In this document: positions 1-51,617 of the stretch, one piece after another | Layout: every line of letters starts with the position of its first letter | Position numbering within the stretch: position 1 is the stretch's first letter | Assembly: GCA_027485485.1 (NCBI GenBank) | Contig: JAIXQY010000219.1 | Span: 1-51,617 of the forward strand | Direction: 5' to 3' | DNA from: Sphingomonadales bacterium | Lineage (GTDB): Bacteria; Pseudomonadota; Alphaproteobacteria; Sphingomonadales; Sphingomonadaceae | Length of the DNA stretch: 51,617 nucleotides | Program-made: the position numbers and the translations under genes | The notes under the pieces: model-generated | Database searches by the model: none | What the model was told of the DNA's origin: nothing | What the model saw: the letters and a program-made list of their open reading frames with translations, nothing else

Positions 1-2049
<2,049 letters not shown>

Positions 2050-2172
2050 CAAGTTTCATGCACTCATTGCATGGCTGATGCTGAGATTGCTGCACTGCAA
2101 AACGGATGGGCATGGTCGTATATGGCTCTTGTCAGCCGGGAATTGGCCCGGTTCACAAACAGGAGCGTACCA

Positions 2173-2322
2173 ATGAAAGTCGTATCGACTGAATTTGAAC
2201 CGCAGGTGCGCGCTGTTCCGATTGCCGAAGTTTTCGCGCCGGTCCGCCCCCTGCCCATCCGCAAGCGTCGCATCATGCTGACGCCGGCTGTGGTGGAAGC
2301 CCGCTTGTTCCACGCGCTGTAA
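2173..2322 (+). CDS. Small hypothetical protein (49 aa, MKVVSTEFEPQV…RLFHAL)
   Basis: AGGAG at 2161-2165 lies 7 nt before the ATG at 2173. The ORF fills the gap between ligA and the convergent prmA. Confidence 0.5.
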   Translation: MKVVSTEFEPQVRAVPIAEVFAPVRPLPIRKRRIMLTPAVVEARLFHAL

Positions 2323-2352
2323 TCAGCGCTGGAACGGCGGAAGCCACGGGCA

Positions 2353-3243
2353 TCACACCCGTTTTTTCGTGAGCACCAGGCAGGGCCATTCGGCCCGCAT
2401 GTCCATCGCGCCGGCCGGTACCAAAGCGTGCCGGCGATAGGCGTTGGCCACAGCGCGTTGCTGGTGGTGGAGCAGCCCCGCCATCACCAGCACGCCGCCT
2501 GGTGCCACAACCGCAGACAAATCGCGCGCCAGCGCCACCAGCGGCGCCGCCAGGATGTTGGCCAGCACCAGATCATAGGGCGCTCGTGACCGCAGCGCCG
2601 GGGCCGAAAGCCCGGTTGCGATCGCCGTTGCCATGCGCCCTGCACATACACCTGCGACGAAATGGTTCAGCGCCATATTCTCCCGCGTCACCGTGATGGC
2701 GATGGGATCAATATCGCTGGCGATGCAGTGCGCGTTGCGGTGCTGGCGCTGCGCCGCCATGGCCAGCACGCCGGTGCCGGTGCCGATATCGGCGATATTG
2801 CCGAACCGCCGCGCCTTGCCCAGCCGCGCCAGCGCCTTCAAGCAACCGTGGGTGGTGGCATGTTGCCCGGTGCCAAAGGCCAGGCCGGCGTCGATGCGCA
2901 GGCCCCAATCGCTGGCGCGCACCGCATCGGCGTGCTCGGCGGTGTGCACCACAAAGCGCCCGGCCCGCACCGGCTCCAGCCCGCGCTGGGACATCACGGT
3001 CCAATCCGCCTCTTCCAGTTCGGCCAGCGCGATTTCATTCGCCGACGGGAAATAGGCAACAATCTGGTCGGCCGTGGCCTGGCTGGGCTCCTCGGCGAAA
3101 TAAGCGATCAGCAGCCAGTCGTCCGGCCGCGATGGATCGGGCTCCTCCACGTTGAGCGTGGGCGGATCGTCCATCACGTCGAACAGATCGGGCAGATTTT
3201 CGGCGTCGGCGCGGTTGACGCGGAAGCTCAGGGTCCAGCTCAT
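2353..3243 (-). CDS. prmA: 50S ribosomal protein L11 methyltransferase
   Basis: Motifs AFGTGQHATT, DIGTGTGVLA and LVLANILA. Start placed at MSWTLSF, which overlaps the hisZ stop (ATGA). Confidence 0.93.
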   Translation of the reverse strand: MSWTLSFRVNRADAENLPDLFDVMDDPPTLNVEEPDPSRPDDWLLIAYFAEEPSQATADQIVAYFPSANEIALAELEEADWTVMSQRGLEPVRAGRFVVHTAEHADAVRASDWGLRIDAGLAFGTGQHATTHGCLKALARLGKARRFGNIADIGTGTGVLAMAAQRQHRNAHCIASDIDPIAITVTRENMALNHFVAGVCAGRMATAIATGLSAPALRSRAPYDLVLANILAAPLVALARDLSAVVAPGGVLVMAGLLHHQQRAVANAYRRHALVPAGAMDMRAEWPCLVLTKKRV

Positions 3244-4337
3244 GCCGGAACCGCCGCGCCGGCCTGCCAGACATGGCTGCACCCCAGCGCCGCGGCGCTG
3301 CTGCCGGCGTCAAGCGTCGCCACCGTGATCCAGCCAGCGGCGCGCAGGGCAGCAGCATCGGCGGCCAGCGTGCCCAGCGGCAGCAGGATGCGCTGTTGCG
3401 GCTCGACACCCAGGCCCAGATCGACCAGCCCATCGACATAGAGCGAAAAGCCGATGGCCGGTTCGGGCGCGCCATCCGGCCGATTGACCAGCCAGGCCCC
3501 GCCGCGCCCCAGCTCGGCCGCCAGCCCGGCGCCAAACAGCGAGAAGCCCAGCCACGTCTGATATTCAAAGCCATGGCGTTCGGTGGGATCGAGCGTGACG
3601 CTCACGCCGTGAAGCCCGGCCGCCAGCGCGGCGATGGCATCCAGCCGATCCAATATGGCATCGGGCAGATCAAGCTGACGCAGCGCGATGATCGCGGCCT
3701 CCACCGGGCCGGCTGCAGCAATCAAGGGCACGAACTGGCTGGCGCCCAGTGCCTTTAAGGCGCCGATATCCTTGCCATCGAGCAGCGCCTGCACCTCCGC
3801 CAGACTGCCGCGCCCCAACGACCAGCCGGCCGCAGCCAGATCGGCCACCAGTGTGGGCATGGTGAGATCAACCGACAGCCCGGTCACGCCGGCGGTGGCC
3901 AGCGCTTCGATCGCCAATTGCAGCACCTCGGCCGCCGCCGCCGGGCCATCGCTGCCGATCAACTCCACGCCGGCCTGGGTGCGTTCGCGTTCAGGTGACA
4001 GCTGGTCGCCGCGCACGCGCAGCACCTGGCCGGCATACATCAGCCGCAGCGGCCGCGCCTGCCCGGCCAGCCGTGTCACGGCGATGCGGCCCACCTGGCC
4101 GGTGATGTCAGACCGCAGCGCCAGCGTCATCTGGCTGACCGGATCGGTGAAGCGCAACCGTTCGCGGCTGCTGCCGCTGGCCAGGCTGCTTTCATATTCG
4201 ATCAGCGGCGGCGCCACCCGTTCATAACCATGGGCCGCGCACACGCCGGTGAGGGTGCGCACCAGGCTGGCCAGCGCCTGCGCCTGCGGCGGCAGCCGAT
4301 CGCGCAGGCCTTCGGGGAGGAGACCGATGATGTTCAT
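3240..4337 (-). CDS. hisZ: ATP phosphoribosyltransferase regulatory subunit
   Basis: LLPEGLRDRLP N-terminus, LRSDITGQVGRIA, RLMYAG and QAGVELIG; HisRS-like paralog downstream of serA. Confidence 0.92.
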   Translation of the reverse strand: MNIIGLLPEGLRDRLPPQAQALASLVRTLTGVCAAHGYERVAPPLIEYESSLASGSSRERLRFTDPVSQMTLALRSDITGQVGRIAVTRLAGQARPLRLMYAGQVLRVRGDQLSPERERTQAGVELIGSDGPAAAAEVLQLAIEALATAGVTGLSVDLTMPTLVADLAAAGWSLGRGSLAEVQALLDGKDIGALKALGASQFVPLIAAAGPVEAAIIALRQLDLPDAILDRLDAIAALAAGLHGVSVTLDPTERHGFEYQTWLGFSLFGAGLAAELGRGGAWLVNRPDGAPEPAIGFSLYVDGLVDLGLGVEPQQRILLPLGTLAADAAALRAAGWITVATLDAGSSAAALGCSHVWQAGAAVPA

Positions 4338-4375
4338 GCGCAGGCGGTTAGCCGGTTGGGGGAGTCTCTACAAGT

Positions 4376-4490
4376 TCCTCCCCAAACTTGTTTGGGGAGG
4401 TGCCGAGCAACGCGAGGCGGAGGGGCACTTTCGGTATAGGCCCCTCCGTCAGCCTTCGGCTGCCACCTCCCCAAACAAGTTTGGGGAGGA
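4376..4490. repeat. Palindromic intergenic element (REP/RIME-like)
   Basis: Perfect 27-bp inverted repeats at 4376-4402 (tcctccccaaacttgtttggggaggtg) and 4464-4490. Each arm is itself a hairpin. Confidence 0.85.
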
Positions 4491-4499
4491 TCGTTTTGG

Positions 4500-6080
4500 T
4501 CACACGAAGTGCAGGGCGCTGGCCACCTTCACGCCGGGCAGGGCGCGGATGTCGCCCAGCAGCGCATCGGGAATGGCGCTGTCGACGCTGAGCAGCAACA
4601 CCGCCTCACCACCGGAATCGCGCCGCCCCAGGTGGAAGGTGCCGATGTTGACGGCCGCGCCGCCCAGCGCCGAACCCAGCCGGCCGATGAAGCCCGGCTT
4701 GTCCTCGTTGACGATATACAACATGTCGCCGGCCAGATCGGCTTCCACCGTGATGCCGAAAATCTCGGTCAGGCGCGGCTTGGACATGCCGAACAGGGTG
4801 CCGGCCACCGTGCGCGGGCCATTGGCGGTCTGCACCGTCACGCGCAGCAGCGTGTTGTAATCGGTGTCGCGCTCGTGGCGCACTTCGGCGATCTCGATCT
4901 CGCGCTCGCGCGCCAGATAGGGGGCGTTGACCATGTTCACCGTGTCGCTGTGCACGCGCATCAGACCGGCCAGCACCGCGGCGGTGATCGGCTTGATGTT
5001 GAGCTGCGCGGCGGCACCTTCCACCTCGACGCGGACCGACCTGATGCCATCGGCATCGAGCTGGCCAACCAGGCTGCCCAGCCGCTCGGCCAGCACCATA
5101 TAGGGCCGCAGGCGCGGCGCTTCTTCGGCGCTGAGCGATGGCATGTTGAGCGCGTTGGTGACGCCGCCGGTGAGCAGGAAATCCGAAAGCTGTTCCGCCA
5201 CCTGGATGGCAACATTCACCTGGGCTTCGTCGGTGCTGGCGCCAAGGTGCGGCGTGGAGACGAAATTGGGCGTGCCGAACAGCGGCGACGCCTTGGCCGG
5301 TTCTTCGGCAAACACGTCGAGCGCGGCGCCGCCAATGTGCCCGCTGTCGAGCAATTCCTTCAACGCCACTTCGTCGATCAGGCCGCCGCGCGCGCAGTTG
5401 ACGATGCGGATGCCCGGCTTGCACTTCAGCAGATTCTCGCGGCTGAGGATGTTGCGGGTGCTGTCGGTGAGCGGGGTGTGCAGGCTGATGAAATCGGCAC
5501 CGGCCAGCAGTTCATCGAGCGTCACCTTGGTCACGCCCATATGCTCGGCGCGTTCGGGGGTGAGGAAGGGATCATAGGCGATCACCTTCATCTTCAGGCC
5601 GAGCGCGCGATCGGCGACGATGCTGCCGATGTTGCCGGCGCCGATCAGGCCCAGCGTCTTGGCGGTGACTTCCACGCCCATGAAGCGATTCTTTTCCCAC
5701 TTGCCGGCCTGGGTGGAGGCATCGGCTTCGGGCAGCTGGCGGGCCAGCGCGAACATCAGGGCGATGGCATGTTCGGCGGTGGTGATTGAATTGCCGAACG
5801 GCGTGTTCATCACGACCACGCCGCGCGCCGAAGCGGACGGAATGTCGACATTGTCCACCCCGATGCCGGCACGGCCGACGACCTTCAGATTGGTGGCAGC
5901 CGCCAGCACATCCTTGGTCACCTTGGTGGAGGAGCGGATGGCGAGGCCATCATAGTTGCCGATGATCTTGATCAGCTCGTCTTTCGACAGTCCGATGATT
6001 TCGTCCACCTCGATGCCGCGGGCGCGGAAGATCTCGGCGGCTTTCGGGGACATTTGATCGGAAATGAGGACTTTGGGCAT
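4500..6080 (-). CDS. serA: D-3-phosphoglycerate dehydrogenase
   Basis: MPKVLISDQ start, GRAGIGVDNVD, GAGNIG Rossmann motif, TPHLGAST and a C-terminal ACT domain. Confidence 0.97.
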   Translation of the reverse strand: MPKVLISDQMSPKAAEIFRARGIEVDEIIGLSKDELIKIIGNYDGLAIRSSTKVTKDVLAAATNLKVVGRAGIGVDNVDIPSASARGVVVMNTPFGNSITTAEHAIALMFALARQLPEADASTQAGKWEKNRFMGVEVTAKTLGLIGAGNIGSIVADRALGLKMKVIAYDPFLTPERAEHMGVTKVTLDELLAGADFISLHTPLTDSTRNILSRENLLKCKPGIRIVNCARGGLIDEVALKELLDSGHIGGAALDVFAEEPAKASPLFGTPNFVSTPHLGASTDEAQVNVAIQVAEQLSDFLLTGGVTNALNMPSLSAEEAPRLRPYMVLAERLGSLVGQLDADGIRSVRVEVEGAAAQLNIKPITAAVLAGLMRVHSDTVNMVNAPYLAREREIEIAEVRHERDTDYNTLLRVTVQTANGPRTVAGTLFGMSKPRLTEIFGITVEADLAGDMLYIVNEDKPGFIGRLGSALGGAAVNIGTFHLGRRDSGGEAVLLLSVDSAIPDALLGDIRALPGVKVASALHFV

Positions 6081-6093
6081 GGGATTCTTCCTT

Positions 6094-6206
6094 CTCCCCT
6101 CCCGCTTGCGGGAGGGGCTGGGGGTGGGAATGGTTTCGTGCGGGACGGCTGACGCGGGCTGGTGGGCAGAACCCACCCCCGACCCCTCCCGCGAGCGGGA
6201 GGGGAG
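6094..6206. repeat. Palindromic intergenic element (REP/RIME-like)
   Basis: ctcccctcccgcttgcgggaggggctgggggtggg … cccacccccgacccctcccgcgagcgggaggggag: inverted arms with internal hairpins. Confidence 0.85.
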
Positions 6207-6209
6207 GAT

Positions 6210-7334
6210 TCAGGCGGCCGTCACCTGGGCGTAAGCCCAATCAAGCCAATGCGTCAGCGCCACCACGTCGGCGGTGTCCACCGTGGCGCCGCACCAGATG
6301 CGCAGGCCGGCCGGGGCGTCGCGATACGCGCCGATGTCATAGGCGGCCTTCTCCTTTTCGAGGAGGCTGACGATGGCCTTCACCTTGTCTTCGGCCAGAT
6401 CGGGCAGCACCAGGCAGACGCTGGTGTTGGAGCGCGATGCTGCATCCTTGGCCAGATGTTCCACCCACGGGCGCGCTTGCACCCAGGCATCCAGCGCGGC
6501 GGCATTGGCATCGGCGCGGGCCTTGAGCGCGTCGAGCCCGCCCAGGCTGTCAGCCCATGACAGCGCGTCGATATAATCCTCGACCGCCAGCATGGAGGGG
6601 GTGTTGATGGTCTCGCCGACGAAGATGCCTTCGGTCAGCTTGCCCTTGGAGACGAGGCGGAAGATCTTGGGCAGCGGCCAGGCCGGGGTGTAGCTTTCGA
6701 GGCGCTCTACAGCGCGGGGGCCGAGGATGAGCATGCCGTGGCCGCCTTCGCCGCCCAGCACCTTCTGCCAGCTGTAGGTCAACACATCGACCTTGTCCCA
6801 ATCCACGTCCTGCGCGAACACGGCGGAGGTGGCATCGGCAAAGGTGAGGCCTTCGCGGTCTGCCGGCACCCAGTCATAATTGGGCACACGCACGCCCGAT
6901 GTGGTGCCGTTGGCGGTGAACAGCACATCGTTCGTGAAGTCCACAGCGCTCAGATCGGGCAGTTCGCCATAGGGAGCAGTGATGATGGTGGGGTTCAATT
7001 TCAATTGCTTGGCGGCATCGGTCACCCAGCCTTCGCCAAAGCTTTCCCAGGCCAATGCCGTGACGGGGCGGGCGCCGAGCATCGTCCACATCGCCAGTTC
7101 ATAGGCGCCGGTGTCGCTGGCCGGCACGATGCCGATGCGGTGCGTGTCAGGGATGCCAAGCAGCTTGCGCGTCAAATCAATGGCGTGTTTCAGCCGCGCC
7201 TTGCCCAGCTTTGACCGGTGCGAGCGGCCAAGGGAGGCAGTGTCGAGTTGTTCGGGGCTCCAGCCAGGGCGCTTGGCGCAGGGACCGGACGAAAAATGTG
7301 CCCGCGCCGGAAGCGCGGTGGGACGATCAGTCAT
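6210..7334 (-). CDS. serC: Phosphoserine aminotransferase (alphaproteobacterial type)
   Basis: [16 protein letters not shown] (PLP lysine), ETINTPSML and GLRIWCG motifs; directly upstream of serA. Confidence 0.96.
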
Positions 7335-7383
7335 ATTCTCTCCTCACAGAGAGCGCGCGCCGCGTTGGGACGGCGTGGCCCGT
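7335..7383 (-). ncRNA. serC leader cis-regulatory RNA element
   Basis: Minus strand reads GGGCCACGCCGUCCCAACGCGGCG-CGCG-CUCUCUGUGAGGAGAG-AAU-AUG. It forms two hairpins, the second pairing the GGAG Shine-Dalgarno, in the position expected for the alphaproteobacterial serC element. Recognised by eye, not by covariance model. Confidence 0.75.
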
Positions 7384-7441
7384 TGCCGGCCTTAGTGGTT
7401 TGCGGCGGGGGGTCAAGGCATTTCGGCGAACCATGGCTTGC

Positions 7442-7532
7442 CGTCATCCCGGCGAACGCCGGGATCCATCGCCCCAACGCTGGTGCGGGCGCGGCGGTCG
7501 GGTGATGGGCCCCGGCGTTCGCCGGGGTGACG
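7442..7532. repeat. Palindromic intergenic element (GTCATCCCGGCG-type)
   Basis: cgtcatcccggcgaacgccgggatccatc … gatgggccccggcgttcgccggggtgacg inverted arms. Confidence 0.85.
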
Positions 7533-7555
7533 ACAGGGGCTTTATGCGGTGGGTT

Positions 7556-8455
7556 TCAGCCCAGCGACTCGACGATGGCGCGGCCCAGGGCCGGGAAATG
7601 GCGGTTGCGTTCGGCCAATTCGGATTTGGCGGCGAACAGATAGGCCGCCACCCAGATGCGCTTGCCCGATGGCGGGGTGATCACGGACACGATGTTGCGC
7701 GCGCGCCATTCGCTCGCGCCGGTCTTGTGCGCTTCCTTCCAGCCGGCGGGCAGGCCGGCGCGGATCATGTCCTTGCCGGTCTGGCTGTCGGCCATCCATT
7801 GCAGCAGCAGATCGCGATCGGCCACGCGCAGCACCCGGCCGGACAGCAGCGCGCGCGACAGGGCCAGCATGGCCGAAGGCGAGGTGGTGTCGCGCGGGTC
7901 TGACAGGTCCTCGCTGTTCATCGCAGGCTCGTTGCGGTCCAGCCTGGTGACCGGATCGCCAAGGCCGCGGATCCAGCGGGTCAACTCAGCCGGGGTCACG
8001 ATGGCGCGCAGGGCGGCGTTGGTTGCGCCATTGTCTGAAAGCGTGACCATGGCCTGCGCCAGGTCCAGCGGTTTGGCAAAGCCGCCGACCAGCGGTTTGG
8101 AAAAGGCCGACGGCGCCACAATATCGTCGGCCAAGATCTTCACAGCCTCATCGCGGGGGCAAGCGGCCACCTCTTCCATGTCGCGGCAGGCTGGACGGCC
8201 AATTTCCCGCGTCTTCAGGATCTTGGCCGCCAGCAGCAGCTTGAAGGTGGAGCACATCGGGAACCTCTGCCCGGCACGGTGCTGGAAGCGTTCCCCGGTG
8301 GCGGTATCATGGAGGGCGATGCCGAGGGGGCCGCCGGCGTCATGCTCGATGGTGGCAATGGCCTTGCGCAGCGGCGCGAAACGATCAGACAGGGCAAATG
8401 CCGGCGCGGCACCCAACAATGGCAGGCTTGCAACCAGCGTGCGGCGGGTGATCAA
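7556..8455 (-). CDS. bla: Class A serine beta-lactamase, Tat-type signal peptide
   Basis: FPMCSTFK (SxxK), SDN, omega loop LDRNEPAMN…DPRDTTSP and HKTG. TTG start at 8455 with AAGGAG upstream; TRRTL twin-arginine leader. Confidence 0.9.
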   Translation of the reverse strand: MITRRTLVASLPLLGAAPAFALSDRFAPLRKAIATIEHDAGGPLGIALHDTATGERFQHRAGQRFPMCSTFKLLLAAKILKTREIGRPACRDMEEVAACPRDEAVKILADDIVAPSAFSKPLVGGFAKPLDLAQAMVTLSDNGATNAALRAIVTPAELTRWIRGLGDPVTRLDRNEPAMNSEDLSDPRDTTSPSAMLALSRALLSGRVLRVADRDLLLQWMADSQTGKDMIRAGLPAGWKEAHKTGASEWRARNIVSVITPPSGKRIWVAAYLFAAKSELAERNRHFPALGRAIVESLG

Positions 8456-8543
8456 TGCGTGTCTCCTTGCCAGGGCGGAAAACATTACAGAAAATACATG
8501 AGCATAATAGCCCGTCAACACGGGCCAGAAAAGGAAATTGGGG

Positions 8544-9344
8544 ATGATCGATTGGAGCGGACAGCGCGTGCTGATCACCGGGGCGGCCAGTGGGATCGGG
8601 CGGGCACTGGCGGTGCAGCTGAGCCAGCGCAGGGCGCTGGTTGTGGCGGCGGATGTCAATGGGGAGGGCGTGGCCGAAACCGCCCGTCTGTGTGGCGGTG
8701 AGGCGCTGGTGCTTGATCTGGCCGATGGTGCGGCCGGGCCGGCAGCGGTGGAGCGAATTGTTGCCCGCCATGGCCGGCTGGACGCGGTGTTTGCCAATGC
8801 CGGCATTGGCTATACGCGCCGCCTGCTGAAGGCCGATCTGGATGATCCCGGCTTGGCGCGGCTTTGGGAAATCAACATGATCGGCCCCACGCGGCTGGCG
8901 CAGGCCCTGGTGGCCGCGGCCGAAGCCGGCGGCTGGCGCGGCCGGATTGTCATCACCGGATCGGAAAACAGCCTGTCGCTGCCGCCGTCCATCCAGAACT
9001 TCGGCAACGGGCTCTATGCGGCGGCCAAACATGGCGTGCTGATCTTGGCGGAATGGCTGGCCACCGAAACCCGCAACGCCGGCAAGCCGCTGGATGTGCA
9101 TGTGCTGCTGCCCGGGGGCGTCTACACCGGGCTCACTGCCGCGGGCCTTGGCGATGATCCGGCGAAATGGCCGGCAGACATGGGCATCATCACGCCGGAA
9201 CGTGCGGCCGAACTGTGCCTGAAGGGGCTCGATCTGGGGCTGTTCCACATCCCCACCCACGCGCATCTTCATGATGACATGGGCGCCCGCTATGCCAGCG
9301 TGGGCGCGGCCACCGCCGCCCTGGGCTTGACGAAAAGCGCGTGA
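8544..9344 (+). CDS. Short-chain dehydrogenase/reductase
   Basis: TGAASGIG, ANAGIG and YAAAK catalytic motif. Confidence 0.9.
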   Translation: MIDWSGQRVLITGAASGIGRALAVQLSQRRALVVAADVNGEGVAETARLCGGEALVLDLADGAAGPAAVERIVARHGRLDAVFANAGIGYTRRLLKADLDDPGLARLWEINMIGPTRLAQALVAAAEAGGWRGRIVITGSENSLSLPPSIQNFGNGLYAAAKHGVLILAEWLATETRNAGKPLDVHVLLPGGVYTGLTAAGLGDDPAKWPADMGIITPERAAELCLKGLDLGLFHIPTHAHLHDDMGARYASVGAATAALGLTKSA

Positions 9345-9399
9345 CAAGCCGGGCGGCCTGGCCTAACGCCCTCGGCCGTTTTGCGAAGAGTATGACATT

Positions 9400-10251
9400 A
9401 TGATGACACCGCCGATCCCGCCCAGCCTGTTCCCCAGTGCCGAAACCGATGCGCGCTTGGGCAACACCCCCACCGCGGTGCCGCAGACGGAGCACCCGGC
9501 CTATCGCCTGGCCTTTCAGGACCATGAGTTCCTGCTGCGCGAAGATCTGCGGCCGGTGCGGTTCCAGCTTGAGCTGCTGAAGACCGAGCTGCTGCTGGCC
9601 GAAGCCGGGATTGATTCGACCTTCGTCTTCTATGGCTCGGCGCGCATCCCGTCGCCCGAAGCCGCCCAGGCGCTGATCGATGCGGCCGAAACCCCGGAAC
9701 GCCGGGCGGTGGCGCAACGGCTGGCGGCCAACGCGCGCTATTATGAGGTGGCGCGTGAGCTGGCCGTGCAGGTTTCCAGCTTCTGCCAGGCCGGGGAGCG
9801 TTGCTTCACGGTCTGCTCCGGCGGCGGCCCGTCCATCATGGAAGCCGCCAACCGCGGTGCCTGGGAAAGCGGCGCGCCATCGCTGGGCCTCAACATCGTG
9901 CTGCCGCACGAACAAGTGCCCAACCCCTATGTGACGCCCGGCCTTTCGGTGCAGTTCCACTATTTCGCGCTGAGGAAGATGCACTTCCTGATGCGCGCCA
10001 AGGCGGTGGCGGTGTTCCCCGGCGGCTTTGGCACGTTCGATGAATTTTTCGAACTGCTCACCCTGGTGCAAACCGGCAAGGTCGCACCCCTGCCGATCCT
10101 GCTCTATGGCCGGGATTTCTGGAACCGCGTGGTAAATTTCGAGGCGCTGGCCGAAGAGGGCGTGATCGCGCCGGATGATCTGAAGCTGTTCCACTTCGTC
10201 GAAACCGCGGAGGAAGGCTGGGGCATCGTGAAGGCGCATTACGGGCTGTAA
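9400..10251 (+). CDS. LOG family (TIGR00730-like) nucleotide phosphoribohydrolase
   Basis: FYGSAR, SGGGPSIMEAANRGA, YFALRKMHF and PGGFGTFDE motifs. Confidence 0.92.
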   Translation: MMTPPIPPSLFPSAETDARLGNTPTAVPQTEHPAYRLAFQDHEFLLREDLRPVRFQLELLKTELLLAEAGIDSTFVFYGSARIPSPEAAQALIDAAETPERRAVAQRLAANARYYEVARELAVQVSSFCQAGERCFTVCSGGGPSIMEAANRGAWESGAPSLGLNIVLPHEQVPNPYVTPGLSVQFHYFALRKMHFLMRAKAVAVFPGGFGTFDEFFELLTLVQTGKVAPLPILLYGRDFWNRVVNFEALAEEGVIAPDDLKLFHFVETAEEGWGIVKAHYGL

Positions 10252-10334
10252 GGGGCAGGGGCAAGGCCCCTGCGCCCACAGCTGTTGGCGGCGCTGCTGA
10301 AACAAACGGGAGAGGTTGGCCACACCGGCCAATT

Positions 10335-10424
10335 TCCCCCACCCTGCTGATCAACAAGGTTCAAGGGTAGATCTGCCGGCGCCATTGGCCGATCGGTGCG
10401 GGTCGGCGCTGGGTGGCGGCGCGA
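10335..10424. repeat. Conserved ~90-bp segment downstream of paralog, copy 1
   Basis: Aligns with 11218-11308 (shared tccccca…ctga…ggttcaa…cggcgcc…ggccgatcggtgc…gtggcg…gatca). Confidence 0.75.
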
Positions 10425-10934
10425 TCAACCGTCGCCGCGTCTGTTCACGATAGGCGGGTCAAGCGGCACCAATGCAAAGTTGTACATATCTTCTATGGGC
10501 CAGCATTTTACCTTGAGGCAATACCCGTAGGATCCGTCGCTATTGTCTATATCTGTAAATATAAGGGTCGATATATCTTCATTGGAAGGGTTTACTGTAA
10601 ATTCCGATTCTGGCGGCGCTGTGGGTCGACCGTGATTTGGGGCTGCTGTAAATTCAACAGCATCAGATCGAGGTGTGGGAAATATTGCCATTGCTGGGTG
10701 GCCATCTTTATCAACAACTCTATTATTGAGCGTAAATCTCATGACTGTAGAATTGGTGTATTCGTCAGTCTTGTTCATTTGCGTAAGATCGATCGCGCCT
10801 GTGGCTGAGACGACATTCGTACTTACAGGAAGTGAACGTGTCATGCTGTATGCTGCGTCAATTGACCAAGTCGTGTTCGGATTCTGTTGTCCAGTCAAGG
10901 TCACAGTAATATCTAACTCCATTTGTTGTGGCAT
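10425..10934 (-). CDS. Hypothetical beta-rich protein, 169 aa, C-terminal LDPPIVNR (DP-EP/PixA-like by resemblance only)
   Basis: AT-rich ORF with AAGGGA RBS. Aligns without gaps to 11309-11818 at ~89/169 identities (manual count). Confidence 0.85.
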   Translation of the reverse strand: MPQQMELDITVTLTGQQNPNTTWSIDAAYSMTRSLPVSTNVVSATGAIDLTQMNKTDEYTNSTVMRFTLNNRVVDKDGHPAMAIFPTPRSDAVEFTAAPNHGRPTAPPESEFTVNPSNEDISTLIFTDIDNSDGSYGYCLKVKCWPIEDMYNFALVPLDPPIVNRRGDG

Positions 10935-11088
10935 GGCGCGTCCCTTTCGAGTTGATTGCTACAGATTTCTTCTGAAAATGCTCAGGCTCATAAAATCAAT
11001 CACAGACTGGTGAGTCTGTAAATATGATTCATAACTTTAGCAAAACAGAAAATACTCTTTTCAGAAAAATACTATTTTGTTCAATCGG

Positions 11089-11202
11089 TTATGAAGTAGC
11101 CACGCGGTCCAGCAGCCTGGCAGCGGGATAACGATTGGTCAGCGCGGTTTCGGCGATGCCGGCTTCGGGCAGCAGCAGGCGAAGGGCGGCCACCATCGCC
11201 AG
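11089..11202 (-). pseudogene. Orphan 3' fragment homologous to the C-terminus of the TIR-TM-TPR gene
   Basis: Translates as LAMVAALRLLLPEAGIAETALTNRYPAARLLDRVATS* versus LAMLAALRRRLPEADIAEPALTNRYPAAGLLNRVASS* (29/37 identical), with the stop position conserved. Confidence 0.85.
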
Positions 11203-11217
11203 GGTAGGCGGATAACC

Positions 11218-11308
11218 TCCCCCAGTCCTCCTGAGGGCCATGGTTCAAACGTCAATCGGTCGGCGCCGTGGGCCGATCGGTGCAGACCGGCCCTGTGTGG
11301 CGACCTGA
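11218..11308. repeat. Conserved ~90-bp segment downstream of paralog, copy 2
   Basis: Aligns with 10335-10424. Confidence 0.75.
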
Positions 11309-11818
11309 TCAATTGTCGGCGGGTCTGTTCGTGATCGGCGGATCCAGTCGCACCAATACCGGGGTTGAACCGGTCTGAATATTGCAGCAGGATATCTTGA
11401 GACAATATTCGTAGGATCCAACACTATTGTCCAAGTCTGTGAACAAGAGGAAGTATGGAGTTCCTATGGACGTGTTTACAGTAAATTCTGATTCCGGCGG
11501 TGCTGAGGGTGGACCGGGAACCTGGTCTCGCGTGAACTCAACTGCGCTGGAGTGCGGATCAGGAAAACAGACGTTTGCTCCATAGCCATTTTTGTCATGT
11601 ACCGTGGAAATAATGGTAAATGTCATGTCTGTCGCGCTGCTATAGTCGGCCGTCTTGGCCATTTTGGTCAGGTCGATCGCACCTGAGGCTGTGACGACAC
11701 CCTGGCTTGGCGGGTTGCAGTTCCGCACGCTGTAGACGGCATGAACCGTCCAACTGTTGTCGGCATTTTCCTGACCGGACAAGGTCACATTGATATCCAA
11801 TTTCATGTTTTGTGGCAT
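11309..11818 (-). CDS. Hypothetical beta-rich protein, 169 aa, C-terminal LDPPITNR (paralog of 10425-10934)
   Basis: Start MPQNMKLD at 11818 with AAGGA RBS. Shares GAIDLT, AVEFT, APPESEFTVN, FTDxDNSxGSYxYCLK and LDPPIxNR with the neighbouring paralog. Confidence 0.85.
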   Translation of the reverse strand: MPQNMKLDINVTLSGQENADNSWTVHAVYSVRNCNPPSQGVVTASGAIDLTKMAKTADYSSATDMTFTIISTVHDKNGYGANVCFPDPHSSAVEFTRDQVPGPPSAPPESEFTVNTSIGTPYFLLFTDLDNSVGSYEYCLKISCCNIQTGSTPVLVRLDPPITNRPADN

Positions 11819-11893
11819 GTTACATCCTTTTGAATACGATTGTTTAAGCAACGCAAAGGCTACACTTTTCGGGAGATTTTATTATTTAGTTGT

Positions 11894-13987
11894 TCATGAA
11901 GATGCCACGCGATTCAGCAGCCCGGCCGCCGGGTAACGGTTGGTCAATGCCGGTTCGGCAATGTCGGCTTCGGGCAGCCGCCGGCGAAGGGCGGCCAGCA
12001 TGGCCAGGGCGCGCTGGTCAGGCGCCGGGCCGACAAAGCCAGACGCCAGCCGCGCCGTTTCCACCGCGCCGGCGCGATCACCTGTGGCCAACCTGTCGGC
12101 CGCCTCGAGGCTGAGCACCATGATCCACGCCGCCTGGGTGCCGCGTCCAGCCTGGCGATCGGCCGCCATATTGTTGTTTTTGCGGAAGGCGGCGATTCCG
12201 GCGCGCGCTCCGGCCCGGTCACCGGTGCCGAAGCGGACCGCGATTCCCGTCCACGCGCTGTTGAGGCCCAGCACCCGCCAGTTGGAATTTTTGGGGTCTT
12301 CGGTCACCAGCTGCCGGGACTTGGCTGCGGCCCAGCGGCTCGTCTGCACGGCCTCTGGCCACCGCCCGGCCAGAGCCAAGGCTTCGGAGCGGCGATTTGC
12401 AGCGCTGACTGCAAGTTCAAGCCACAGGTGATTTTCCGGGTCCTGCGCGATGGATGCTTCGAGATCCTGGAAGGCCGCCCGCGAACGCTCGATGGCTGAA
12501 GCTGTGTCCCCATCAAGCAGATCAAGCTCGGCCAATGCCTCGCGGGCGTTGCCTTTCGAAATCCGGGAGTCGGCGTGGCTGGCATCGCTGGAGAGGATGA
12601 CGGTGTAGATTGCAAGTTCCCGCAGGCGCGCCTCGCGAGCCTTGCTATGGTCACCCTTCAATCGGAAGGCATCCGCCAGCCAGGCATGGGCTTGCCCGGC
12701 CTCCCACTGCTTGCCGCTGTCGCCAGTGTTGGCCGCAGCCAATTCGGCCGTGATCCGCGCATAACGCTGAAACTGCGCAATGGCCTGATCGGCTTGCAGG
12801 CGCCTGAGATACAACACGCCCAGGCTGTTGGCGGCATAGCCCTGTTCGGCTTTCCACTTGGCATTTGCCGCATCGGTTTGCGCCATGGCATCGGCCAGTT
12901 TGGCATAGGTGCGGAAGCGCTGCTCGGCCGTTTTCGCGTCTTGCCGGGCCCAGGCGGTCTGTCCCACAAAGAACACGCTTTGGGCATGATCGAACATGCG
13001 TTCCGGCGTGTCGGGATCGCGCGCCAGAAGTTCGCCGGTCGCCCGTTCCGCTTCCCGAAACGCCTTCAACGCCCCGACGCTGTCGCCGCGCAGATCGCGC
13101 ACTTCACCGACCAGGTGCAAGGCACGGGCGCGGCGGCCCAACTCGCTGGCATCCAGCGCCGAAAGCGTTTGTGCTTCGTAATAGGCCAGCGCCTTCTGGC
13201 CAACAGCATCCAGCACCTCCAGCCGGCCAACCGGCTCCAGCTTGTTGCGCAGATCGGTGAGCATGAATTCAACCAGACCATCGGCCTGCGCCCGCTGCCG
13301 CTCGGCTTCCCGCTGGCCCTGGATGGCCAGCACGGTGAGCACCGCCATCGCTACGGCGAGCACCAACGACACGGCGGCCACCAGCACCAGCCGTTGTTGC
13401 CGCCGGGCCGCCTCCCGCTGCACCAGGGCATCAAGCGGCAGCCCGGTCAGCCCGGCCACCAGTTTCAGCTTGGCCAGCTTCTTGCCGTCACCTTCCGGCC
13501 TGATGTCGGCCGCGATCGGTTCAATCGGGTCGTTGCTGATCGCGCCGCCGGGCAACACATGAAATTTCAGGGCCGGCGGAAAACAGGCGCTGATCTGTGG
13601 ATCGGCGGGATCGCCATCGACGATCAGCGCGAGCACGCGGGCGGTGCCGCCGCCGCGCTTGCCGCCATGCAGCAGCTTGAATTGCCGCACCTCTTCGTTG
13701 ACCCAGGTCGACCGGGCCGCCGCCGGGGAGCAGACGACGATCAGGAACTGCGATCGCTTCAGGGCGCCCAACAGCTCGGCGGAAAGATCGCCAGCGGCCG
13801 GCAGCTCATTGCGGTCGCGGAACAGAGAGCCGAGCCGCGCGGGAACCGGCCCAAGCGCGGTTTCGAACCCGACCAGCTTTGCCGGGATGCGATAGGCTTC
13901 CAGCGCGCGGTGCAACCATTCCACAACCCGCGCATCGGCATGGCTGTAACTGATGAAGGCACGATATTGCGCTGGTTGCGGCTTCAC
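11894..13987 (-). CDS. TIR domain + single transmembrane helix + TPR-like helical repeat protein
   Basis: N-terminal AFISYSHAD…LFRDRNEL…LIVVCSPAAARSTWVNEE (TIR with the Glu at the catalytic position). Hydrophobic LVLVAAVSLVLAVAMAVLTVLAI segment, then Ala/Leu-rich helical repeats. Confidence 0.9.
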   Translation of the reverse strand: MKPQPAQYRAFISYSHADARVVEWLHRALEAYRIPAKLVGFETALGPVPARLGSLFRDRNELPAAGDLSAELLGALKRSQFLIVVCSPAAARSTWVNEEVRQFKLLHGGKRGGGTARVLALIVDGDPADPQISACFPPALKFHVLPGGAISNDPIEPIAADIRPEGDGKKLAKLKLVAGLTGLPLDALVQREAARRQQRLVLVAAVSLVLAVAMAVLTVLAIQGQREAERQRAQADGLVEFMLTDLRNKLEPVGRLEVLDAVGQKALAYYEAQTLSALDASELGRRARALHLVGEVRDLRGDSVGALKAFREAERATGELLARDPDTPERMFDHAQSVFFVGQTAWARQDAKTAEQRFRTYAKLADAMAQTDAANAKWKAEQGYAANSLGVLYLRRLQADQAIAQFQRYARITAELAAANTGDSGKQWEAGQAHAWLADAFRLKGDHSKAREARLRELAIYTVILSSDASHADSRISKGNAREALAELDLLDGDTASAIERSRAAFQDLEASIAQDPENHLWLELAVSAANRRSEALALAGRWPEAVQTSRWAAAKSRQLVTEDPKNSNWRVLGLNSAWTGIAVRFGTGDRAGARAGIAAFRKNNNMAADRQAGRGTQAAWIMVLSLEAADRLATGDRAGAVETARLASGFVGPAPDQRALAMLAALRRRLPEADIAEPALTNRYPAAGLLNRVASS

Positions 13988-14219
13988 ATCCCTGGCCCCC
14001 CGGAGTTGATGCTACACCTTATTGCAACATCCACAATTGGCATCTTGCATGTCGAAGACGCGGGGCGGGAATTTGGCAGATATCATCCTGCCCAGTTGGG
14101 CAATATCGGGAAACCCGGCTTGCCGAAATCTTGAGGTCGCGCAATGGGATGGGTGAAAGCATGTGGCTGCAGCGGCTCAACCTCTGCCGGCTGAAGGCCC
14201 GTTTTCTTGCCTTCCCACG

Positions 14220-14254
14220 AAAAAGGGCGGCGGCCGTTGCCGGCCGCCGCCCTT
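14220..14254 (-). terminator. Rho-independent terminator of the cytochrome c gene
   Basis: aagggcggcggccg-ttgc-cggccgccgccctt hairpin followed by a U-run on the minus strand. Confidence 0.8.
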
Positions 14255-14272
14255 GATTTCAAGCAATGCTGC

Positions 14273-14893
14273 TTACTTGGCGGGCGCGTCAGCTGCCGGA
14301 GCAGCGTCTTCGGCGGGCGCTGCTTCCTCGGCAGCCGGGGCTTCTTCGGCCGGGGCGGCGGGCAGCGGCAGCGGGCTGGCGCTCTTGGAGTTGAGATAGG
14401 CGATGACGGCGGCACGGTCTTCCGGCTTGCTGATGCCCGCAAAGCTCATCTTGTTGCCGGCGGCATAGGCCTTCGGGCTCTTGAGCCAGCCCCACAGCGC
14501 GTCCCAATCCCAGTTCTTGCCCTTCATGCCGCCCAGCGCGTCGGAATAGCTGAAGCCGGCTGCCGCTGCGATCGGGCGGCCAACCACGCCGTGCAGGGCC
14601 GGGCCGGTGCCGTTGGCGCCGCCGGGATCGACATTGTGGCAGGCGGCGCATTTCTTGAACACGGCTTCGCCCTTGGCGACATCTGCGCTGGCCAGATAGA
14701 AGGCAGCGGGCTTTTCGGCTTCGGCCGCAGCGGCGCCTTCGGCTGGGGCTTCTTCGGCGCCGGCCACTTCATAGCCGGGCTTTTCCGGCACGTGACGCGC
14801 AAACATCTCGTCGCTGACGATGGAAACGCCCAACACGGCGAGCAGGCCCGCCAGCGTGCCGCCAAAAATCTTGTTCCACTCGAAACTGTCCAC
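14273..14893 (-). CDS. Membrane-anchored cytochrome c (CycM/c2-like)
   Basis: N-terminal anchor (DSFEWNKIFGG…), CAACH heme motif, GPALHGVVGR and GNKMSFAG with the axial Met. GTG start with GGAG upstream. Confidence 0.92.
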   Translation of the reverse strand: MDSFEWNKIFGGTLAGLLAVLGVSIVSDEMFARHVPEKPGYEVAGAEEAPAEGAAAAEAEKPAAFYLASADVAKGEAVFKKCAACHNVDPGGANGTGPALHGVVGRPIAAAAGFSYSDALGGMKGKNWDWDALWGWLKSPKAYAAGNKMSFAGISKPEDRAAVIAYLNSKSASPLPLPAAPAEEAPAAEEAAPAEDAAPAADAPAK

Positions 14894-15020
14894 GTGTCGC
14901 TCCATTCGCGCGGCGGCTGGCCATGATCACAGCCTGCGCCCTACCGCCGCAGGGGATAGGCAATTGCGGCGCGCCTCGCAAGCATTTGCTTGTTGCAGCG
15001 CACTATCATAACGAGCGGAC

Positions 15021-15917
15021 ATGACGAGCAGCTATCCGCCCCTGGCCCAGACCCTGGTTGATCGCATGGTGGACGCCGCCGCCGCTGCGCCGGAGCGCGC
15101 TGTGGCGTTTCAGGGCGCGCCGGGCGCCTACAGCCATCAGGCGGTGCGCGAAGCCTTCCCGGATCGCCTGCCGCTGCCCTGCGCCAGCTTTGAAGACGCG
15201 ATCGAGGCGGTCCAGGCCGGGCGCGCTGGCTGTGCGGTGATTCCCATCGAAAACAGCCTGCACGGCCGTGTGGCCGACATGCATTTTCTGCTGCCCGAAT
15301 CCGGACTTTCGATCGTGGGCGAACATTTCGTTCGGGTGCGCCACTGCCTGCTGGCGCTGGGCGAGATGGCGGCGCTGCGCGAGGTGAAGAGCCATCCGCA
15401 GGCGCTGGGCCAGGTGCGCCGGCACCTGCGCGAATGGGGCATCGCGCCGGTGCAATATTTCGACACCGCGGCGGCCGCTGCTGCCGTGGCGGGGGAGGGC
15501 GATGCGGCCACCGGCGCCATCGCCAGCCGGCTGGCGGCAGAGCTGTATGGCCTGAAGATTCTGGCCGAAGGCGTGGAAGATGCCGATCACAACACCACCC
15601 GGTTCGTCGTTTTGAGCCGGGAGGCCGAAGTGCCGCCGATCGGCCTGCCGGCGATGACCAGTTTCAATTTCGAAGTGCGATCGGTTCCCGCTGCCCTGTT
15701 CAAGGCGCTGGGCGGCTTTGCCACCAACGGCGTCAACATGACCAAGCTGGAGAGCTATCTGCGGGACGGCAAGTTCTCCCAGGCCGAATTCTATGCCGAA
15801 ATCGAAGGATCGCCCGCCGAACCGCCAGTGGCGCGTGCGCTGGAGGAACTGGCCTATTTCACCAACTGGGTGCGGGTGATTGGCACCTATCCCCGCGCGC
15901 GGGATCGCGCGGAATAA
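15021..15917 (+). CDS. pheA: Prephenate dehydratase
   Basis: AFQGAPGAYS, PIENS, SHPQAL, NTTRF and the ACT-domain NMTKLES motif. Confidence 0.95.
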   Translation: MTSSYPPLAQTLVDRMVDAAAAAPERAVAFQGAPGAYSHQAVREAFPDRLPLPCASFEDAIEAVQAGRAGCAVIPIENSLHGRVADMHFLLPESGLSIVGEHFVRVRHCLLALGEMAALREVKSHPQALGQVRRHLREWGIAPVQYFDTAAAAAAVAGEGDAATGAIASRLAAELYGLKILAEGVEDADHNTTRFVVLSREAEVPPIGLPAMTSFNFEVRSVPAALFKALGGFATNGVNMTKLESYLRDGKFSQAEFYAEIEGSPAEPPVARALEELAYFTNWVRVIGTYPRARDRAE

Positions 15918-16454
15918 TCAGGCGGGCGCGCGCAGCAGCCGCACCAGGGCCTTGCCAAAGCGGCGCTCGACCACGCGTTCCCACTCGCAGGCCAGCGGAT
16001 CGGCCGCGGCCGTCTCCACGCTGACGAGGGCGCCGGACGCGATCCAGCCGCGTTCGTGGAGGTGGCTGAGTGCCGGATCGGCCAGCCCCAGGCCATAGGG
16101 CGGATCGAGAAACACCAGATGATGTTCGCGCGGCGCGCCGCCGATGCTGGCCACCGGGCTTTGCCGCACATCGCCCACCGCCCCCAGCGCGGTGAGGTTG
16201 GCGCGGATGGCCTTCACGGCCGCTGCGTCATTGTCGATGAAACAGGCGGAGCCGGCGCCGCGCGACAAGGCCTCGATGCCGAGTGCGCCGGTACCGGCAA
16301 ACAGATCGAGCACATCCAGCCCTTCGAAGCTGCCGAGGCGACTGGCCAACATGGAGAAAATCGCTTCGCGCGCGCGGTCGCTGGTGGGGCGGGTAGATTC
16401 GCCCGGCGGGGCTTTCAGAGCGCGGCCCCGCCATTGGCCCGATATGACGCGCAT
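15918..16454 (-). CDS. rsmD: 16S rRNA m2G966 methyltransferase
   Basis: MRVISGQWRGR, TRPTSDRAREAIF, LDLFAGTGALGIEALSRGA and LDPPY. Confidence 0.95.
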   Translation of the reverse strand: MRVISGQWRGRALKAPPGESTRPTSDRAREAIFSMLASRLGSFEGLDVLDLFAGTGALGIEALSRGAGSACFIDNDAAAVKAIRANLTALGAVGDVRQSPVASIGGAPREHHLVFLDPPYGLGLADPALSHLHERGWIASGALVSVETAAADPLACEWERVVERRFGKALVRLLRAPA

Positions 16455-17803
16455 CAACGCTGCTCCGGTTTGGACGCCTTCAGCATGGATCTGAGCAGGG
16501 CCAGATCGGCTTCGGGGATTTCATCGGCCATGCGCGGCGGCAGATCATCCAGGCCGATCGGGCCATAGGCCACGCGGATCAGCCGGTTCACCTGCAGCCC
16601 GATATGTTCCAGGATGCGGCGCACCTCGCGGTTCTTGCCTTCGCGGATGGTGACGATCAGCCAGAGATTATGGCCGGTCTTGCGCTCGATATCGGCCAGC
16701 ACCGGGCCATAATGAATGCCATCGATGCTGATGCCATCGGCCAGGCTTTCCAGCGCCGCCTGTGTCACCTCGCCAAAGGCGCGCACGCGATAGACGCGCG
16801 GCACGTTGGAGGAGGGCAGTTCCAGCGCGCGCTTCAGCTCGCCATCAGTGGTGAGCAGGAGCAGGCCTTCGGTGTTCATGTCGAGCCGGCCCACCGGCAC
16901 CACGCGCGGCAGGCCTTCGGGCAGGATGTCCATGATGGTCGGGCGTCCGGCCGGGTCGCGCGCGGCGGTGAGGAAGCCGGCGGGCTTGTGAAAGCGATAC
17001 AGCTTGGCCGGTGCAATGCCGGCCACTGGCTGGCCATCAACCGTCACATCCTTCAGGCTGGTGATGTTGAGCGCGGGCGAGGTGAGCACCTCGCCGGCAA
17101 TGGCGATGCGGCCTTCGGCAACCATGCGTTCGATATCGCGGCGTGATCCCACCCCGGCGCGGGCCAGGGCCTTGGCGATACGTTGCTCCGCAACCTCGGT
17201 CTGGCGCACCGGCGGCGGCGCGCGCTTGATGCGGGGTTGTTCGGCGCGTGGCGGTTTGCCGGGGCCGGCGGGGCGGGTGTCGGGACGTTCGCTGCGCTCC
17301 GGGCGGCGGCGGTCGGGCCGGGCATCGGCATCGCGGCTGCGGAAGGGGCGGGCTGCGCCGTCGCGGGCTGGGCGCTCGCTGCGGTCCGGGCGGTCGCGGG
17401 TTTCGGCGCGGCGGCGATCCGGGCGGGCATCGGCATCGCGGCGGTCCGGGCCGGCATCACGACTGCGGAAGGGGCGAGTTGCGCCGTCGCGGACCGGGCG
17501 CTCGCTGCGCGCAGGGCGTTCACCGCGTTCCGGGCCGGCATCACGGCTGCGGAAGGGCCGGGCTGCGCCGTCGCGGGAAGGGCGGTCGCTGCGATCCAGG
17601 CGGTCGCGGGTTTCGGCGCGGCGGCGATCCGGGCGGGCATCGGCCTCGCGGCGGTCCGGGCCGGCATCACTGCTGCGGAAAGGCCGGGCCTGGCCATCGT
17701 CATTTGAGCGCGCACGGGCCGGCCGGCCATCGGCGCGGGGCGGACGGGCGTTGGGACGAGCGGGGGGACGGCCGGGACCGGAAGGCTTGCGGGGTGGTCG
17801 CAT
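16454..17803 (-). CDS. rluB: rRNA pseudouridine synthase (RluB-like) with long Arg/Pro/Asp repeat N-terminus
   Basis: S4 domain RIAKALARAGVGSRR, VGRLDMNTEGLLLLT and EGKNREVRR. Start codon uncertain. Confidence 0.88.
   Translation of the reverse strand: MRPPRKPSGPGRPPARPNARPPRADGRPARARSNDDGQARPFRSSDAGPDRREADARPDRRRAETRDRLDRSDRPSRDGAARPFRSRDAGPERGERPARSERPVRDGATRPFRSRDAGPDRRDADARPDRRRAETRDRPDRSERPARDGAARPFRSRDADARPDRRRPERSERPDTRPAGPGKPPRAEQPRIKRAPPPVRQTEVAEQRIAKALARAGVGSRRDIERMVAEGRIAIAGEVLTSPALNITSLKDVTVDGQPVAGIAPAKLYRFHKPAGFLTAARDPAGRPTIMDILPEGLPRVVPVGRLDMNTEGLLLLTTDGELKRALELPSSNVPRVYRVRAFGEVTQAALESLADGISIDGIHYGPVLADIERKTGHNLWLIVTIREGKNREVRRILEHIGLQVNRLIRVAYGPIGLDDLPPRMADEIPEADLALLRSMLKASKPEQR
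17285..17700 (-). repeat. Coding tandem repeats in the pseudouridine synthase N-terminus
   Basis: RPFRSxDA occurs four times; ADARPDRRRAETRDR occurs twice in full and once partially. The DNA copies are near-identical. Confidence 0.85.
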
Positions 17804-18001
17804 GGCGCATCCCATGCGGCCAAGCCTGCCGATTGTCAAAAAATGACGGATTGGCGACGCCGGAGCCATGGGTGCCGGCCTGCCACCATGTCGTTCAGCG
17901 TGGCGTGACCAGCGTGCGGCGGACAAGATGTGATGTTTTTGTGGCGTTCGCCATTCCGGCAATTGCTCTGCCCCGCCGCTTGCGCTAACCGCTGCCGCAG
18001 A

Positions 18002-18086
18002 GCCCCTGTGGTGAAATTGGTAGACGCGTCCGACTCAAAATCGGATGGAGAAATCCGTGCTGGTTCGATTCCGGCCAGGGGCACCA
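18002..18086 (+). tRNA. tRNA-Leu(CAA)
   Basis: gcccctg/caggggc acceptor stem, tccga-ctCAAaa-tcgga anticodon arm, long variable arm, GGTTCGATTCC T-loop and encoded CCA. Confidence 0.96.
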
Positions 18087-18260
18087 TTTTTTGTTTGCGC
18101 GATGCCGCCCGCCAACCCATCGCGCGGGTTTGGCTTCGCTCCGCTCAACCACACCATCTTTCCTTTAACTGCGAAAACGCCGGCCAACCGTTCATGGTTT
18201 GCCGGCGTTGTGCTGCGTGGCCGCTGTGCCGCCGCCGCTCGGATCAGTGTGCCCCAAATG

Positions 18261-18290
18261 AAAACGGGGCCGGTGTTGCCACCGGCCCCG
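18261..18290 (-). terminator. Rho-independent terminator of the TonB-dependent receptor gene
   Basis: cggggccggtg-ttgc-caccggccccg hairpin followed by UUUU on the minus strand. Confidence 0.8.
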
Positions 18291-18315
18291 CTGTTCATGT
18301 CGTGCGATCAGATGA

Positions 18316-21300
18316 TCAGAACTTCACCTGCACGCCGCCATAGAAGAAGCGGCCGGTGTTGGGGAAGATAGCCGAACCGGCGCCGTCACCCAGCACCAGA
18401 TCGAGCGGTGGCAGCTGATCGAAGATATTGTCCACACCGGCATAGACCGAAATGTCCTTATAAACCTTCGCGGTGAAGCGCAGATCCGAATAGGTGACGG
18501 CCGGATAATATTTGTCCGGCACCACGTCGGCGTTGGTCACCGGGCGGCCCTGTTCGATGTGCTGCGAGGCATAGGCACCGGCAACCGTCATGTTGTGGAC
18601 ATAACGGAAGCTGTAGAGCAGATCGAAGCCCTTGTAGCCCAGGGTGATGTTGGCCTGACCGTTCCATTCCGGGTTGCCCAGGGTGGTTCGCTCGCGGGTC
18701 AGTTGGGTCGGTTGCGTCAGCGAGGTGAACAGGTTGCGCTGGCCCAGCCACGAGATCAGCACGCGGGTGTTCAGGCGCCAGTCTTCACCGAACTTGTGGT
18801 TGTAACCCATGTCGAGATCGATACCGCTCGTCACCTGGCGGGCATAGTTGAAGGCGCCCTGCACGAACGAGATGCCGTTGCCGGTGGTCGGGAAGCCAAC
18901 TTCCCGGCCATCTGCAAGCCGAACATTGCTCTGGCCGCGGAAGGTGCCATCCGGGTTGCGGAAGATGGCGGCGCAGAAGGTGTTATTGATGCCGCCCGGA
19001 TCGTCATAGCACTGGTTGATGACGGTCTGTGCACCCACGGTGAGGATCGCCTGGCTCAGCGAGATGCGATACCAATCCAGCGTGGCGGTGAAGCCCGGCA
19101 GGAAGGACGGGGTGAACACCGCGCCCAGGGTGATCGAGTCCGACTTTTCAGCGAACAGGCCGGGGTTGCCGCCCGACACGCCGGAAATGCCCGACACGGT
19201 GCGGTTGGTGAACGGCTCAGTTATGCCAAGGAAGGTCTGAGTGGTGGGCACACCGGCTGCGCGGCAGTTGGCAACGCGGTTGGGGTTGCTGTTTATGTTC
19301 TGCTGGCCGCAGGGATCAGCCAGACCATTGAGGAAGGTCTGCGACTGCGCCGAGAACAGATCGCTCTGCGTCGGTGCACGGATGGCGCGGCCATAATTGG
19401 CGCGGATGCGGATGTCGCTGATCGGCTGCCACACGCCGCCCACGTTGTAGGAGGCGACGGTGCCGGTGGTGCCGCTGCTGTAGTTCGAAACACGGCTGGC
19501 GGCTTCGAGGGTCAATTCCTTGAAGAACGGCAAGTCCTTCAACAGCGGGATGCGGATTTCGCCAAAGGCTTCCCACACGTCCAGCTTGGGCGGGTTGAAG
19601 ATGGCGATGGAGTTCAGGAAGGTCGCGCCGCTGCGGGTGACATCATCGAATGCCGAGAAGCTGCGCTCCTGTCGCCATTCGCCGCCGACCGAGAAGCCAA
19701 CCGGGCCGCCGGGCAGTTCGAACAGCTTGCTCAGATCGCCGCTGACGTTGGCGATGACGTTGAACTGCTCAGCCCACTGCTTGCGGCTGGAGACATGTTC
19801 GATATAGGCCAGCGCCGCTGCCGACGGCGAACCCAGGCCGAACATGTTGAGCGGACGGCAGGCCGGATCATCGTTGGCGGCATTGGTGTCGGTGTTGATC
19901 GAGCAGACGATGTTGCCGGCCGTGTCACGCACCGCGTTCACCGCGTTGGTAAAGCGGGCCAGATGCACGTTGCCGCGCGTCTGGTAGAAGGTTTCGGTGC
20001 GGCCATAGTTGGCGGCAACGTTATAGCTCCACGTGTCCATGAAGCTGCCCTGGGCGCCGACAACGGCGCGGAACAGTTCGCGGCTGTGGTTTTCACCGCG
20101 GCCACCGAAATCGATGTTGAAGCGCTGCATGGTGAAACCGGTGGCACCCGGCGCCAGGCTGGTGACCAGCAGATCACGGGCCTGGGTGGTGAGGAACGGG
20201 TTGTTGATCGAGAAGGTCGGGTTCAGCGCGCCGGAGGAGAAGGTCGGCTGGCCTTCCTGCAGCGATTCGGTGCGCACCCACTTGGCTTCGAAATAGGGCC
20301 GGAACGCATCGGCCACCTCAAAGCTGCCGATCAGATTGGCGGCATAGCGGGTGTTGCCGATCTGCATCACGCCGGTTTCACGCAGGGTGGAGCCAAGACC
20401 GCCGATGGCGTTGCCCGAACCGGTCGGCCGGAAATCCTTCTCCACCACGTTGCGGACGAGATTGCCACCGGGCTGGAACACGAACACATTGCCGATTTGA
20501 ACGGGCGTGATCGGGTTCTGGTTGAAAAGGCCGGAACAGTTCAGCGTGGCCCGCGCACCGGGCGCAACACCATTGCAGACCGAGGTGTAAGCACCGCCGG
20601 TGGAAATGCCGATGTTCTTGATACCACGGGTGAACTGGTTGTCGATGATGCCATCACCGGCCGGGCCTTCGGCGGTGGGCTGGCCGTTGACGATCGGGCC
20701 GGAGAGCGAGGTGTCCTGCTGAAGCTGGAATACAGCGCGGCCGGTGACTGCACCGGTTTCCGGGCGATCGGCGAAGAACAGCGGGTCGCTCTTGTTATAC
20801 TCCACCGACATGGCGATGTTGCCGCGGCCATCGGCGAAATTCTTGCCGGCCGTGATGGTGGCCAGATACTGGTTGGAATCACCGCGCGACGAGGTGCCAG
20901 CCTGAACCCGGCCGGTGAAGCCTTCGAAATTGCGCTTCAGCACGAAGTTGACGACGCCGGCGACGGCATCGGAACCATAGACCGACGAGTTGCCGCCGGT
21001 GACGATGTCCACGCGCTCGATCAGGTCAACCGGGATGGTCGACACGTCAACCGTGTTGGCGCCGGGCTGCGAGGTGACATGGCGCAGGCCGTTCTGCAGC
21101 ACCAGCGTGCGGGCGGTGCCCTGGCCACGCAGATCGAGGATCGACAGACCGGCGGTGCCGATGAAGCGGCCGCTGTTCTGGCTGGTGAAGGTGGGGCGGA
21201 ATTGCGGCAGCAGCGCAATACGGTCACCCACGTTGACCTGGCCGTTCTGCAGCAGTTCGGCCGCGCTCAGCGAGGTGATCGGCACCGTGGCATCGATGTT

Positions 21301-21462
21301 CTGGCGCGCGATGCGCGAGCCGGTCACGATCATCATCTCGGTGGCGGCCTCTTCGGCAGCACCTTCGGCAGCAGCGGTCTTGGTGGTTTGATCTTCGGCA
21401 GCAAACGCCGGCGACGCGGCAAGGGCCAGGGCGGATGCCCCGGCAAGAATGAATGAACGCAT
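18316..21462 (-). CDS. TonB-dependent outer membrane receptor
   Basis: Signal peptide MRSFILAGAS…AFA, IVTGSRIAR, plug motif IERVDIVTGGNSSVYGSDAVAGVVNF and terminal Phe (GVQVKF). Confidence 0.95.
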   Translation of the reverse strand: MRSFILAGASALALAASPAFAAEDQTTKTAAAEGAAEEAATEMMIVTGSRIARQNIDATVPITSLSAAELLQNGQVNVGDRIALLPQFRPTFTSQNSGRFIGTAGLSILDLRGQGTARTLVLQNGLRHVTSQPGANTVDVSTIPVDLIERVDIVTGGNSSVYGSDAVAGVVNFVLKRNFEGFTGRVQAGTSSRGDSNQYLATITAGKNFADGRGNIAMSVEYNKSDPLFFADRPETGAVTGRAVFQLQQDTSLSGPIVNGQPTAEGPAGDGIIDNQFTRGIKNIGISTGGAYTSVCNGVAPGARATLNCSGLFNQNPITPVQIGNVFVFQPGGNLVRNVVEKDFRPTGSGNAIGGLGSTLRETGVMQIGNTRYAANLIGSFEVADAFRPYFEAKWVRTESLQEGQPTFSSGALNPTFSINNPFLTTQARDLLVTSLAPGATGFTMQRFNIDFGGRGENHSRELFRAVVGAQGSFMDTWSYNVAANYGRTETFYQTRGNVHLARFTNAVNAVRDTAGNIVCSINTDTNAANDDPACRPLNMFGLGSPSAAALAYIEHVSSRKQWAEQFNVIANVSGDLSKLFELPGGPVGFSVGGEWRQERSFSAFDDVTRSGATFLNSIAIFNPPKLDVWEAFGEIRIPLLKDLPFFKELTLEAASRVSNYSSGTTGTVASYNVGGVWQPISDIRIRANYGRAIRAPTQSDLFSAQSQTFLNGLADPCGQQNINSNPNRVANCRAAGVPTTQTFLGITEPFTNRTVSGISGVSGGNPGLFAEKSDSITLGAVFTPSFLPGFTATLDWYRISLSQAILTVGAQTVINQCYDDPGGINNTFCAAIFRNPDGTFRGQSNVRLADGREVGFPTTGNGISFVQGAFNYARQVTSGIDLDMGYNHKFGEDWRLNTRVLISWLGQRNLFTSLTQPTQLTRERTTLGNPEWNGQANITLGYKGFDLLYSFRYVHNMTVAGAYASQHIEQGRPVTNADVVPDKYYPAVTYSDLRFTAKVYKDISVYAGVDNIFDQLPPLDLVLGDGAGSAIFPNTGRFFYGGVQVKF

Positions 21463-21487
21463 GGAGAGCCCCTCTTTGCGGATGTGA

Positions 21488-23701
<2,214 letters not shown>

Positions 23702-23721
23702 TCAAACTGCGTGAAAGCGGC

Positions 23722-23795
23722 TGGATGCCCCGCGAGGATTCGAACCTCGATTAACGGAGTCAGAGTCCGGAGTCTTACCTTTAGACGACGGGGCA
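23722..23795 (-). tRNA. tRNA-Gln(CTG)
   Basis: Minus strand tgccccgtcgtctaaaggtaagactccggactCTGactccgttaatcgaggttcgaatcctcgcggggcatCCA. Confidence 0.95.
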
Positions 23796-23962
23796 CCAAT
23801 GGCTGTGGCGGGGCATCTAGCCGGGTGGTGCGCCACGGTCAACACCTGCCACCACCACGATGATTGCGTTTATATGTCAATCCGGCTAGCCTGTATGCAG
23901 GTTCTGCTGCGGCATCGGCATCTTGCGGGTGGCCAAGGCAGGGAAAGACACTGGACTTGCCG

Positions 23963-25078
23963 ATGCCGGCCCGAATTGACTCTGCCCGTGGGCCCGCGCG
24001 CCCGCCGGATTCCCGTAATGGAAGCGCAGTTCAGCGCGGCCCGGCCGCTCACGGCCATGCCCAGCCCGGCCCGTCCCAGCCCGGCCATGCCCCACAACGC
24101 CGCAGCCGCAGCTATGGCGCGCTCGATCTGGGCACCAACAATTGCCGCCTGTTGATTGCCCGGCCGTCGCCGGATGGCTTCACCGTGGTGGATGCCTATA
24201 GCCGGGTGGTGCGGCTGGGCGAAGGGCTGTTGGAGGCCGGGCGGCTGTCCGATGCCGCGATGGATCGCACATTGGCGGCGCTGGCCAGCTGCGCCGAAAA
24301 GCTCGCCCGCCGCGATGTGCGTCTCACCCGCAATGTCGCCACCGAAGCCTGTCGCCGCGCCAGCAACGGCCTGGCCTTTGTGGAGCGCGTCTATCAGGAA
24401 ACCGGCATCGCGCTTGATGTGATCAGCGCCGCCGAGGAGGCGCGGCTGGCCGTTCTGGGCTGCCATATGCTGATCGACACAGCGGGCCCGCCGGCGCTGG
24501 TGTTCGATATTGGCGGCGGATCGACCGAACTGATGCTGGTGGCGCCGGTTGGCCGCGATGGCCAGCCCGATATCCTCGACTGGATTTCCATGCCCTGGGG
24601 CGTGGTGAGCCTGGCCGAGACCGAGCCGCAATGGCCCAGCCCGGAAGGCCGCATGGCCGGTTATGACCGGATGCTGGGGCAGATCTGGCCATGGCTGGAC
24701 CGCTTTGCTGCCCGGCTGGCGGCACGCGGGGTGAGCGATGTGCAACTGTTGGGCACGTCCGGCACCATCACCACATTGGCCAGCGTGCAGCTGGGCCTGC
24801 CCGGCTATGACCGGCGCCAGGTGGATGGCTGCGCCGTGCCGGGGTCCGAATTGGCGGCGCTGTGCCGATCGATCGGGTTGCGCAGCACGGCGGAACGGGC
24901 GCGCATTGCCTGCGTCGGGCCGGATCGCGCCGAACTGATCGTGGCGGGCTGCGCCATATTGGAAGCCATATTGACGCGCTGGCCCGGCGGGCAGGTGCGG
25001 GTGGCCGATCGCGGTATCCGCGAGGGCATTTTGCGCACGCTGATGGCGCGCGATGGAACATGGATGCGCGCGCAATGA
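23963..25078 (+). CDS. ppx: Ppx/GppA family exopolyphosphatase
   Basis: ALDLGTNNCRLL, VATEACR, FDIGGGSTE and DRGIREG. Start uncertain. Confidence 0.9.
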   Translation: MPARIDSARGPARPPDSRNGSAVQRGPAAHGHAQPGPSQPGHAPQRRSRSYGALDLGTNNCRLLIARPSPDGFTVVDAYSRVVRLGEGLLEAGRLSDAAMDRTLAALASCAEKLARRDVRLTRNVATEACRRASNGLAFVERVYQETGIALDVISAAEEARLAVLGCHMLIDTAGPPALVFDIGGGSTELMLVAPVGRDGQPDILDWISMPWGVVSLAETEPQWPSPEGRMAGYDRMLGQIWPWLDRFAARLAARGVSDVQLLGTSGTITTLASVQLGLPGYDRRQVDGCAVPGSELAALCRSIGLRSTAERARIACVGPDRAELIVAGCAILEAILTRWPGGQVRVADRGIREGILRTLMARDGTWMRAQ

Positions 25079-25770
25079 CGATTGGCGATGCCTCTGGTGG
25101 TGGCCGTTCGCGTGGCGGCAAGGTGAAGGTGAAAACCGCCCGCCGCCGCAGCCCGCAATCCACCCGCTGGCTGGAACGCCAGCTGAACGATCCCTATGTG
25201 GCCGCGGCCCGGGCGCAGGGCTATCGCAGCCGGGCGGCGTTCAAGCTGAAGGAACTGGACGAACAGTTCAGCCTGCTGGCCGGGGTGGACCGCGTGGTGG
25301 ATCTGGGTGCGGCGCCGGGCGGCTGGTGCCAGGTGGTGAAACAGAAACGGCCCAAGGCGCGCGTGGTCGGCATGGATCTGCTCGCCATCGAGCCGATGGC
25401 CGGCGTGGAGTTTTTCCAGAAAGACATCACCGATGATGACAGCGAAGCGCTGATCCTCGCCACGCTTGGCGGCCCGGCCGATCTGGTGATGAGCGACATG
25501 GCCGCCAACACCGTGGGCCACAAGCAGACCGATCATCTGCGCACCATGGGCCTGATCGAAGCCGGGCTGGACATGGCGACCCGGCTGCTGCGGCCGGGCG
25601 GGACGTTTCTCGCCAAGGTGCTGGCCGGCGGCGGCGATGGCCAGTTGACGGCGGCGCTGCGCAGGGAATTCACCACGGTGAAACATGTGAAGCCGCCCGC
25701 CAGCCGCAAGGGCAGCAGCGAATGGTATGTGGTGGCGCAAGGCTTCAAGGGGCCTGTTGCACCAGAGTGA
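25075..25770 (+). CDS. rlmE: 23S rRNA Um2552 methyltransferase
   Basis: YRSRAAFKL, DLGAAPGGW, VMSDMA and KPPASRKGSSEWY; ATGA overlap with ppx. Confidence 0.95.
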   Translation: MTIGDASGGGRSRGGKVKVKTARRRSPQSTRWLERQLNDPYVAAARAQGYRSRAAFKLKELDEQFSLLAGVDRVVDLGAAPGGWCQVVKQKRPKARVVGMDLLAIEPMAGVEFFQKDITDDDSEALILATLGGPADLVMSDMAANTVGHKQTDHLRTMGLIEAGLDMATRLLRPGGTFLAKVLAGGGDGQLTAALRREFTTVKHVKPPASRKGSSEWYVVAQGFKGPVAPE

Positions 25771-25888
25771 CAGTGTGTGGCAGCCTGCCGCACTTGGCTG
25801 TTGCCAGCCGCGATTTTGGCTGGCAATCAACCGCTTGGTATAGCCGCTGGCGGCGGCAGTGCAGACAAACGCGATTGATGGGGCAGGG

Positions 25889-26863
25889 ATGACGGCGCGG
25901 CAACCGGCGGAATGGGCGAAGCACAGCGCCACCTGGACAGCATTTCCCTCTCACGCCGAGCTGTGGCAGGAGGATCTGGAACCGGCCCAGGCCGAAGTGG
26001 CTGCGATGGTGCGCGCCATTGCCACCGGCGAACGGGTGGAACTGCTGGTCGCCAATGACGAAGCCGCTGCCGCTGCCCGCGCACTGCTGGGCGATGCGAA
26101 TGTGCGCCTGCATCATTATGGCTTTGGCGATATCTGGCTGCGTGATACCGGCCCCTTGTTCATGGCCAGCCCGCATGGGGCAGCAGCGGCGGGGTTCCGC
26201 TTTAACGGCTGGGGCGGCAAATATGATCTGCCCGGCGATGCGGGCGTGGCGGCCTTCATCGCGGCGGAATGCAAGCTGCCGTTGGCCCGGCATGGCTGGG
26301 TGCTGGAAGGCGGCGCCATCGATGTGGATGGCACCGGGCTGGTGGTCACTACCGAACAATGTCTGCTCAATCCCAACCGCAACCCCAAGATGGACCGCCA
26401 CGAGGTGGAAAGCCATTTGCGCCGCGATCTGGGGCTGGATCGGGTGTTGTGGCTGGGCCAGGGCCTGATGAACGATCACACCGACGGCCATGTCGACAAT
26501 CTGGCGCGGTTCGTCGCCCCCGGCCGGCTGGCGCTGCCGGTGGCGGCGGGCAGTGATGATCCCAACAAGGATGTGTTTGACGACGCGTGGGACCGCGCCC
26601 GCGAGTTCGGGCTGGATATCGTGCCGGTGCCATCGCCCGGCAAGGTGGAGGTGGACGGCCGCATCGTGCCGGCCAGCCACATGAATTTCTATATCGCCAA
26701 TGCCGTGGTGGTGGTCCCGCTCTATGGCAATGCCAGCGATGAGGATGCGGTGAAGGCCATTGCCGATTATTTCCCCGATCGCCAGGTGGTCGGCCACCGC
26801 GCTGACCATATCCTCACCGGCGGCGGCAGCTTCCACTGCATCACCCAGCAGCAGCCCAAATAA
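25889..26863 (+). CDS. aguA: Agmatine deiminase
   Basis: PAEW, DIWLRDTGP, LEGGAIDVDG, DHTDGHVD and GGGSFHCITQQQP. Confidence 0.94.
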   Translation: MTARQPAEWAKHSATWTAFPSHAELWQEDLEPAQAEVAAMVRAIATGERVELLVANDEAAAAARALLGDANVRLHHYGFGDIWLRDTGPLFMASPHGAAAAGFRFNGWGGKYDLPGDAGVAAFIAAECKLPLARHGWVLEGGAIDVDGTGLVVTTEQCLLNPNRNPKMDRHEVESHLRRDLGLDRVLWLGQGLMNDHTDGHVDNLARFVAPGRLALPVAAGSDDPNKDVFDDAWDRAREFGLDIVPVPSPGKVEVDGRIVPASHMNFYIANAVVVVPLYGNASDEDAVKAIADYFPDRQVVGHRADHILTGGGSFHCITQQQPK

Positions 26864-26866
26864 AAG

Positions 26867-26921
26867 CCCTCTCCCGCTTGCAGGAGAGAACGGCGAGCCG
26901 CAAGCGAGCCAGGTGAGGGAA
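26867..26921. repeat. Degenerate half of a REP-like palindromic element
   Basis: ccctctcccgcttgcaggagag…aggtgaggga resembles the arm of the 6094-6206 element. Confidence 0.5.
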
Positions 26922-26983
26922 GTTGCTGCCCGAAAAGGCCGCTCATCTTCCCCCTGCCACATTCGTGCGCTAGGGGCGAAATC

Positions 26984-27847
26984 ATGACCCGCACTCTCAC
27001 CGTCGCCGGCCTGCAACTGGCCTTTTCCGGCAATCGCGATGCCGATATCGCGATGACTGCCGCCGCTGCCCGCGCCGCCGCCGAAGGCGCCGATGTGGTG
27101 TTGCCGCCCGAATTGTTCGAAGGCCATTATTTCTGCCGGCATGAGGATGAAGGCCTGTTCGCCAACGCCCTGCCGCTCGACAAGCACCCGGCGGTGGCCG
27201 CGATGCGCGAGGTGGCGCTGGAAACCAGGACCTATATCCCCTGCTCTTTCTTCGAGAAGGATGGCCATCATCATTACAACAGCCTGGCCATGATCGATGA
27301 TGGCGGCAACGTGATGGGCGTCTATCGTAAGAGCCATATTCCCGATGGTCCGGGATATGAGGAAAAATTCTATTTCCGGCCCGGCAACACCGGCTTCAAG
27401 GTGTGGCCAACGCCCAAGGGCGTGATCGGCGTGGGCATCTGCTGGGACCAATGGTATCCGGAAACCGCCCGCGCCATGATGCTGATGGGCGCCGATGTGC
27501 TGCTTTATCCCACCGCCATCGGCACTGAACCACATGATCCCGATCTCGACACCCGCCGGCTGTGGCGCCGGGCAATGGTGGGCCATGCCGTGTCCAACGT
27601 GGTGCCCGTGCTGGCCTGCAACCGCATCGGCACTGAAGAGGCCGGCACGCGCCACGCCCAGACATTTTACGGCACCAGCTTTGCCTGCGACCAGCGCGGC
27701 GACATTGTGCATGATCTGGATGACCACACCCTCGGCGTGGTGCGGGCAAGCTTCGATCTCGGCCTCGCCGCCCGCCACCGCGCCGCCTTCGGCTTCTTCC
27801 GTGATCGCCGGCCCGATCTTTATGGGCGGCTGGCGCAGGATATCTGA
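26984..27847 (+). CDS. aguB: N-carbamoylputrescine amidase
   Basis: Nitrilase triad (PELF, YRKSHIPDGPGYEEKFYF, GICWDQW); adjacent to aguA. Confidence 0.95.
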   Translation: MTRTLTVAGLQLAFSGNRDADIAMTAAAARAAAEGADVVLPPELFEGHYFCRHEDEGLFANALPLDKHPAVAAMREVALETRTYIPCSFFEKDGHHHYNSLAMIDDGGNVMGVYRKSHIPDGPGYEEKFYFRPGNTGFKVWPTPKGVIGVGICWDQWYPETARAMMLMGADVLLYPTAIGTEPHDPDLDTRRLWRRAMVGHAVSNVVPVLACNRIGTEEAGTRHAQTFYGTSFACDQRGDIVHDLDDHTLGVVRASFDLGLAARHRAAFGFFRDRRPDLYGRLAQDI

Positions 27848-27854
27848 GGGCGCT

Positions 27855-28241
27855 TCAAAGCGTTTCGATAGGCACTGGCGCGCCATCGGCATCGGCAGCG
27901 ATGCCCTTGTCGAAGGTGGCAAACGCATCCGCCCCGCCCGACAGCGCCAGATGCAGCATGTCGGCAAAGTCGGCGCCTTGGGCGGTCTTTTGCAGGGCGA
28001 ACAGAACGGCAGCCCGATCTGGCACCAGCAGCGTGGGCAGATCAAGCAGGCGGGAAAGTGCCGCTATCGCCACGGTGCGTGACAGCCGGTGCGGCATGCA
28101 GAGCAACCAATAGGCTTCCATGAAAACACCGGGCAGCACGATGGCCGGTTCGGCAAGCAGCTGGCGTGCGACCGGCGATTGAACCGGATCGTCCATCAAA
28201 ACGGCCCGGGTAATGACGTTGGTGTCGAGCGAGCGCGGCAT
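27855..28241 (-). CDS. vapC: PIN-domain toxin (VapC family)
   Basis: LDTNV, internal E, DFADMLH and TFD acidic residues; 1-nt overlap with the upstream antitoxin. Confidence 0.88.
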   Translation of the reverse strand: MPRSLDTNVITRAVLMDDPVQSPVARQLLAEPAIVLPGVFMEAYWLLCMPHRLSRTVAIAALSRLLDLPTLLVPDRAAVLFALQKTAQGADFADMLHLALSGGADAFATFDKGIAADADGAPVPIETL

Positions 28242-28537
28242 CAGCCGGCGCTGGAACGGGTATTGTTGTCAGCCGCAATCAACATCTGCACGGCGAAGGC
28301 TCTGGCCTCGGCATCGTCGATTGGCGTGATGTGGCTGTTGGCCACAATCGCATCGATGCTGGCAAAAACGTCCGCCGCGCTTATGCCGGTGGTGGCCGCC
28401 GCGATGGCGCGCATGAAGACGCCCGCGCCAGATTCGACCAGCTCGATCTGGTCACCGGCCTTCCAGCCGTGCCTGTCGCGCACCGATTTGGGCACCACCA
28501 ACTGGCCCTTGGACGACAATTTGGAGATGGCGTTCAT
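28241..28537 (-). CDS. AbrB/MazE/SpoVT-family antitoxin
   Basis: SKLSSKGQLVVPKSVRDRHGWKAGD is an AbrB-fold signature; lies upstream of the PIN gene. Confidence 0.88.
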   Translation of the reverse strand: MNAISKLSSKGQLVVPKSVRDRHGWKAGDQIELVESGAGVFMRAIAAATTGISAADVFASIDAIVANSHITPIDDAEARAFAVQMLIAADNNTRSSAG

Positions 28538-28552
28538 GCCGGTAAGATAGGC

Positions 28553-29197
28553 TTACCCGGCCGCCAGTGCAACCGCCGCCACCAGCGCCGCCTTGAACAT
28601 CTCCGGCGTCAGCAGCCCCGTGTTGATGTTCAAGCGGCTGCAATGATAACTGTCCACCAGCGTGATGCCCGATGGCAATTTGTGCGCCACGCCGTGGCCA
28701 AAGCGATATTTGGGCAGTTTGCCGCCGATTGCCTTGATTGCGGCCTGGTGGGCGGTTTCGCCCAGCGCCACCACCACTTTCAAATTGGGCAAGGCCGCCA
28801 GCTGCTGCGCCAGATAAGGGCGGCAGGCGTGTTTCTCGCCCGTGTCGGGCAGGTTGCCGGGCGGGGCGCAGGCCACGGCGTTGGTGATGAACAGGCCGGG
28901 CGCGTCCCAGGCTTCAGGTGTTTCGCTGGCCAGGCCCAGTTCGGCCAGCGTGCCAAACAACAGCTTGCCGGCTTCATCGCCGTGAAACGGCTTGCCGGTG
29001 CGGTTGGCGCCTTTCAGGCCGGGGGCAAGGCCGACGATGGCCATCCACGCCGCAGCATCGCCCAGCGGCGGCACCGGTGCGTTCCACCATGTCGCATGGC
29101 GGGCCTGTTGTTCGGCGCGATAGGCCACTAGCCGCGGGCACAGGGCGCAATCGCTGGGCGGGGTGCCGGGGTGGGCGATGGGAGTCTCGTCAGTCAT
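28553..29197 (-). CDS. Uracil-DNA glycosylase (family 5 / UdgB-like, Fe-S)
   Basis: CALCPRL, VGLAPGLKGANRTGKPF and SYHCSRLN motifs. Confidence 0.9.
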   Translation of the reverse strand: MTDETPIAHPGTPPSDCALCPRLVAYRAEQQARHATWWNAPVPPLGDAAAWMAIVGLAPGLKGANRTGKPFHGDEAGKLLFGTLAELGLASETPEAWDAPGLFITNAVACAPPGNLPDTGEKHACRPYLAQQLAALPNLKVVVALGETAHQAAIKAIGGKLPKYRFGHGVAHKLPSGITLVDSYHCSRLNINTGLLTPEMFKAALVAAVALAAG

Positions 29198-29226
29198 GCG
29201 CCAAGCCTGTAGGGGCTGGCGCCAAT

Positions 29227-29715
29227 ATGGCAATCACGCTCATCGCGCTGGGATCGAATCGCTGCCACGGTCGCCATGGCCGGCCGGCCGGCGTGTTGCG
29301 CGCTGTGCTGGCCGAGTTGGCGCTGCTGGCCCCGGTGCTGCGCGTCAGCCCGCTGTTTGACACGGCGCCGATCGGGCCGGGCAGCCGGCGTTATGCCAAT
29401 GCGGTGGCCGCCATCGATTGGCCCGGCGCACCGGCCAGCCTGCTCGGCGCGCTCAAGGCCATGGAGCGGGAGTTTGGCCGGCGGCCGGGCCAGCGCTGGG
29501 GCGATCGGGTGCTGGATCTGGATATCATCGCCAGCGAGCGGCTACGGTTGCACACGCGGCGGCTGACCGTCCCGCACAGGCATCTGGCGCAACGGCGGTT
29601 CGTGCTTGATCCGTTGGTGACGGTGGCGCCCGAATGGCGGCACCCAGCCAACAATCTGACGGCAAGACAGTTGCGCGCGCGGCTGCTTCGCCCTAAAGGC
29701 CTGCCCCGCGCCTGA
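29227..29715 (+). CDS. folK: 2-amino-4-hydroxy-6-hydroxymethyldihydropteridine pyrophosphokinase
   Basis: IALGSN, YANAV, RWGDRVLDLDII, LTVPH and RRFVLDPL. Confidence 0.92.
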   Translation: MAITLIALGSNRCHGRHGRPAGVLRAVLAELALLAPVLRVSPLFDTAPIGPGSRRYANAVAAIDWPGAPASLLGALKAMEREFGRRPGQRWGDRVLDLDIIASERLRLHTRRLTVPHRHLAQRRFVLDPLVTVAPEWRHPANNLTARQLRARLLRPKGLPRA

Positions 29716-29737
29716 TGCGCGCGCCCCAGGATCATGG

Positions 29738-29814
29738 GGGTCCTTAGCTCAATCGGTCAGAGCGCCCGCCTTTTAAGCGGTAGGTTTCGGGTTCAAGTCC
29801 CGAAGGACCCACCA
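29738..29814 (+). tRNA. tRNA-Lys(TTT)
   Basis: gggtcct/aggaccc acceptor stem, ccgc-ctTTTaa-gcgg anticodon arm, GGTTCAAGTCC T-loop and encoded CCA. Confidence 0.95.
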
Positions 29815-29914
29815 CCCTTGCAATACGATATCAGCAACACGCCAACCGGTGACCCATTGCGCCGCAAAGGCTGGCATGATGTCATGGCAGGCAAGGCAGG
29901 GGGAGCCAGAGATC

Positions 29915-30706
29915 ATGCCATTATCCGACTATAGCTGCAGCCCATTCACGGCGGGGCCCTACACACGGCCGGTCTATCGCCGGGGTGCCGGCCCGGCCGT
30001 GATCGTCATCCACGAGGTGCCGGCACTGCACACGCTGGTGATCGATTTTGCCGATCGGCTGGCCGCAGCGGGGATGACGGTGTTCTGCCCCAGCCTGTTC
30101 GGCACACCGGGTTCGGTGCCCACCAAGGCGGCGGCGGTGAAGCAATTGTTCCTCAACATCTGCATCCGGCGGGAGTTTTCGGCCTGGTCTGATGGTCGCT
30201 CCAGCCCGATTGTCGATTGGCTGCGGGCGCTGGCGAAACAGGCGCATGATGAATGTGGCGGGCCCGGCGTGGGCGCCATCGGCATGTGCTTCACCGGCGG
30301 CTTTGCACTGGCGATGATGACCGAGCCCAGCGTGATCGCCCCGGTGTTGAGCCAGCCCAGCCTGCCCATCCGCGGCGCCAGGACGGGCAGTATCGATGCC
30401 ACGCCGGCCGAAATCGCCTGCGCCCGCCGCCGGTTCGAAGCGGAAGATCTGTCGCTGCTCGCCCTGCGCTATCGGTCGGATGCGCTGGTGCCCGATGCCC
30501 GGTTCCGCCGCTATGAACGCGAATTTCCCGGCCGGGTGGAAAGCATTGAACTGGCTGACGAAGACGCGCGCGCCGGCACCGGCATGGCGCCGCACAGCGT
30601 GTTGACCGTGCATCTGCCCGAAGCCGGCCCCGGCAAGGCCGCCGAAACCCGGGTGATCGCCTTCCTGCAACAGCGGCTGGGCCTGACGGGCAGCATGGCC
30701 CCTTGA
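29915..30706 (+). CDS. Dienelactone hydrolase family protein
   Basis: VIVIHE, GAIGMCFTGG nucleophile elbow (Cys), Asp in SDALVP and His in HSVLT. Confidence 0.88.
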   Translation: MPLSDYSCSPFTAGPYTRPVYRRGAGPAVIVIHEVPALHTLVIDFADRLAAAGMTVFCPSLFGTPGSVPTKAAAVKQLFLNICIRREFSAWSDGRSSPIVDWLRALAKQAHDECGGPGVGAIGMCFTGGFALAMMTEPSVIAPVLSQPSLPIRGARTGSIDATPAEIACARRRFEAEDLSLLALRYRSDALVPDARFRRYEREFPGRVESIELADEDARAGTGMAPHSVLTVHLPEAGPGKAAETRVIAFLQQRLGLTGSMAP

Positions 30707-30763
30707 TTGCTGGCCCGAGTGCCGGCACAGCGGCGGCGCCTTTCAAACCACGGGACTCCATTG

Positions 30764-31189
30764 ATGTCGTCAACTGCCAGCTTTGCCGCCCTTGCCGCCA
30801 CGGTTGCCGTGGTGGCCGTTTCCGGCGCCGCCGCCCAACAGGCGGTGCTGCCGGGCGGGACCCGCGTTACTGACACCAGGGCTGGCACCGGCACCATGGC
30901 GGAACCCGGCCGGGCAGTGGCCGTGCATTACACTGGCTGGCTCTATATCGATGGCATGAAGGGCAAGAAGTTCGACAGCTCGCGCGACACTGGTCGGCCG
31001 TTCATCTTCACGCTCGGGATGGGCGAAGTGATCCAGGGCTGGGATGAAGGCGTGGCCGGCATGAAGGTGGGTGGCACGCGCACCCTGATCGTGCCGCCCC
31101 AGGCCGGCTATGGCGAAAATGGCGCGGGGGAGACGATTCCGCCGGGTGCCACCTTGATCTTCGAGGTTGAACTGCTGGCTGTGCAATAA
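30764..31189 (+). CDS. FKBP-type peptidyl-prolyl isomerase, exported
   Basis: VHYTGWL, KFDSSRD, VIQGWDEG and IPPGATLIFEVELL; N-terminal signal peptide. Confidence 0.93.
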   Translation: MSSTASFAALAATVAVVAVSGAAAQQAVLPGGTRVTDTRAGTGTMAEPGRAVAVHYTGWLYIDGMKGKKFDSSRDTGRPFIFTLGMGEVIQGWDEGVAGMKVGGTRTLIVPPQAGYGENGAGETIPPGATLIFEVELLAVQ

Positions 31190-31378
31190 GGCCGGCCGGT
31201 CCCCAACCATATCTGCGGTGGCCTCACGTCACCAATTGTTCACGCTGAATTGCGCTTTGCGCCGCCCAAATTTCTGATAGGCTGCGACATATTGGCCGAA
31301 CAAGCTGGCGATCAAGCTGCGGCGGCCAGTTGTGCTGTGCCTGCGCGCGGTGCGTTGGGCAAACCGGGGGGACTGACC

Positions 31379-32737
31379 ATGGGCGTGCATGAACATGTTG
31401 ATCTGAATGGCTTTATTGAAGGTGTGAAGCGGCGCAATCCGGGCCAGCCGGAATTTGCCCAGGCCGTCACCGAAGTGGCCGAAGATATTTTCGACTTCAT
31501 GGGCGACAAGGTCAAATATCACGAAGCCCAGATCCTGCGCCGCATTGCCGAGCCTGATCGGGTCATTTCGTTCCGCGTCTGCTGGCAGGATGACAAGGGC
31601 AACATCCGTGTTCAGCGCGGCTGGCGCGTGCAGAACAACAATGCCATCGGCCCCTACAAGGGCGGCATCCGCTTCCACCCGTCGGTCACCGAAAGCGTGC
31701 TGAAGTTTCTGGCCTTTGAACAGACCTTCAAGAACGCGCTCACGGGCCTGCCGATGGGCGGCGGCAAGGGTGGTTCCAATTTCAACCCCAAGGGCAAGAG
31801 CAGCAATGAAATCATGCGCTTCTGCCAGAGCTTCATGACCGAGCTGTATCGCCACATCGGCGCCGACGTTGACGTGCCCGCCGGCGATATCGGCGTGGGC
31901 GGCCGCGAAATTGGTTATATGTTCGGCCAATACAAGCGGATCACCAACCAGTTCACCGGCGTGCTCACCGGCAAGGGCCTGGAATGGGGCGGCAGCCTGA
32001 TCCGCACCGAAGCCACCGGTTATGGTGCCGTCTATTTCATGCAGAACATGCTCACCGCCAAGGGCATGGACGTGGCCGGCAAGACGGCGGTCATCTCGGG
32101 TTCCGGCAATGTCGCCACCCACGCCGCCGAAAAGATCGTGCAGCTGGGCGGCAAGGTGCTCACGCTGTCGGATTCGGAAGGCTTCATCCACGATCCCGAT
32201 GGCATCACCCAGGAGAAGATCAACTGGGTGAAGGATCTGAAGAATGTGCGCCGCGGCCGCATTTCGGAATATGTGAACGAATTCAAGGGTGCGACCTTCC
32301 ATGGCGGCGGGGCGCGGCCGTGGGGCGTGGCCTGCGATCTGGCCTTGCCCTGTGCCACCCAGAATGAGCTGAACGGGGCCGAGGCCAAGACCCTGCTGGC
32401 CAACGGCTGCATTGCCGTGGCCGAAGGCGCCAACATGCCGACCGATCTGGATGGCGTGCATGTCTTCAAGGCGGCCAAGATCCTCTATGCCCCCGGCAAG
32501 GCTTCAAACGCGGGTGGGGTTGCTGTGTCCGGCCTGGAAATGAGCCAGAACAGCGCCCGCATGAGCTGGAAGGAAGACGAACTTCAGGAAATGCTGAAGG
32601 ATATCATGCGCGGCATTCACGATCGCTGCCTGGAATATGGCCGGGATGCATCGGGCCACACCGATTATGTGAAGGGCGCCAACATCGGCGGCTTCAAGAA
32701 GGTGGCCGATGCCATGCTGGCGTTTGGCGTGGTGTAA
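31379..32737 (+). CDS. gdhA: NADP-specific glutamate dehydrogenase
   Basis: GPYKGGIRFH, MGGGKGG, DVPAGDIGVG, EATGYG and GSGNVA. Confidence 0.96.
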   Translation: MGVHEHVDLNGFIEGVKRRNPGQPEFAQAVTEVAEDIFDFMGDKVKYHEAQILRRIAEPDRVISFRVCWQDDKGNIRVQRGWRVQNNNAIGPYKGGIRFHPSVTESVLKFLAFEQTFKNALTGLPMGGGKGGSNFNPKGKSSNEIMRFCQSFMTELYRHIGADVDVPAGDIGVGGREIGYMFGQYKRITNQFTGVLTGKGLEWGGSLIRTEATGYGAVYFMQNMLTAKGMDVAGKTAVISGSGNVATHAAEKIVQLGGKVLTLSDSEGFIHDPDGITQEKINWVKDLKNVRRGRISEYVNEFKGATFHGGGARPWGVACDLALPCATQNELNGAEAKTLLANGCIAVAEGANMPTDLDGVHVFKAAKILYAPGKASNAGGVAVSGLEMSQNSARMSWKEDELQEMLKDIMRGIHDRCLEYGRDASGHTDYVKGANIGGFKKVADAMLAFGVV

Positions 32738-32764
32738 GGCGGAGACTGCGCGGAGGGCAAAGCC

Positions 32765-33259
32765 ATGAACGGGATCATCGATCGGCGCGTCTGCGCAGAG
32801 ATTGATGGCCCGTTCGTGCTGTTCCTGATCGGCATCCGCATCAACCGGCTGTGGAAGGTGAACAGCTGGCTGCCCACGTTCCAGGCGATGGGGCCGATGA
32901 TCGCCGAACTGTCGCGACGGCCGGAGCTGGGCCTGCTGCACAATCGCACCCACTTCGGCTTTCCGGCGACGATGCTGGTGCAATACTGGCGCAGCGTCGA
33001 CGCGTTGCAGGCCTTTGCCACGTCCCGCGATCAACTGCATCTGCCGGCCTGGCAGCGCTTCAACAAGGCCGTGGGTTCCAACGGCGATGTCGGGATCTGG
33101 CATGAGACCTATCTGATCAATCCCGGCGATTATGAAAATGTTTACAACAATATGCCGGCCTGGGGCCTGGGCCGGGCCGGCACCATCCATGATGCCGTGG
33201 GCCCACGCGCCCGTGCCGAAGGGCGCCGGCAGGTTCAGCAAATGACAACGGGGGAATAA
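32765..33259 (+). CDS. DUF4188-like (monooxygenase/heme dehydratase-like) protein
   Basis: FLIGIRIN, VQYWRS, HLPAW and VGIWHETY motifs typical of DUF4188. Confidence 0.8.
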   Translation: MNGIIDRRVCAEIDGPFVLFLIGIRINRLWKVNSWLPTFQAMGPMIAELSRRPELGLLHNRTHFGFPATMLVQYWRSVDALQAFATSRDQLHLPAWQRFNKAVGSNGDVGIWHETYLINPGDYENVYNNMPAWGLGRAGTIHDAVGPRARAEGRRQVQQMTTGE

Positions 33260-33262
33260 CCA

Positions 33263-34909
33263 ATGACCAAAGCTTCTGACCTGCTGGTGCAATGCCTTGA
33301 AGAAGAAGGCTGCGAATATGTGTTCGGCGTCCCGGGCGAGGAGAATCTGGATTTCCTCGACAGCCTCGAACGTTCGTCCAAGATCCGGCTCATCCTCACC
33401 CGCCATGAACAGGGCGCCGGCTTCATGGCCGCAACCTATGGCCGCCACACCGGCAAGGCCGGGGTGTGCGTGGCCACTTTGGGCCCCGGCGCCACCAACT
33501 TTGTCACCGCGGCGGCCTATGCCTTTCTGGGCGGCATGCCGATGCTGATGATCACCGGGCAAAAGCCCATCAAGAAATCCAAGCAGGGCCGGTTCCAGAT
33601 CCTCGACGTGGTCGACATGATGCGGCCGATCACCAAATATACCCACCAATTGGCCAGCGCCGACAATATCCCGGCCCGCACCCGTGAAGCCTTCCGGCTG
33701 GCGCAGGAGGAAAAGCCCGGCGCCACCCACCTGGAACTGCCGGAAGACATCGCCCATGATCCGACCGACGCGGTGCCGTTCAAGCCCAGCTATGCCCGCC
33801 GGCCGCTGGCCGATTCAAAAGCGGTGCTGGCGGCGGTGAGCGCCATAGAGGCGGCCAAATCGCCCATCCTGGTGATCGGCGCCGGCGCCAACCGCACCAT
33901 GACCAGCAAGATGCTGCTGGAATTCGTCGAGAAGACCGGCATCCCCTTCCTGACCACCCAGCTGGGCAAGGGCGTGATCGATGAGCGCCATCCGCAATTC
34001 CTCGGCTGCGCCGCGCTGTCGGCCGGGGATTTCGTCCATGCTGCGATCCGGCGGGCCGATGTAATCGTCAACGTTGGCCATGACGTTATCGAAAAGCCGC
34101 CCTTCTTCATGAATGGCGATGCCACCACCGTCATCCACATGAGCTTCCGTTCGGCGGAGGTAGACCCGGTCTATTATCCACAGATCGAGGTGATCGGCGA
34201 TATCGCCAACGCGGTGTGGCAGCTGAAAGAGGCGATCCGGGTGCAACCGCACTGGGATTTTGCCGCCATGCTGGCCGCCCGTGCCGCCGAAGTGGCGCAC
34301 CGCGATGCCGCCGTGGACGACAAGCGCTTCCCGATCTATCCGCAATATCTGGTGAACGAAATCCGCAAGGCGATGCCCAATGATGGCATCATCGCGCTGG
34401 ACAACGGCGTGTACAAGATCTGGTTCGCCCGCAACTACACCGCCTATCACCCCAACACCGTGCTGCTCGACAACGCGTTGGCCACCATGGGTGCCGGCCT
34501 GCCATCGGCGATGGCCAGCAACATGGTCTATCCCGATCGCAAGGTGATGGCGATCTGCGGCGATGGCGGCTTCATGATGAACAGCCAGGAAATGGAAACT
34601 GCCGTTCGCCTGAAACTGAACATCACCGTGCTGATCCTCAACGATGGCAGCTATGGCATGATCCGCTGGAAACAGGCCAACATGGGCTTCAAGGATTGGG
34701 GCCTGGAATATGGCAACCCGGATTTCGTCGCCTATGCCGAGGCTTATGGCGCCAAGGGCCACCGCGTCACCAGCGCCGAAATGCTGCCCGGCCTGATGGA
34801 GCATTGCCTGAACACGCCCGGCGTCCATCTGATCGACTGCCCGGTTGACTATTGCGACAATGATCGCATTTTGAACAAGGAAATCAAAGAGTTGAGCGCC
34901 AAGCTGTGA
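33263..34909 (+). CDS. Acetolactate synthase large subunit-like ThDP enzyme
   Basis: FGVPGEEN, TRHEQGAGFMA, TLGPGATN and the GDGGFMMN…LND ThDP motif. Confidence 0.92.
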   Translation: MTKASDLLVQCLEEEGCEYVFGVPGEENLDFLDSLERSSKIRLILTRHEQGAGFMAATYGRHTGKAGVCVATLGPGATNFVTAAAYAFLGGMPMLMITGQKPIKKSKQGRFQILDVVDMMRPITKYTHQLASADNIPARTREAFRLAQEEKPGATHLELPEDIAHDPTDAVPFKPSYARRPLADSKAVLAAVSAIEAAKSPILVIGAGANRTMTSKMLLEFVEKTGIPFLTTQLGKGVIDERHPQFLGCAALSAGDFVHAAIRRADVIVNVGHDVIEKPPFFMNGDATTVIHMSFRSAEVDPVYYPQIEVIGDIANAVWQLKEAIRVQPHWDFAAMLAARAAEVAHRDAAVDDKRFPIYPQYLVNEIRKAMPNDGIIALDNGVYKIWFARNYTAYHPNTVLLDNALATMGAGLPSAMASNMVYPDRKVMAICGDGGFMMNSQEMETAVRLKLNITVLILNDGSYGMIRWKQANMGFKDWGLEYGNPDFVAYAEAYGAKGHRVTSAEMLPGLMEHCLNTPGVHLIDCPVDYCDNDRILNKEIKELSAKL

Positions 34910-35107
34910 GCGCTGCCCGGTTGGCTGGCAGGAAGGAACAGCGGCGGCAGTTTTGACACCTTTGACGATTCTCGCGCGATTGGCGTTTTTTCCCCGAGTG
35001 GAATCAAGGCCAGTTCCACCGCCGATGCGCCAGTATAACCGCAATCCCCGCCTGTAGGACAGGCCTGGTCATTGACCGGGCCTGTCCCCGCCACCACATC
35101 ATCGGCC

Positions 35108-35953
35108 ATGACGCCTGCGCCGCACCCGCCCGAGCCCGCCCGCCCACTGGGCCGCGTGTGGCTGGTGGCCAATCGCGCCAGCCGCTCCACCGATGAAGCC
35201 CGCATCACTGCGCTGGAGACGGCGTTGCGGGCCGCCGGCGCGACCATCGCCGGCAGCAGCGACTTTCCGCGCCAGCCTGCGCCGGATGCTGCGGCACTGG
35301 CCGGGATCGACACGCTGGTGGTGATGGGCGGCGACGGCACGTTGGGCGCGGCAAGTGGCGCCGCCCTGGGCTGGGATGGCCAGTTTCTCGCCATTCCCGG
35401 CGGCACCATGAACCTGTTGCCGCGCGCCCTGCACGGCGATGCCACGCCGGAGGCCATTGTGGCAGCCGCGGCGCAAGGGGTGCTCATCCATGTGCCGGTG
35501 GTGCGCGCCGCCGGGCACATCAGCTATTGCCGCATCATCATCGGGCCGCTCACGCGCTGGGCCCGGGCCCGCGAAAATGCGCGCCATGGCCGGCTGTGGC
35601 GTGTGTGGCAGGCGGTGCGGCTGGCGCTGGCACGCGGCTTTCTGGGCGGGGTGAAGGTGGCCGGCCAGCCCGGTCGCCACCCCGGCGTGCTGGTGATGCC
35701 ATCCGATCAAGGGCTTGAAGTCGCGCTGTTTTCCGGGCGCGGCCTGGGTGCGGCGATGGCGGTCGCGGTGAACTGGCTGCTGAACGATTGGCGAGCCGCG
35801 GCCAGCGTGACGGCGTTCACCGCGCCCGAACTCGTCGTGGGCCGCCGCCGCACCCTGCGCTGCCTGTTCGATGGCGAGCTGCGCCGATTGCCGCCGCCGG
35901 TGCGCTTCGTGCCCGGCTGGTCCGATCTGCGCTACATCCGCACGCAGGACTAA
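35108..35953 (+). CDS. Diacylglycerol/lipid kinase family protein
   Basis: VANRAS, GGDGT, IPGGTMNLL and DGE motifs. Confidence 0.85.
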   Translation: MTPAPHPPEPARPLGRVWLVANRASRSTDEARITALETALRAAGATIAGSSDFPRQPAPDAAALAGIDTLVVMGGDGTLGAASGAALGWDGQFLAIPGGTMNLLPRALHGDATPEAIVAAAAQGVLIHVPVVRAAGHISYCRIIIGPLTRWARARENARHGRLWRVWQAVRLALARGFLGGVKVAGQPGRHPGVLVMPSDQGLEVALFSGRGLGAAMAVAVNWLLNDWRAAASVTAFTAPELVVGRRRTLRCLFDGELRRLPPPVRFVPGWSDLRYIRTQD

Positions 35954-36525
35954 CCCGCCAGCTTGCGCGCCACGGCCATGAATTCTTCGATCCGCGCCGG
36001 GGTGGCATCGCGGATGGTGCCCACCACTTTCAGCTGCGTCACCTTCAGGCCAACGAAATCCAGTATCTGCCGGCGCAGCACATTGGGCCAGCCGTTGCGA
36101 TAGCCCAGCCACAGATACCAGGGCGGCGTATCGGCGGTGATCAGCACGCGGGCGGTGCGGCCTTCGAACAATTTCTTGGGAAAATGCCCGTCGCCTTCAT
36201 AGGCAAAGGCGATGCCGGGCAGGAACAGCCGGTCAAACACGCCCTTCAACTTGGCCGGCGCCGCGCCCCACCACAGCGGGTGGACCAGGATGAACGTTTC
36301 ACACCAGCGGATATCGGCCAACAGCGCCTGCAGATCAGGCTCATGCTCCATCCGCGTCCGATAGCCGTGGGCGAGATTGGGATCGAAATCCATCGCCGAA
36401 AGCCGCACCAGCCGCACCTGTGCCCCGCGCGCCTTGGCGGCTGCTGCTGCCGCATCGGCCAAGCCGCTGCACAGGGATGTGCCATCAGGGTGGCCATCGA
36501 GAACGAGAACACGGGTGCTGTTCAT
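35950..36525 (-). CDS. Flavodoxin-fold NAD(P)H-dependent oxidoreductase (quinone reductase-like)
   Basis: LDGHP, LEPDL-like and HPLWWGAAPAKLKGVFDR motifs. Confidence 0.9.
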   Translation of the reverse strand: MNSTRVLVLDGHPDGTSLCSGLADAAAAAAKARGAQVRLVRLSAMDFDPNLAHGYRTRMEHEPDLQALLADIRWCETFILVHPLWWGAAPAKLKGVFDRLFLPGIAFAYEGDGHFPKKLFEGRTARVLITADTPPWYLWLGYRNGWPNVLRRQILDFVGLKVTQLKVVGTIRDATPARIEEFMAVARKLAG

Positions 36526-36725
36526 GACTGTTCACATCCTTGCGCCGGCTGCGGCCTCGCTTGCCAATTTTGACACAATTGACGAATCCGGCGGGAATCG
36601 GTGTTGAAAAACATATCGTTTTGCCGGTTGGCAGGGCCGGCTGGTGATCAACAGTCTATTCCGAAATGCGGGCTGTAGGACAGCTTCAATGTTCCGCCAG
36701 CATCACCGGCAGGGTCGGCCTGCGG

Positions 36726-38678
36726 TCATGCGAGGAACACGTCCTTGGGATAGTCGCGATATTTCTCGCATTCGGCGCGGAAATCATAGGGCACGGTGTC
36801 GGCGCAATCGGGCCATTTCTGCGTCGCCAGCCAATATTCCACCAGCCCCAGCCGCGCGCAGAGCTTCACGAAGCGGGGATCGGCGCGATGATTGGTATAG
36901 GCCGCCGCGAACAGCATGTGGGTGCGATAGGCGGTGTTGCCCAGCATATCCATCGGACCACCCGATGGCCCCAGTTTGGCGCGGTCGAGCAAGGCATAGG
37001 CCTCATCGACAAGGCCGACCTCCGCCACCCAGAGGAAGAGCTCGGCGGGGGCATGGCCGGTCTGCTCGATCGTATCAATAAGCGTCACGAGCCCATTTCG
37101 CAGGATTTCAGGGGTCGGCTCGCGAAAGACGGCGACCATCTCAACGACAACGCTGTGCTCGCGCAGCGGGTGTTGCGCCAGCCGCGCCGGATCAATCAGG
37201 CGGTCCACCTCTGCCCAGTTCCCGGCATGGGCCTGGGCAAGGATCAGGGTAGCCAGACCTTGGTGATCGTCCGGCCAGTTGTCGACGACACGCGTCAGTT
37301 CCGCCAAGCCCTTTTCAAATGCGCCGGAACGCCAAAGCGTGAAGGCATGGAGGGCATTTGCCGAGTAGCTTAGCGGGTCGAGCGCCTCCGCGCGCGTGGC
37401 CCACTCGAGCGCTTCGCCTGTGCGGCCAACCTGCTCGATAAAATAGGAGAGCCACCCCAGCGCATGGGGAGAATTTTGTGCGATCTGCGTCAGGCGTTCG
37501 ACCTTCGCATGCTGGCCAAGATAGTCACCGAACGGTTGCAGCTGATACAATTCGGCTGAGGTCGCGTTCACATTGTCCGGATCGAGCGCCAGGCAGCGCT
37601 GCACGCACGCGGCGATCCTGGCATCGAGCGGCGCCCGCTGGGACCATGGCACCAACACCCGCGCGAAATGCCGCTGCACCGCCAATGCCCCCCAGGCATC
37701 AGCAAGGTCCGGCTCCAATTTCAACGCAGCTTCGAGCAACTCGATATTCTTCTGGATGACCTCGGGGTTCAGATCGACATCCTTGCCGCGCAGGTAAAGG
37801 TCGTAGGCCACGGGATCGACCTTTTCCGTCTTCGCCGGGAAGAAGGCGGCATTGAGCGCATCGGCGATGGCTTGCGAAATCTCGTCCTGCACCGCGAAAA
37901 TGTCTTCCAGCTCGCGGTCATATTTGTCGGACCACAGCATGGTCTGGCTCGCCGCCTCGGTCAGCTGCGCGGCGATGCGCACGCGGTTGCCGGCGCGGCG
38001 GATCGAGCCATCGAGGACATGGCTGGCCCCCAGCGCCGCGGCGGCCTTTGGCTTGTCTGCCCCCCGGAACTGGAAGCTGGAGGTGCGGCCGATCACCCGC
38101 AGCCGTGATCCGCGCATGATCCGGCCGAGAATATCGTCCGACACGCCGTCGGAAAAATAGGCCATCTCGGCATCGCTGGAGAGATTATCGAACGGCAAGA
38201 CGGCGATCAGCGTTGCGCGGGTGGGTTCGGATTTGCTGGCCACGGTGGCCAGCGAGGGCATGGCCGGCAGTGAAGCCCGCTGCTGGCCAACAAACCTGCG
38301 CACATCATCAAGCAGGGCCAGCCAAATGCGGTCCGCTGCATCGCCCTGCCAATGGCTCAGATCCGCCGTCTGGGTCAGCTCGAACATGATCGGCTTGTCA
38401 CAGGGCGCGATGCTGACCGGCACCAGCGTCTTGCACCGATCCGCCAGCGTGGCCTCCGCACGCACCCAGCGGCTTTCGACCGAGGTTGGCGACCACAGCA
38501 CGACCACGGCCTTGGCAGCGCGCAGGGCCTGTTCGATCTTCTGGTCATAAGCGTCGCCAGCCCGCAGGCCGGCGTCCCACCAGACGCTCAGGCCCGCGGC
38601 TGCGAAGGCATCGGCAAATAGTTTCGCCCGCGCCCGATCGTCGGAGCTGTAGGAGATGAAGATGTCAGGCGCGGTCAT
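36726..38678 (-). CDS. TIR domain + TolB-like + TPR protein
   Basis: DIFISYS…VWWD…SRWVRAEA (TIR), IAVLPFDNLS…YFSDG…GSIRRAGNRVRI (TolB-like domain as in adenylate-cyclase/TPR proteins) and helical repeats. Confidence 0.9.
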   Translation of the reverse strand: MTAPDIFISYSSDDRARAKLFADAFAAAGLSVWWDAGLRAGDAYDQKIEQALRAAKAVVVLWSPTSVESRWVRAEATLADRCKTLVPVSIAPCDKPIMFELTQTADLSHWQGDAADRIWLALLDDVRRFVGQQRASLPAMPSLATVASKSEPTRATLIAVLPFDNLSSDAEMAYFSDGVSDDILGRIMRGSRLRVIGRTSSFQFRGADKPKAAAALGASHVLDGSIRRAGNRVRIAAQLTEAASQTMLWSDKYDRELEDIFAVQDEISQAIADALNAAFFPAKTEKVDPVAYDLYLRGKDVDLNPEVIQKNIELLEAALKLEPDLADAWGALAVQRHFARVLVPWSQRAPLDARIAACVQRCLALDPDNVNATSAELYQLQPFGDYLGQHAKVERLTQIAQNSPHALGWLSYFIEQVGRTGEALEWATRAEALDPLSYSANALHAFTLWRSGAFEKGLAELTRVVDNWPDDHQGLATLILAQAHAGNWAEVDRLIDPARLAQHPLREHSVVVEMVAVFREPTPEILRNGLVTLIDTIEQTGHAPAELFLWVAEVGLVDEAYALLDRAKLGPSGGPMDMLGNTAYRTHMLFAAAYTNHRADPRFVKLCARLGLVEYWLATQKWPDCADTVPYDFRAECEKYRDYPKDVFLA

Positions 38679-40342
38679 GCCCCCGACTCCGTCGCCGCAT
38701 AGAGTGCCCGTATCGTGGCGTTGTCAGCTTCCAGCCCCGGGCTGTTTGGCCGGATTCGGAGCGATATGCGCTCCGCCTGCACTGCGCCCCAATCCAGCCG
38801 GCGCGCCGTCTCGATATGCTCGCGCGCCTCCACATCCTGTCCCAGTTGTGTGCAATAGACCGCCTTATTTACGTGGCCCATCCCATATGACGGAAGCAGG
38901 CGTAGACATTCGTCGATGGCCGCGTTCGCTTCCGCCCAGCGTTCCAGCCCGCGACAGGCGACGGATTGCCAATCCTTCACCACCCACATTAGGTGCCAGC
39001 CGGGGCCGAGCCGCTCCGCCGTCTTCAGGTGCGACAGCGCTTCCTCCGGGCGTTCGAGTCTCAAGCAAACGCCGCCATGGAAAAAGTGCAACATTCCGCT
39101 GCCTGGTGCCTTGCGCACCGCGCGCAAGCTGTGGCGCTCGCCTTCCTCTGGGTAACCGACATAGCTGAGCGCAAGCCCAACGAAGCTGAGGACCATCGCG
39201 TCGTCTGGCGCAAGCGCAAGGGCGCGTTCCGCGATGGCGCGAATGGACTGGACCTCCGCCGGATCGTCCGGTTTGGCAAGATAGGCGTTGGCAAGGGCGT
39301 GGGCGAGCGCGGCATGCGCAGGTGCATAATCCGGCGCGATGACAACGGCGCGCCGGGCTTCCTCGATGGCGTCCACTCGGGCGGTAGCGTCCCACTTGCG
39401 ATAGGCGGACAAGCTTCGCTGCACCGCTTCCCAAGCGGTAATGTCGGCGGGTTTCCTGAGCGCCCGTTCAATCTCAAGGCTATAGACCTGTGTATCGAGA
39501 CTGGCGGCGATTTCGCTGACCAATTCTTCCTGAAGCTCGGCCAGTTGGGACAGCGCCCGGTCGAACTTGCCGGTCCACATTACCGCGCCTGTTTCGGCTT
39601 CCAGCAATTGGGTGGTAACCCGCAGATTGGTGCCGGCGCGCCGCACATTTCCTTCCAGCAGGTAGCGCACGCCAAGCTGGCGGCCCAATGCCGGGAGATC
39701 CATGATGGCCGCACGGCTCAGGTTTGCCGTGGTGGTCGCGCCGAGCACGCGGACATTGACGCCCTGTGACAGCGCGCAGATCACATCCTCCACCATTCCT
39801 TCGGCGAACACTTCGTCCTCGGGCAGGCCGGAGCGGTTGGTGAACGGCAGCACGGCCAGCGACGGGGCCGAGCCGCTCTGGCCGGGCTTCAGGGTTTCCT
39901 TGACGGTGGGCGGTTCCGCCGTTGACGGCATCTCGGCGACTGGTGCAGCCTCCTTCGCCACGAACCGGCGCACATCGCCGAGGAACGCCAGCCACGCCTT
40001 GTCCGCGGTTTCGCCTGCCCAATGGGCCAGCTCCGCCGTATGCGTCAGTTCGAACATGATCGGGCGGTCACAGGGTTCGATCATGCAGGGGACGAGGCTT
40101 CTGGCGCGATCCGCCAACGTGGCCTCGGCGCGCACCCAGCGGCTTTCGACCGAGGTCTTTGACCAGAGCACCACAACGGCCCTGGCGCTGCGCAGCGCCT
40201 GCTCGATCTTCTGGTCATAGGCGTCGCCAGCGCGCAGGCCGGCATCCCACCAGACCGACAGGCCGGCCGTAGCGAACGCATCTGCAAATATCTTCGCCCG
40301 CGCCCGGTCGTCAGAGCTGTAGGAGATGAAGATGTCGGTCAG
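38675..40342 (-). CDS. TIR domain + TolB-like + TPR protein (probable CTG start)
   Basis: The frame stays open 56 codons upstream of the ORF-track start, giving LTDIFISYSSDDRARAK…, a complete TIR domain. There is an in-frame TAA at 40373-40375. Contains LAVLPFTNRS and TPR repeats; ATGA overlap with the next gene. Confidence 0.85.
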   Translation of the reverse strand: MTDIFISYSSDDRARAKIFADAFATAGLSVWWDAGLRAGDAYDQKIEQALRSARAVVVLWSKTSVESRWVRAEATLADRARSLVPCMIEPCDRPIMFELTHTAELAHWAGETADKAWLAFLGDVRRFVAKEAAPVAEMPSTAEPPTVKETLKPGQSGSAPSLAVLPFTNRSGLPEDEVFAEGMVEDVICALSQGVNVRVLGATTTANLSRAAIMDLPALGRQLGVRYLLEGNVRRAGTNLRVTTQLLEAETGAVMWTGKFDRALSQLAELQEELVSEIAASLDTQVYSLEIERALRKPADITAWEAVQRSLSAYRKWDATARVDAIEEARRAVVIAPDYAPAHAALAHALANAYLAKPDDPAEVQSIRAIAERALALAPDDAMVLSFVGLALSYVGYPEEGERHSLRAVRKAPGSGMLHFFHGGVCLRLERPEEALSHLKTAERLGPGWHLMWVVKDWQSVACRGLERWAEANAAIDECLRLLPSYGMGHVNKAVYCTQLGQDVEAREHIETARRLDWGAVQAERISLRIRPNSPGLEADNATIRALYAATESGA

Positions 40343-40428
40343 AACGGCCCCCGCACGATTGCAGGGGAAGTGTTAAACGAACGTCATGGCGGCGTCGATG
40401 GGCTGTTGGCCCTCACTGTCCGGGTCGA

Positions 40429-40878
40429 TCAGGCTGTCCAGCGATCCTTCGCAGTGTCGTCGCTGGCCTTGGCCTCTACCCAGCGGGTGCTGCCGTCGGC
40501 CCACTCCTCGCGCTTCCAGAAGGGGGCCTTGGTTTTCAGCCAGTCCATCAGATATTCGGCCGCGGCAAAGGCGTCGGCGCGGTGGGGGGAGGCGGTGAGT
40601 ACGAAGACGATGGGGGCGCCGGGCAGCAACCGGCCGTGGCGGTGGATGATGCGGCCGAGCACGCCGGGCCAGCGGGCGGCGGCATCGGCGGCGATGGCCT
40701 GCATCTGCGCCAGCGTCATCGCCGGATAATGTTCGAGGGTCAGGGCGATCAGCCCATCATCGGCGCGGACCAGGCCGGTGAAGCTGACCACGGCGCCAAG
40801 ATCGGTGTGGCTGCCGACAAGTGCGGCCTGCTCGGCGGCGAGATCGAACGGCTCGGCTTGCAGGTGGGCGCTGATCAT
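40429..40878 (-). CDS. moaE: Molybdopterin synthase catalytic subunit
   Basis: GAVVSFTGLVR, LEHYPAM, HRxG and LKTKAPFWKRE. Confidence 0.95.
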   Translation of the reverse strand: MISAHLQAEPFDLAAEQAALVGSHTDLGAVVSFTGLVRADDGLIALTLEHYPAMTLAQMQAIAADAAARWPGVLGRIIHRHGRLLPGAPIVFVLTASPHRADAFAAAEYLMDWLKTKAPFWKREEWADGSTRWVEAKASDDTAKDRWTA

Positions 40879-41129
40879 CCGCCGGTTACCGGGGGGAAGA
40901 TGGCGATTTCTGCCGCGCCGGTGATGGGCGTTTCGCCTCTCGCGAACGTCTGGTCCACGGCGACGCGGATGCGGCTGCGATCGGCCAGGGCGGCGGCGTG
41001 GCCGGGGCTTTGGCTGGCCAGCCAGTCGAGCAGGTTGGCGACGGTGGTGATGCCGGCGGGCAGGGCCAATGTTTCGGCATCCGTGCCGATCTGTTCGCGC
41101 ACCCAGGCGAAATACAGCAAGGTGATCAT
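40875..41129 (-). CDS. moaD: Molybdopterin synthase sulfur carrier subunit
   Basis: LLYFAWVRE N-terminus and C-terminal FPPVTGG. Confidence 0.95.
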   Translation of the reverse strand: MITLLYFAWVREQIGTDAETLALPAGITTVANLLDWLASQSPGHAAALADRSRIRVAVDQTFARGETPITGAAEIAIFPPVTGG

Positions 41130-41683
41130 CACATATGCTTCAGGCCGACGCGCAGATAATCATAGCCGGTGATGAGCGTGAGGATGGCGGCGATCCACAG
41201 CGTGACCAGGCCGATTTCCAGCGCCGGCAACCAGGGCAATATGGGCGCGGCGCCAGCCAGGATCAGCGCCCCCAGCGCCACCAGTTGCGCCGTGGTCTTC
41301 CATTTCGCCAGCTGGCTGACCGGCACCGACACCTGCAGCCCGGCCAGATATTCGCGCAGGCCCGAGACAAACATCTCGCGCAGCAGGATGATCAGGCCGG
41401 CAATCACGCTCCAGCCGTGCAGGGTCTGCGCATCCACCAGCATCAGGATGACGGCGGCGACCATGATCTTGTCGGCAATCGGGTCGAGAAACTGGCCGAT
41501 TTTCGAAACCGTGCCCCAGCTGCGCGCCAGATAGCCATCGAAATAATCGGTGATGGCCGCCAGCGTATAGAGCCCGAACGCCGCCAGCCATTCCCACGGG
41601 TTGGTGCTCCACATCAGGGCGACAAGGCCGGGCACCGCCAGGATGCGCGACAGGGTGAGCAGATTGGGGAGGCTGGACAACAC
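41129..41683 (-). CDS. pgsA: CDP-diacylglycerol--glycerol-3-phosphate 3-phosphatidyltransferase
   Basis: LPNLLTLSR, TDYFDGYLAR…GQFLDPIADK and AKWKTTAQ. Confidence 0.95.
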   Translation of the reverse strand: MLSSLPNLLTLSRILAVPGLVALMWSTNPWEWLAAFGLYTLAAITDYFDGYLARSWGTVSKIGQFLDPIADKIMVAAVILMLVDAQTLHGWSVIAGLIILLREMFVSGLREYLAGLQVSVPVSQLAKWKTTAQLVALGALILAGAAPILPWLPALEIGLVTLWIAAILTLITGYDYLRVGLKHM

Positions 41684-41737
41684 CCACCCTTCATAGGCAA
41701 TCCCAGCCCAAGTGAAAAGTGAAGGAAAGGCATGGGT

Positions 41738-42409
41738 ATGCAGGTTTCTGAAGCGGTAATGTCCCGCCGTTCGGTGCGCGGCTTTCTGCCCACGCCGGTG
41801 GATGCCGCCGTGCTGCGCCGGGTGGTGGAACGGGCGGCCTGGGCGCCATCAGGCGGCAATCTGCAACCCTGGCACATTGATGTGGTGGGCGGCGAAAAGC
41901 TGAATGAATTGAAGCACATCATGCTGGGCAAGCTGATGGCCGGCGGCCAGACCGAGCCGACCGAATATGATATCTATCCCAAGGAGCTGGCCAAGCCCTA
42001 CAGCGATTATCGCTTTGCCGTGGGCGAGGAGCTGTATGCCCGGCTGGGCATTCCGCGCGAAGACAAGATGGGCCGCCGCATGTGGTTTGCCCGCAATTTC
42101 CAGTTTTTCGGCGCCCCGGTGGCGCTGTTCTGCTCGGTGGACAAGCGCATGGGCCCGCCGCAGTGGAGCGACCTTGGCATGTATCTGCAGACGCTGATGC
42201 TGCTGCTGAAGGAGGAAGGGCTGGATTCGTGCCCGCAGGAATGCTGGGCGATCTATCCGCAGACCATCCGGGACTTCGTCGGCATTCCGGAAGAGCGCAT
42301 GCTGTTCACCGGCATGGCGATCGGTTTCATCGATCCCGATGACAAGGCCAATCTGGTCAAGCCGGCGCGGGCGCCCATGGCCGATTGGGCGGCCTTCCAC
42401 GGGATGTGA
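41738..42409 (+). CDS. Nitroreductase family protein
   Basis: SRRSVRGF, APSGGNLQPW and FFGAPV. Confidence 0.9.
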   Translation: MQVSEAVMSRRSVRGFLPTPVDAAVLRRVVERAAWAPSGGNLQPWHIDVVGGEKLNELKHIMLGKLMAGGQTEPTEYDIYPKELAKPYSDYRFAVGEELYARLGIPREDKMGRRMWFARNFQFFGAPVALFCSVDKRMGPPQWSDLGMYLQTLMLLLKEEGLDSCPQECWAIYPQTIRDFVGIPEERMLFTGMAIGFIDPDDKANLVKPARAPMADWAAFHGM

Positions 42410-43248
42410 TCCCGCTCTCCGCCCTTGCCGCCACGCTGCTTTCGGCGCTGATCCACGCCGGGTGGAATCTGTTCCTGAAAGGCTCGGCCGGGGATCGGCT
42501 GGTGGATCTGGCGGTGCTGGGCATTGGCGGGTCGCTGTTCGGCTGCGTGTTGATCGCGCTGTTCGGTGCGCCGCTGGATGGGGCGTGGCCGTTCATCCTG
42601 GCCAGTTGCGCCATCCACCTTGTCTATTGGACGGCGCTGACCAAAGGCTATGCGGCTGGCGATATGAGCCATGTCTATACCATCGCCCGCGGCATTGCCC
42701 CGGCGCTGGTCACCGTTGGTGCGGTGATCTTTGCCGGCGAGGTGCCGGGCCTGGGGCAGGGGTTGGGTGTGGTGGCGATTTCGTTGGGCGTGATGCTGGT
42801 GGGGGTGAACCGCGCCGCGCCGCTTGCGGCGACGGGCTGGGCCTTGCTCACTGGGGCGATGATTGCCGGCTATTCACTGGTGGATGCGATGGGTGTGCGG
42901 GTGAATGGCGATGTGTTCAGCTACAAGGGCTGGGGGGCGCTGTTCACCTTTCTGCCGGTCAGCCTGTTTGTCATCACTCGGCGCGGCCCGGCGGATTTCC
43001 TGGCGGCGGCGGCCGGGCGCTGGCGGCAGGGGTTGATCGCCGGGGCGCTGTCGAGCGCTGGTTTCATGCTGGTGCTGTGGGCCCAGATGCGCGCGCCGAT
43101 CGGGCCGATCACGGCGCTCAGGGAAACCAGTGTGCTGTTCGGCGCGGCGCTGGCAGCGCTGCTGCTGAAGGAACAGGTGACGCCGCGGCGTTGGGCCGGG
43201 GCGGCAGTGGTGTGTGCGGGGGCGATGCTGATCGGCTTTGGCGGTTAG
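42406..43248 (+). CDS. EamA/DMT family transporter
   Basis: About 10 hydrophobic helices; HAGWN, VYTIARG and ALRETSVLF motifs. GTG start overlaps the upstream stop. Confidence 0.88.
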   Translation: MIPLSALAATLLSALIHAGWNLFLKGSAGDRLVDLAVLGIGGSLFGCVLIALFGAPLDGAWPFILASCAIHLVYWTALTKGYAAGDMSHVYTIARGIAPALVTVGAVIFAGEVPGLGQGLGVVAISLGVMLVGVNRAAPLAATGWALLTGAMIAGYSLVDAMGVRVNGDVFSYKGWGALFTFLPVSLFVITRRGPADFLAAAAGRWRQGLIAGALSSAGFMLVLWAQMRAPIGPITALRETSVLFGAALAALLLKEQVTPRRWAGAAVVCAGAMLIGFGG

Positions 43249-43931
43249 GCTTCTCTGGGGCCCAGCCCCATCAGCTTCCTGGTGCGCGCGATGAAATCGC
43301 TGTTGTCGCCGCCGTCCTTCACCGGCGACACTTCGGGCACCTTCAGCCCGCGCTGCACGGCGGGGCGGGCGGCGATGCGGGTCTGCCAGCGGGTGAGGTG
43401 CGGGAAGGGGGTGATGTCCACCCCCGTCCAGCCGGCGGTGCGCACCCAGCAGAAATGCGCGATATCGGCGATGCTGTACTCGCCGGCCAGAAAATCCCGG
43501 TCGGCCAGCCGGCCATCCAATATGGCAAAGATGCGCTTCACTTCGCCGAGGTAGCGCGCTTGCACGGCCGGCAGTTTTTCCGGCCAATAATGCCCGAACA
43601 AATTGGCCTGGCCCATCATCGGCCCCAGCCCGCCCACCTGCAGCATCAGCCATTGCACCGCTTCGGAACGCCGGCGTGGATCGGCGGGCAGCAACTGCCC
43701 GGAGCGTTCCGCCAGCCACAACAGGATGGCGCCCGATTCCATCACGGCAAAGCCATCATCAACGATGGCCGGCACCTTGCCATTCGGGTTCAGCTTCAGG
43801 AAGGCGGCGCTCTTCTGCTCGCCCTTGGTGAGATCGAGCGGCTGCACCTGATAGGGCAGGCCCACTTCCTCCAGCGCGATGGAAACCTTGTAGCCATCGG
43901 GCGTTGGCGCGGTGAAGAGGGTGATGCTCAT
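43245..43931 (-). CDS. Glutathione S-transferase (YfcG/Nu-class-like)
   Basis: TPxG N-terminus, LNPNGKVPAI, ESGAIL, GLGPMMGQ and YSIADIA. Confidence 0.9.
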   Translation of the reverse strand: MSITLFTAPTPDGYKVSIALEEVGLPYQVQPLDLTKGEQKSAAFLKLNPNGKVPAIVDDGFAVMESGAILLWLAERSGQLLPADPRRRSEAVQWLMLQVGGLGPMMGQANLFGHYWPEKLPAVQARYLGEVKRIFAILDGRLADRDFLAGEYSIADIAHFCWVRTAGWTGVDITPFPHLTRWQTRIAARPAVQRGLKVPEVSPVKDGGDNSDFIARTRKLMGLGPREA

Positions 43932-43948
43932 GGCCACAGCCTACGCGT

Positions 43949-45865
43949 CTAGCCGTTCGGGTGGAAGTGCTGCCAGATCGCCAGCGCCATCTGGCTGGAA
44001 ATGCCGGGAGCGCGTTCCAGATCCTCCAGCGTGGCGCCCTTCACGGCGCGGCTGGTGCCGAAGTGCATCAGCAGCGCCTTCTTGCGGGCCGGGCCGATGC
44101 CGGGCACCTCGTCCAGCGGGCTTTGGGTGATGGATTTGGCGCGTTTGGCGCGGTGGGCGCCGATGGCGAAGCGGTGCGCCTCGTCGCGCAGGCGCTGCAG
44201 GAAGAACATCACCGGCACATTGGGCGGCAGGGTGAATTCGCGGCCGGATGGCAGATAGAAGGTCTCGCGCCCGGCATTGCGGTCCGGCCCCTTGGCGACG
44301 CCCACGATGGGCACATCCACGCCCAGTTCGGCCAGCGCGCTCATCACCGCCGAAACCTGGCCCTTGCCGCCATCGATCAGGCACAGATCGGGCCAATTGC
44401 CGCTTTCCCGGTCCGGGTCTTCGGCCTCCAGCCGGGCAAAGCGCCGGTGCAGCATCGCCTTCATCATGGCGAAATCATCGCCCGGCGTGATGCTTTCGTC
44501 TTTCATGTTGAACTTGCGATATTGGCCCTTCTGAAAGCCTTCCGGCCCGGCCACCACCATCGCACCCAGCGCATTTGTGCCATGGATATGGCTGTTGTCA
44601 TAAATCTCGATGCGCGCCGGCGGGCCATCCAGTTCGAAGATGTCGGCCAGTTCGCGCAGCAACTTGCCTTGCGTGGTGGTTTCGGCGCGGCGGCGCTGAA
44701 TGGCCTCTTCGGCGTTGCGCTGGGCCTGTTCCACCAGCTTCTTCGCCGGGCCGCGCTGGGCATGGCGGATATTCACCTTGCGCCCGGCCTTTTCCGACAG
44801 GGCTTCGGCCAGCAGGGCGGCTTCGGGCAGGGTGCGGTCGAGCAGCAGCTCCTTCGGTGGCGGCAATTCCTCATACAGCTGGGCGAGGAAGCTCTGCAGC
44901 ACCTCCGCCTCGTCCACCCCCTCGGTGTGGCCGGGGAAGAAGCTGCGATGGCCCCAGTTCTGGCCGCCGCGGATGAAGAAGATCTGCACGCACATGGCGC
45001 TGCCATCTGTGGCCATGGCGATCACATCGGCTTCGCTGGCGGCGCCTTCGGCGTTGATGGCCTGGCTGCCCTGGATGAAGGTGAGCGCCTTCAACCGATC
45101 GCGCAGCACGGCGGCGGTTTCAAAGTCCATGGCCTCGGCTGCCTCCTGCATGGCAGCGGCAAGCTTCCTCTGCGCCTCCTGCGTGCGGCCGGACAGGAAG
45201 CCCTTGGCATCCTCCACCAGCTCGGCATAGCCGCTGTCGCTGATGCGGCCGACGCACGGGGCGGAGCAGCGCTTGATCTGATAGAGGAGGCAGGGGCGGC
45301 TGCGGTTGGCAAAGAAACTGTCCGTACAGCTGCGCAGCAGAAACACCTTCTGCAGCGCGTTCAGCGTGGCATTCACCGCGCCGGCGCTGGCAAACGGGCC
45401 ATAGTAACTGCCCTTGGCCACCCGCGCGCCGCGATGCTTGGAGATGCGCGGGAATTCATGATCGGCGCGCAGCAGGATGAAGGGGAAGCTTTTGTCGTCG
45501 CGCAGCAGCACATTATAGGGCGGGCGATAGCGTTTGATCAGCTGGGCCTCCAGCAACAGCGCCTCGGCCTCGCTGTTGGTGGTGACGATCTCCATGCTGC
45601 GGGTTTGCGCCACCATGCGTTGCAGGCGGCGGGGCAGGCGGGTGACCTGGGTGTAGTTGGTCACGCGGTTCTTCAGCGTGCGCGCCTTGCCGACATAGAG
45701 GACATCGCCGCCGGCATCGATCATGCGATAGACGCCGGGCCGCAGCGGCAGGGTTTTCACCACGGCACGGATCGTTTCGACACCGCGATCCAGATCGGGC
45801 GCCTCCTTGCCGCGCACCGTGTAGGTCTGCGCTTCTTCGGAAAATCGGTCGGGCGTTTCGGTCAT
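43949..45865 (-). CDS. uvrC: Excinuclease ABC subunit C
   Basis: GIY-YIG (PGVYRM…LYVGKA), IEIYDNSH, LIDGGKGQ, RDEAHRFA and HhH motifs. Confidence 0.97.
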   Translation of the reverse strand: MTETPDRFSEEAQTYTVRGKEAPDLDRGVETIRAVVKTLPLRPGVYRMIDAGGDVLYVGKARTLKNRVTNYTQVTRLPRRLQRMVAQTRSMEIVTTNSEAEALLLEAQLIKRYRPPYNVLLRDDKSFPFILLRADHEFPRISKHRGARVAKGSYYGPFASAGAVNATLNALQKVFLLRSCTDSFFANRSRPCLLYQIKRCSAPCVGRISDSGYAELVEDAKGFLSGRTQEAQRKLAAAMQEAAEAMDFETAAVLRDRLKALTFIQGSQAINAEGAASEADVIAMATDGSAMCVQIFFIRGGQNWGHRSFFPGHTEGVDEAEVLQSFLAQLYEELPPPKELLLDRTLPEAALLAEALSEKAGRKVNIRHAQRGPAKKLVEQAQRNAEEAIQRRRAETTTQGKLLRELADIFELDGPPARIEIYDNSHIHGTNALGAMVVAGPEGFQKGQYRKFNMKDESITPGDDFAMMKAMLHRRFARLEAEDPDRESGNWPDLCLIDGGKGQVSAVMSALAELGVDVPIVGVAKGPDRNAGRETFYLPSGREFTLPPNVPVMFFLQRLRDEAHRFAIGAHRAKRAKSITQSPLDEVPGIGPARKKALLMHFGTSRAVKGATLEDLERAPGISSQMALAIWQHFHPNG

Positions 45866-45926
45866 GCCCGCTTGCCGATAGCCGGGCTGACATGGCGAAT
45901 CCACATCTGCCTGCTATGGCGACATC

Positions 45927-47162
45927 ATGATTCGCATCGCGCCGCTGCTCCTCGCCCTGTTCCTGTTTGGCTGCCAAGCGCCGCCCGCCAAGGTCACGGC
46001 GGTTCCGCCGCCCGCCGCTGCAATGGCGGCTCCGCCAGTCATCCTGATTTCGGTCGATGGCCTGCGCGCCGATTATCTGCAGCGCGGCGTCAGCCCCACG
46101 ATCAACGCCCTGGCCGCGCGCGGGGTGACCACGGCCGCGATGCGCCCCAGCTTCCCCAGTCTCACCTTCCCCAACCATTATACTTTGGTCACCGGCCTGC
46201 GGCCCGATCGCCATGGCATCGTCAACAACAATATGGACGATCCCGAGCTGGGCCGCTTTGCCCTGTCCCGGCGCGAAGCGGTGGAGGATGCGCGCTGGTG
46301 GACCGATGCCGAACCGATCTGGGTGACGGCGGAGCGGGCCGGCCTGCCCACCGCCACCATGTTCTGGCCGGGCAGCGAAGCGGCGGTGCGCGGCGTGCGG
46401 CCCGGCCGCTGGCTGCCCTTTGATGGCCAGATGCCCAACACCGCCCGGGTGGCGCAGGCGCTGGCCTGGCTGGATGCCACACCGCGCCCGCGCTTCCTCA
46501 CCGTCTATTTCGACACGGTGGATCATGATGGCCATGATTTCGGCCCGGATTCGGCCGAGGTGACCAAGGCGGTGGCTGAAGTGGATGCGCGCATCGCCGA
46601 TCTGCTGGCCGGGCTGCAGGCGCGCGGGATCGATGCCAATATCGTGCTGGTCGCCGATCACGGCATGGCCCAGGTGAGCAATGATCGCCGCATCCTGCTC
46701 GATGCGCTGGTCAATCCGGCCGCCGTCAGGCTGGTGGCCGGTGGTGCCGTGGCGGCAATCAATCCGGCGCCGGGGCGCGAGGCCGAGGCCCGCGCCGCCC
46801 TGCTGCGCCCGCACCCGCACATGAGCTGCCACGACAAGGCCGATGTGCCGCCGCTCCTGCATTATGGCCGGCACCGCCGCGTGCCCGCCATCATCTGCAT
46901 TGCCGAATCCGGATGGATGATCTGGCTTGCCGCGCCCACGCCCGAACAGGCGGCGCGGCCGCTGGGCGGCATGCATGGTTATGACCCCGCCCACCCGGAC
47001 ATGGCGGCGGCGTTCGTGGCGGCCGGGCCGGCCTTTCGTGCCGGCGCCGTGCTGCCGCCGTTCGACAATGTGCATGTCCACCCGCTGCTGCTGCGCCTGC
47101 TGGGCCTGAAACCGATGGCCACGGATGGCGATGCGGCGGTGCTGGCACCGGCCCTGCGCTGA
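45927..47162 (+). CDS. Nucleotide pyrophosphatase/phosphodiesterase (alkaline phosphatase superfamily), probable lipoprotein
   Basis: LISVDG, PSLTFPNHYTLVTG, DHDGH, ADHG and GMHGY; lipobox-like LFGC. Confidence 0.92.
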   Translation: MIRIAPLLLALFLFGCQAPPAKVTAVPPPAAAMAAPPVILISVDGLRADYLQRGVSPTINALAARGVTTAAMRPSFPSLTFPNHYTLVTGLRPDRHGIVNNNMDDPELGRFALSRREAVEDARWWTDAEPIWVTAERAGLPTATMFWPGSEAAVRGVRPGRWLPFDGQMPNTARVAQALAWLDATPRPRFLTVYFDTVDHDGHDFGPDSAEVTKAVAEVDARIADLLAGLQARGIDANIVLVADHGMAQVSNDRRILLDALVNPAAVRLVAGGAVAAINPAPGREAEARAALLRPHPHMSCHDKADVPPLLHYGRHRRVPAIICIAESGWMIWLAAPTPEQAARPLGGMHGYDPAHPDMAAAFVAAGPAFRAGAVLPPFDNVHVHPLLLRLLGLKPMATDGDAAVLAPALR

Positions 47163-47208
47163 ACTGCACGTTGCGCTTGCGCGCGCGACGTTTTACCCGG
47201 CGCGCCTG

Positions 47209-47970
47209 ATGAGCCACGTTCCAAGCCAGACCGCAATCATCACCGGCGGTGCCAAGCGCATCGGCGGTGCCATCAGCCGCGCGCTGGCCGCCGATGGCTG
47301 GCACGTGCTGATCCACTGCAACCACAGCCGCGCCGAGGCTGAGGCGCTGGCCGCCAGCCTGCCGCATGCCAGCGTGGTCGCCGCCGATCTGGCCGATGCG
47401 GATGCAGCCGCGATCATCATGGCCGCCACGGCCGGCCTGCCGCCGGCCCGCCTGCTGGTCAACAGCGCCAGCCGCTTCGTTTATGACCGGATCGAGGATT
47501 TCGCCGCGGACGATTTCGATCTGCACATGGCGGTGAATCTGCGTGCGCCGGCGCTGCTCACCCGCGCCTTTGCCGCCGCCCTGCCTGACACGCTGGCCGA
47601 AGCCGCGCTGGTGGTGAATCTGCTCGATGCCAAGCTGGCCAGCCTGAACCCGGATTATTTCACCTACACCTTGTCCAAGATCGGCTTTGCCGGCCTGACC
47701 GAGTTGACGGCGCGATCCTATGCGCCGCGCCTGCGCTGTGCCGGCATCGCGCCGGCCGTCACCCTGGTGTCCGGCCCGCAGAGCCGGGAAAATTTCGACG
47801 CGGTGCACGCCCTCAACCCGTTGGGGCGCGGCGTCAGCGTGGATGAAATCGTCACCGCGCTGCGCTTCATTATCGCCACGCCCACCTTCAACGCGCAAAC
47901 CATCGTGCTGGATGGCGGGCAACGCCTGCTTGGCTTGCCGCGCGATGTTGCCCATATGGTTGATCTGTAA
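47209..47970 (+). CDS. SDR oxidoreductase (pteridine reductase/FolM-like)
   Basis: TGGAKRIG, LVNSAS and YTLSK; translationally coupled to folB. Confidence 0.85.
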   Translation: MSHVPSQTAIITGGAKRIGGAISRALAADGWHVLIHCNHSRAEAEALAASLPHASVVAADLADADAAAIIMAATAGLPPARLLVNSASRFVYDRIEDFAADDFDLHMAVNLRAPALLTRAFAAALPDTLAEAALVVNLLDAKLASLNPDYFTYTLSKIGFAGLTELTARSYAPRLRCAGIAPAVTLVSGPQSRENFDAVHALNPLGRGVSVDEIVTALRFIIATPTFNAQTIVLDGGQRLLGLPRDVAHMVDL

Positions 47971-48395
47971 TGCCTGATTCTGTGCCGCCCCCCACCTTCA
48001 TCGCCCCGCAGCCGCCCGGCCTGGTGCCGCAGCGCCTGGCGATTCGCACCCGCAAGCTGTTCCTCGAGGATTTCGATGTGCCGGTTGATATCGGCTTTCA
48101 CGATTTCGAGGTGGGCAGCCCGCAAACGCTGCGGATGAACATCGAAGTGTGGGTGGATGCCGGCCATTTCCCCGCCAGCGACACTGTGGACGAAGCCTGG
48201 GATTATGATTTCCTGCGGCAAGCGGTGCTGCGGCTGGTCGAAGGCCGCCGCTTCAACCTGCAGGAAACCGTGGTTTACGCCATTTATGATCTGGTGGCGG
48301 CGCGCGATGGCGTGGTGGGCCTGCGCGTGTCCACCCGCAAGCCGGATGTCTATCCCGATTGCCGGGCGGTGGGGGTGGAGCTCTCCAGCTTCTGA
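47970..48395 (+). CDS. folB: Dihydroneopterin aldolase
   Basis: IGFHDFE…Q, WDYD, FNLQE and RKPDVY. Confidence 0.85.
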   Translation: MPDSVPPPTFIAPQPPGLVPQRLAIRTRKLFLEDFDVPVDIGFHDFEVGSPQTLRMNIEVWVDAGHFPASDTVDEAWDYDFLRQAVLRLVEGRRFNLQETVVYAIYDLVAARDGVVGLRVSTRKPDVYPDCRAVGVELSSF

Positions 48396-49216
48396 CCGGT
48401 GCGCCCGCACGGGCCCAGGCTGGCCAGCGCATCGCGCCAGTCCCGGGCCAGGGCGGCATCGTCGCCGCCGGCCGCCAGGGGCAGCGTGGCGGGCAGGAAA
48501 CAGGCCAGACGATACCACAACAGACTGCCGGGCCGCACGGCTTCGGCCGATTCGTCGATGATGTCGCCGCGGGCCACCGCCACTCGGCGCTTTTCGCCGG
48601 GGCGGTTCTGCACCACCAGCGTGGCCGGCTTGCCATCGGCGCTGGTCAGGAAAAACTGGCTCTCGCTTTCGCCCGCCACTGTGCCATCGGCGCGGAAGCC
48701 GTTGCTCACCCCGGTGATCACCGGCACCTTGCCGGATCGCTGCTCGGCCACGATGGCCCGCACCTGATCAGCCAGCCCCGGATCAAACGCCTGCATGGCG
48801 CGATTTGACATCAGCCTTGTGCCGCCACCGGCACCGGGCGCGGCGACAAAGGCCAATATGTCCATGCCCTTGGCCTTGGGTGGCTGGCCTTTCGCATCGG
48901 CCGGCGCATCCCACAGCCAGGCCAGTGTCGCACCGCTGGCCTGCGGCGCCACCAGCAGATTGGTGATGTTGGCCGTCACCGCCAGGCGCACCCGGCCGGC
49001 TGGCACTGTTCCGGCCGGGCGCGGCAACGGCGCCTGGGCCCGCGTGATGGTGGCGCGCACGATCATCGGCGATGCCAGCACCAGATCGGCAATATCGGCA
49101 TAGCCAGCCAGCCGGTCGGGGTTGGCCGGCACGGCGCGCGCTGTCACCGCCTGCGCTGCGGCTGGCGCCGATATGCCAGACAAAATCAACAGCATGGGCA
49201 GAATCAGCGTGCGCAT
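48350..49216 (-). CDS. Hypothetical exported protein
   Basis: Signal peptide MRTLILPMLLILSGISAPAAAQ; two Cys near the C-terminus; genome-like codon usage. Confidence 0.75.
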   Translation of the reverse strand: MRTLILPMLLILSGISAPAAAQAVTARAVPANPDRLAGYADIADLVLASPMIVRATITRAQAPLPRPAGTVPAGRVRLAVTANITNLLVAPQASGATLAWLWDAPADAKGQPPKAKGMDILAFVAAPGAGGGTRLMSNRAMQAFDPGLADQVRAIVAEQRSGKVPVITGVSNGFRADGTVAGESESQFFLTSADGKPATLVVQNRPGEKRRVAVARGDIIDESAEAVRPGSLLWYRLACFLPATLPLAAGGDDAALARDWRDALASLGPCGRTGQKLESSTPTARQSG

Positions 49217-49458
49217 GGCCGGATGCTATGGAGATTCAGCCGCCAATCGCAACCCGCCTGCCACAAAGTGGGGGGAACAAAGCCCCAACATCGGCCGGCA
49301 AACGACGTAGGAGCGGCAAGCAAGGCCACAATGTGGCAAAAAGGCGGTTGCGGCTGCCCCAAGCTTGCGGTTAGAGGTAGCGCCGAGGGATGACGCAGGG
49401 TTTGAGGGGGGTCCTCTGTCCGCGGCTTGCCCAGTGACAAGGGAGTGCCAAACCAGCC

Positions 49459-50109
49459 ATGTCGTACATGGACACACCTGGGATGACCAAGAACCGGCAG
49501 ATCGCGCTGGTGGGCGTCGCCCTCCTGCACGTCCTGCTCGGTTATGCCATCGTTACCGGCTTCGCCATTTCGGTGATCAAGAAGATCGTCGAACCGATCG
49601 AAGCCGTGAACGTCGAGGAAGAGGCGCCGCCGCCAGACGAGCCGCCGCCGCCGCCGCCGAAGGAAATGGAAATTCCGCCCTTCGTGCCGCCGCCGGAGGT
49701 TTCGATTCAGTCTGACGCGCCGACCAACACCATCACCGTGCAATCGGAAGTGTCGCGTCCGGATCCGCCGCGCGTGGCGCCGCCGGCCCCGCCGGCCGAA
49801 CCGGCCCCGCCGGCCGTTGCGCCGACGCCGGCCACTGCTCGTGGCCGCGGCAACGTGATCTCCACGGACGATTACCCCAGCGCCTCGCGCGCCGCCGAAG
49901 AAGAAGGCGTGGTGCGTGTGAGCTACACAATCGGTGAAGATGGCCGCGTGACGGCGTGCGAAGTGGCAGCAACCAGCGGTTTCAGCCGCCTGGACGACGC
50001 CACCTGCAAGATCATCATGCGCCGCTGGCGGTTCAACCCGGCCACCCGCAACGGGCAGCCGGTTGCCGAACGCAAGACCCAGCCGGTGCGCTGGAAGCTC
50101 GAAGGCTGA
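49459..50109 (+). CDS. tonB: Energy transducer TonB
   Basis: N-terminal TM helix with His, Pro-rich spacer and C-terminal YP…EEGVV…SGFSRLD…RFNPA domain. Confidence 0.92.
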   Translation: MSYMDTPGMTKNRQIALVGVALLHVLLGYAIVTGFAISVIKKIVEPIEAVNVEEEAPPPDEPPPPPPKEMEIPPFVPPPEVSIQSDAPTNTITVQSEVSRPDPPRVAPPAPPAEPAPPAVAPTPATARGRGNVISTDDYPSASRAAEEEGVVRVSYTIGEDGRVTACEVAATSGFSRLDDATCKIIMRRWRFNPATRNGQPVAERKTQPVRWKLEG

Positions 50110-50172
50110 TGTTCAACCAATTCCGGTCTGGCAGCCGCCAGCCTGGGCAAATATAATCGAGGGAAGAAGAAA

Positions 50173-50904
50173 ATGCAGACCGAAGCCGCCGCTGGCGAAA
50201 ATCCTTATGGCCTGATGGCCGCCCTGGAGCAGGGTGGTGTGATCGCTTGGGCCGTGTTCCTGCTGATGGTTGTCATGTCGCTGTCCAGCTGGTTCGTGAT
50301 CATCACCAAGTATCTGGATCAGCGCAAGATTCTGAGCGAAGCTGCTGAACTGGAAAAGAAGTTCTGGTCGGCCAGCGACATCAAGTCGGGCGCTGCCAAG
50401 CTCGACAAGAACTCGCCGTTCCGCCAGATCGTTGATGACGGCCTGCGCGCTTCGGATCACCATGAAGGCCGCCTGACCGACAAGATCGATCAGCACGAGT
50501 GGGTGACGATGGCCCTGAACCGTTCGAACTCTGCCATCAACGGCAAGCTGTCCGGCGGCTTCTCGTGGCTGGCTTCGGTCGGTTCAACCTCGCCGTTCGT
50601 CGGTCTGTTCGGCACCGTCGTCGGCATCTATCGCGCTCTGATCAACATCGGCCTTGCTGGCCAGGCCTCGATCGACAAGGTCGCCGGCCCGGTGGGTGAA
50701 GCGCTGATCATGACCGCCCTGGGTCTGGCCGTGGCCGTTCCCGCCGTGCTGGGTTACAACTGGCTGACCCGCCGCAACAAGGACGTGGCCGATCGCCTGA
50801 ACAACTTCACGGCTGACGTGCACGGCGCGCTGGTGTCCGGTGCCCGCATTGCGCGTCCGGTTGCTGCTCCCGCTCCCGCCGCTGCGCCTGCCGCCAAGAA
50901 GTGA
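50173..50904 (+). CDS. exbB: MotA/TolQ/ExbB proton channel
   Basis: SPFVGLFGTVVGI and GEALIMTALGLAVAVPA. Confidence 0.92.
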   Translation: MQTEAAAGENPYGLMAALEQGGVIAWAVFLLMVVMSLSSWFVIITKYLDQRKILSEAAELEKKFWSASDIKSGAAKLDKNSPFRQIVDDGLRASDHHEGRLTDKIDQHEWVTMALNRSNSAINGKLSGGFSWLASVGSTSPFVGLFGTVVGIYRALINIGLAGQASIDKVAGPVGEALIMTALGLAVAVPAVLGYNWLTRRNKDVADRLNNFTADVHGALVSGARIARPVAAPAPAAAPAAKK

Positions 50905-50935
50905 TCGGCCCGATCACGACTGAGGAGACAGTCCA

Positions 50936-51412
50936 ATGGCGATGAGCGTTGGAAATGACAAAAGCGATGATAATGCGCCGATGAACGAGATCAACACGAC
51001 GCCGCTGGTCGACGTCATGCTGGTTCTCCTGATCATCTTCCTGATCACCGTTCCCGTTGTCATCCAGACCGTGCCGCTCACCCTGCCGACGGTGAACAAT
51101 CTGCCCACCACCACCAAGCCGGAAAACGTGCTGATCTCGGTGGATGGCAATTGTGATGCCTATTGGGGCCAGACCATGGTTCCGACGAAGCAGGAACTGC
51201 TCGACCGCGGTGTCGATGCACTGAAGAAGGAAATTGCCCGCCAGGAAGCCCTGGGTGGCAAGATCGAACTTCCCGAAGTGCATATCCGCGGTGACAAGGA
51301 CGTGGCCTATCGTTGCATTGGTGGGGTTGTCTTCACCATGCAGCGGGCCGGGTTCCTCAAGGTCGGCTTCATTTCCGAGCCGGCTGCGGGCAGCGTGACG
51401 CGCGATTTTTGA
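50936..51412 (+). CDS. exbD: Biopolymer transport protein ExbD/TolR
   Basis: EINTTPLVDVMLVLLIIF and IRGD. Confidence 0.92.
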   Translation: MAMSVGNDKSDDNAPMNEINTTPLVDVMLVLLIIFLITVPVVIQTVPLTLPTVNNLPTTTKPENVLISVDGNCDAYWGQTMVPTKQELLDRGVDALKKEIARQEALGGKIELPEVHIRGDKDVAYRCIGGVVFTMQRAGFLKVGFISEPAAGSVTRDF

Positions 51413-51468
51413 TGTGATCCCGGCAGCCGGCCCCAGGCTGGCTGCCGCGTAAAACAGGAGTATGCCCA

Positions 51469-51617
51469 ATGGGCATGTCAGTTGGTGGGGGCGGCGACGA
51501 GAACGCCCCGATGGGTGAAATGAACACGACGCCGTTGATCGACGTCATGCTCGTTCTGCTCATCATGTTCATCATCACGATCCCGGTGCAGACCCACGCT
51601 GTGAAGCTGGATCTGCC
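51469..51617 (+). CDS. exbD: Second ExbD/TolR protein (3' truncated by window)
   Basis: MGMSVGGGGDENAPMGEMNTTPLIDVMLVLLIMFIITIP, preceded by AGGAG. Confidence 0.9.
   Translation, partial: MGMSVGGGGDENAPMGEMNTTPLIDVMLVLLIMFIITIPVQTHAVKLDL

Follow-up and report, generated by a model that had tools for sequence, protein, structure and literature searches.

In a freshwater bacterium of the Sphingomonadales, a small gene is present in two strongly diverged versions 3′ of a membrane TIR-domain gene, which raises the question of what the small proteins contribute to the membrane protein and where the second version came from. We analyzed the locus within a 51,617-nucleotide stretch of contig JAIXQY010000219.1, referred to here as the window.

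Locus organization and the TIR-TPR receptor

As a preliminary description had proposed, a TIR-TM-TPR gene is followed on the same strand by two AT-rich paralogs (Table 1), whose 169-residue products are identical at 89 positions without gaps. The GC contents of these partner genes are 0.51 and 0.46, versus 0.657 for the genome. The proposed repeat unit of receptor 3′ end, spacer, partner gene, and conserved element of ∼90 bp was recovered as well: the receptor 3′-end copies (positions 11077-11204 and 11882-12009) share 80% nucleotide identity, and the downstream-element copies (10336-10473 and 11220-11357) share 74%. The orphan receptor tip keeps 37 codons in an open frame and shares 78% identity with the tip of its own receptor, versus 81% with that of a relative (locus L001). 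An assembly artifact was ruled out as the origin of the two units, because single contigs in two public runs span both: the contig from X3, possibly the source, covers positions 9999-14266 with 4 differences, and that from X8 covers 9999-14052 with 35 differences. The downstream element showed no conserved RNA fold (folding z of -2.0, -0.5, and -1.1), and promoter and terminator scans of the locus returned weak consensus matches only.

Table 1. Features of the receptor-partner locus and its flanks (window coordinates)
Feature	Coordinates	Strand	Basis or remark
TIR-TM-TPR receptor gene (P0001), 697 aa	11894..13987	-	ORF
TIR_2 domain, residues 11-131	13595..13957	-	E 3e-12
Receptor Glu99 codon, catalytic position	13691-13693	-	Sequence
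Predicted single transmembrane helix, about residues 200-222	13322..13390	-	Hydrophobicity; basic stretch precedes helix
TPR-like solenoid, residues 228-697	11897..13306	-	Predicted model, structure matches, conservation
AT-rich spacer 1	11819..11893	-	One weak sigma-70-like match at 11908-11881
Partner 1 (P0002), 169 aa, predicted DP-EP/PixA-fold beta-sandwich, tail D159-P160-x-I-x-N-R	11309..11818	-	
Downstream element, copy 1	11218..11308	-	Repeat comparison
Orphan copy of receptor 3′ end, 37 codons + stop	11089..11202	-	Sequence comparison
AT-rich spacer 2, ~76 bp longer than spacer 1	10935..11088	-	
Partner 2 (P0003), 169 aa, 53% identical to partner 1	10425..10934	-	
Downstream element, copy 2	10335..10424	-	Repeat comparison
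Flank: LOG-family gene (Lysine_decarbox), core gene, convergent	9400..10251	+	
Flank: cytochrome c gene, core gene, upstream of receptor	14273..14905	-	

The receptor has 517 relatives at an E value of 1e-20 or better. Its TIR domain is ThsB-like, scoring 28.8 bits against PF08937 (above the cut-off), and Glu99 is invariant in 110 aligned receptors. There is one hydrophobic stretch (Kyte-Doolittle 2.8), and based on the positive-inside rule and the basic residues before the helix, the TIR side is likely inside and the TPR side outside the inner membrane. The C-terminal part was modeled as an all-helical solenoid (pLDDT 90.3) with LGN/Pins TPRs as its best PDB matches; across the family, conservation is highest in the membrane-proximal part of the TPR, and the distal part is variable.

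Predicted fold of the partner proteins

The two partners end in LDPPITNR and LDPPIVNR, and among 109 partner homologs the Asp-Pro of this tail is retained almost throughout (D159 in 105, P160 in 107). The predicted partner fold is closest to SO1698 of Shewanella oneidensis (DP-EP, PF08985; PDB 3N55, 3NJF-3NJN), with a Z score of 10.5, an rmsd of 2.5, 117 of 121 residues aligned, and 26% identity over those 117 residues (Foldseek E 1.2e-4, prob 1.0). MakD and PixA came next; PixA/AidA (PF12306; PDB 4LZK, 4PIB) and MakC/MakD, members of the same beta-sandwich superfamily that occur in other gene contexts, ranged from Z 7.6 to 9.3 at 7-9% identity. The initial guess of a DP-EP or PixA/AidA fold was therefore right, whereas the cupredoxin-like option fell to background (Z 5.6 or less). 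Supporting the DP-EP relationship, a profile-profile comparison matched the partner family to DP-EP members (prob 93%, E 2.7e-7) in an alignment that includes the DP-EP tail.

At the sequence level the relationship is distant. SO1698 has about 120 residues versus 169 in the window partners, which gave no match to Pfam DP-EP at the 25-bit cut-off; 7 weak matches (best E 5.9e-4) were found among the 109 homologs. Searches of Pfam, NCBIfam, and PADLOC with the two partners produced no match, PDB sequence searches yielded no significant match, and weak Pfam matches to BIg21, PE-PPE, and GP11 were rejected. A crude scan detected no hydrophobic N terminus in either window partner or in 108 of 109 family members. 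Some relatives' partners, read by eye, carry lipoprotein or Sec-type signal peptides, which would place those partners on the TPR side. Complex prediction for TPR residues 228-697 with partner 1, both given as alignments, returned no verdict (score 0.00) and was given no weight.

Receptor-partner pairing across bacteria

The pairing proved to be conserved far beyond the source genome, which supports the receptor-plus-partner reading of the preliminary description. Of 28 scorable receptor-selected loci with this TPR, 27 carry an adjacent DP-tail gene, versus 0 of 11 for TIR receptors with another TPR; these pairing counts include relatives, which are not independent samples. In all 16 genomes with a Pfam DP-EP gene (of 201 searched), that gene lies directly behind a wHTH-nSTAND1 gene whose TPR matches that of the window receptor at 36-68 bits. 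Similarly, in all 13 genomes with a pNTSase1 gene (PF20301; of 301 searched), it lies between TIR-TM-TPR and TPR-S (PF20308) genes, and the window TPR matches these receptors at 87-184 bits. A receptor tree built by a quick method has partner type tracking receptor clade. By these neighborhood counts, partner type goes with TPR type and not with the TIR head.

Both sister arrangements differ from the window in their other components. DP-EP loci share the partner slot behind a homologous TPR, but the receptor head there is wHTH-nSTAND1 and a GGDEF gene is next (9 of 9 tested, of 16), whereas the window has a TIR head and no adjacent GGDEF gene. The pNTSase1/TPR-S subtype shares receptor architecture, homologous TPR, partner slot, and tail, but no TPR-S gene adjoins the window receptor, and none lies downstream of the receptor at 11 other loci of its clade (two with short flanks). 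The gene after the second unit is the LOG gene; an SLOG-SLATT gene is present elsewhere in the genome, on contig C100. The partner profile matched 1 of 60 relatives and 0 of 400 class genomes, so this partner subfamily is rare, and searches of viral and metagenome contigs gave no match.

The label "undescribed" was too strong, since a sister subtype matches Pfam pNTSase1 and TPR-S. The pNTSase1 profile matched neither P0002, P0003, nor any of the 109 homologs. The names pNTSase1 and TPR-S are said to come from Burroughs and Aravind 2020. Literature searches on TIR plus transmembrane plus TPR with PixA or DP-EP, on TPR-S with TIR, on SO1698, and on membrane-anchored Toll-like bacterial TIR proteins returned nothing relevant; their coverage excluded Burroughs 2015/2020 and Osipiuk 2012, so we do not claim absence from print. 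TPR-S, DP-EP, and PixA do not occur in the portion of the PMC8195603 text that was covered.

Cassette history and probable allele exchange

At 29 other loci of the genus, the LOG gene lies close behind cytochrome c without a receptor in 18, a receptor is present in 1, and the remaining 10 have other cargo or a contig end; judged from these sites, the receptor-partner cassette is accessory. The orthologous site in L001 has a receptor 92% identical to that of the window (dS 0.47), a LOG gene 94% identical (dS 0.39), and a single partner that is 57% and 49% identical to the two window partners (dS 1.7 and 2.0). Based on synonymous divergence, the partner alleles are far older than the neighboring genes. 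This pattern points to allele exchange, in line with the earlier suggestion that new alleles arrive by recombination. Recent self-duplication was rejected, since the orphan tip shows no excess similarity to its own receptor over the relative's, and the two window partners differ at a dS of 1.27.

Whole-gene dN/dS (0.22-0.28) indicates purifying selection, without an arms-race signal at that level. The TPR remains 90-96% identical where the partner differs by half, which disfavors the kin recognition by a co-varying pair that had been suggested. The "expanding array" was likewise an overstatement: no locus has more than two partners, and the two-copy loci are the window, L012, L115, and L124.

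Proposed role of the partner

Architecture, fold, a pairing that follows the TPR, presence and absence of the cassette, and partner alleles older than their neighbors are directly supported. Building on these, we propose, with our judgment evenly balanced, that the partner is an exchangeable specificity (recognition) subunit for a conserved TIR-TPR receptor in a mobile two-gene module. The partner would dock on the conserved TPR in the periplasm, and its engagement would trigger NAD-cleaving signaling by the TIR in the cytoplasm. Since the TPR is nearly constant and the partner, apart from its conserved portion, is not, it is this portion that the TPR would read, with the D-P-x-I-x-N face as the simplest candidate; the variable surface may face something foreign, such as a phage or competitor molecule, or report damage. 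Binding would cluster TIRs and lead to NAD+ cleavage via Glu99, and since no effector gene adjoins, the output may be the depletion of NAD as such, or it may run through an effector encoded at another site in the genome. Partners without a signal peptide, such as those of the window, would reach the TPR only if they were exported by an unusual route or if the inner membrane were breached. The second unit may have come by recombination from a related strain, carrying the donor's receptor tip, and would widen the input range.

Several observations count against this proposal. With no hydrophobic N terminus, the window partners should lie on the membrane side opposite the predicted TPR position. 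The purifying selection seen in whole-gene dN/dS gives no hint of an arms race at that level. The locus has no neighboring effector gene, and a search of the source genome, 96% complete, did not turn up TPR-S. GGDEF genes at DP-EP loci suit physiological signaling as well as immunity. The flanks are housekeeping genes and not a defense island, and PADLOC gave a weak TIR match only, so the context does not support the defense role first suggested.

An unlikely alternative is that the partner is a self-cleaving pro-signal, cut at Asp-Pro like SO1698, whose freed tail peptide would be the ligand of the TPR groove and would report density or lysis in the manner of peptide quorum sensing. SO1698 reportedly cleaves itself at this bond, as Osipiuk et al. 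are said to have described in 2012. The top fold match to SO1698, whose PDB titles refer to an aspartic peptidase and to D116/P117 mutants, agrees with this idea, as do the nearly invariant Asp-Pro and the resemblance of the receptor TPR to peptide-binding LGN TPRs; a conserved tail would also explain a conserved TPR. However, equivalents of the catalytic Asp (D37) and the isopeptide Lys (K98) of SO1698 may be lacking in the window partners. By motif matching alone, D37 falls in column 47; both window partners have Ala there (Asp49 sits two residues past it), and 36 of 109 homologs have Asp. K98 falls in a nonconserved column, occupied by Glu/Gly137 in the window partners. In a reading by eye, about 2 of the 16 Pfam DP-EP members keep Asp at the D37 position. 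The tail is moreover modeled as a strand of the beta-sandwich, and a constant peptide gives no reason for keeping divergent alleles.

We consider it improbable that the partner is an inhibitor (immunity protein or antitoxin) that holds a toxic TIR off; the second unit would then be an orphan immunity cassette of the kind known from polymorphic toxin loci. The orphan unit with its receptor tip, the low GC, the allele turnover, and a partner that, by its lack of a signal peptide, is cytoplasmic like the TIR would all fit. Near-identical TIRs with another TPR nevertheless lack a partner, while non-TIR heads with this TPR have one; immunity proteins should also co-vary with their toxin, yet between the two orthologous loci the TIR keeps 92% identity against 49-57% for the partner. 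Equally doubtful is a partner that is a downstream product and not a binder, namely, an accessory protein or PixA/AidA-like oligomer whose production follows receptor firing, with the second copy a passenger. In its favor, PixA and MakD come after SO1698 in the fold ranking, the covered part of PMC11484084 describes MakC/MakD as accessory proteins of the cytosol whose function is not known, the AT-rich spacers could hold promoters, and wHTH heads are transcription regulators. But the partner promoter is out of direct reach for a TIR head, and still the pairing holds and goes with the TPR, not the output head. Nucleotide synthesis, which the Pfam name pNTSase1 suggests for the sister subtype, is a very improbable role for the partner: the slot and tail are common to both and a weak profile link exists (E 6.5e-4, tail only), but the pNTSase1 profile matches no member of the family, and the small beta-sandwich model has no known nucleotide-enzyme fold among its top matches.

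Comparison with other systems

Thoeris has a TIR like that of the window receptor, with Glu at the catalytic position, but in the window a membrane helix and TPR follow the TIR in the same polypeptide, the neighboring gene encodes no known effector, and the locus lies outside any defense island. The pairing of TIR genes with SLATT or TPR-bearing effectors in relatives is a further likeness. No membrane TIR-TPR sensor is mentioned in the covered text on Thoeris types I-XI (bioRxiv 10.64898/2025.12.03.692087), which stops short of Table S1 and of the figure showing 29 predicted types. The extra unit also has a parallel in polymorphic toxin loci. Orphan cassettes of CDI/Rhs loci are built from the 3′ end of the upstream gene plus a small low-GC gene, as is the second unit here, but where such a cassette bears a toxin domain with its cognate immunity gene, the tip in the window is 37 codons of TPR, and there are at most two units.

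Toll-like and IL-1 receptors are single-pass proteins with a binding or repeat domain outside, a TIR inside, and ligands such as MD-2 or cytokines. By analogy (see also PMC7075850), they resemble the window receptor in this layout, as predicted for it, and in having a small beta-rich partner. They differ in chain orientation (the TIR is N-terminal here), in using LRR or Ig domains versus TPR, and in that an enzymatic TIR is expected in the window receptor; homology is limited to the TIR.

A more speculative extension, which we regard as unlikely, is that strains trade partner cassettes as plug-in co-receptors to change what one conserved Toll-like TIR-TPR receptor detects. Signal-less cytoplasmic partners would then be alarmins that reach the periplasmic TPR only on inner-membrane breach or neighbor lysis. 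DP-EP, pNTSase1, and the window partner family would form one ligand superfamily for one TPR with three outputs (TIR; TIR with TPR-S; STAND-wHTH with diguanylate cyclase), and pNTSase1 would be misnamed.

Significance

To our knowledge, sensing by the bacterial TIR systems characterized to date takes place in the cytoplasm. A receptor family that is widespread and apparently senses through the inner membrane by way of an exchangeable partner would provide TIR signaling with a new input route and, if the proposal is true, the orphan DP-EP/PixA fold would gain a job. The locus is a good test case for allele swaps, since its receptor comes with two natural partner alleles and a 92%-identical ortholog supplies a third.

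Architecture of the locus

The preliminary description, in which a receptor gene is followed by two 169-aa paralogues arranged as a repeat unit, held up when the sequence was reexamined (see the table). The two partners are identical at 89 of 169 residues without gaps, and their GC contents are 0.51 and 0.46 versus 0.657. The second unit carries a copy of the final 37 codons of the receptor gene and one of ∼90 bp downstream of the partner. Contigs from two studies run across both units, which rules out an assembly error as the source of the repeat. The largest number of partner copies at any locus was two (the window and loci L012, L115, and L124 of related genomes), contrary to the "expanding array" first proposed. 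Proteins P0008 and P0009, each on a 3514-base contig, perhaps represent another two-copy locus. Within the genome of the window, we detected no further copy of the partner and none of the receptor's TPR type.

Features of the window and of two other contigs of its genome
Feature	Length (aa)	Coordinates	Strand	Remark
Receptor gene	697	11894-13987	minus	
Partner 1	169	11309-11818	minus	
Partner 2	169	10425-10934	minus	
LOG-cytochrome c gap		10251-14273		variable cargo site across the genus
ORF		7556-8806	minus	C-terminal part resembles class A beta-lactamase family (by eye)
ORF		16454-17962	minus	pseudouridine-synthase-like; long repetitive Arg/Asp-rich N-terminus, GC near 0.8 (by eye)
Second TIR-TM gene		G000:C178:1-1055	minus	truncated by contig end
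PEP-CTERM gene, then SLOG-SLATT gene		G000:C100:1-3026	plus	contig start; same order in relative L061

Receptor residues 11 to 131 match Pfam TIR_2 (E = 3e-12), and the ThsB_TIR profile also matches above its cutoff. A single strongly hydrophobic stretch lies at about residues 200 to 222, and the rest of the chain is all-helical in the predicted structure (pLDDT, 90.3), with TPR solenoids such as LGN as the best PDB matches of the helical part. Glu99 lies within a W-x-x-x-E motif, is invariant across 110 aligned receptors, and is presumably the catalytic residue of the TIR domain. Given the gene order of L061, the truncated second TIR-TM gene and the C100 genes probably form one locus broken in assembly, and the SLOG-SLATT gene may supply this genome with an effector for TIR signals.

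Partner family and fold

Pfam, NCBIfam, and PADLOC gave no match on the partners. A partner profile search recovered 131 representatives; in an alignment of 109 sequences (including seeds; fragments and long repeat proteins excluded), G46 is invariant, and D159 and P160 occur in 105 and 107 sequences, respectively. The partner model is all-beta (pLDDT, 91.4), and both Foldseek (E = 1.2e-4) and a second structure search (Z = 10.5; rmsd 2.5; 117/121 residues) ranked SO1698, a Shewanella oneidensis DP-EP protein, first, followed by MakD (Z = 9.3) and PixA (Z = 9.1 and 7.6); unrelated folds begin at a Z of 5.6. A profile built from 16 DP-EP members matched the C-terminal 47 columns of the partner (probability, 93%; E = 2.7e-7). 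Based on the structure searches and this profile match, the partner is predicted to be a DP-EP/PixA-fold protein, as had been guessed, though it lies outside Pfam DP-EP. By motif matching, Ala47 and Glu/Gly137 are the putative counterparts of SO1698 D37 and K98.

Co-occurrence of partner and TPR type

Loci were selected by receptor, and in 30 the segment after the membrane helix is homologous to residues 236 to 600. Two were unscorable (contig end and short flank). In 27 of the other 28, the small gene directly 3′ of the receptor ends in a D-P-x-[IV]-x-N-like tail, a count in which the tails of L004 and L071 were scored manually and several loci are close kin (L002/L072 and L040/L056). The sole miss, L007, has a receptor split across two frames. 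Among TIR receptors carrying a different TPR, 11 had sufficient flanking sequence, and none of them adjoined a DP-tail gene (eight more were excluded for short flanks). PEP-CTERM genes replaced the DP partner in 5 of these 11 (L061, L062, and L064 to L066), a parallel system of receptor and exported partner; TPR-S genes lie upstream of the receptor in L063 to L066.

DP-EP matches occurred in 16 of 201 genomes, in all 16 downstream of a wHTH-nSTAND1-TPR gene. The TPRs encoded by these genes are homologous to that of the window receptor, and the membrane helix of these proteins is less clear-cut. This gene order holds throughout L110 to L124 and L049, often with a PAS-GGDEF gene after it; GGDEF proteins came next in 9 of 9 loci tested. 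Matches to pNTSase1 occurred in 13 of 301 genomes, in all 13 with a TIR-TM-TPR gene on one side and a TPR-S gene on the other; a cyclase domain was detected in 3 of 11 TPR-S proteins scanned. The pairings across these four sets of loci therefore indicate that the partner tracks the TPR type, irrespective of the head domain.

A quick tree built from 46 TPR segments placed the window receptor in a 12-row clade (support, 97) that constitutes a two-gene subtype. All its partners belong to the window-partner family (three were in the partner profile by construction), and no TPR-S gene was found downstream, with two flanks short.

Probable allele exchange at an accessory site

L001, from a Sandarakinorhabdus sp., represents the orthologous site and carries a single partner. 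Its receptor and LOG are 92% and 94% identical to those of the window (dS, 0.47 and 0.39), whereas its partner is 57% and 49% identical to the window partners (dS, 1.7 and 2.0), which differ from each other by a dS of 1.27. The dN/dS is 0.22 to 0.28, and eight close partner alleles are 49 to 77% identical pairwise. The remnant receptor tip shares 78% identity with the window receptor and 81% with that of L001; the two receptor tips are themselves 78% alike. Because old, intact alleles adjoin young flanks, the simplest reading of these sequences, in line with the suggested gain of alleles by recombination, is that strains swapped cassettes by crossing over close to the end of the receptor, with both kept in one such event.

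The cytochrome c gene was matched in 58 genus genomes, where 29 other loci were examined: at 18, LOG lies no more than about 1.5 kb away and there is no receptor, at 1 the receptor is present, and 10 have other cargo or a contig end. The cassette site is thus accessory. In three runs, contigs from related organisms join up across the full length of the cassette.

Proposed function and relation to known systems

The receptor TPR remains 90 to 96% identical where the partner changes by half, so the kin-recognition pair considered earlier, in which the two would covary, is unlikely. More likely, the TPR would read a constant part of the partner, and the variable surface would meet another molecule. 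We give roughly even odds to the prediction that the partner is an exchangeable recognition subunit that activates the TIR domain, analogous to a Toll-type receptor with its coreceptor. The main difficulty for this reading is predicted location: the window partners have no signal peptide, while prediction puts the TPR on the periplasmic side, and the two could meet only through unusual export or membrane damage. By eye, some relatives' partners carry lipoprotein- or Sec-type signals (L026, L028, L040, L043, and L056; L008, L115, and L124), and L115 and L124 each have one exported and one signal-less copy.

Alternatively, the partner could cleave itself and release a peptide as the signal, which we consider unlikely. 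It is less probable still, and equally so for either, that the partner inhibits the TIR domain or is a product made downstream of the receptor. A nucleotide synthetase is scarcely credible. The pNTSase1 proteins of L051, L052, and L125 to L135 have the DP tail and gene slot in common with the partners, and "nucleotide synthetase" may be a misnomer for them.

Judged by its lack of an adjacent effector, the locus is not a Thoeris system, and two tests (partner match to pNTSase1 and an adjacent TPR-S gene) set it apart from the pNTSase1/TPR-S subtype. The Pfam names pNTSase1 and TPR-S, which probably come from Burroughs and Aravind 2020, a paper cited in two preprints, show that this sister subtype had already been predicted, at least in part. 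The main text of section 5 of a Thoeris survey does not mention a membrane TIR-TPR receptor (its figure and supplements may bear on this), and the portions consulted of PMC9503650 and PMC7075850 hold nothing specific to this system. The receptor/partner system is real and conserved, with a predicted function.
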